Positions 1 to 32,000 of a stretch of DNA of 32,000 bases are shown here, in pieces. The stretch comes from Candidatus Electrothrix yaqonensis. GTDB lineage: Bacteria > Desulfobacterota > Desulfobulbia > Desulfobulbales > Desulfobulbaceae. Below the pieces are notes generated by a model. It worked only from the letters and a program-made list of their open reading frames with translations, was not told where the DNA came from and ran no database searches. Position 1 is the stretch's first letter. Each line of letters begins with the position of its first letter. The stretch is from assembly GCA_047651235.1 (NCBI GenBank), contig CP178758.1, positions 1,620,001 through 1,652,000 of the forward strand. The letters are read 5' to 3'. The position numbers and the translations under genes are program-made.

Positions 1-575
1 GGAACGCTGTAACTTACGGCGTCAATAACTTCTTTCATCTTGCCGGACCGGAAGAACAGGAAGACCTTGAACGGGAATACGGATACATCAAAGTACAGCA
101 GACCTATGATCTCCGCAGTGAAACAGATGAAGAGCCTCTGTCGCCGATTCAGTTCCGTCTTGCCTGGAACCCCCTGACAGCACTGAACTTCAAGTACTCG
201 ACAGATCTTAATGTATATGATGACGGTTTCACCCATCATACCCTTGAAGGGGATTACTGGAACAGCCGGGGCGATCTGTTGTCCATAGATTACCTCTTTA
301 ACGCCGCTCCGACTGAAGAGGCAGAAGATACCAGTTCAATCAGACTTATCACCAGGGTAGGACTGCTCTATAATATTGCGGTCGGTTATTCGCTGGAACA
401 GTCCATTGAAGACTCAGTCACCATTTCCGAAAAGATCAATCTGATCTACAGTCCGTCCTGCTGGTCTGTTGAACTGGCTGCTGATGTTACCCCGGATAAC
501 GAGCAGATCATGGTGATGTTCAAACTGGCCAACATCGGCGCTCCCTTTGGTATCGATCTGATGCCCGGTAACTGA
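1..575 (+). CDS. lptD: 3' end of a large outer-membrane beta-barrel protein, LptD (LPS-assembly/OstA)-like; the 5' end lies outside the window
   Basis: Frame 3 is open from base 3 to the stop at 573-575. The ORF track only lists the part after an internal TTG at 279. The translation shows an alternating beta-strand pattern rich in aromatics. The C-terminal ...YSPSCWSVELAADV...MVMFKLANIG... resembles the last strands of LptD proteins (recall, not searched). Confidence 0.45.
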   Translation, partial: NAVTYGVNNFFHLAGPEEQEDLEREYGYIKVQQTYDLRSETDEEPLSPIQFRLAWNPLTALNFKYSTDLNVYDDGFTHHTLEGDYWNSRGDLLSIDYLFNAAPTEEAEDTSSIRLITRVGLLYNIAVGYSLEQSIEDSVTISEKINLIYSPSCWSVELAADVTPDNEQIMVMFKLANIGAPFGIDLMPGN

Positions 576-644
576 TTCATTTTTCTGCACACGGGACTGT
601 CAGGGGTGCTTAACGAACATAGTAATGATAGTAATGGACAGAGA

Positions 645-1619
645 ATGAAGTATATTGATGTATTTAATGGCGATGCCGACGGCATCTGCGCCCTGCATCA
701 GCTCAGGCTGCATGAACCCTGCCCGGAGGCACGACTTGTCAGCGGGGTCAAACGGGATATTGCCCTGCTGCAACAGATTGAGGATGTCCGCAGCAGGACG
801 GTGACTGTGCTGGACATCTCCCTTGACCGGAACCGGGAGAGTCTGGAAAAACTGCTGGCAGGCGGAAATACAGTTTTTTATGCGGATCACCATTATGCTG
901 GTGCAGTGCCGGATGCTGACCTGCTGACTGCGCATATTGATCCGGAACCGCTGATCTGCACCGCTCTGATCATCAACCGGCTGCTTGAGGGGAAATATCC
1001 CCTGTGGGCGATAGCCGGTGCGTTCGGCGATAATCTTGATGAATCCGCTCTGCAGCTTGCAAACCAGTCAGGACTTGCTCAGGAGGCAATCGACCGGCTC
1101 AGGGAGATCGGTATTCTGCTCAACTATAACGGCTACGGGGCAACCCTTGAAGATCTGTTTTTTCATCCGGCAGAACTGTTCCGGCAGGTACAGCCCTACA
1201 CGGATCCACTGGAATTTTATGCCGATTCTCCGGCAATGCAGACCCTGCAGCGGGGATATCAGGAGGATATGGAGCAGGCCATGTCCTTTACACCTGTGCA
1301 TCAGGATGAAGCGGGCCGCATCTATCAGCTTCCTGCTGCAGCTTGGGCGCGCCGGGTGGCCGGGGTATACTCTAATACTTTGGCCCGCCAGCAACCTGAC
1401 TTTGCCCATGCCCTGCTGACCGAAAATAAGGACGGGACGCTGCGGATCAGCGTGCGTGCCCCTCTGCACAACCGGCACGGGGCAGATACCCTGTGCCGGC
1501 AGTTTCCGACCGGCGGCGGCAGGGCTGCTGCAGCCGGAATCAATGCTCTGCCTGCCGGGGAACTCGACGAATTCATCAGAGCTTTCAGCAGACAGTTCGG
1601 GCCGTCCTCTCCCGCATAA
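645..1619 (+). CDS. DHH/DHHA1-family phosphoesterase
   Basis: MKYIDVFNGDADGICAL is an N-terminal DHH-type Asp cluster. ADHH is present, and the C-terminal FPTGGGRAAAAGI matches the DHHA1 GGGH/AAG motif. ATG at 645 is preferred over the upstream GTG at 606. Confidence 0.7.
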   Translation: MKYIDVFNGDADGICALHQLRLHEPCPEARLVSGVKRDIALLQQIEDVRSRTVTVLDISLDRNRESLEKLLAGGNTVFYADHHYAGAVPDADLLTAHIDPEPLICTALIINRLLEGKYPLWAIAGAFGDNLDESALQLANQSGLAQEAIDRLREIGILLNYNGYGATLEDLFFHPAELFRQVQPYTDPLEFYADSPAMQTLQRGYQEDMEQAMSFTPVHQDEAGRIYQLPAAAWARRVAGVYSNTLARQQPDFAHALLTENKDGTLRISVRAPLHNRHGADTLCRQFPTGGGRAAAAGINALPAGELDEFIRAFSRQFGPSSPA

Positions 1620-1645
1620 CCCAATCCATCCAGTCAAACTTTTTT

Positions 1646-2704
1646 ATGTATTCACTGCCTCGGCGAATTTGTTATATTCATCTTTATCTTATCCTCCCTG
1701 TCTTCCTGTTGTCTGTTCTGCCTGCAGCAGTCCAGGCAAAACCGGTACCGGCCATCATTGTTGAAGACAAACAGCCGATCAATCTGGAGCAGAAAAAATA
1801 TAGAGAACTGTTTCAGGAGCTGGAAAAGGACCATCAATTCTCCCCGGAACAACTGCATCAGACATTTCAGGGGGTGAAAATATCCAAACGGGTTCTTGAG
1901 CTTATGGATAAGCAATGGAAACCCAGACCGTATTACGAGTATTTTCCTCTTTTCCTGACCCGGAAAACCATTCTTACCGGCAAAATCAAAATCAAACTCT
2001 ACAAAAAATTGCTTGACCGGATAGAAGAGAAATTCGGGGTGGACCGGGAGGTTGTGGTCGCTATCTGGGGCATAGAAACCCGCTACGGTGCCAATCAGGG
2101 CGACTTCAACATCCTCCGTACTCTGAATACCCTGTTTGACGCCTACCCAAGACGGTCAGCCTTTTTCCGCAAAGAGCTGATCCATTTTTTGGTCCTCTGC
2201 CGGGAGCACGGTATTGATCCGAAAACCGCCTTGGGATCCTACGCCGGAGCCTTCGGTCAGGCCCAGTTCATGCCCTCTTCTTTCCGGAAATATGCGGTGA
2301 GCTTTGACGGCAACGAACAGTGCGATCTCTGGAATTCCGTCCCTGATGCCCTGGCCTCCATTGCCCATTATATCAAACTGCACGGCTGGGTTCAGGATGC
2401 TCCGGTCTATGCTGAGCTGGGCAATACCCTGAAGGACAAACGGCTGATCGCAGCCATGGAAGAAGGCAGGGAGGGCCGTGTGCCTTGGGAACTTGTCCGG
2501 CAGGTGCAGAAACCGGATATCCCACCCTCACCGGGCGGCCTGCCCCTCTCCATTATCCGTCTGCAGCTTGACCCGAAAAAAGCAGCGCATGAGTTCCGCT
2601 ATGTAGCTGGGTATCCGAACTTTCACGCCATCACCGAATACAATCATTCAACCTTTTACGGCATGGCAGTCAGTGAACTGGCAGAAAAACTGGCCGGAGA
2701 ATAA
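1646..2704 (+). CDS. mltB: lytic murein transglycosylase, MltB family (GH103)
   Basis: AIWGIETRYG and GSYAGAFGQAQFMPSSF are signature motifs of lytic transglycosylase B. ATG at 1646 gives a signal peptide (LILPVFLLSVLPAAVQA). The longer ORF from 1493 would overlap the preceding gene. Confidence 0.8.
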   Translation: MYSLPRRICYIHLYLILPVFLLSVLPAAVQAKPVPAIIVEDKQPINLEQKKYRELFQELEKDHQFSPEQLHQTFQGVKISKRVLELMDKQWKPRPYYEYFPLFLTRKTILTGKIKIKLYKKLLDRIEEKFGVDREVVVAIWGIETRYGANQGDFNILRTLNTLFDAYPRRSAFFRKELIHFLVLCREHGIDPKTALGSYAGAFGQAQFMPSSFRKYAVSFDGNEQCDLWNSVPDALASIAHYIKLHGWVQDAPVYAELGNTLKDKRLIAAMEEGREGRVPWELVRQVQKPDIPPSPGGLPLSIIRLQLDPKKAAHEFRYVAGYPNFHAITEYNHSTFYGMAVSELAEKLAGE

Positions 2705-2713
2705 GAACAGAAC

Positions 2714-3454
2714 ATGGATTCCGTACAGACCAACCGATTCTATATATTGCCCTGCACGTTGACCTGCGCCAGCCTGTTCAGCGGCTTCTATTCTATGGTT
2801 GCCTCCATCAACGGTGATTTTTATCCGGCTGCGGTGGCCATTATCATAGCCGGAGTCTTTGACGGACTGGACGGCAGGGTTGCCCGCCTGACAGGTTCCA
2901 CTTCGGGTTTCGGTATGCAACTGGACTCCCTCTGCGATATGGTGTCGTTCGGGGTTGCTCCGGCCCTGCTCGCCTATCTGTGGGCCCTGATTCCCTACGG
3001 GCGTTACGGCTGGCTGGCCGCTTTTCTGTATGTGGCAACCACTGCCCTGCGGCTGGCCCGCTTTAATTCCATGGCCGAAGAAGAGGAAAAAACAGAGAAG
3101 AAAACACACGATTTTGTCGGCCTGCCCTGCCCGGCAGCTGCCGGAGCTATTGCCGCTACGGTCATGTTCTGCCGCTATCTGGGAGCCACGGATACAGTCC
3201 GGCATTTTTCCATCCTGCTGCTGGTTTACCTGCTTTCCTACCTGATGATTTCAACGCACCGTTACCTGAGTTTCAAAAAAGTAAGGATCCCACGAGAAAA
3301 ACGGTTTCAGGCCGTTGTTGGCATTATTCTCGGCATGATCGTGCTGGCTACGGAACCGCCTGTGATTCTTTTTGCCATTGCCTTCTGTTATGTTCTGTCC
3401 GGGCCGCTGATAGGTCTGTATGCCCGCCGTTCCCGGAAAGAGAACTGCTCCTGA
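2714..3454 (+). CDS. pssA: CDP-diacylglycerol--serine O-phosphatidyltransferase (CDP-alcohol phosphatidyltransferase family)
   Basis: The CDP-alcohol motif DGLDGRVARLTGSTSGFGMQLDSLCDMVSFG is present. The protein is polytopic membrane and about 246 aa, typical of type II PssA. Confidence 0.8.
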   Translation: MDSVQTNRFYILPCTLTCASLFSGFYSMVASINGDFYPAAVAIIIAGVFDGLDGRVARLTGSTSGFGMQLDSLCDMVSFGVAPALLAYLWALIPYGRYGWLAAFLYVATTALRLARFNSMAEEEEKTEKKTHDFVGLPCPAAAGAIAATVMFCRYLGATDTVRHFSILLLVYLLSYLMISTHRYLSFKKVRIPREKRFQAVVGIILGMIVLATEPPVILFAIAFCYVLSGPLIGLYARRSRKENCS

Positions 3455-3482
3455 TTTCTTCTTTTCTCCAACAGGAAAAAAC

Positions 3483-4085
3483 ATGCGGGTGACTGGCGGT
3501 TCTGCCAAAGGGCATAAACTGCTCTCGCCGAAATCCGGTTGCCGGTTTATCCGTCCTACCGGTGACCGGGTGCGTGAGGCCCTGTTCAACATGCTGGCTG
3601 AGGAAATTCCCGACAGCCTTGTTCTTGATCTCTACGCCGGTACCGGAGCGCTCGGTATTGAGGCGCTGAGCCGGGGCGCGGAAGCTGTGGTATTTATCGA
3701 CCGGTCCAAACAGGCCCTTGAACTGATTCACCGCAATGTCAGGGCCTGTTTTCCTGCGGCCAAGGCATCTCTGGTGCAGCTGGACCTCTCTCGATCGGAC
3801 AGCATGGACCAGCTGCAGAAAAAGATTCCCCTGCAGTTTGACCTTATTCTTCTTGACCCGCCTTATGAAAAAAAACTGGCAGACAGTACCCTGCAGATGG
3901 TAGAAAGGGGAACTGTTCTCAAAACCGACGGGCTGGTCGCAGCAGAAGAACGGAAAAGCGAGCAGCTCGCTGCACAATACGGCACATTGACTTTAATACG
4001 CAGCCGGAAATACGGAGAAACCGGAATCTGGCTGTATCGCAACCTGATTCCCGCAGAAACTGATCAGATAGAAGCGGAACAATAA
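3483..4085 (+). CDS. rsmD: 16S rRNA (guanine966-N2)-methyltransferase RsmD
   Basis: MRVTGGSAKGHKL...RPTGDRVREALFNML, the SAM motif LDLYAGTGALGIEALSRGA and the DPPY motif are all present. It lies directly upstream of coaD, a conserved pairing. Confidence 0.85.
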   Translation: MRVTGGSAKGHKLLSPKSGCRFIRPTGDRVREALFNMLAEEIPDSLVLDLYAGTGALGIEALSRGAEAVVFIDRSKQALELIHRNVRACFPAAKASLVQLDLSRSDSMDQLQKKIPLQFDLILLDPPYEKKLADSTLQMVERGTVLKTDGLVAAEERKSEQLAAQYGTLTLIRSRKYGETGIWLYRNLIPAETDQIEAEQ

Positions 4086-4109
4086 CCCGGAACAAGACGC
4101 AGTAACTGT

Positions 4110-4637
4110 ATGTCCCCCCAACCTTCTTTGCCCCCGGAACCTTCCCGGCACGATACCCCAAGAATCGTGGTCTATCCGGGCACCTTTGACCCGATCACCA
4201 ACGGACATGTGGATATTGTCAAACGCTCCATGACCATGTTTGATCAGGTGATTGTTGCCCTTGCCGTCAATGCCGGAAAGACCCCGCTGTTCAGTCTGGA
4301 GGAACGGATTGAGCTGGTGCAGCGATGCTTTACCGCCAACAGCACGGTGAACGTGGATACGACTGACGGGTTGGTGGTCGATTATGCTGTTGCGAAAAAT
4401 GCCTGTGCAATTATCCGGGGGATGCGGGCGGTTTCCGATTTTGACTATGAATTTCAGCTCGCCCTGATGAACCGGAAACTTGAACGGAACGTACAGACGG
4501 TCTTTCTGATGACCGGGTTCCGCTGGATCTACATCAGCTCTTCCATTATTAAGGACGCGGCCCGACACGGCGCTGATGTCAGCGGGATGGTGCCCGCTCA
4601 TGTTCAGGCTGCCCTGAAAGAGAAATTCAGCAGCTGA
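4110..4637 (+). CDS. coaD: phosphopantetheine adenylyltransferase
   Basis: VYPGTFDPITNGHVDIV (the T/HxGH nucleotidyltransferase motif) and ISSSIIKD are present. The protein carries about 20 aa of Pro-rich N-terminal extension. Confidence 0.9.
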   Translation: MSPQPSLPPEPSRHDTPRIVVYPGTFDPITNGHVDIVKRSMTMFDQVIVALAVNAGKTPLFSLEERIELVQRCFTANSTVNVDTTDGLVVDYAVAKNACAIIRGMRAVSDFDYEFQLALMNRKLERNVQTVFLMTGFRWIYISSSIIKDAARHGADVSGMVPAHVQAALKEKFSS

Positions 4638-4662
4638 ATCGCGGGCTGACCGGGAAAGTTGA

Positions 4663-5103
4663 GTGCGTATGGCGGAACACAACTCTGCAGAAGAACAGCG
4701 TCGCGGGTTTCTTACCGGGCTGCTCAGGTGGACAGGGGCATTGACAGGGATCACCCTGCTTTATCCTCTGTCTCGTTTTTCCCGGTTTACTGTCCGGCCG
4801 AAGCCGCAGTATATCAGGGTGGCGGCACCGCTGCCGGTCAGCGGCTTTCACGCTGAACACGATTTCATCCTCTTTGCCCGCAGCGATAAGGCCTGGGCTG
4901 TTTCCAGAACCTGCACCCATCTGGGCTGTCGGGTGAACTTCCTGGAAGACCGGCAGCTCATCGAATGCCCCTGTCATCAGAGCAGGTTTACCGAGGAAGG
5001 CAGGTTGATCAACGGACCGGCCGGGAAAGACCTGCCCGTTTTTCCGGTGGAGGTGGAAAAAGATGCAGCCGGAGCAGTCACCGGTTATGTGGTTACGGTC
5101 TGA
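4663..5103 (+). CDS. Rieske [2Fe-2S] protein with Tat-type signal
   Basis: Twin-arginine QRRGFLTGLL is present, with Rieske box I CTHLGC and box II CPCHQSRF. The start is ambiguous (GTG 4663 or ATG 4669). The stop overlaps the next start (ATGA). Confidence 0.85.
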   Translation: MRMAEHNSAEEQRRGFLTGLLRWTGALTGITLLYPLSRFSRFTVRPKPQYIRVAAPLPVSGFHAEHDFILFARSDKAWAVSRTCTHLGCRVNFLEDRQLIECPCHQSRFTEEGRLINGPAGKDLPVFPVEVEKDAAGAVTGYVVTV

Positions 5104-5990
5104 TGGCTGAGGAAGGGCGAGAAAAGCGGAAAAGTTGGCCGGCCTGGCTGTATTCTGCGCATTCTTCTGTACATTCGGTGCGCTGGGGCGGCCACGCCCT
5201 GATCAGCCTGTACATTTCCGTGCTCTCCGGCCTGATTATCGGACTGCAGTACAACGCAGCCGAGCCCTTTTATTCCACAGCAACTATTGAACTGGTCATC
5301 CCCTTCGGCTCGTTCTGGCGCTCGCTGCATTACTGGTCCAGTCAGGCCTTTCTCCTGCTTCTGCTGGTCCATCTTGGCATCATTATCTGGCGCAACAAAG
5401 TTCCCTTTACTCGCTCCGCCTGGCTGCGGCTCAATGCGGCTCTGCCGGTTACCCTCTTTCTCCTCTTTACCGGCTACATCCTGCGGGGAGACGCCACCGG
5501 CGAGGCAGCCGGGGCCATTGCCGAGAATATCACCCGCTCAATTCCCCTGTTCGGTGCGCCCCTGAACAAGGTGCTCTTTGACGGCAGCGCAAAGGGTGTA
5601 CAGAAAGTCTACCTTAATCATCTGAGCGGCCTGATGATCTTGGGCGGAATCTGTGTCTGGCCCCATCTCCGGCGTTATACTGCCCTGTGGAGGAATCACT
5701 TCCCGCTCACCCTGCTTCTCCTTGTTCTTGCTCTTATCCTGAAAACACCGCTTGAGCATGACCATTTCGGCCTGCTCCATATTGCCGGGCCCTGGTTCTT
5801 TCTCGGCCTGCAGGAGCTTCTCCGCTATCTCCCGGTGTTCTGGGCCGGGATTGCTGCACCGGCCATACCTGTCGCCATTCTGCTGCTCCTGCCTGCGGAA
5901 GGCCGACCGCGCCGCATGGCTCTATGGGGAATGGGCATCTGGCTGGTCGGCTATGCCCTGTTCAGCATAATCGGTTGGCAGCGGGGCTAA
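5103..5990 (+). CDS. cytochrome b (di-haem, bc/b6-type) membrane subunit
   Basis: The helix-B pair is RSLHYWSSQAFLLLLLVH (13 residues between the His). The helix-D pair is NHLSGLMILGGICVWPH (14 residues between, b6-like). There are about 7-8 TM helices. ATG at 5103 overlaps the Rieske stop. The 4965 start in the track lies inside the Rieske gene. Confidence 0.8.
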   Translation: MAEEGREKRKSWPAWLYSAHSSVHSVRWGGHALISLYISVLSGLIIGLQYNAAEPFYSTATIELVIPFGSFWRSLHYWSSQAFLLLLLVHLGIIIWRNKVPFTRSAWLRLNAALPVTLFLLFTGYILRGDATGEAAGAIAENITRSIPLFGAPLNKVLFDGSAKGVQKVYLNHLSGLMILGGICVWPHLRRYTALWRNHFPLTLLLLVLALILKTPLEHDHFGLLHIAGPWFFLGLQELLRYLPVFWAGIAAPAIPVAILLLLPAEGRPRRMALWGMGIWLVGYALFSIIGWQRG

Positions 5991-6034
5991 TCCCGACATT
6001 GACCTGACTCTGTCTGGGCTACGCCCGGACCGCC

Positions 6035-6601
6035 TTATTCCTTCACTCTGGTGATGTATTCCCCGGAGCGGGTATCGATCTGAAGTTTATCGCCTTCATT
6101 GATGAACGGTGGCACCTGCAGCTGAAATCCTGTTTCCACTGTCACCGGTTTGGTATCCGTGCCGGAAGTATCTCCTTTTACCCAGGGATCGGCACGGGTG
6201 ACTTCCAAGTCCACAAAGGTGGGCAGGCTGATATCAATAGGCCGGTCTCCGCCGAAAAAGAGCACCTGCACCTCCATATTGTCCTTAAGGAAGTTGATAT
6301 TGTCGCCGAGCTGCTCCCGGGTAAGAAAAATCTGCTCGTAGCTGGTCGTATCCATAAAATGAAACTCGTCATCCTGGGAATACAGGTACTGCATGGTGCG
6401 TTCCTCCAGATCCGGTTTCTCAAACTTGTCATTGGACCGGTAGGTCTGGGTGAACTGGTTGCCGGAGATCATGCTCCGCATCTTGGTGCGGTACAGGGCC
6501 TGTCCTTTGCCCGGTTTGGAGAATTCAAACTCCGTCACAATATATGGGTCACCGTCAATCTGAATTTTCAATCCTTTGCGCAGATCTGATGCTGAGTACA
6601 T
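6035..6601 (-). CDS. efp: translation elongation factor P
   Basis: MYSASDLRKGLKIQIDGDPYIVTEFEFSKPGKGQALYRTKMRS contains the KPGKG loop, and the 188-aa length fits. The start at the internal ATG (6601) matches the canonical EF-P N-terminus. Confidence 0.9.
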   Translation of the reverse strand: MYSASDLRKGLKIQIDGDPYIVTEFEFSKPGKGQALYRTKMRSMISGNQFTQTYRSNDKFEKPDLEERTMQYLYSQDDEFHFMDTTSYEQIFLTREQLGDNINFLKDNMEVQVLFFGGDRPIDISLPTFVDLEVTRADPWVKGDTSGTDTKPVTVETGFQLQVPPFINEGDKLQIDTRSGEYITRVKE

Positions 6602-6697
6602 AGTTTTTCTATCCTGATAAAAAAGAATCTGTTGATTAAAATACCGTTCCAATGGTACGGGATTGCCCTGTTTTTTGCAACCTTTCCCTTTCTTTTC

Positions 6698-6726
6698 TTG
6701 TCAAGAGACAGCAACTCTTTTACACT
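6698..6726 (+). promoter_or_regulatory. candidate sigma70 promoter for the phosphoesterase gene
   Basis: TTGTCA (6698-6703), a 17-nt spacer and TACACT (6721-6726), about 100 nt upstream of ATG 6830. Confidence 0.3.
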
Positions 6727-6829
6727 GAACGTTTCGCACTGCCCCGCCGGAAAGCTCAGCCCGGCATTGCTTTGTCAGGATATTTACGCACCATATGCAC
6801 CAGAAAATCACAAACAGAATGTAATCGTT

Positions 6830-7321
6830 ATGATCAAGGCAGGCATACTTTCAGATACCCATCTTACCTCGCTGACCCGCGACTTCCTCCGGCTGACCGA
6901 ACAGTGCTTTGCCGACTGCGATGTGATTATTCATGCCGGAGACCTCGTTGATATCTCGGTGCTGGACGCCTTTCCGGGAAAGACCGTGTATGCAGTGCAC
7001 GGCAACTGCTGCGGCAGACAGGCCCGGACTGACCTGCCCCGACAGCGGACCTTTCAGTTGGGGGAATTCACTATCGGGGTGGCGCACGGCAACGGACTGG
7101 GCTATGATATCGAATCAGCCCTCTGGGATCTGTTTCCGGAGGCAGACTGCATGATCTACGGCCATACGCATAATCCGGTCTGTCACCGGGTGGCCGGAAA
7201 GCTGATCATCAATCCGGGTGCCTTCCAGAACGTGAGCAGATACGGGGTGCCCTGCACCTATGCCGTTCTTGAGGTCGGGGAGCAGCTGCAGGCAGCCCTC
7301 CATGAGGCGCCACTGCGGTGA
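6830..7321 (+). CDS. YfcE/MJ0936-family metallophosphoesterase
   Basis: The calcineurin-like motifs ILSDTHL, HAGDLVD, VHGNC and GHTHNP are present. ATG at 6830 gives the usual N-terminus. The track ORF from 6632 adds an implausible leader. Confidence 0.8.
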   Translation: MIKAGILSDTHLTSLTRDFLRLTEQCFADCDVIIHAGDLVDISVLDAFPGKTVYAVHGNCCGRQARTDLPRQRTFQLGEFTIGVAHGNGLGYDIESALWDLFPEADCMIYGHTHNPVCHRVAGKLIINPGAFQNVSRYGVPCTYAVLEVGEQLQAALHEAPLR

Positions 7322-7409
7322 GGCGAGAAGCGCGGCCCTGATGGGCAGAATGTTTCCGGGTGGTTCACGAAACGCTGTTACACGATGACTTGATTGAAGT
7401 AATCAAGAA

Positions 7410-7643
7410 ATGACGAACGAAGAGCTGCTGAAGGTGATAAATGAGACCAAGGAAAGCGGGGTGACTGAACTTGATCTGAGCCGTAAGAGACTGACTGAGC
7501 TACCGCCTGAAATTGGCCAGCTCCTGGAATTCCGGCCAAAGCGCTTCATCAAGGTGGTCAGCGTACTTCAAATGTCTGTTGCGTTACATACTGCCCGTCA
7601 ATATAGACAGTGGCTGTCCAGAATCCGTGAGACTGTAGGCTGA
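7410..7643 (+). pseudogene. remnant of the N-terminus of a leucine-rich-repeat (Roco/LRR-type) protein
   Basis: MTNEELLKVINETKESGVTELDLSRKRLTELPPEIGQL is the typical start and first LRR of large LRR proteins. The LRR pattern stops at about 7530. The rest of the ORF is antisense to the convergent gene at 7558-8049. Confidence 0.5.
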
Positions 7644-8049
7644 AATCCTGACCGGTAACCAGACGCTTGAGGGGACTGTTTCTCCAGAGCTGCAGCCAGC
7701 TGTACAGCCGTTGTCGTGTAGCCGCTCTGTCGAGAGTGAATGAATATTCTGTCTGCCGTTCCAGATGACCGGACGGGTTTTCCCAGTCAACATACATGGT
7801 ATGCCTGCCCGGCTCCACTCCTTCCACCTCAAACACGTAATAGAACGTGTCATGCGGACTGAATATATACTGTTTTTCTGCAAACGGTTTTTTATTATAC
7901 ATGCCTGACCAGACTGCGGTTATTTCCGCACAGGCCTGGCTGCAGAGCAGGCATAAAAACAGCAGTGCCGCGACAGGAAACTTACTCCATTTTACGGCAT
8001 TGGCATAAAAAGAAATGACAGAAATGACGGGATTCTTCTCAGGGAGCAT
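7558..8049 (-). CDS. hypothetical secreted protein
   Basis: A hydrophobic signal-like segment (FPVAALLFLCLLCSQACA) is followed by a beta-rich domain. It lies 12 nt downstream of the lipoprotein gene on the same strand. Confidence 0.5.
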   Translation of the reverse strand: MLPEKNPVISVISFYANAVKWSKFPVAALLFLCLLCSQACAEITAVWSGMYNKKPFAEKQYIFSPHDTFYYVFEVEGVEPGRHTMYVDWENPSGHLERQTEYSFTLDRAATRQRLYSWLQLWRNSPLKRLVTGQDFSLQSHGFWTATVYIDGQYVTQQTFEVR

Positions 8050-8061
8050 TACCGGAGCATG

Positions 8062-8613
8062 TTATTCTACCGGGGTAAAAACCATTTCATGCCACTTTGC
8101 ATAGGCCCCGTGTTCTTTACCGCATGGAAAAACCTGATCGCCGGTAAACTTGATGATGTCATCCGTATTGACCTGAAATGTGCCGATATCGAGATAGGTG
8201 TTTCGGTCCGAGCATTCGTCGCCAGAACAATTGCAGACAAGTCGTCCTGTCGCATACGGATATCTGCCTGCCTTGACCGTTGTTCCGTTGATTGAAACCG
8301 AGTATGGTGGTGCACCGTCGTGCTCGGTCTGTGCTTTAACCTGAATCTGATATGTTGCGGATGCTCCGGAAAACGCGGTCTGACATGATCCGCTACCACT
8401 ATATGCCTTCAGGCCTAATGCTCCATCGCGGTTTGTCCAGTTTGAAGTACAGTCAAAGGAAAAAGCACTGATCCGAATCTCGGTCGGTGCCACTGTTCCG
8501 GCACCACTGCTGCTTGCCCCTTCCTGATCGTCATCGTCATCATCAAAGAGATCACAGGAGCAAAGAGTACATGCGATCAGAACGGATAAAACGATATAAA
8601 ATATTTTTTTCAT
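8062..8613 (-). CDS. hypothetical lipoprotein with poly-Asp linker and Cys-rich beta domain
   Basis: MKKIFYIVLSVLIACTLCSC is a lipobox-like signal, followed by DLFDDDDDDQEGASSSG and then a domain with several Cys. ATG at 8613 is preceded by GAGG. Confidence 0.6.
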   Translation of the reverse strand: MKKIFYIVLSVLIACTLCSCDLFDDDDDDQEGASSSGAGTVAPTEIRISAFSFDCTSNWTNRDGALGLKAYSGSGSCQTAFSGASATYQIQVKAQTEHDGAPPYSVSINGTTVKAGRYPYATGRLVCNCSGDECSDRNTYLDIGTFQVNTDDIIKFTGDQVFPCGKEHGAYAKWHEMVFTPVE

Positions 8614-8826
8614 GGAATTTGCCTCACTACATATATTGGTATATTGTGTTGGGCAGAACAGATTTCTGCTTCTCCGGCAGAATAATGACAAGAAAAGACT
8701 GATACAGAATGATAAGCTGTCCAAGTATACTGATGTAATCCAGCTTACCTCAGGAGGAAAAAGCTGTCAATACGTTCTTATTTTCAGATGCTTATCCTTA
8801 TGGACAATCCGCATGAATCCATCAGG

Positions 8827-10671
8827 TTACTTTCTTTTTTCTGTCAAACAGCGGAATTCCACAGTCCTGACGGAAATTTTTTTTCCATTTTTCTGTTCCC
8901 TGTTCAGCAGCAGTTCCTGCGCCTGCACAAAGGAAGGAACTGCCGCATATAGAGAGGTCTCTGAACCATTTATCCGTTCTGTTGCCCAGGCAATTTCCTT
9001 GCCGTCTGCCAGCTGCAGACGCAGGGTAAAATCAGCCCGTGTGTCCTCTGGTGCGGAAAGGGTTATTTTTATTATGTACCCTGAAGCCTTTCCGCGCCTG
9101 TTCTGAACAGGCATGCGGATTGCGACGTGCAGGCCGTTCGAAGATAATGTACGGATCACATTGTCCTTTCCTATTCTTTCTGGAACAGCAGGGGGGGAGG
9201 AGTGGAATACAGCCTCCAGATAAGGTTGCCGGATACCGGACAGATTTTCCGGTGGAGGTCGCAAAAGAAACATATTCAGTATTTCCTGAATGACAAAGGT
9301 CGGTTTTTCATACGAAAAAACCTCATGCGGAAAGTTGACGACCGTCCTCCGGTTAAAGACTTTCTGAGCATGGGCACTGAAGTAGTACACTGCTTTTTCC
9401 ATAAAGGAGTCACCCAGCAGCAGGATGGAGGGAATCGGTGCAGCAGGATTACATACCGTTCTAATCTGCATACTCTCCCCCCGACTGTTGGTGATTGCGC
9501 TTTTCGGGGGATACACATCATGGATTCCCTCCGGCGGAAGATCGGCAAGACCGTACAGCGGTGTGCCCGGCTTGGGCACCATAGTCAGGTAATGTTCATT
9601 TTTATGGAGTTGTTCCGGCAGGCCGATCATGTTCATGAAGCGGTGGTGCGCCCAGTGTTCATCAATCTTCACAGTGAAATCATCAAGCAGAACCGGATCA
9701 AGGGGATAATCCGGAAAAAAACGTTCCATTTTTCTGATGATCTCCTGATAGGCCACCAGAGATCCGTAAAAATTCCAGTGAAAATCCGTCTTGTAGAAGA
9801 GGAGCGGGTAGTCGCGCTTTTTTTTCTCTTCCAACAGGGCGGGCAGCAGATCAACAAAGTGAACTTGGGCATTTTCACGCAAGTAGGAACTCAGCTGTTC
9901 ATAGCGTCGAGTTCCTTTTGCCAGCTTCTGCAGGGAGTCGGGAAGAAATTCCGGGTAGACCAGGGCCTTGGTGGGAGCCAGGACAAAAACGTACTCGATC
10001 CCCTGCTGCTTCAGCCAGTAACTTCGTTCTTCAAGGGTCTGTTTCCATTTCCACAGTTCCAGCTCGGAAAAGGGATACATACCCATGTAGTCGGCAATAT
10101 TATCAAACTGTTCAACAATTCCCTGTTCGACTTTGCGGTCCCCATATCCTTCAAAGAAGAAACCGTTTTTTCCCAAGGCGATGTTGGGGTTCGGCGAAAC
10201 CCTGAGCAGGTATATCTTGACCAGGGCGTTGAGATGAATGAAATGCTTGGACAGGATGCTGTTGTTCTGCCAATACAATTGATAGGTTCCGGGAAATTCC
10301 CTGAGTACATCTGTAAGAGAAGCGGCGTTTTTTTCTCTCACCCGCTGCAGATATTCGGTTACTTTAACAAAACTTGTGCCAATCCGGGAAGTATGCGACA
10401 GGATCGGGTAGAACAGAACGCCGCAGAACAGAGCAATGAGCAGCAGATGTGCCGGGCGCCAGTCAGAATCAGTCCGCAGCCGCGAATTGATGAGCAGACC
10501 AAAAACTGCTGCTGTCAGCAGAATGAATAGTATTCTGGTGAATAATTTCGAAGACGACCCTGCTGCCAGGTCGACGGACATTTTTTCCCAATTTGCGGCT
10601 GTCAACAGAACGACCGGCAGAAGGCTGACGATACTCCGAACCAGCATATCTTTTGTTGTTTTGCTGATCAT
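8827..10671 (-). CDS. AlgX/AlgJ-type (DHHW/SGNH-like) polysaccharide O-acetyltransferase with N-terminal TM helices and a C-terminal beta domain
   Basis: LFYKTDFHWN matches the AlgJ/AlgX D-x-H-W catalytic motif. The start overlaps the stop of the upstream MBOAT gene (ATGA). About 3-4 N-terminal TM helices are present. Confidence 0.65.
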   Translation of the reverse strand: MISKTTKDMLVRSIVSLLPVVLLTAANWEKMSVDLAAGSSSKLFTRILFILLTAAVFGLLINSRLRTDSDWRPAHLLLIALFCGVLFYPILSHTSRIGTSFVKVTEYLQRVREKNAASLTDVLREFPGTYQLYWQNNSILSKHFIHLNALVKIYLLRVSPNPNIALGKNGFFFEGYGDRKVEQGIVEQFDNIADYMGMYPFSELELWKWKQTLEERSYWLKQQGIEYVFVLAPTKALVYPEFLPDSLQKLAKGTRRYEQLSSYLRENAQVHFVDLLPALLEEKKKRDYPLLFYKTDFHWNFYGSLVAYQEIIRKMERFFPDYPLDPVLLDDFTVKIDEHWAHHRFMNMIGLPEQLHKNEHYLTMVPKPGTPLYGLADLPPEGIHDVYPPKSAITNSRGESMQIRTVCNPAAPIPSILLLGDSFMEKAVYYFSAHAQKVFNRRTVVNFPHEVFSYEKPTFVIQEILNMFLLRPPPENLSGIRQPYLEAVFHSSPPAVPERIGKDNVIRTLSSNGLHVAIRMPVQNRRGKASGYIIKITLSAPEDTRADFTLRLQLADGKEIAWATERINGSETSLYAAVPSFVQAQELLLNREQKNGKKISVRTVEFRCLTEKRK

Positions 10672-12140
10672 CAGAAGCGGAAATAAAGAAAAGGATTATA
10701 CGAACCGCCCATAATCCCGGCAATGGAATACAGGAGGATGAAGCTGAGCCCGGCAATCTGCACGGTCGCCATAACAACGCCTCCCAGGGGATCAGCAGGC
10801 TCTCTTCTGGTGGATTCGGCAGAGCTGGTGTGCTTTCCGATTTTTTTCGCTATGCTTTGCAGCAGAGGAAGAGAACCGAGAATGCCTGCAACCAGAGTCA
10901 GCTTGAATTCGTTGTTGATCAGCAGAAATATTTGGGAATTATAGATTGGCGCTCTACCCGGAGTACACATCGCCTGGAGGTAGGCCAGGGCAGCAGAAAA
11001 ATTTTCCGCCCGGAAGATGACCCAGCCGAAAATAATCACAGATAGGGCATAGAGATGATGAACAGGCCGGGGCAGTTTTTCCAGGAACCGGGCTGCAGGC
11101 CTGGTGCGCTCCAGAACGAGAAAGAGACCGTGATACAGACCCCAGACAGCAAAGGTCCAGCTGGCACCATGCCAGAGACCGCAGAGCAAAAAGACAACAA
11201 GCAGATTGAAATATGTTCTGCCTGCAGAACCTCTGCTGCCGCCCAAGGGGATATAGAGATAATCCCTGAACCAGGTGGACAGGGAAATATGCCACCGCCG
11301 CCAGAATTCTCTGATGGAGCTGGAGATATAAGGATAATTAAAATTTTCCGGAAAATGGAATCCGAACATCCGGCCGAGGCCGATGGCCATATCAGAGTAG
11401 CCGGAAAAATCGAAATATATCTGCAGGGTATAGGAGAGAGCTCCCAGCCAGGCCAGAGAGGCGGGCAGCTTGTCTGGAGGTAGGGAAAAGAGGTAGTCTG
11501 CGGTCCGGCCGAGCACATTGGCAATGAGCACCTTTTTGCCCAGTCCGATAATAAAGCGGCGGATTCCGCTGGCCAAATCTTCCACTGTCGTCCGCCGGGA
11601 GATGATCTGTCTGGCGACATCATGGTAGCGGACAATAGGCCCGGCAATGAGCTGGGGAAACAGCGAGATATAGAGAGCTATATTGATCGGATTTTTCTGC
11701 ACCTTGGATTCACCCCGGTACAGGTCGATCACGTAGGACATGGCCTGAAAGGTAAAAAAGGAAATTCCGATGGGCAGATGCACCTGCGGAAGACCGAGCG
11801 GATCAAGGTGCAGGTGCCGGAGCACGGTATTGAGGTTGGCAACAAGAAAATCCGCATACTTGAAAAATCCGAGAAGCAGCAGGTTGATGGTCACTGCCGT
11901 GCCCAATGCAGCCTTGCCGGTTTTCTCTTGCTGCCGCGCCCGGTCAATGAGCAGGCCAAAGCTGTAGTTCACCAGGATGGAACAGAGCATGAGCAGGACA
12001 TACACTGTCTCTCCCCAAGCATAAAAGAACAGGCTGGCAAGGAGCAGGACAATATTGCGCATTGTTCTGCCAGCCAGAAAATACGCAGCAAGGACAAGCG
12101 GCAAGAAGAGAAACAGAAAAAGCGTGGAACTGAAAACCAT
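10671..12140 (-). CDS. MBOAT-family membrane O-acyltransferase (AlgI/PatA/DltB-like)
   Basis: MVFSSTLFLFLFLPLVLAAYFL is the canonical AlgI-like N-terminus. FWRRWHISLSTWFRDYLYIPLGGSR and GLWHGASW contain the conserved His. Confidence 0.85.
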   Translation of the reverse strand: MVFSSTLFLFLFLPLVLAAYFLAGRTMRNIVLLLASLFFYAWGETVYVLLMLCSILVNYSFGLLIDRARQQEKTGKAALGTAVTINLLLLGFFKYADFLVANLNTVLRHLHLDPLGLPQVHLPIGISFFTFQAMSYVIDLYRGESKVQKNPINIALYISLFPQLIAGPIVRYHDVARQIISRRTTVEDLASGIRRFIIGLGKKVLIANVLGRTADYLFSLPPDKLPASLAWLGALSYTLQIYFDFSGYSDMAIGLGRMFGFHFPENFNYPYISSSIREFWRRWHISLSTWFRDYLYIPLGGSRGSAGRTYFNLLVVFLLCGLWHGASWTFAVWGLYHGLFLVLERTRPAARFLEKLPRPVHHLYALSVIIFGWVIFRAENFSAALAYLQAMCTPGRAPIYNSQIFLLINNEFKLTLVAGILGSLPLLQSIAKKIGKHTSSAESTRREPADPLGGVVMATVQIAGLSFILLYSIAGIMGGSYNPFLYFRF

Positions 12141-12215
12141 GTCAGGGCAGTGAGCGCAGAGTGATGGAATATAGAAATGACATGTTGAGCCGGGCAGAGG
12201 AGAGGACGGATAGGG

Positions 12216-14150
12216 TCAGTCGCGGAGACCGCTTGCCTGGCGCAGCCTTTCCGTGACAGCGGCAAGATCAAGCTGCTCTATGTAAAGCTGATGCCAGATC
12301 TCCATGTTGAGCAGCATCCAGAGACGGACATGGTTGTCGTTTCGGTTGTTCCGATGCTCTTCCACCAGCTGAATTATATAGTCGCGATCAAACACGCCTT
12401 CCCGGACAAAAAAAGAATTCTCCAGGGTAGTGCGGACAAACTCGTACAGTTCATTCCGGAACCAGTAGGCCACAGGAAACATGAAACCCTGTTTTTTTCT
12501 GCCCGTGATTTCAGGGGGCAGCAGTTTTTCGGCAAATTTCCGCAGAATGTATTTCAGCTGCCGTCCCTTTATTTTCAGGTTGCTGGGAAATTTCGCCAGA
12601 TACTCCACCAACTCATGGTCGAGGAACGGTGAGCGGGCTTCCAAGCTGAAGGCCATGTTCATGCGGTCGGTGAGCATCAAGGTATGCTCGGACAGCCGAG
12701 TCATAAAATCGGCATAGAGCATCCGGTCAATGGGGTCTTCGGCATTGGGCTTATTGTACTGTTCCACAATGACCTGATTGGAATCAATATCCTGCAGCTC
12801 CTGCCAGATATCTGCGGCAAACAGCTCCTGTTTCTGGGCATGACTGAAGCGGAAAAACGCAGTGGCTTCCGCGTAGCGTTCGCCTTCGGTAAAGTCGGAT
12901 AACTGATCCATCCAGCGCAGTTTCTGGACCAGACTTTTGTAGGTGAAGCTATCCGGCAGGGCTTTGAATAGCGGACGCAGGATGCGGTGGCGGAGAAAAG
13001 CGGGCAGCATGGTATACAGGTTGATGTAGCCCACCCCCATATAGCGGTCAAAACCGGCAAAGAGTTCATCCCCGCCGTCTCCTCCCATAACCACCTTGAC
13101 ATGCTGACCGGCCAGTTTGGCAGACTGGTACATACAGGCGGCAATGGAGTCTGAGGGCTCATCAAGATGCCAGACGATTTTCGGCAGCAGCTCGATGAGA
13201 TTTGCCGACACCACCTCCTCCGTGTGCACGGTGCTGAATTTATCCGCAACAATGCGGGCAAAGGGCAGTTCATTAAAGTCCTGCTCTTTGACGCCCACAG
13301 CAAAGGTCGGAAAGGGTTCTTTTTGTATCCCGGCCATCAGGGCAACAACCGTGCTTGTGTCCATGCCGCCGCTCAGAAACGCGCCCACCGGCACGTCGCT
13401 GATCAGATGGGAATCAACAGCACGGGTCAGTTCCTGTTCAAGACCTGTGAGCAAGTTTTCTTCAGAACCCTGCAGTTTGCTTCTGTATGTCAGGTCCCAG
13501 TAGCGGCTGATACGGCAGGTGCCGTCGGAATACACCAAGGTATGGCCCGGAGGAAGTTTCTTGATCCCCTTGAACATGGTGTGGGGCGGCGGGATGAACC
13601 TGAGCGAGAGGTAATGGTGCACAGCCTCGAAGTTCACCTCCCGTTGTATATTTTCTGCCGCCAGAATGCTTTTGACTTCCGAGGCAAAAACGAACTCATT
13701 GTTTTGTTCGGAATAAAACAGGGGCTTCTGACCGATCCGGTCCCGAGCGAGCAGCAGGCTTTCTTTTTTTTCATCCCAGATGGCAAAGGCGAACATGCCG
13801 TTCAGACGCTGCACGCAGTGCTCACCGATTTCTTCATACAGATGAAGAATCACCTCGGTGTCTGTCGCTGTTTTGAACCGGTGCCCCTGGGCTTCCAGCT
13901 CTTTTTTCAGTGCCGGGAAATTATAGATTTCACCGTTAAAGACAATCCAGATGCTCTCATCTTCATTGGCGATCGGCTGATGACCGGTGGAAAGGTCAAT
14001 AATGCTGAGACGCCGGTGTCCGAGTCCCACCTGTCCGTGAATATAAAATCCTTCATCATCGGGACCCCGATGCCTGATCTGATCGGCCATCTGCCGCAGT
14101 TCAGGCAGGGCAATATCGGTTCTGCCGATTTTTCCGCATATGCCGCACAT
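12216..14150 (-). CDS. asnB: asparagine synthase (glutamine-hydrolysing) family amidotransferase
   Basis: N-terminal MCGICG is the Ntn-type glutaminase Cys2. SGGMDTS is the PP-loop. At 644 aa it lies 75 nt upstream of, and co-directional with, the MBOAT gene. Confidence 0.8.
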   Translation of the reverse strand: MCGICGKIGRTDIALPELRQMADQIRHRGPDDEGFYIHGQVGLGHRRLSIIDLSTGHQPIANEDESIWIVFNGEIYNFPALKKELEAQGHRFKTATDTEVILHLYEEIGEHCVQRLNGMFAFAIWDEKKESLLLARDRIGQKPLFYSEQNNEFVFASEVKSILAAENIQREVNFEAVHHYLSLRFIPPPHTMFKGIKKLPPGHTLVYSDGTCRISRYWDLTYRSKLQGSEENLLTGLEQELTRAVDSHLISDVPVGAFLSGGMDTSTVVALMAGIQKEPFPTFAVGVKEQDFNELPFARIVADKFSTVHTEEVVSANLIELLPKIVWHLDEPSDSIAACMYQSAKLAGQHVKVVMGGDGGDELFAGFDRYMGVGYINLYTMLPAFLRHRILRPLFKALPDSFTYKSLVQKLRWMDQLSDFTEGERYAEATAFFRFSHAQKQELFAADIWQELQDIDSNQVIVEQYNKPNAEDPIDRMLYADFMTRLSEHTLMLTDRMNMAFSLEARSPFLDHELVEYLAKFPSNLKIKGRQLKYILRKFAEKLLPPEITGRKKQGFMFPVAYWFRNELYEFVRTTLENSFFVREGVFDRDYIIQLVEEHRNNRNDNHVRLWMLLNMEIWHQLYIEQLDLAAVTERLRQASGLRD

Positions 14151-14470
14151 ATATAAAAAAACTTCCTCTCCGGGAGTGAACCGGGTCGCTGGAATCTTCC
14201 GGTAATTTTTCTTTTTTTTTCTTGTATAGATGCAGTGTGCCGTGAAGATGCCTGTCAGCTGGTGAACTGAACAGGCATCTTCAGCGATGTACTATGCACG
14301 ATGGAATGCGGTGTGTCAAGACAGGACGCAAAAACAGGATGAATTCCTGCATGAAAGCAAGAATGCCCCGCGCTTCAACGCAGGGCATTATCGGTGAGAG
14401 GTTTACTTCGTTCCGGTGCTGAGTGGGCAAGTTAGAATATACAATCAATCAGAGGGACACACATATCAAC

Positions 14471-14926
14471 TCAGTTTGCCACATGCTCCGTGATCAGCCT
14501 TCCTAACATCCAAGGATCAAGCCAAGTTCCCCGAGGAGAATGAGCCTGATACAGGAAAACCCCATCGACCTGACTTAATGCGTATTTATTTAAACCGGTA
14601 TCCTCATGCCATGTTACGGATCTGGTATTGCAATCAATACCAGATCCGTCAAGTCCGTAACGGTTTGTTTTTGTTATGTGTAGAATCAATCCCTGTGCAT
14701 CATACAAAGCTGCCCATACTGCACCGTAAAAGCCTGCAACCTGGCACGCTTTTAATGTCGTTTCCCCTTCAACACGACCGTCTTTCGAAACCATCACACT
14801 GGATTGCATATGCCAGCCGTTGCCGACTTCAGTACCCAGACTTGTCTGAAGAGGAAAATTCGCTGCTCCTACCGAAGAAGCGAGAAATAAAACAAAGAAC
14901 ACAGGAACGTATACATACATTTTCAT
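14471..14926 (-). CDS. hypothetical secreted protein
   Basis: There is a strong SD (AAGGAGG, 5 nt spacer), the signal peptide MKMYVYVPVFFVLFLASSVGAA, and a dedicated promoter upstream. No family was recognised. Confidence 0.6.
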   Translation of the reverse strand: MKMYVYVPVFFVLFLASSVGAANFPLQTSLGTEVGNGWHMQSSVMVSKDGRVEGETTLKACQVAGFYGAVWAALYDAQGLILHITKTNRYGLDGSGIDCNTRSVTWHEDTGLNKYALSQVDGVFLYQAHSPRGTWLDPWMLGRLITEHVAN

Positions 14927-14961
14927 AGTTGCCTCCTTTTTATTTGATTATCATTACTATT

Positions 14962-14989
14962 ATTATACGCTCCTCAGAGGAAAAATCAA
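14962..14989 (-). promoter_or_regulatory. sigma70-type promoter of the 14471-14926 gene
   Basis: In the minus sense: TTGATT (14989-14984), a 16-nt spacer, TATAAT (14967-14962). It is followed upstream by the A-tract repeats AAAAAGATCAAAAAAAGATCAAAAAAAGG (15001-15029), which are UP-element-like. Confidence 0.5.
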
Positions 14990-15592
14990 AAAGAAAATGA
15001 AAAAAGATCAAAAAAAGATCAAAAAAAGGCTGCAGGAAAAATCCAACAGCCCTCATAAAGGATAAAACCAAATAATACTGAATACAAACAGGACTTTTCA
15101 AGAAGTATGCTGCGCCAATCTTCTTACGGGAATACTGATCATGGAGATCCGAATTTTCACTCAAATTCTCCACCCGCTGATGGAGAGGAGAGCCCGAATA
15201 TCCGGTATCATCTTACGTTCAAACAGCTCTGACTGCTGAATTTCCCGGCGGACAGCCGGAGTGCTCCGCACTCTCTCTTTTATGCAATGCGATATTTATG
15301 ATGATAAAACGGTCAGTTTATGCTCTGATAAAGGATGTGATCCGTTCGCGGGCTTGGGAGGCCAGCTTCTTGCGGGTATCTTATCACACGGGACGCGACA
15401 AGCATGACAACTCAGCGGAATCCGGGCTGCCCATTTTTTTGGGGAAAAGCCTGATAAAGCGGGGATGGGGACGCAACAGTATAGCGACCGATTGATCAGC
15501 ACAGTGAATTGAGGGATGCTTTGATACTGTGTCCCCTGCAACAAGAGGTAGTTTTTTGCTTCTCGGAACAGATTTTACAGGTATGATGACAT

Positions 15593-16285
15593 ATGGATAT
15601 TTTTACCTTTCCTGATCGGGGAAAGCTGATTGCTGCACTAAGCGACCGCATCGGAACTGCGTTGAGCCGAAGCATCTCCAAACAGGGACGGGCCAGCCTG
15701 GCTGTTTCCGGCGGTTCCACACCGAAACCTCTGTTCAGACAGCTCTCCGGGCTGGACCTTCTTTGGCAGCAGGTGGTGGTTACGTTGGTGGATGAACGCT
15801 GGGTTGATCCCGGCGGTTCCGATTCCAACGAGCAGCTGGTCCGACAGCATCTTCTGCAGAACAGGGCGGCAGCAGCCGGGTTTATCGGCCTGAAAAACGC
15901 AGCGCCCAGCGCAGATCAGGGCGAGGCCGAATGTGAACGCCACCTGCAGGAAGTTCCCCGCCCGTTCACAATCCTTATTCTCGGCATGGGCAATGACGGC
16001 CATACCGCCTCTCTGTTTCCGGGTGCGGACCGGCTTGCTGCAGCAACAGATATGGATTCCGGCAGAATCTGTATGGCTGTCACGCCGAAGACCGCACCCC
16101 ATGCGCGCATGACCCTGACCCTGCCTGCCATTCTGGATGCGGAAGAGATTCTCCTTCACATCACCGGGCCGGACAAGAAGGCGGTGCTGGATAAAGCACT
16201 GACTGACGGCCCGCCGGAGGTCATGCCGATCCGCTATGTCCTCCGGCAGCAGACAACGCCGGTCACAGTGTACTGGGCGGCGTAG
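15593..16285 (+). CDS. pgl: 6-phosphogluconolactonase
   Basis: SGGSTPKPLF, VDERWV and LGMGNDGHTASLFPG are the signature motifs. Confidence 0.85.
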   Translation: MDIFTFPDRGKLIAALSDRIGTALSRSISKQGRASLAVSGGSTPKPLFRQLSGLDLLWQQVVVTLVDERWVDPGGSDSNEQLVRQHLLQNRAAAAGFIGLKNAAPSADQGEAECERHLQEVPRPFTILILGMGNDGHTASLFPGADRLAAATDMDSGRICMAVTPKTAPHARMTLTLPAILDAEEILLHITGPDKKAVLDKALTDGPPEVMPIRYVLRQQTTPVTVYWAA

Positions 16286-16359
16286 CGAGCGGAAGAAAAC
16301 GGAACAGATTCCCGCTTCAGGTCAGGGAACAAGGGGCCTGAGGCGGTCGGCAATGCGTA

Positions 16360-16776
16360 TCATCCGGCTTCCTGTTCCGCCGTCCGTTCAAGATGGTAGG
16401 TGACAAAGGAACGCAGTGTCTGCCGCTGCTCTTCGGACAGCGAGGTGAAACACATGCCCAACAACACGTGCTCCAGATATTCATTATCCATAAGCCAGGC
16501 AATACGCATTGAGATATCAGTTAGCGCCTCCAGTTCCGGTACCCCTGTAATGCTGGTCAGGATAAAGGTATTTCCTGTCTGTACTTCCGGCAGCTCTTCT
16601 CTTTTTATGGAAAGCTGCAGGCCTCCCTCGCTCAGATTCAGCACGGAGGAAGAAAAATTCTGCTTCGTTTCCGGGGCATCCGGCACAGTGATGCCTGCCT
16701 GCACCTTATTGTCCTTATTAAAGATAATTCTTGTATAATGCCGTTTTTCCGGTATATATTCTGTCATACTTTCCAT
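16360..16776 (-). CDS. PilZ-domain (c-di-GMP binding) protein
   Basis: KRHYTR matches RxxxR and LNLSEGGLQL matches (D/N)xSxxG. The start is ambiguous: ATG at 16776 places RxxxR near the N-terminus, but the ORF is open to 16845. Confidence 0.6.
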   Translation of the reverse strand: MESMTEYIPEKRHYTRIIFNKDNKVQAGITVPDAPETKQNFSSSVLNLSEGGLQLSIKREELPEVQTGNTFILTSITGVPELEALTDISMRIAWLMDNEYLEHVLLGMCFTSLSEEQRQTLRSFVTYHLERTAEQEAG

Positions 16777-16957
16777 TGTATTCTGTTCTGTTGATATTGG
16801 CTTTTTATACGACGTCAGTCTGCTGAGATATGAAAGAAACGTCATTCGGTCACCGTTTTTTCTGAAACGTACTGTTGTTGATTCTGATTCACATTACTGG
16901 ATCATACCGGATCAGCTGCAGGATACGGCAAAAAAGCTGTCAGTGCCAAGAGAAACT

Positions 16958-18373
16958 TCACTGTACCCATTCCACTAACTGCTGAAACAGTTTTTCCCGA
17001 TCTTCCGGCATTCCCTGCTGCAGCATATCCTCCAGAATATGCCGGTACCGGTCCAGGGTGAGCTCATTGCCGAATGCACCGGTCAGCAGGCGGTCCTCAC
17101 AAAACTGCCGCCACTGATTTGCTTCCTGCGCATTCAGGGTCTCCGGCCAGTTTCTGGCCCGATAGCGGAAATACAGGGTCTGCAGGCGGGTGTCCTCAAA
17201 GGGCGGCTCCCATTCCGCCAGCTGCTCAGGCGACTTCTGCAGCAGGATATTGCAGATCCGGCGGTCTTTGTCCGAGATAAAGCTGCCATACAGAGCAGTA
17301 TCCGCATCCAAGGGGCCGGTTTCCGGCACCTGCAGATACAGTTCTGTCAGCCGTTCGCTCAGAGTTGCATCGGCCAGCAGCTGCTCACGGTGCTGCGCAA
17401 CCTGCTGCCAGTCAACCTGCCAGCGTTCAGCTAATTCCGGAGTCAGGGTGCTGACCGGAGCCAGAGCCGGGGATTTGTTCAGATGCACCCCTTTCAGGGC
17501 AATCCGTTCAACATCTTCCGGCAGATCTGCACTGCGGGTGTACAGATTTTCCGCCATCTCGTCTGCTGTCATCTGCAGCAGGACCTGTGGATCCCGGCGC
17601 AGGTCATAGACAATAATTTCGTTCCTGTTCCGAGGATGCTGGAGCAGGGGGATAACCGGAGCCATGCAGCCTTGGGCGGCAGGGTACATCCCGCTGACGT
17701 GCAAAACAACTTCGCGGGTCCGCAGGTCGAGCATCCGGGCTGCTTCCTGTTTGTTCCGCAGATTGAAAAAAAAAGCATACAAACGGGGCTTCAGACGTCT
17801 GATCAGCCGTGCAAGATCAATGGTTGCCCGGACATCGGACATGGCATCATGGGCACCGTTATGCTCGATGTTATTGGCTGCGGTGAGCAGGTCCAGTCTG
17901 AAGCTGACGCCGTCCCCGGTTTCCGGCCAGTTGATATCCTCCGGCCGCAGGGCATAGGCCATGCGCAGCAGATCAACGATATCCCAGCGGCTATTGCCGT
18001 TCTGCCATTCACGGGCATACGGATCAAAAAAATTCCGGTAAAAACCGAACCGGGTTATTTCATCATCAAAACGGATGGAGTTATACCCCACGCCGCAGGT
18101 TCCCGGCTCGGAAAAAGCCTGATAAATGCGGCGGAAAAATTCGGCCTCGTTCTGCCCTTGTGCTGCTGCCTCCTGGGGTGCGATACCGGTCACCATGACC
18201 GCTTCCGGATGCGGAAGAAAGTCATCACCCGGACGGCAGTACAGCATGATCGGCTCCCCGATTTCTCGCAGCTCTTCGTCCGTGCGGACTGCAGCGAACT
18301 GGGCAGGTCTGTCCCTGCGGGGATCAAGTCCCCACGTCTCGTAATCATGCCATAAAAAGGTCATTCCGGCCAC
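16958..18373 (-). CDS. sbcB: exodeoxyribonuclease I
   Basis: FLWHDYETWGLDPRRDRPAQFAAVRTD is the DEDDh ExoI N-terminus, with H-x4-D (HDAMSD), and the ~470-aa length fits. The start is GTG 18373 or ATG 18364. Confidence 0.85.
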   Translation of the reverse strand: MAGMTFLWHDYETWGLDPRRDRPAQFAAVRTDEELREIGEPIMLYCRPGDDFLPHPEAVMVTGIAPQEAAAQGQNEAEFFRRIYQAFSEPGTCGVGYNSIRFDDEITRFGFYRNFFDPYAREWQNGNSRWDIVDLLRMAYALRPEDINWPETGDGVSFRLDLLTAANNIEHNGAHDAMSDVRATIDLARLIRRLKPRLYAFFFNLRNKQEAARMLDLRTREVVLHVSGMYPAAQGCMAPVIPLLQHPRNRNEIIVYDLRRDPQVLLQMTADEMAENLYTRSADLPEDVERIALKGVHLNKSPALAPVSTLTPELAERWQVDWQQVAQHREQLLADATLSERLTELYLQVPETGPLDADTALYGSFISDKDRRICNILLQKSPEQLAEWEPPFEDTRLQTLYFRYRARNWPETLNAQEANQWRQFCEDRLLTGAFGNELTLDRYRHILEDMLQQGMPEDREKLFQQLVEWVQ

Positions 18374-18400
18374 TGTATTCCTTTTTTTTCCGGCAGAATA

Positions 18401-18469
18401 TTACTCGCCGGTTTCCTGGAGCATATCTTCCATTTTTTGCGACTGGGCATTCTGCAGGGCCTGGGTATC
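18401..18469 (-). pseudogene. remnant 3' end (22 codons plus stop) of a paralogue of the small lipoprotein gene at 19577-19816
   Basis: 18401-18469 aligns without gaps to 19577-19645 with 59/69 identical. The translations are DTQALQNAQSQKMEDMLQETGE* and ESQAMQNAQSQKMEDMLQESEE*. Homology stops abruptly at about 18470, where the AT-rich DNA begins. Confidence 0.75.
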
Positions 18470-18570
18470 ATATGCATGCGTATGTATCATGATCTCTAAT
18501 GCATATTTCATCTGGAGCGTCGATGTAGATGAAATTTTGAATCGTCATAATCTGTGTTTTATTACCAGAA

Positions 18571-18627
18571 GCCGAACGAGAAGCTCAGCCGCCGCGTTTA
18601 GCGGTCGGCTGGAGCGTTTTGTTATAG
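18571..18627 (-). other. attC (59-base-element) integron recombination site
   Basis: In the minus sense: CTATAAC-AAAAC-GCTCCAGC-CGACCGC-TAAAC-GCGGCG-GCTGAGC-TTCTC-GTTCGGC, that is R''/L''/L'/R' boxes. On the plus (bottom) strand this folds into a 13-bp stem with a 5-nt loop and two extrahelical bases (T18605, G18612). The site spans 57 nt. The ORF stop TAA lies inside R''. Confidence 0.8.
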
Positions 18628-19341
18628 CTTTTTACTTATTTCGGTTATTACCTTTTCTGATACTTTTTTAAAATTCATAAGAGAATATTTTTTAAGCCAT
18701 ACTGAATTATCAATTTGGGCAAGAATTAATAAATGTTCACCGTCCTCACTGACTTCTTTGTCAATTACAGACTGAATAGACTTCTCAATTTCAATATATT
18801 CATACCCGTTCGGTTTGATTAGCCCTATAATACAAAGGTCCTCATCATTAAGTTCTCCATCACCATTTGTATCATTTTTTACAACCTCAATGTATAGAGC
18901 TACAACAGGCTCATTCTTATCACCGTTACTTTTCTTTCTTAAATGTGAAAAGTTTCTAATGTAATTTGAGTGTTTTTCATACAACCAATGAGAATCTATA
19001 TCTGAGCCAACAAGAAATAAAATATTGCGAATTTGACCGCCAGAATAGCCAGATGAAAATTTGCCACCTGATCTTTTTGATTCAAGCCTGATATATTGAA
19101 CGTCATGGCCCTCTATTATATGGATACCTTCGAGAATAAGTTCAATTTTATTTGCATCCTCAGAATTCGAGTTATCGATCACTTCAAAGGTACGTCTATC
19201 CTGCCACTTATTTGATTGGAAAGTCACTATTAAGATCAGGAATAAAGCGCCAAATAATAAAAGAAGAAAAACAACAGAATTAATCCTATTGATTACTCTA
19301 AAAAAAATTAATTCTTCCATGTTTGATTCTCCAGGCTATAA
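18577..19341 (-). mobile_element. integron-type gene cassette (single ORF plus attC), 765 bp; no integrase in the window
   Basis: The boundaries are G|TT crossover points. The 5' boundary G|TTATAGC (19342-19335, minus sense) is the exact complement of the cassette's own R'' GCTATAAC (18628-18621). The cassette is very AT-rich compared with its flanks. A 21-nt leader carries a GGAG SD, and there is no internal promoter. Confidence 0.75.
18622..19320 (-). CDS. cassette-encoded hypothetical membrane-anchored protein with an EF-hand-like Ca-binding loop
   Basis: It has an N-terminal TM helix (VVFLLLLFGALFLILIVTF), a DTNGDGELNDED loop (DxNxDGxLxxxD), a GGAG SD 8 nt before the ATG, and AT-rich codon usage unlike its neighbours. 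Confidence 0.65.
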   Translation of the reverse strand: MEELIFFRVINRINSVVFLLLLFGALFLILIVTFQSNKWQDRRTFEVIDNSNSEDANKIELILEGIHIIEGHDVQYIRLESKRSGGKFSSGYSGGQIRNILFLVGSDIDSHWLYEKHSNYIRNFSHLRKKSNGDKNEPVVALYIEVVKNDTNGDGELNDEDLCIIGLIKPNGYEYIEIEKSIQSVIDKEVSEDGEHLLILAQIDNSVWLKKYSLMNFKKVSEKVITEISKKL

Positions 19342-19420
19342 CAGTATTAATAAGTGGAAACTTTCCATGCTATTGACAGTAATAGATTTCATGAATTTCC
19401 ACTTATTACGATATTGAGGC
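19336..19420 (-). other. degenerate attC-like imperfect hairpin ending in the cassette-boundary R' box
   Basis: In the minus sense: GCCTCAA(T)ATCG-TAATAAGTGGAAA...TTTCCACTTATTA-ATACT-GTTATAG. It has a 13-bp perfect outer stem plus bulged inner pairing, about 85 nt in all. The R''-like GCCTCAA is one change from the classic GCCTAAC. Confidence 0.45.
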
Positions 19421-19576
19421 GAAAAACGGGAAAACTTTTCCACTTATCACTTTTCGCCTCCATTTTTCCTCTTATCACGCTATACAGCAGCTAACATGGA
19501 ACCCGGAAAAAGTAATTCTGTTGATGAACCATATCCTTCATCCGCTTCAACCGGAGCGAAGCGCAACACCTTAGAA

Positions 19577-19816
19577 TCACTCCTCGCTTTCCTGCAGCAT
19601 ATCCTCCATTTTTTGCGACTGGGCGTTCTGCATGGCCTGGGATTCCTTGGCCTTATCCAAGGGTTTGTTGATATGCTCAACTGCCTTGGCCGCAACCTTA
19701 TCCGAAGCCTGCTCCACCACGCCTTTTTCGTCCTTGTCGCCGGAACAGCCGGTCAGCATAACAAAAGCAGCGAGGAACAGCAGAGTAAGGGAAGCTGAGA
19801 TGATTTTTTTGTTCAT
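19577..19816 (-). CDS. small lipoprotein (79 aa), helical and acidic
   Basis: MNKKIISASLTLLFLAAFVMLTGCSG is a lipobox (LTGC). Its 3' end is duplicated at 18401-18469. Confidence 0.65.
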   Translation of the reverse strand: MNKKIISASLTLLFLAAFVMLTGCSGDKDEKGVVEQASDKVAAKAVEHINKPLDKAKESQAMQNAQSQKMEDMLQESEE

Positions 19817-19838
19817 GGGGTTGTCCTCCTGTTGAGTT

Positions 19839-21767
19839 TCAGCTGATCCCTTTCAGCTTTTCCCTGACCGTCGGAAAAAGGCTCATGTCCGTATGCGGCA
19901 GAAAGAGAGCAGCCATATAATGCTGCATAAATTCCGGATTCTCGGAGAGTTCCATATTGGTCATCAGCCGATGTACCGCGACCCGGTCGCGGAAGCGGTT
20001 CACGTCGGAAAGGCTGATCCGGCAGCCGAGCATGGAGGCATTGCCGAGATAATAAAAATGCTCCCGGTCTACATCCGGCAGCAGGCCGATGGAGATAGCC
20101 CGTTCCAGGTCAATGTAGGCGCCGAAGTTCCCGGCCATGATCACCCGCTCCAGATCGGCAAAGGTCAGGCCCACTGACTCCAGCAGGGTCTGATAGCCCG
20201 CATACATGGCCCCCTTGGCCCGCAGCAGATTATCCAGGTCCACTTCCGTGATGACAATGTCCTCGCCGATCAGGGAATCCCGGGCCCAGGCCAGTACGTA
20301 TTCCCAGCCGTCCGCGCCTTCCCGAATGCGCGTGGTGTCCAGATTGCGCCGGAATTTGCCCTGCTGGTCAATCACCCCGCTCTCCAGGAGTTCGGCCACA
20401 ATGGCGATCAGGCCGGAACCGCAGATGCCGGAGGGCTTGATCCGGTCAATGGTCACGATCATCGGGTCAAAGGTTTCCGGATGAATCTGAAAATTCTCGA
20501 TTGCTCCGCTGGAGGCCCGCATTCCGTAGCGGATACCGCCGCCCTCAAAGGCCGGTCCGGCCGAACAGGCTGCGCAGACCATCCAGTCCTGATTGCCCAC
20601 CACGATCTCGCCGTTGGTACCGATATCGATAAACAGACTGACCTTGTCTGACTTGGCCATCCGGCAGGCATGGACGCCGGAAACAATGTCGCCGCCCACA
20701 TAGGAGGCCACGCAAGGATAAAGAAAAAGCCGCATGGAGGGATGGGCGTGAATCCCCAGATCCGCCGCTCTGGTCAGGGGAAACTGACTGACACTGGGCA
20801 CATAGGGTGCCTCCCGGATATATTTCGGCTCAAGTCCCAACAGCAGATGGGACATGACCGTGTTGCCCGCCGCCATCATGTAGGCAATATCTGCCGGAGA
20901 AATAATCAGCTCGCGACAGATGTCCTCGATGATCGTGTTGACGGTGCCGACCACCTTGTCCTGCAGGGCCTTTAAGCCACCGGGCCGCTTGGCATAGACA
21001 ATGCGGGAGATAACATCTTCGCCGCAGCTGATCTGACCGTTATAGCCGGAGGATTCGGCCAGAATCTCGCCGCTGACCAGATCGATCAGCACCCCGGAAC
21101 AGGTGGTGGTGCCGATGTCCACGGCCAGCCCATAGAGTTTTGCCGTGGTATCCCCCGGTTCAACATCAATGATCCGGAAGCCCTGTTCCTTGCGGCGGAG
21201 GAGCAGCAGGGTAACCTTCCAGTCCGCTTCGCGCAGGGTGGCAGGCAGATATTTAATCAGCTCCGGGTGATCATAGGACGGCTCTCCGACATGATCGGGA
21301 AACGCCTCTCTGATCCCGCGTAGAACCCGATCCATATCGGAAATATTATCCTCCAGAGTCGGCGGATCAAGTTCCAGATAGAGTTTACTCACCAGCGGCT
21401 TGATTTCCCATTCACCGATCAGGCTGTCCAAGGCTTTGGCCGAGATGGTCCGGGTGGTTTTGGGCTTGCGCTTCAGGGCCTTGCCGCTCTTGGAGGTTGT
21501 CTCCGGGATGGTCACCTCCAGGTCAGATTCCACAGCTGACAGGCAGGCCAGACGATATCCCCTGTCCCAGTCCTCCTGTTTGAGATTGGCCTTGTCCGAG
21601 CGCACTTCACCCTTATTTACCAGCACCTTGCATTTGCCGCAGACCCCGTCACCTCCGCAATAGGCATGAATATACACCCCGGTCTGGGCAGCAGCGTTGA
21701 GCAGGTTATCGCCTTTGTTGACGGTTACCGTGATGTTGTCCGGCAGAAAGGTGATGGTGTGCTGCAT
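19839..21767 (-). CDS. [2Fe-2S] ferredoxin-fused ASKHA ATPase (RACo / corrinoid reductive-activase-like, DUF4445 type)
   Basis: The N-terminal plant-type ferredoxin motif is CGGDGVCGKCKV ... C. The large C-terminal part has actin-fold motifs (DIGTTT, DIGTNGE). The length is 642 aa. Confidence 0.7.
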   Translation of the reverse strand: MQHTITFLPDNITVTVNKGDNLLNAAAQTGVYIHAYCGGDGVCGKCKVLVNKGEVRSDKANLKQEDWDRGYRLACLSAVESDLEVTIPETTSKSGKALKRKPKTTRTISAKALDSLIGEWEIKPLVSKLYLELDPPTLEDNISDMDRVLRGIREAFPDHVGEPSYDHPELIKYLPATLREADWKVTLLLLRRKEQGFRIIDVEPGDTTAKLYGLAVDIGTTTCSGVLIDLVSGEILAESSGYNGQISCGEDVISRIVYAKRPGGLKALQDKVVGTVNTIIEDICRELIISPADIAYMMAAGNTVMSHLLLGLEPKYIREAPYVPSVSQFPLTRAADLGIHAHPSMRLFLYPCVASYVGGDIVSGVHACRMAKSDKVSLFIDIGTNGEIVVGNQDWMVCAACSAGPAFEGGGIRYGMRASSGAIENFQIHPETFDPMIVTIDRIKPSGICGSGLIAIVAELLESGVIDQQGKFRRNLDTTRIREGADGWEYVLAWARDSLIGEDIVITEVDLDNLLRAKGAMYAGYQTLLESVGLTFADLERVIMAGNFGAYIDLERAISIGLLPDVDREHFYYLGNASMLGCRISLSDVNRFRDRVAVHRLMTNMELSENPEFMQHYMAALFLPHTDMSLFPTVREKLKGIS

Positions 21768-21880
21768 GAAGATTGCTCCGTTGGAATTACCGCGAACAGG
21801 AATTATTGATTAAATGGAGCTAAAAGTATACCACAGCACAGAGCGTCAGGCAATGCAGGAAAGGTGAAGGAATCGGCTGA

Positions 21881-21931
21881 AGGCAGGTTTCCGGGCAAGT
21901 AATTTGGCCTGCCTCCTTTTGTTGTTTTTTT
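21881..21931 (+). terminator. orphan terminator-like hairpin plus T-tract on the plus strand
   Basis: AGGCAGG (21881-21887), a 20-nt loop and CCTGCCT (21908-21914), followed by CCTTTTGTTGTTTTTTTG. No plus-strand gene lies upstream and the loop is unusually large. Confidence 0.25.
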
Positions 21932-22125
21932 GATTATATCGTGTTTTCACCCCGCAACGATTCCATTGAAACGATTGGCAAGGTTTGAAGGAGTACAATA
22001 TATTCGATAAAAGAGCGTTTATCCGTTGCCGGGCCAGGAATAATGGCCAGCTCCTCATGGGATTTGCCGGATGACTGTCGTTTCCGATCTTTAAAACTTG
22101 TTGAGTTAACTCGCTAAGTTTACCA

Positions 22126-23427
22126 TCAATCAATCGGTTGCTGCTGCTCAGAATACTGCAGTAACCGCAGTTTATTCTGAATCTTGCGGACGACATTATG
22201 ACACTCCCTGAGAAATATAGAGAACATCTGATCGGAAGGTAATCTTTCTTCGGTCAGTTCGTTAATAGCTTCTTTTTTCAAATCTTTCACCTGTCTCATG
22301 ATGTCGTTAAGCTCTTCAGGCGAATCAGACTCTGCCTGTTTTTGGTCCAGCGTGATGGCATTCTTCAGGAACTCGTCTATTCGGTCTTTCATCTCCTGTC
22401 GATGGCGTCTTTCCTTTCTTTTTCTGCACTCATGAATCTGCAGCCAGATAAAGTAAAATGCCGCAAGAAAGGCAAACAGGAGATCTTTCGCCCCTGCCCA
22501 GGCCTCCATACGATTTGCAAAGACCTCCATCCTGCGTAAGGGATTATAGTATTCCCTCGCATACTGATGTAACGGCAGATCCGACCATTGCCGTACCTCT
22601 TTCAGGGGAATGAGATCCGGGAAGTCCATCCGGATATCGGTTGTATATATAGTATCAAGGATTTCATTGATAAAACCCTGAGAGTTCTCGATCTTTTCGC
22701 TGTTCACGGCAAGAAGTGCGGTGTAGGCAAAGGTGTGAATCGTCCTGCCGGGCACTGAAGGATTCCGGGCAAACATTGCTTCCGGAATGGTAAATTCGGT
22801 CGTATACGCCTCGGACTGCGCCAGAGCCTGCACATAGGGAAGTTCGAGAAATCTGACTGCACCTGTGGCTGCCATTCGTCTCAAATTCGGGCTGCGCAGG
22901 CCCATAACGATAATTCCTGCCTCACAATTGCTGGACTCGGCAGTAAAAGATTCGTCTATTCTCTTGACGTCGAGTCCGTAAAATTCCAGCAGGGTATCAG
23001 ACGTTTCTTTTGTACCTGACAGCTTCGGGCCGGTACAGACATGCCTGTTTTCCAAGTCATACACGGATTGAATAGCCGATTCTTTTTTGGCCAGAATCAC
23101 CACCGGCTCATGGTACAGCGGAGCAATAATTCCTATGTCTGTACTCGGGAAAACAATCGACTGGAGCAGAGCAAGGTCCACCTTGCCCTCTTTAAGCAGC
23201 GTAAGATTTTCAATCGTCCCGACAGTTTCTTTATTCTCTGCTGGCCTCTTCTGTTCCTTGGATTCCAGTCGTTTTTCCAGCTCTTCCCCGAACTTATAGT
23301 ATTCTCCGCCTTCCGGGCCGCTCGCTATTTTGATCGGAGGATCAGATGTACAACCGGATAACCAGGCTCCGCCGGAACCGGCTATGAGCAGTACAGCAGC
23401 AAGGCGGACAATTATTTTTCTGTCCAT
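22126..23427 (-). CDS. lipoprotein with a TAXI/PhnD-like periplasmic solute-binding domain, a C-terminal TM helix and a cytoplasmic coiled-coil tail
   Basis: The lipobox is AWLSGCTS. GGEYYKFGEEL...VGTIENLTLLKEGKVDLALLQS resembles TAXI-family TRAP receptors. Next come the TM helix LLFAFLAAFYFIWLQI, then RKRKERRHRQEMKDRIDEF and a charged helical tail. Confidence 0.5.
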   Translation of the reverse strand: MDRKIIVRLAAVLLIAGSGGAWLSGCTSDPPIKIASGPEGGEYYKFGEELEKRLESKEQKRPAENKETVGTIENLTLLKEGKVDLALLQSIVFPSTDIGIIAPLYHEPVVILAKKESAIQSVYDLENRHVCTGPKLSGTKETSDTLLEFYGLDVKRIDESFTAESSNCEAGIIVMGLRSPNLRRMAATGAVRFLELPYVQALAQSEAYTTEFTIPEAMFARNPSVPGRTIHTFAYTALLAVNSEKIENSQGFINEILDTIYTTDIRMDFPDLIPLKEVRQWSDLPLHQYAREYYNPLRRMEVFANRMEAWAGAKDLLFAFLAAFYFIWLQIHECRKRKERRHRQEMKDRIDEFLKNAITLDQKQAESDSPEELNDIMRQVKDLKKEAINELTEERLPSDQMFSIFLRECHNVVRKIQNKLRLLQYSEQQQPID

Positions 23428-23485
23428 TCATGAGATACCGGTCTGATTTTGTCGGAAAGTTCGGCTCGTTCTGAATCGACCCGAA

Positions 23486-23971
23486 TTAGGATAAGGCCTG
23501 CAGGATGTTAAAAAAGCATTCTTTTTCCTCTTCATTGAACCGCCCGCCAAGCTCATAGGGATAGTGGGTAACTGAACTGGAGCCGATATCCATAATCACA
23601 TGCAGGAGTTCGTCTTTCAGCTCTTTGTTCATTTTACTGTCCCCGGTAAACAAAATCGGCTTGACCAGTTCACGCAGACTTTGTATGGATTCCGGATCCG
23701 GCCTCTGTTCAATATACGGTTCAATAAAGTCCCGGGCATCCTGAAGCTGCAGTACCTTACAGCCAGCACGTTCGTTCACGTTATTGACATGTTTTTCAAG
23801 AAAACTTTCAAGTATTTCGAGTTCTCCCTGTTGCGCCTGACCGTCGGCCCATATCATTTCTACGAGCAGGATAAGATCAACCAAGTATATTTTTTCACCG
23901 GTAATACCGAACCGCTTTAATCGCTCTACAGCTTCCTTACGAGAAATCTCACTGTGCTCCTGCATGGTCAT
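23486..23971 (-). CDS. TerB-like (tellurite-resistance TerB/DjlA-N fold) hypothetical protein
   Basis: It has a strong SD (AAGGAGG, 7 nt spacer) before ATG 23971. LILLVEMIWADGQAQQGELEILESFL matches the TerB-type ADG...E helix-pair pattern (recall only). It lies 58 nt upstream of the SBP-like gene. Confidence 0.4.
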   Translation of the reverse strand: MTMQEHSEISRKEAVERLKRFGITGEKIYLVDLILLVEMIWADGQAQQGELEILESFLEKHVNNVNERAGCKVLQLQDARDFIEPYIEQRPDPESIQSLRELVKPILFTGDSKMNKELKDELLHVIMDIGSSSVTHYPYELGGRFNEEEKECFFNILQALS

Positions 23972-24175
23972 GGGGTCGCCTCCTTTTTTAAATGTGTTCA
24001 CGACAAGTCAGGCTGTTAGCCTAACACGCTTCCTGAATGCGTGCAAATTGTTTTTGTGATTCCGGCGGACTCGCGATGATGCTGTGTCGGCCTGTACAGG
24101 TATACCCGGCATACTGTTTACGCAGAAAGGCAGCCCGTTGAATACCCGTTCCCGGCATAAAAAAATTTCCTCTGC

Positions 24176-24205
24176 TTGACGTGACACAGTGAAGGGGGGT
24201 ATAAT
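24176..24205 (+). promoter_or_regulatory. sigma70 promoter for the repeat-module gene
   Basis: TTGACG (24176-24181), an 18-nt spacer and TATAAT (24200-24205), about 90 nt upstream of ATG 24294. Confidence 0.5.
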
Positions 24206-24293
24206 TAATTCTGAAAATTTAAAGTAATTATTATCAATATGTTGCAAAGGTCGGTTCGTCCCGGAACAGTACGGAACAATATTTTTCAACAGA

Positions 24294-24923
24294 ATGAGAA
24301 CTATGAAAACGATTTTTGTCTTATGCCTTTTTCAGTTTTTTTTCGTCACCCAGCTTCCGGTAATTGCACTTGCTGAAAATGTCAGCAGTATTATTGACTG
24401 GTCGGTGAGCAAAACATGGACGATATCGTCAGCTCCGTCAGATTTTTCCGTGTCCTTTGATAAAAAAAAGATATTTACCTTGGAGGATGACCAGAAAGTA
24501 CATATATATGCTGATTCCTTTAACGGCAGACGGCTGGGCACTATCGATGTCGCGCCGGGCACCGTGGCGTTTGATATTGCGCCGCGCGGAGAAATGCTGT
24601 ATCTGGTGGACAGCGCCAAAAACTATACGGCTATCAGTATAGATTATAATAAACAGAATGATACTGTTGCGAACTGGTCGGTGCAGCATACCTGGAAGAC
24701 GGATGCCCGCCCCCTTGATATTGCCCAGTCGATTGACAAAAAATTCGCCTTTGTGCTGGAAGATGACAACAGAGTGCATGTCTATACTGTTGCCGGTGTA
24801 AAAAGAAAAATTATTTCAGTCAGCACCGGTACAATCGCCATTGATATCCCGTCCCGGAAAAATATCCTCTGCCTCATTGACCGCTACCGCCACTACATGT
24901 CCATACATTTTCCCCGGCTGTGA
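24294..24923 (+). CDS. secreted protein made of two copies of an ~80-aa beta-propeller-blade-like module
   Basis: A signal peptide is followed by aa 35-117 and aa 127-209, which align (WSV..TW...D...S.DKK..F.LEDD..VH.Y...G....I.V..GT.A.DI..R...L.L.D). A third copy is in the next gene. Confidence 0.6.
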   Translation: MRTMKTIFVLCLFQFFFVTQLPVIALAENVSSIIDWSVSKTWTISSAPSDFSVSFDKKKIFTLEDDQKVHIYADSFNGRRLGTIDVAPGTVAFDIAPRGEMLYLVDSAKNYTAISIDYNKQNDTVANWSVQHTWKTDARPLDIAQSIDKKFAFVLEDDNRVHVYTVAGVKRKIISVSTGTIAIDIPSRKNILCLIDRYRHYMSIHFPRL

Positions 24924-25109
24924 GCCTGTGCTCCGCAAACGACCGATACGGTTCCGCCCCGGAAACCGTTGCTTCGGTGAATTCAGGAGAGAAAGCAGCC
25001 GCTCATCTTGCGGAATATTTTCGCGGGGAGTATAGTATCTGTTCTGTATCCATATCTGTAGTATCTGTAGTTCATTCAGTCTATCATCAAAGATAATAAG
25101 GAGAAAGTA

Positions 25110-25970
25110 ATGAAGATCATGAAAAGCATTTTCGTGTGCAGCCTGTTTTTTCTGGCTTCGGGGCAGGTGCTTGCTGCCGAGCAACCTGCACAGCCGAGCA
25201 GCACTCTGCGTGCATCCAACATCAGCACCTGGAAGCTGAATGTCACGCCGCTTGATTTTGTTCAGTCGCTGGACAACCAGCTGGTTTTTGTCCTGGGAGA
25301 TGACAGCAAAGTGCATATCTATTCTGTCGATGGCGTGGAAAAGGGAAGCGTACCGGTCGCTAAAGAAACAGTGGCCATTGATATTGCGCCGCGCGGAGAG
25401 ATGCTCTTTCTTGTGGACAGCAATAAAACCTACACCGCGCTTGATATCTCCTTTGCCCACGATATCGACACAACCGGTTCTCCGTTTATCGGAAAAAAAG
25501 ATGCACCTGTAACTCTGGTTGTATTTTCTGATTTTCAATGCCCGTTCTGCAGCAAGGTGCAGCCTCTGCTGGACAAAATCCTGGAGAGCAATCCGGGTAA
25601 ACTGAAAATTGTGTTCAAGCATCTGCCGCTCCAGATGCATAAACAGGCCCGTCCTGCTGCGCTTGCTTCTATCGCAGCCCAGGAACAGGGGAAATTCTGG
25701 GAAATGCATGATGCCCTCTTTGCAGTTTCCAAAAAACTGAATAAAGAGACCATCGAGAAGGCAGCAACTGATATCGGCCTGGATATGGAAAAGTTTAAAA
25801 AGGACTGGACCAGCCCTGCTGTTGAGGAAAAGCTGAAAAAGGATATGATGGACGCCGGAAAAGCCGGGGTCGGCGGAACGCCCAGCCTGTACATTAACGG
25901 TCGTCAGGTGAAAGGCCGCGGCACGAATATCCTGCAGAAGATGATTGATCAGGAACTGGCCCAGAAATAA
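25110..25970 (+). CDS. DsbA-family thiol:disulfide oxidoreductase fused to an N-terminal copy of the same ~80-aa module
   Basis: The SD is AAGGAGAAAG and a signal peptide is present. The module (aa ~37-115) includes DIAPRGEMLFLVDS. It is followed by VVFSDFQCPFCSKV (CxxC) and GGTPSLYINGR (cis-Pro loop region) of the DsbA/Thioredoxin_4 fold. Confidence 0.75.
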   Translation: MKIMKSIFVCSLFFLASGQVLAAEQPAQPSSTLRASNISTWKLNVTPLDFVQSLDNQLVFVLGDDSKVHIYSVDGVEKGSVPVAKETVAIDIAPRGEMLFLVDSNKTYTALDISFAHDIDTTGSPFIGKKDAPVTLVVFSDFQCPFCSKVQPLLDKILESNPGKLKIVFKHLPLQMHKQARPAALASIAAQEQGKFWEMHDALFAVSKKLNKETIEKAATDIGLDMEKFKKDWTSPAVEEKLKKDMMDAGKAGVGGTPSLYINGRQVKGRGTNILQKMIDQELAQK

Positions 25971-26000
25971 GCCGCAGACGCAAAACGATTTTTCTCTATT

Positions 26001-27002
26001 TTGAGTCTAAAACAGGGATTGACCGGCGAGACCCAGCAGAACCTGGAATTTGAGGATTACTCTGTTGCCCAGGTTCTGTTCGGTGTGTTGAACCATAACC
26101 TCAACACTGTGGAGCAGGCCGTCGGGGTCCGTATCCACGACAAAGGCAATCTGCTGCATATTACCGGCAGAGGCCATGCTGTGGAACTTGCTGTTTCTCT
26201 GCTCTCCCAGCTCTATGACCTGATCCGGCAGGGATATCCTGTGTTCAGTCAGGATATTGCCTTTGGCATTAAGATTCTTGAGTCTTCCCCTGATACGCCT
26301 TTGTCGGAAATCTTTCTCGATAAAGTCTGCATCACGGCACAAAAGCGGGTTATCTCCCCCAAGAGTGTCAATCAGAAAAACTATATCGAGGCCATCCGGA
26401 AAAATGATATTGTTTTCGGGATTGGCCCGGCAGGCACCGGCAAGACCTATCTGGCCGTGGCAATGGCGATATCTGCCTTGGCATCGGAACAGGTGCAGCG
26501 GATTATCCTGACCCGACCGGCTGTGGAGGCTGGCGAAAAGCTCGGCTTTTTGCCCGGAGATATGGCCCAGAAGGTTGACCCGTATCTCCGGCCGCTGACC
26601 GACGCTCTGAACGATATGCTGGGCGGTGAAAGGGTCGGCGAGCTGATCGAACGCGGTGTTATTGAAATTGCGCCGCTCGCCTTTATGCGCGGTAGAACCC
26701 TGAACAACGGGTTTATTATTCTGGATGAGGCGCAAAATACCACAGGTGAGCAGATGAAGATGTTCCTCACCAGGATCGGCTTTGATGCCAAGGCGGTAAT
26801 CACCGGTGATATCACCCAGGTTGATCTCCCCGGTCGGCAGACGTCCGGGCTGGTGGAGGCCGGTCAGATTCTACAGGACATTGACGGTATCCGTTTTTGC
26901 CGTTTTGACCGCAGCGATGTTGTCCGGCATCCGCTGGTGCAGAAAATTATCCGGGCCTATGCCCAGTGTTCCCATTGTCAGTGCGGTCAGTCCGAAAAAT
27001 AA
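26001..27002 (+). CDS. phoH: PhoH-family ATPase (PhoH/YbeZ)
   Basis: The Walker A motif is GPAGTGKTYLAVAMA. ILTRPAVEAGEKLGFLPGD, FMRGRT and ILDEAQN are PhoH signatures. The TTG start at 26001 is uncertain. Confidence 0.85.
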   Translation: MSLKQGLTGETQQNLEFEDYSVAQVLFGVLNHNLNTVEQAVGVRIHDKGNLLHITGRGHAVELAVSLLSQLYDLIRQGYPVFSQDIAFGIKILESSPDTPLSEIFLDKVCITAQKRVISPKSVNQKNYIEAIRKNDIVFGIGPAGTGKTYLAVAMAISALASEQVQRIILTRPAVEAGEKLGFLPGDMAQKVDPYLRPLTDALNDMLGGERVGELIERGVIEIAPLAFMRGRTLNNGFIILDEAQNTTGEQMKMFLTRIGFDAKAVITGDITQVDLPGRQTSGLVEAGQILQDIDGIRFCRFDRSDVVRHPLVQKIIRAYAQCSHCQCGQSEK

Positions 27003-27084
27003 TCCCCCTTGGTCAGTCAGACAACCGTAGCCTGTCGGTTTTGTCCTGCATTTCTGCATTATACAGCATTCCCTCCAGAATCCG

Positions 27085-27861
27085 ATGAAACCAATTCTGA
27101 AAATAAAAAACCTGCGCAAGACCTTTGCCGATTTTACTGCGGTCAACAATATCAGCCTGGAAGTGCAGGCCGGGGAGATCTTCGGCTTCTTAGGGCCGAA
27201 CGGTGCAGGCAAGACCACCACAATCAAGATTCTGGCTGGACTGCTGCAGCCGGACAGCGGCACCGTGACCATCAACGGCAATTCCCTTGCTGAACAGCCG
27301 CTGGCCTGCAAACAGGACACCGGGTATGTCCCGGATCGGCCCTGGCTGTTTGAAAAGCTCACCGGCGGAGAGTATCTGCAGTTTGTCGCCAGCCTGTACA
27401 ACCTGCCGGAAGAGCAGTTCAGCGCGGCGGTTCCGCGTTACCTTGAGATGTTTGACCTCAGTCAATGGCAGGATCATCTCATTGAAAGCTATTCACACGG
27501 GATGCGCCAGAAGCTGATTATGACCTCTGTTTTCATGCTGAATCAGCCGCTGATGATCATTGACGAGCCGATGGTCGGGCTTGATCCGAAATCGGCCCGT
27601 CTGGTCAAAGAGGTATTCAAACAGAAAGCCGCAGAGGGCAGCACGATTTTTCTGTCCACCCATTCTCTGGAAATCGCTGAAGAAATCTGTCACCGCATCG
27701 CCATTATCACCAACGGCACCCTGCACATCATCGGGACGATGGCGGAACTGCGGAAAAAAGCCGGGAAGGAAGATCAGGATATTGATCTGGAAGAGATTTT
27801 CCTGGAACTGACCGGTGCCTGGGAGATGAAGCAGGTCATTGCGGCGCTGCAGGAAAGTTAA
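27085..27861 (+). CDS. ABC transporter ATP-binding protein (ABC-2/DrrA-like)
   Basis: It carries the Walker A GPNGAGKTTT, the signature YSHGMRQKL, and the Walker B LMIIDEP. No permease gene follows. Confidence 0.85.
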   Translation: MKPILKIKNLRKTFADFTAVNNISLEVQAGEIFGFLGPNGAGKTTTIKILAGLLQPDSGTVTINGNSLAEQPLACKQDTGYVPDRPWLFEKLTGGEYLQFVASLYNLPEEQFSAAVPRYLEMFDLSQWQDHLIESYSHGMRQKLIMTSVFMLNQPLMIIDEPMVGLDPKSARLVKEVFKQKAAEGSTIFLSTHSLEIAEEICHRIAIITNGTLHIIGTMAELRKKAGKEDQDIDLEEIFLELTGAWEMKQVIAALQES

Positions 27862-27931
27862 GTTTATGCGTTCGGGAAACCTCCCTCAAGTATGAGTCTG
27901 CCGGAAATGACGTGGATTCAGGCTACAACGC

Positions 27932-28135
27932 TCATTCCGTCATCAGCAGAAGATCGTCATCTGGCAAAGGTGTTGCAGCTGTCCATGTCGTAATCACCGT
28001 GCCTTTAAAGCCGAGCAGCTTCACCGCTGCGGGCAGCAGGTTCAACATGGTGCCCCCGCCGCCGGAGCTACCGGAAAATTCCGTGCCGCGCTGATCTTCA
28101 ACATTATCGCTTTTCCGTCTTCCTTCCCAATCCAT
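27932..28135 (-). pseudogene. truncated N-terminal remnant of a YpfJ-family (putative neutral zinc metallopeptidase) gene
   Basis: MDWEGRRKSDNVEDQRG...GSSGGGG matches the very conserved YpfJ N-terminus (M.W.GRR.S.NVED.R). The SD AAGGAGG is intact, but the ORF ends after 67 aa where about 290 are expected. Confidence 0.55.
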
Positions 28136-28381
28136 AGCAGCCTCCTTCAGTGCTGTTGAGAAATTTTCACCTGCAGACAATGCCGTAAGTGATGATGGGT
28201 TCCATCGTCCTGCTTTTTCTCTGTTCTTCTTTACAAAAAAAGTGAGAAGAGAAAAATACCATTGCAGCAGACAAAAGACAACGCATTTACCCAGTCACTC
28301 CCCCATGACAGCACCTTCCGCTGAACGTATCTCAAGGCCATGATACGCATGAACACCATTTTATTCAGTATGCCGCCCGCC

Positions 28382-28430
28382 TTTACAAATTCTTTACAAT
28401 TTTTCTTGTAAACAACAAGTTTCCTTTACA
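28382..28430. promoter_or_regulatory. operator-like array of TTTACAA motifs upstream of the efflux OMF gene
   Basis: TTTACAA at 28382-28388 and 28393-28399, an inverted TTGTAAA at 28406-28412, and TTTACA at 28425-28430. A further copy lies at 28230-28236. Confidence 0.3.
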
Positions 28431-28510
28431 TGTTTTGTGTATTCTATAAACAGGACAGAGCAGCAATCGTGCTGCATGACACATTACGTGTCAAAGCCCA
28501 TTGACTTCTC

Positions 28511-29968
28511 ATGAATAGAAAATCCCCTTTCCGGCCCTTCCGCCATTATTGTTTCCTACCGGTTTTTTTTCTTCTTTTGGCCGGTTGCTCGGCGGTCGGG
28601 CCGGATTATCACAAGCCGGAATTGCCCCCGGTTAAACAGTGGCACTCCCCTCTGCTGAAAGGGCTGCAGGCGGAACAGGTTGATCCGCAGGAGCTGGCAT
28701 CATGGTGGGAGGTGCTGCGGGATAAGCAGCTCTCCGATTTGATGCAGCGGGCCGTGAGCGGAAATTTTGATCTGCAAACCGCAGTGGAACGGGTGGAGCA
28801 GGCCCGTCTGCAGCGGGGTATCATGGAGGCGGAGCAGTTGCCTTCCTTAGATGCTTCGGGCAGTGCTGCCTGGAGACGTGACGGGGAGAACGACAGTTCC
28901 GGCGAAAGCTACGGCCTCAGCTTGGATGCAGGCTGGGAGGCCGACCTGTTCGGCAGTGTCCGTCGTTCCCTTGAGGCGGCGGAAGCTGATCTGCAGACCA
29001 GCCGGGAGAACCTGCGGGATGTGCTGGTCTCCCTAGTGGCTGAGGTTGCGCTGAACTATGTTGAACTGCGCAGTTCCCAGGTGCAGCTGGCCAATGTACG
29101 CAAAAGCCTGGCCATGCAGCGCGAAACCTGGCAGCTGGTCAAGTGGCAGGTCGAAGCCGGGCTGGACGATGAACTGGCCCTGCATCAGGCTCAATATAAT
29201 CTGGAAAGCTCAGAGGCTCAGATTCCCGCGCTGGAGACCTCCCTTGCGGCCTCCATGAACCGGCTGGCTGTGCTGCTTGGTGAGCAGCCGGGTAGCCTGC
29301 ATAAGAAACTTGAGGCGGCACAACTCATTCCCCTGATTCCGACAACCGTGGCTGTCGGGCTGCCTGCCGATGCCATCCGGCGACGACCGGATATCCGCAA
29401 GGCGGAAAGCGAGCTGGTCGCTCAGACCGCACGGGTCGGGGTGGCCACGGCAGAGCTGTACCCGAAACTGCGCCTGAGCGGGGTCATCGGCATCAACGGC
29501 CTGTCGGTTGCCCGTTTTGCGGAGAACCTGTTCAGTCCTTCCTTCTGGGCAGAACAGGCAGGACTCAGCGCTTCCTGGAATATTTTTGATGCCGAAGCAA
29601 TTCGAAAGAATATCCAGGTTCAAAGCTCGCAGCAGCAACAGGCCCTGATTCAGTACGAAGCCGCAGTGCTGGCGGCAATGGAAGAAATCGAAAATGCCCT
29701 GACTGCTTACGTGAATGAACAGAGCAGAAGAGATGCGCTGGCCAGGGCGGTGAAAGAAGCGGAACAGGCCGTTCAGCTGGCCGAGAATAAATACAAAGCC
29801 GGGCTGATCGATTTCACCACCGTGCTGGACACCCAGCGGACTCTGCTTTCCTTTACCAATCAGTTAGCAGGCAGTGAGGGAAACATGGCGGCCAATCTTA
29901 TCCGTCTGTACAAGGCTTTGGGTGGCGGCTGGCCGTGCTGCCCGGAGGATACCGCCCATGCCTCTTGA
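28511..29968 (+). CDS. efflux transporter outer-membrane factor lipoprotein, NodT family
   Basis: The lipobox is LLAGCSAVGPDYHKPELP, the canonical NodT/OprM N-terminus. The C-terminus is LYKALGGGW and the length is 485 aa. Confidence 0.9.
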   Translation: MNRKSPFRPFRHYCFLPVFFLLLAGCSAVGPDYHKPELPPVKQWHSPLLKGLQAEQVDPQELASWWEVLRDKQLSDLMQRAVSGNFDLQTAVERVEQARLQRGIMEAEQLPSLDASGSAAWRRDGENDSSGESYGLSLDAGWEADLFGSVRRSLEAAEADLQTSRENLRDVLVSLVAEVALNYVELRSSQVQLANVRKSLAMQRETWQLVKWQVEAGLDDELALHQAQYNLESSEAQIPALETSLAASMNRLAVLLGEQPGSLHKKLEAAQLIPLIPTTVAVGLPADAIRRRPDIRKAESELVAQTARVGVATAELYPKLRLSGVIGINGLSVARFAENLFSPSFWAEQAGLSASWNIFDAEAIRKNIQVQSSQQQQALIQYEAAVLAAMEEIENALTAYVNEQSRRDALARAVKEAEQAVQLAENKYKAGLIDFTTVLDTQRTLLSFTNQLAGSEGNMAANLIRLYKALGGGWPCCPEDTAHAS

Positions 29969-30017
29969 ACTCCGCCTTACCGTTCCTGATTCCTTCCGAT
30001 TCATATTGCTGTTTCCC

Positions 30018-30046
30018 TTGGGTAATACACCCTGTTCTGGTATAAT
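30018..30046 (+). promoter_or_regulatory. sigma70 promoter with extended -10 for the small membrane-protein gene
   Basis: TTGGGT (30018-30023), a 17-nt spacer and TGgTATAAT (30038-30046), about 65 nt upstream of ATG 30113. Confidence 0.45.
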
Positions 30047-30112
30047 TTGGCGCAGTTCTTTTAGAGATTGCAGCCCGAAAGATACATTCCCTTTTCCCAA
30101 GAGGAAACCATT

Positions 30113-30535
30113 ATGCCCGCACCCTTTACCCCGGAACAGCTGGAAGACCTTTCTCTGAACATAGACGAGCAGCTTGACGAGCTGCGGAACAGCCCATCCC
30201 CGTACAGCGGGACCAAGGCCAGCAAGGAATCCAAGGAGCTTCCTGATCGCACCCCCAAGCAGTGGCAGGCCATTGCCGAGGTGACCGAGGAAGAGCCGCA
30301 GACCTTCTGGCAGCGCTTTAAGCTGGCTGCCCATAAAGATCTCTGTGAGGAAGGCGGGGTGCTCCATGACCAATGGCAGAAATGGGGCGACCTGCGTAAG
30401 GAGTCCGTGCTCAAGTCCTTCGGGGCAATTCTGGTGGCAATGGGCTTTTCCGGTAATGCCCTGCAGGTGCTGGCCGTGGCCGTAGCAGTGATCGTCATGC
30501 ACATAGGCTGCACCGCCATCTGCGCGGAGGACTGA
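30113..30535 (+). CDS. hypothetical small protein: acidic soluble N-terminal part plus C-terminal hydrophobic hairpin
   Basis: SD AAGAGGAAA precedes ATG 30113. The C-terminus VLKSFGAILVAMGFSGNALQVLAVAVAVIVMHIGCTAI forms two hydrophobic segments. The gene ends 2 nt before the next ORF. Confidence 0.55.
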   Translation: MPAPFTPEQLEDLSLNIDEQLDELRNSPSPYSGTKASKESKELPDRTPKQWQAIAEVTEEEPQTFWQRFKLAAHKDLCEEGGVLHDQWQKWGDLRKESVLKSFGAILVAMGFSGNALQVLAVAVAVIVMHIGCTAICAED

Positions 30536-30537
30536 CC

Positions 30538-31476
30538 ATGTCCATAGAATTACGCCTGACCTTCACCGATGCTACCCACGTCATGGTTTCCCTGCTCGGA
30601 GCCAACCCGGATGCCTCTCCGCCTGCCGAGTTCACGAGTCCCCTCAAGGAAGCCGACCTGAACGAACTGCGCTGGTACCTGGAGGACTACGGCACCAGCT
30701 ATGCTGCTGAACCGGATGATGCCCGGGCCAAGGCAGTCGAGGAGCTGGAGCTGAAAAATCCCTACAACCTTGCCGACTATCAGTCCGGCAAGCTCGCAAT
30801 TCTTGACATCAAGGCCAGGGACTCCAACGGACGCTGGATCAACGTGGAGATGCAGATGACCGAGGACCGGAATTTCGATAAACGGGCCATCTACTACTGG
30901 GCCGGGATACTGACCAGGCAGCTTGCCGAGGGCAGTATCTACGAGGAGCTGACCAAGACGATCAGCATCAATATCCTGGACTTCAACTTTGTGCCGGACG
31001 CGGATCGGTTCCACAACCGCTACAAGATCATCAACGTGGATACTCTGAAAGAGGACAGCCTGCATGACATCTTTGAACTGCACTACGTGGAGCTGAAGAA
31101 ATTCCGCAAGCAGTTCCATGAACTCGCGGCTCCGCTCGACCGCTGGGCCGCCTTTCTGTCCCGTGCAGGGGAGCTGGACAAGGAAAAACTTCCCCCGACC
31201 ATTGCCTGCGACCCGGCCCTGGTCAGGGCCGTCATGGCTGTGGACCGGCTGTTCGACGAAGACGAGCGCGAGATCTACGAAGCGCGCAGGCAGGCTATCA
31301 TTGATCAGGAGAGCAAAATCGCCTCTGCCCTGAAAGCGGGGATGGAGCAAGGTATGGAAAAGGGCATCCTCCAGGTTGCCCGGAACCTTCTTGATATTCT
31401 GGATGACGCCGGAATTGCCGAGAAAACAGGTTTGTCTCTTTCTGCTGTGCAGAAGTTGCGGCAAGGAAAGATATAA
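30538..31476 (+). CDS. chimeric ORF: ~66-aa N-terminal fragment of a STAND/TPR/CHAT-type protein fused in frame to an N-terminally truncated Rpn-family PD-(D/E)XK recombination-promoting nuclease/putative transposase
   Basis: From aa ~70 onward, LKNPYNLADYQSGKLAILDIKARDSNGRWINVEMQMTEDRNFDKRAIYYW...ISINILDF...FELHYVELKKF is a typical Rpn/YhgA-like core, with D...E.Q present. The usual ~45-aa N-terminus is absent. It is replaced by MSIELRLTF...FTSPLKEADLNELRWYLEDY...DDARAKAVEE. Confidence 0.65.
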   Translation: MSIELRLTFTDATHVMVSLLGANPDASPPAEFTSPLKEADLNELRWYLEDYGTSYAAEPDDARAKAVEELELKNPYNLADYQSGKLAILDIKARDSNGRWINVEMQMTEDRNFDKRAIYYWAGILTRQLAEGSIYEELTKTISINILDFNFVPDADRFHNRYKIINVDTLKEDSLHDIFELHYVELKKFRKQFHELAAPLDRWAAFLSRAGELDKEKLPPTIACDPALVRAVMAVDRLFDEDEREIYEARRQAIIDQESKIASALKAGMEQGMEKGILQVARNLLDILDDAGIAEKTGLSLSAVQKLRQGKI

Positions 31477-32000
31477 TGGAAAGACCTACAGAGCAGGCGG
31501 ACATTGCCGCCGTCCTGCAGTCATCGCAGAAGAAAGGCGGCAAGTGCAGGCTGTGCCTGCTGGTTCTGGTGCTCTGCTGTGCTGGCGGGGCATTCTTTTA
31601 TTTTCAGCAGAAGCAACCGGAAGGCGGCGGCCCGGAGATGAGCTTTACCACAGAACCGGTTACCATTGACAATCTGGTCGTTACCGTGACCGCTACCGGC
31701 ACCTTGGAGCCGACCAACAAGGTGGATGTGGGCAGCGAACTGTCTGGAAAGGTTGAAGCGGTGATGGCGGATTTTAATGATCAGGTGACCGAGGGGCAGG
31801 TGCTGGCCCGGCTGGATGTGTCCAAGCTCAAGGCCCAGGTCAAGCAGACCGAGGCATCGCTGCAGGCGGCCAAGGCCAGGGTGCTGCAGGCCGAAGCCAC
31901 TATCGAGGAGACCGGCAGTAAACTCAGGCAGCTGCAAAAGGTCTACAAACTCAGCAACGGCAAGATGCCTTCCCGGACAGATATGGACGCGGCCAAGGCT
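31476..32000 (+). CDS. efflux periplasmic adaptor (HlyD/MacA-type membrane fusion protein); the 3' end lies outside the window
   Basis: This ORF is not in the track because it runs off the window. ATG 31476 overlaps the previous stop (TAATG). A TM anchor (CRLCLLVLVLCCAGGAFFYF) is followed by VVTVTATGTLEPTNKVDVGSELSGKVEAV...V.EGQVLARLD and a coiled coil, typical of MacA/HlyD adaptors. Confidence 0.8.
   Translation, partial: MERPTEQADIAAVLQSSQKKGGKCRLCLLVLVLCCAGGAFFYFQQKQPEGGGPEMSFTTEPVTIDNLVVTVTATGTLEPTNKVDVGSELSGKVEAVMADFNDQVTEGQVLARLDVSKLKAQVKQTEASLQAAKARVLQAEATIEETGSKLRQLQKVYKLSNGKMPSRTDMDAAKA

Follow-up and report, generated by a model that had tools for sequence, protein, structure and literature searches.

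Organization of the locus

The DNA studied here is a 32-kb stretch (32,000 nucleotides, hereafter the window) from Candidatus Electrothrix sp. YB6. Read along the minus strand, the locus of interest begins with a RACo-like gene and a short, intact lipoprotein gene, continues into an AT-rich block with a single substantial open reading frame, ORF232, and ends at the start of sbcB (Table 1). The block at 18500-19500 has a GC content of 34%, against ~52% in its surroundings, and is bracketed by the two copies of a 66-nt direct repeat, A and B, which are 88% identical to each other. The pair formed by the RACo-like and lipoprotein genes is conserved in Electrothrix, and the gene content downstream of the pair varies. 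A preliminary description of this DNA had proposed that ORF232 is the cargo of an integron-type gene cassette closed by an attC site. The following analyses deal with the attC site, the limits of the cassette, the sequences to either side of it and the state of the same locus in related genomes.

Table 1. Features of the locus between the RACo-like gene and sbcB (positions are those of the window)
Feature	Position	Strand	Remarks
RACo-like gene, 642-aa ORF	21767-19839	-	RACo domains
Lipoprotein gene, 79 aa	19816-19577	-	Intact; upstream of the cassette, on the same strand as ORF232
Direct repeat copy B	19576..19641	-	Covers the final 21 codons and the stop codon of the intact lipoprotein gene; native-like allele
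57 nt between intI stub and lipoprotein gene	19516..19572	.	Small hairpin CGCTTC...GAAGCG
intI remnant, start codon and about 6 codons	19496..19515	+	ATG aligns with the intI starts of L146 and L262
attI region (intI-attI intergenic)	19342..19495	-	Ends at G19342|T19341; homology to 14 metagenome contigs
Gene cassette, 765 bp	18577..19341	-	21-nt leader with GGAG, ORF232, attC up to G18577
ORF232, cassette cargo	18622..19320	-	22 homologues of about 231 aa
attC site	18571..18627	-	Sequence, DNA fold, covariance-model match
attC boxes, first half	R'' 18627-18621		R'' CTATAAC; spacer AAAAC; L'' GCT[C]CAGCCG[A]CCGC (bulged bases in brackets); loop TAAAC
attC boxes, second half	R' 18577-18571		L' GCGGCGGCTGAGC; spacer TTCTC; R' GTTCGGC
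Second cassette, first 111 nt	18466..18576	-	Starts TTCGGC at the attC crossover; 26-codon ORF; cut at repeat copy A
Direct repeat copy A	18400..18465	-	Orphan second lipoprotein 3' end, followed by the start of sbcB

The attC site

The minus strand from 18571 to 18627 reads GCTATAAC-AAAAC-GCTCCAGC-CGACCGC-TAAAC-GCGGCG-GCTGAGC-TTCTC-GTTCGGC, exactly as first quoted. An attC site is bounded by two inverse core sites, R'' (RYYYAAC) and R' (GTTRRRY), in which AAC and GTT are invariant. Both triplets are present in the window site, and each box departs from the consensus at one position, with C at position 1 of R'' (CTATAAC) and C at position 4 of R' (GTTCGGC). In the site as it now stands, pairing of the R box is limited to AAC/GTT. 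All the boxes of the R''/L''-loop-L'/R' layout claimed for the site are found at their places, and the crossover falls at G18577|T18576. The stop codon of ORF232 (TAA, 18624-18622) lies within R'', as had been pointed out.

When the plus strand of 18571-18627 was folded as DNA, the structure obtained had the anticipated 13-bp stem (4+5+4) and 5-nt loop, with single bases bulged out at T18605 and at G18611/18612, the second of these being ambiguous within a GG. The folding energy is -15.7 kcal/mol (z = -3.8), a value equalled by none of 200 shuffled sequences. The extrahelical bases of a folded attC site are the cue by which an integron integrase chooses the strand to be recombined.

A search of the whole window against Rfam at gathering thresholds gave no match, the library having no evident attC family, and a search of E. 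coli genomes gave none either. Because Rfam yielded nothing, we built our own covariance model of attC. Class 1 integrons were located in a plasmid collection with IntI1, and the sequences 3' of the cassette genes were extracted from 15 annotated arrays. This procedure supplied 14 distinct class 1 attC sites, those of aadA1, aadA2, aadA5, aadA16, aadB, orfF, blaVIM-2, aac(6')-Ib, dfrA5, dfrA12, dfrA14, dfrA27, arr-3 and aac(6')-29a. All 14 fold with a 7-bp R box followed by a spacer, by helices of 3 bp and 6 bp that each end in a bulge, and by a stem of variable length. The bulge pattern of the window site (3 bp, bulge, 6 bp, bulge) is the same as that of the aadA1, aadA2, aadA5 and orfF sites; one of its bulged bases is ambiguous within a CC, and the site can therefore be drawn with the identical class 1 pattern.

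The model comprises 16 conserved pairs. Applied to the window with filters off, it returned a sole significant match, on the minus strand at 18575-18623, of 22.4 bits and E 0.0017; the E-value is a rough one, and the model was purpose-built and is not that of IntegronFinder. The runner-up in the window reached 9.6 bits. A minus-strand covariance-model hit over this site had been predicted, and it was obtained here with a model made from class 1 sites. The same model found nothing up to E = 10 in unrelated metagenome contigs totalling 666 kb; in 872 kb around sbcB in other genomes it found two matches of at least 22 bits, which are possibly real attC sites. The arrays that adjoin members of the window's attI family (described below) gave scores of 35.7 bits in contig L262 and of 22.6 and 21.3 bits in contig L163.

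The gene cassette and its boundaries

At the other end of the cassette, 21 nt ahead of the ATG at 19320, the minus strand reads G|TTATAGC (19342-19335). This sequence is a perfect complement, at 8/8 positions, of GCTATAAC, the cassette's own R''. The preliminary description had based its 5' boundary on this complementarity, and two comparisons place the boundary at the same point: the attI region ends there in 14 contigs, and a homologous cassette in array L082 starts there. Delimited by G|TT at both ends, from T19341 to G18577, the unit conforms to the promoterless cassette with one ORF that had been proposed.

The first cassette of L082 is 83% identical to that of the window at the nucleotide level over 725 nt. 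The homology extends from TTATAGCC through the ORF to R'', and TTATAGCC is also at the first base of contig L082. This array contains five cassettes with small ORFs on the same strand, each followed by an attC-like site, and its units start with the complement of their own R'' at 6/7, 6/7, 7/7, 6/7 and 7/7 positions. The attC behind the ORF232 homologue in L082 has a different sequence and is degenerate, with an R'' that ends in AAA and a weak fold; the attC was therefore not carried unchanged with the ORF. Distant homologues of ORF232 in L083-L086 lie outside cassettes and are not accompanied by attC.

Past the attC crossover lies the beginning of a second cassette. An R'' of sequence GCCGAAC, which matches the start of this second cassette, occurs in an attC of the E. 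aestuarii array, the likeness being that of the R'' box.

The closest homologue of the ORF232 product is P0002, the protein that opens array L082, with 78% identity. Searches of Pfam, NCBIfam and PADLOC with ORF232 returned no family, and its 22 homologues likewise have no family assigned to them. In the AlphaFold2 model (pLDDT 81.7) a transmembrane helix at the N terminus precedes an all-beta domain, for which a structure search gave a weak, partial likeness to beta-propellers (TM about 0.35 to SMP30 and TolB-type folds). ORF232 carries a conserved DTNGDGxLxxxD loop, which looks like a calcium-binding motif.

The attI region and the remnant of intI

Relatives of the sequence upstream of the cassette were sought with the 16-mer that immediately precedes the crossover. 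Identity is forced in those 16 nt; the ~150 nt of wider homology and the adjoining intI genes are independent of the choice of this 16-mer. The metagenome scan returned mostly chance matches, together with 14 real loci. Viral loci from the scan, followed up with blastn, showed nothing beyond a 30-nt match to L258. Compared by blastn with window positions 19501-19339, the 14 metagenome contigs are 70-92% identical, and in all of them (14/14) the homology ends at GTT, past which are found other cassettes and unrelated sequence. In the alignment, strong conservation over about 165 bp reaches ...TTTCCACTTATTAATACTG|TT and then gives way to divergence. In six contigs (L146, L109, L170, L167, L166 and L187), an integron integrase gene adjoins the region in divergent orientation. 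A location beside an intI start and divergent from it, conservation that stops at GTT and first cassettes that differ from one contig to another identify the region as attI.

The IntI protein of L146 (335 aa) contains the IntI-specific segment and scores 435 bits against TIGR02249, for which the cut-off is 265. Annotated relatives in this IntI family come from Candidatus Electrothrix (sp., GW3-4, communis and aestuarii) and from Desulfobulbus sp. US4. Within the attI region of the window the motif ATAAGNGGAAA occurs three times as a direct repeat, at 19475-19465, 19447-19437 and 19406-19396, and once in inverted orientation at 19360-19350, beside the crossover. These repeats are putative IntI-binding sites.

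Searches of the 32 kb by tblastn, in which IntI1 and an IntI of Electrothrix served as queries, found no integrase ORF and no IntI match. What is left of intI is its start codon and the few codons next to it. The preliminary description had reported no integrase in sight; this is correct for an integrase ORF anywhere in the 32 kb, but the start codon of intI, with attI, is present immediately ahead of the cassette. Past about 19515 the resemblance to intI falls to the level of shuffled sequence (z about -0.5), and a reading with ~25 surviving intI codons was dropped on this ground. Also discarded was the idea that the 233 bp to the left of the cassette, with their long hairpin (AATAAGTGGAAA...TTTCCACTTATT), are a degenerate, AT-rich attC, since the covariance model gave no match there and the region is attI. 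Because IntI is missing, the window does not hold a complete integron, that is, one with an intact intI.

Three attI copies do not lie beside an intI gene: that of the window, that of L162 and an internally deleted copy located 5.4 kb into the array of E. aestuarii. Two of these three lie between direct repeats of the sequence that they interrupt.

An insertion relative to a close relative

The closest relative found, L092, was reached by way of lipoprotein homologues and is 89.7% identical to the window over 1066 nt. It represents an empty site: sbcB starts 32 nt past the lipoprotein stop codon and the block is absent. The homology between the window and L092 stops at 19573. From this comparison and the 66-nt repeat it follows that the insertion measures about 1.17 kb and that its ends are not the ends of the cassette. 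A synteny search anchored on sbcB, with one genome per species, returned relatives of at most 79% identity in which sbcB-PilZ is kept and nothing upstream of it, and disclosed no empty site.

The two copies of the repeat resemble lipoprotein alleles of different lineages. Copy B agrees with L092 at most variant positions. Copy A is 91% identical to the allele of L093, which belongs to another Electrothrix lineage, and encodes a QETGE C-terminus, as in P0026. A different partial copy of the lipoprotein gene is present in L088 and ends at the same ...CCCAGGCCGTGCAGAA..., so that this position may be a recurrent breakpoint.

In the closed chromosome of E. aestuarii (CP159373.1) the integron occupies another locus, beside an acetyl-CoA ligase/GNAT gene, and the same neighbor is found in L146. 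The copy in the window is therefore ectopic.

Nature, origin and fate of the element

The element is a real and fairly ordinary integron remnant. We consider it very probable that the region from about 18400 to 19572 is an ectopic, decapitated fragment of an Electrothrix-type chromosomal integron in Candidatus Electrothrix sp. YB6. In minus-strand order the fragment consists of the intI stub, the full intI-attI region, the docked ORF232 cassette with its attC and 111 nt of cassette 2. The comparisons above establish what attC and attI are, that intI is lost and that the fragment is an insertion relative to L092; its competence for recombination, its expression and its mode of arrival are matters of inference. 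At the level of sequence, the interpretation of the site as a real attC closing a 765-bp cassette with G|TT boundaries is supported by data that are independent of the window.

The bottom strand of attC (the plus strand of the window) folds into a hairpin of R box, unpaired spacer and L box and, if the fragment is still a substrate for recombination, would be cleaved at G|TT. Both attI and attC look intact, and an IntI provided in trans could therefore excise the cassette or dock new ones. Recombination of attI x attC would release a 765-nt circle in which the junction GTTATAG pairs perfectly with R''. The attC version at this junction, predicted to read ...GAGCTTCTCG|TTATAGCCTGG, folds at -21.6 kcal/mol, versus -15.7 kcal/mol for the present site. 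The predicted joint left without the cassette is ...TTATTAATACTG|TTCGGCTTCTGG; new cassettes could dock at G19342|T19341, where they would be joined as ...TTATTAATACTG|TT. Transcription of ORF232 might start from a promoter retained in the attI region or might be read-through from the lipoprotein gene on the same strand.

The fragment is bounded by the 66-nt repeat of the lipoprotein 3' end, and for this reason it presumably did not arrive by the action of IntI at the cassette ends. It most likely came in by recombination, either homology-assisted or illegitimate, the locus being a known hotspot in the genus, and the difference in allele between copies A and B suggests one of two routes. By the first, which would amount to homology-facilitated illegitimate recombination, the integron fragment would have interrupted the lipoprotein gene near ...CCCAGGCC..., and an intact allele would later have been recombined in on one side. 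By the second, a small circle with the 66-nt homology would have integrated in the manner of Campbell. The point at which the lipoprotein gene would have been interrupted, ...CCCAGGCCNTGCAGAA..., is a candidate attachment site for another element.

There is somewhat less than an even chance that the same structure is a dead relic on which no IntI acts, ORF232 being kept or lost like other acquired genes. The local deletion of intI and the truncation of the second cassette are consistent with this reading, the closest IntI clusters contain no named member from YB6, and CALINs and SALINs are regarded as mostly degraded integrons (PMC9024848). On the other hand, attI is conserved up to the crossover, attC retains all its structural features and ORF232 is intact, and the absence of IntI covers the 32-kb window only. 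We regard as rather unlikely the more ambitious view that integrase-less modules of attI and cassette are recurrent and possibly functional in cable bacteria and not simple debris. Were it correct, orphan attI sites would be secondary docking platforms served in trans by a resident IntI, and they might relocate by a repeat-generating mechanism without IntI.

Two origins have been proposed for SALINs, the decay of an integron and the IntI-catalysed insertion of a cassette at a genomic site, attG; 95% of CALINs are not near a recognisable intI pseudogene, and a strict SALIN is a CDS with a single attC whose vicinity contains neither a further att site nor an integrase gene (bioRxiv 10.1101/2022.09.11.507474). 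Insertion of an orphan cassette by an integron integrase at such a non-classical site is a documented route (Loot and colleagues, bioRxiv 10.1101/2022.09.11.507474) and would account for a single attC, for the absence of an integrase gene from 32 kb and for G|TT at both junctions. It is nevertheless highly improbable for the YB6 element: the left junction is a conserved attI common to integrase-bearing integrons, and the insertion of about 1.17 kb, as measured against the empty site in L092, is bounded by the 66-nt repeat and not by the ends of the 765-bp cassette. With attI and the stub of intI still in place beside the cassette, the element clearly arose by decay, through loss of the integrase, and not by insertion at attG; since attI is directly adjacent, the element also falls outside the strict definition of a SALIN.

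That the hairpin is instead a transcription terminator or a repetitive extragenic palindrome, similar to attC by chance, is scarcely credible: its stable, GC-rich stem does lie directly 3' of an ORF and matches no Rfam family, but it occurs in one copy in the window, it is followed by TTCTCGTTCGGCTTCTGG and, having no T-run, lacks the form of an intrinsic terminator, a terminator scan of the window called no site at it, its 22.4 bits came from a model trained on plasmid attC sites only that found at most two comparable matches in about 1.5 Mb of other DNA, its bulged bases are right in identity and spacing, and the complementary boundary (8/8) is located at attI.

As an integron fragment, the locus offers a clean case for the debate on the origin of isolated attC sites, in which decay is shown by the attached attI and intI stub, and its ectopic position, with an empty site in a close relative, allows direct comparison. 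A distinct family of integrons, with an attI that is well conserved and rich in repeats, is present in cable bacteria (Candidatus Electrothrix); our literature search found no paper dealing with both cable bacteria and integrons. The attI and cassette boundaries furnish primers and sites with which integron activity can be probed in an organism without a pure culture as yet.

Comparison with known systems

The window attC shares with class 1 attC sites of the aadA1/aadA2/aadB type a length of 57-60 nt, the order R''-spacer-L''...L'-spacer-R', the AAC/GTT core, 5-nt unpaired spacers and a location directly behind a promoterless ORF whose stop codon falls in R''. The extrahelical bases are also the same, C and A on the top strand and G and T on the bottom strand, with equal spacing. 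The resemblance to the aadA-type element claimed in the preliminary description is borne out in geometry and bulges. In common with the aadA1 and aadA2 sites, the window site has a 7-nt R'', a 5-nt spacer, 3 bp, a bulged C, 6 bp and a bulged A; with the aadA2 site it further shares the strings AGCCGACCGC and GCGGCGGCT. It differs from class 1 sites in its R'' (CTATAAC) and R' (GTTCGGC), and in its loop, which is 5 nt as opposed to 3 nt. Its host is a deltaproteobacterial cable bacterium, and its cargo is not a resistance gene.

With the sedentary chromosomal integrons of Electrothrix, such as those of E. aestuarii (CP159373.1) and contig L146, the fragment has in common the same attI (82% identity over 165 nt to L146), the ATAAGNGGAAA repeats, the crossover and a similar style of cassette and attC. 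Those integrons possess an IntI of 334-335 aa (TIGR02249) and lie beside the acetyl-CoA ligase/GNAT gene, whereas the window element is without intI, has one and a bit cassettes and lies between the lipoprotein gene and sbcB.

IntegronFinder, if run with --calin-threshold 1, would presumably class the element as a CALIN with a single attC, that is, a SALIN. Like CALINs and SALINs, it has a cassette with attC and lacks an integrase gene in its neighborhood; unlike them, it keeps an attached attI and the start of intI.

Rearrangements at the lipoprotein gene

The gene for the 79-aa lipoprotein has an apparent recurrent breakpoint at its 3' end, as judged from the sequences of the window and of a second locus (L088). 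In the window, an orphan copy of this 3' end runs from ...CCCAGGCCCTGCAG through the stop codon. At L088 there is an orphan piece of the lipoprotein gene, distinct from that of the window and ending ...CCCAGGCCGTGCAGAA; it lies 2.9 kb downstream of the gene, beyond two PIN toxin-antitoxin pairs. The sequence downstream of the lipoprotein gene was different in each Electrothrix genome examined. In an Electrothrix relative (L093), sbcB stops short after ATGACCTTTTTAT, and the next gene, response-regulator-like, lies on the opposite strand; this break is a further rearrangement of the lipoprotein-sbcB locus. Elsewhere in the window, two diverged pairs of direct repeats, of 115 nt (72% identity) and 71 nt (82% identity), are spaced 540-810 nt apart and probably lie inside neighbouring paralogous genes.

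attI copies away from intI

On the closed chromosome of E. aestuarii (L262), the attI region adjoining intI is reduced to about 35 nt. A second attI copy, which carries an internal deletion, is situated 5.4 kb into the cassette array and opens with TTCCATGTTAG, the start of intI. The 5.4 kb has a direct repeat of about 25 nt at either end. After the second attI copy comes a type IIG restriction-modification cassette with a strong terminal attC. The attI copy of contig L162 has 90% identity to that of the window, and because no integrase was found in the 300 nt upstream, it may represent a second integrase-less attI.

Cassettes and attC sites

The E. aestuarii attC closest to intI has the R'' sequence GCCGAAC, complementary to TTCGGC, the first bases of the truncated second cassette of the window, and its L'' (GCTCCAGCGG) is similar to that of the window attC. 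The truncated cassette and this attC may be two halves of a single cassette family.

ORF232 belongs to a small family of membrane-anchored proteins of about 231 aa with a conserved GGKFSSGYSGGExRN motif and DTNGDGxL loop, to which Pfam, NCBIfam and PADLOC assign no family. Members are located in cassette arrays, next to Imm35 or SUKH immunity genes, and behind an RND pump gene.

In contig L167, which carries a homologue of the window attI, further matches to the attC model lie on the far side of intI from attI, past the gene's 3' end. This class 1-derived model also matches one Thermodesulfobacteriota genome (L061) and one gammaproteobacterial genome (L017), in each case a few kb from sbcB; the two matches are possible isolated attC sites.

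Coordinates of features in the window and comparison loci
Locus	Coordinates	Strand	Feature	Bits
Window	18400-18465		Orphan lipoprotein 3' end
Window	19576-19641		Lipoprotein gene's own 3' end
Window	18576-18466		Truncated second cassette
Window	18622-19320		ORF232
Window	24561-24804, 25227-25438		Diverged repeats
L088	6152-6234, 9091-9124		Lipoprotein gene's 3' end and orphan piece
L093	388-403 onward		sbcB break
L262	4534-4632, 9986-10020		attI regions
L262	1649-1721		Terminal attC	35.7
L262	9884-9939	minus	attC closest to intI
L162	1991-2094		attI copy
L167	136-193	plus	attC-model match	22.6
L167	1141-1275	plus	attC-model match	22.0
L061	10525-10612	minus	attC-model match	26.6
L017	5027-5143	plus	attC-model match	25.6

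Follow-up and report, generated by a model that had tools for sequence, protein, structure and literature searches.

A lineage-specific in-frame chimera of a CHAT-type gene start and a truncated Rpn-family nuclease in a cable bacterium, probably a deletion-made relic

Sequence comparison confirms that the open reading frame (ORF) at positions 30538–31476 (plus strand) of the window analyzed here, a 32,000-nucleotide stretch from the cable bacterium Candidatus Electrothrix sp. YB6, is an in-frame chimera of 312 residues, in which the start of a large N-module/CHAT/NACHT-like/TPR gene (codons 1–69) runs into an N-terminally truncated Rpn-family nuclease gene. A first-pass annotation had proposed this architecture as a STAND/TPR/CHAT-type N terminus fused to a truncated Rpn, and separate searches with the two parts agree with it. 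We consider it probable that the fusion is specific to this lineage, that it arose by deletion between two neighboring, co-oriented genes, and that its product is a relic. The architecture is not widespread: it is a singleton among 5.8 billion protein clusters, where the sole full-coverage match is the identical protein and the runner-up shows 65% identity over 79%. That identical protein is found in two assemblies, a metagenome-assembled genome (MAG) at NCBI with a 3.74-Mb contig (XOF35171.1) and a Logan contig, which may share reads; the window corresponds to the 32.6-kb Logan contig from run SRR31704081. The database entry for the chimera, XOF35171.1, carries the ordinary name “Rpn family recombination-promoting nuclease”.

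The N-terminal part (stub B; 30538–30745, plus strand) comprises codons 1–69 of the N-module/CHAT/NACHT-like/TPR gene. At the DNA level, it is 79.8% identical to positions 2255–2464 of contig L010, which are the start of a 1,336-aa gene at the same locus in Electrothrix sp. GW3-4, and the similarity to the window ends at 30745. Residues 1–66 match nothing in Pfam, NCBIfam or PADLOC; residues 1–66/69 are 78–84% identical to the N termini of proteins that run on into a CHAT domain, a NACHT-like NTPase and TPRs, which bears out the type first assigned to them, and direct comparison of stub B with five orthologues gives 78–83% amino acid identity. Used as a query against the 5.8 billion clusters, residues 1–71 recover three fragments only (83–84% identity, one of them from an Electrothrix MAG), and past “...EPDDARA.AV.E” these fragments read “...LPLWGTALF...”, not “LELKNPYN”. 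On contig L001, the module is followed, with a frameshift in between, by a CHAT domain (PF12770, E 3e-28), and full-length relatives of 1,179–1,336 aa (from Electronema on L006, P0124 on L009, and GW3-4 on L010) display the order N-module, CHAT, NACHT-like NTPase, TPR. The N-module spans about 105 residues in the family, of which the chimera holds residues 1–69 only; the CHAT domain, present in L001, L004, L006, L010 and P0124, is absent from the chimeric ORF in a Pfam scan, and tblastn detects the STAND/NACHT-like NTPase and the TPR array neither in the ORF nor anywhere in the window.

When 1.84 billion representatives are searched with a profile of the module, 315 proteins are retrieved at E <= 1e-3; among the matches listed, the module occupies the N terminus in nearly all, and full-length members measure about 1,200–1,500 aa. 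No Rpn-fused member was found among these 315 module-bearing cluster representatives. Five members are 310–322 aa long, and a Pfam scan returned partial CHAT matches for four of them, no match for the fifth, and no match to the Rpn/PDDEXK_2 family for any. CHAT/STAND NTPase/TPR conflict-system proteins occur in multicellular bacteria (Kaur et al. 2020, PMC7159879), and the CHAT-type parent of the chimera, which shares their layout of N-module, CHAT, NACHT-like NTPase and TPR, is found in filamentous multicellular bacteria, namely cable bacteria, cyanobacteria and Chloroflexota. In contrast to these proteins, the window keeps 69 of the approximately 105 N-module residues and no enzymatic or sensor domain. 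The N-module could not be equated with any named effector-associated domain, the parent subfamily has no curated model in Pfam, NCBIfam or PADLOC, and the full-length parent proteins yield generic CHAT/TPR pieces only, and no named defence system, in PADLOC and NCBIfam. The parent system is decaying in several places: L001 has a frameshift, L005 an internal deletion and L007 a truncation, and L006 and GW3-4 have lost the partner gene described below. Stub B itself lies at a distance of 0.275 from the Electronema outgroup, as compared with 0.25–0.32 for the other orthologues; that it diverges no faster than intact orthologues fits a recent event and, equally, continued selection.

Immediately upstream of the chimera lies an intact gene for a 140-aa protein with a hydrophobic C-terminal segment (30113–30535, plus strand) that has no match in Pfam, NCBIfam or PADLOC. 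Full-length homologues are located directly upstream of module genes on L009 (61% identity) and in the Leptolyngbyales cyanobacterium L007 (43%), and remnants persist in L002, L006 and L010, the last of which, from GW3-4, is a 19-codon relic (MPSGGVIVMHLGCTAICKE*). Judged by these comparisons, the 140-aa gene is a genuine partner of the CHAT-type system. The chimera has inherited this partner together with the start codon and Shine-Dalgarno (SD) sequence of the large gene, as was first proposed: the translation signals (30526–30540, plus strand) consist of an SD-like GGAGGA at 30526–30531, six bases 5′ of the ATG, the stop codon of the 140-aa gene at 30533–30535, and, two bases past that stop, the ATG of the chimera at 30538–30540, and the same GGAGG-N-ATG arrangement is seen in CHAT-gene orthologues. 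Since the frame is open and the ATG, the SD element and the tight coupling to the 140-aa gene are inherited, the chimera is probably still translated. An extended −10-like element, TGgTATAAT (30038–30046, plus strand), read by eye and common to YB6 and GW3-4, is a putative promoter of the 140-aa gene; it belongs with a block, TTGTTTCCCTTGGG...CCCTGTTCTGGTATAAT, that is nearly identical between the window and L010. A strict sigma-70 promoter scan of 29800–31700 returned zero sites.

The remainder of the ORF is an Rpn-family (PDDEXK_2) gene extending from approximately codon 39 to its natural stop (30746–31476, plus strand). From residue 65/67 onward, the protein matches PF12784 PDDEXK_2 (E 5e-51, 174 bits against a cut-off of 27.4, profile positions 33–229 of 229) and the TIGR01784 Rpn family (E 2e-41, 142.5 bits against a cut-off of 52.1, profile positions 33–272 of 273). 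The C-terminal region is complete, with TIGR01784 matched to position 272 of 273 and the tail aligning with that of homologues, and the D...E.Q core recognized in the first-pass annotation is present as D90 (codon 30805–30807), E104 (30847–30849) and Q106 (30853–30855), all on the plus strand, which align with the invariant D62, E76 and Q78 of 112 intact homologues. Residues 67–312 thus share the core, nearly all of the conserved core residues and the tail of the Rpn/PDDEXK_2 (PF12784, TIGR01784) “putative transposase” nucleases. What differs is the N terminus. Both matches start at profile position 33, so that about 32 N-terminal profile positions are missing; judged by alignment with the 112 intact homologues, about 38 residues are gone, and the protein is truncated as first claimed, by somewhat less than the 45 or so residues estimated then. 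Intact homologues start “MCRINPRVDFAFKKLFGSEENKDLLISLINAI..(Q)VEDLELKNPYNLADY...”, where the chimera reads “...DDARAKAVEELELKNPYNLADY...”. Residues 1–32 form the most conserved block of the 112 intact homologues, with 14 positions conserved in 100% of them (C2, P6, D9, A11, F12, K13, K14, L15, F16, G17, N21, D23, L25 and N30), and every invariant residue of this block (MC.INP.VDFAFKKLFGSEENKDLL..L.N.I; profile positions 1–32) is absent from the chimera, which has 69 unrelated residues in place of the two predicted N-terminal helices that carry the block. At 118 conserved Rpn columns, the chimera deviates 14 times and its nearest intact relative, P0005, 13 times; the deviations thus characterize the lineage and are no evident sign of decay. 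Neither decay test, the distance of the stub or the deviations at conserved columns, gives evidence either way about age or function.

The consequences of this loss can be gauged from the E. coli RpnA–E proteins (YhgA-like, PF04754), recombination-promoting nucleases that act in toxin/intragenic-antitoxin phage defence (PMC5350276, PMC10400941). These proteins and the PF12784 family have the N-terminal D-x-x-F-K, the core D and E-x-Q at similar spacing and share the same PD-(D/E)XK superfamily layout, along with a weak similarity between their C-terminal tails, but the Pfam assignments differ: RpnA matches PF04754 only (1.6e-91), P0005 and the chimera match PF12784 only, and neither of the latter two matches PF04754 even at E up to 1–10. 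All of the experiments concern the E. coli PF04754 proteins, the only ones for which DNA endonuclease or recombination-promoting activity is known. RpnA loses recombination, toxicity and SOS induction when D11 of “PHD11ALFKLF” is replaced (D11A), just as it does when the core is mutated (PMC5350276). RpnA PHD11ALFKLF and the family motif PKVD9FAFKKLF lie at nearly equal distance from the core Asp, and on the basis of this motif match, made by eye, the block missing from the chimera probably holds D9 as the counterpart of the essential D11; when the Rpn family alignment was compared with E. coli RpnA by hhalign, the D9/D11 region stayed unaligned, and a weak C-terminal match (probability 25%) was the only one returned. 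A PDB sequence search with an intact Rpn homologue found nothing, and a Foldseek search of the PDB with an intact homologue's AlphaFold model gave no significant hit, the best PD-(D/E)XK hint being EndoMS (E 0.1). AlphaFold predicts intact P0005 with pLDDT 79 and pTM 0.67 and its N-terminal helices (6–16 and 19–32) at pLDDT 80–93; the chimera is predicted with pLDDT 68 and pTM 0.47 and its nuclease core at 57–72, values that measure confidence and not stability, and helices precede the first core strand in both models. Because the most conserved block is gone, probably along with the D11 counterpart, the nuclease is probably dead, an assessment that draws on the lost block, the RpnA D11A phenotype and the AlphaFold models. 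The Rpn C-terminal region acts as an intragenic antitoxin, RpnS, in E. coli (PMC10400941), and at most the intact, RpnS-like C-terminal part of the chimera might retain a residual role.

The two parents meet in the junction zone 30736–30747 (GTCGAGGAGCTG), where the CHAT orthologues read GT(G/A)CAGGAGC(G/A)G and the nearest intact Rpn gene reads GTTGAAGATTTG; this zone falls inside the interval of 30736–30756 estimated in the first-pass annotation. DNA similarity to six CHAT-gene orthologues extends from the ATG to about 30745 (GCAGTCGAGGAGC), and there is none beyond. Codon-by-codon comparison with the P0005 gene (...CAG GTT GAA GAT TTG GAG TTA AAG AAT CCC...) indicates that V-E-E-L-E-L-K-N could be entirely Rpn-derived. 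Since the CHAT similarity ends at about 30745 and V-E-E-L-E-L-K-N may all be Rpn, the crossover should lie within 30736–30747, a zone to which both parents plausibly contributed. The tandem hexamer repeat (GAGCTGGAGCTG) previously noticed at the junction is indeed present, but it is not the duplication footprint for which it might be taken: its E-L-E-L is mostly native Rpn sequence, and “(D/E)LELKNPYN” is conserved in intact homologues. Any microhomology with the CHAT parent would amount at most to AGGAGC and its surroundings, within GT.NAGGAGC.

The chimera and its partner gene sit inside an efflux operon. On the left, the insertion is flanked by an outer-membrane efflux factor (OMF/OEP) gene (28511–29968, plus strand; PF02321 OEP) that is 76–82% identical to the OMF in L010, L012 and L014; on the right, the start of a MacA-type periplasmic adaptor (MFP) gene, assigned by its Pfam families, occupies 31476–32000 (plus strand), with its ATG overlapping the TAA of the chimera (TAATG) and its start region aligned across five genomes. 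The site is empty in E. scaldis, E. communis and E. aarhusensis, where the stop of OMF overlaps the start of MFP. Homology of the window to these empty-site genomes ends at about 29962, and a four-genome alignment agrees up to “...ATGC”, after which it divides into insertion and empty-site versions. At this very boundary, overlapping the OMF stop codon, is stub A (29958–29990, plus strand), whose 11 codons (MPLELRLTVPD) are possibly what is left of the start of a further CHAT-type family gene. Stub A is identical to residues 1–11 of P0124 at 10 of 11 positions (tblastn) and, in blastn, matches the beginning of the L009 gene with 87% identity across 31 nt, and a degraded copy lies at the same place in GW3-4; against the start of every CHAT-type gene, 21–26 of its 33 nt match, so that no subtype stands out, and its identity as a CHAT-type gene remnant is possible, on modest grounds.

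Two relatives show what else can occupy this site. In GW3-4 (L010), the order is degraded stub A, the TGgTATAAT block, the 19-codon relic of the 140-aa gene, repeats, an intact CHAT/TPR gene (1,336 aa), a 730-nt spacer, and MFP. The window is collinear with this contig over 28586–30046, 30536–30745 and 31480–31987 and nowhere between, and the middle block stops at the junction. L016/L017, two independent ENA assemblies whose MFP is the closest to that of YB6 (86%), hold the 3′ end of the CHAT/TPR gene, which is 82% identical to GW3-4 at the nucleotide level, and, after a spacer of about 250 nt, the final 32 codons of Rpn followed by MFP. Their Rpn remnant is 94% identical at the amino acid level to the Rpn part of the chimera; the last 98 nt and the MFP junction are common to both, and identity to the window is continuous, at 85%, from 31379 through the Rpn-stop/MFP-start junction. 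L011, where MFP is equally close, was set aside as uninformative for this locus because its upstream gene differs (metallophosphoesterase-like). No genome was found with CHAT and Rpn both intact at this locus. A search of the protein database for the parental Rpn gave nothing above 65–68% identity, and scans of metagenomes yielded 0 matches to the Rpn/MFP junction pattern and, for Rpn relatives, 64% identity at most.

We posit that the chimera formed in three steps. Comparison of the occupied and empty sites shows that a two-gene conflict-type cassette, made up of the 140-aa membrane-protein gene and a gene for a protein of about 1,200–1,340 aa (N-module, CHAT protease, NACHT-like NTPase, TPR), came to lie within a MacAB-type efflux operon, between its overlapping genes for OMF and MFP, and its entry can be placed in an ancestor of YB6 and GW3-4. 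The shared junction further suggests that the YB6/L016 lineage had an Rpn gene between the CHAT gene and MFP, its stop codon adjoining the start of MFP. More of Rpn survives in YB6, and the CHAT 3′ end survives in L016; neither state can thus have given rise to the other, and both should go back to the arrangement CHAT gene, spacer, Rpn, MFP; because the Rpn remnant of L016/L017 lies 3′ of the CHAT/TPR end and has the same Rpn/MFP junction, Rpn would already have been the downstream neighbor. In YB6, a deletion estimated at about 4 kb would then have removed CHAT codon 70 to the end, the spacer and approximately the first 38 Rpn codons; the junction is there to be read in the DNA, and we infer the mechanism. 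The ends were probably joined at a short microhomology (AGGAGC) and in frame by chance, an accident expected in one join out of three. The product would inherit the ATG, the SD element and the 140-aa gene coupling of the CHAT gene and, having no D-x-x-F-K block, would most likely be a nuclease-dead relic.

A different account was given in the first-pass annotation: using its own activity as a recombination-promoting nuclease, Rpn would have entered the CHAT-type gene by recombination and decapitated it, all in one self-inflicted event. E. coli Rpn proteins do cut DNA non-specifically and raise RecA-independent recombination (PMC5350276), rpn genes move horizontally and are not conventional transposases (PMC10400941), and a junction with a short microhomology at most is what illegitimate joining is expected to leave. 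The L016/L017 arrangement is at odds with this account, since it already places the same Rpn 3′ of a CHAT/TPR gene with an intact 3′ end, and a deletion between neighbors explains the fusion with no recombination of Rpn into the large gene. Moreover, the Rpn copy is itself cut at its most conserved block, and no close intact copy that could have served as the source of the enzyme was detected, the best being 65% identical. We regard an Rpn-driven origin as unlikely, and the claim of a self-inflicted event as unsupported. An assembly artefact, in which CHAT and Rpn reads that are not contiguous in the cell were joined in the contig, is conceivable in that the source assembly is metagenome-derived and the join at 30745/30746 is, alone among the joins of the window at this locus, unique to YB6. 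It is extremely improbable nonetheless, given that the identical protein is present on the 3.74-Mb NCBI contig and on the separately built Logan contig (their reads possibly shared), that relatives corroborate both flanks, and that the sequence common to the two parents at the junction, about 10 nt or less, should be too short to mislead a k-mer assembler.

The deletion could also have produced something useful. The stub and the 140-aa partner might provide a nuclease effector with an adaptor or regulatory head, or the truncated protein might serve as a non-toxic, Rpn-derived regulator or antitoxin, as the C-terminal domains of E. coli Rpn proteins do (PMC10400941). The open frame with its inherited translation signals, the 140-aa gene kept intact in YB6 and lost in GW3-4, the lack of excess divergence in either the stub or the Rpn part, and the helices modelled before the first core strand in P0005 and the chimera alike would all suit a functional fusion. 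We nevertheless give it little chance: the protein is a singleton among 5.8 billion clusters and 315 module-bearing representatives, the invariant N-terminal Rpn block is lost, the nuclease core is predicted with low confidence by AlphaFold, an in-frame junction arises by accident one time in three, and the parent system is decaying in several lineages. A broader version would make the N-module and its 140-aa partner a portable “head” whose effector bodies are swapped just after “...EPDDxRA”, with YB6 as a snapshot of a swap from a CHAT protease to a nuclease. The hint in this direction is that two independent truncations fall within about 10 codons of each other, after codon 69 in YB6 and after approximately codon 59–64 in Leptolyngbyales L007, and that the 140-aa gene is intact in both cases; such swapping seems very unlikely to us. 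In view of the singleton status of the chimera, its lost invariant block and the repeated decay of the parent system, a relic left by a deletion is most likely, in preference to a new function.

The probable deletion-made relic has much in common with other fusion ORFs and pseudogenes created by deletion, in that both parents are cut, the homology at the join is short, the product is a singleton, and sister lineages carry alternative deletions. Unlike most such relics, the chimera is in frame and has good translation signals, so it has been annotated as an ordinary Rpn protein. XOF35171.1 is thus a cautionary case: it bears the Rpn name, yet it is a hybrid devoid of the family's most conserved block, and misannotation of this kind matters when Rpn or defence genes in cable bacteria are counted or tested. 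The locus also offers an unusually complete series, comprising the empty site, an intact cassette minus its partner gene, an Rpn remnant, and the fusion, which illustrates how, in sister lineages, different deletions take apart a conflict cassette sitting in an efflux operon. The chimera is a well-documented but biologically ordinary gene-decay event that opens no long-standing question; were the fusion functional, or its breakpoint favored for swaps, the case would be relevant to the way in which modular immune proteins gain effector domains.

Decay of the two-gene cassette between the OMF and MFP efflux genes is reciprocal in two Electrothrix strains. GW3-4 has kept the 1,336-aa CHAT-type gene and reduced its 140-aa partner to 19 codons that comprise the first 2 and the last ~15 residues (locus L010, 1985-2044), whereas YB6 has kept the 140-aa gene (window 30113-30535) but no longer has the large gene's body. 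Not every large CHAT gene is paired with the 140-aa gene: in E. gigas-type genomes a DUF6398 gene occupies the partner position upstream of the large CHAT gene (L004, 9259-9768; L001, 1-30). Damage to the large gene is also seen at other loci: one copy (L005, 10001-11855) has an internal deletion of approximately residues 200-878 that joins the N-module and early CHAT region to the TPR region, and another (L001, 264-1375) is frameshifted near residue 105 and reads HFDGRG in the CHAT motif, as against HFDGHG in the full-length protein P0124.

A further truncated copy, in a metagenome-assembled genome of a Leptolyngbyales cyanobacterium, has an N-module that ends after about residue 59-64 (L007, 2069-2290; ...DVDDQRS|LILGFLKANRLC, followed by two stop codons); it is preceded by an intact 154-aa homolog of the 140-aa gene and followed by an AraC-type gene. 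This break and the YB6 breakpoint are separated by no more than about ten codons, a proximity that may be coincidental or may reflect a preferred break site, with detection of break positions biased by search patterns that demanded N-module residues 40-55.

The window holds a possible second start piece of a CHAT-type gene, an 11-codon fragment, MPLELRLTVPD, on the forward strand at 29958-29990, which lies on the OMF stop codon, 5' of the 140-aa gene, and matches residues 1-11 of P0124 at 10 of 11 positions. Because a degraded copy, MPHEHRLICPD, is found at the corresponding position in GW3-4 (L010, 1835-1867), the fragment is part of the inserted DNA common to both genomes. The stub may derive from an earlier resident gene or may have been duplicated during insertion; ATGC occurs both in the stub and at the 3' end of OMF and may be a microhomology at the left junction of the insertion.

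In several Electrothrix genomes, the spacers around CHAT genes are occupied by GC-rich palindromic units that follow the pattern GTAGGGGC(N)nGCCCCTAC, such as GGGCGAACACGGGGATTCGCCCCTAC and GGGCACGGCACGCCGTGCCCCTAC, sometimes in tandem (L001, 120-235; L002, 30-60; L010, 2050-2250 and 6300-6900; L016, 270-400). These units appear to form a small family of dispersed repeats.

Other genes lie in or near the efflux operon. A short minus-strand ORF (67-82 aa; window 27932-28180) between the ABC ATPase and OMF genes, with only a weak match to Zn_peptidase (PF04228), may be another gene remnant. In E. scaldis, a gene about 1 kb 5' of the orthologous OMF gene (L012, 1350-4367) specifies another caspase-type conflict protein, a Peptidase_C14 (caspase)/WD40 protein of 1,005 aa, yet the OMF/MFP site of this species is empty. 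In Electronema sp. PJ, the ABC ATPase and MacB permease genes of the orthologous MacAB operon are separated by a toxin-antitoxin-like pair made up of a small gene and a PIN-domain gene (L101, 7418-8024). Selfish or defense cassettes seem to have landed repeatedly in the MacAB efflux operon.
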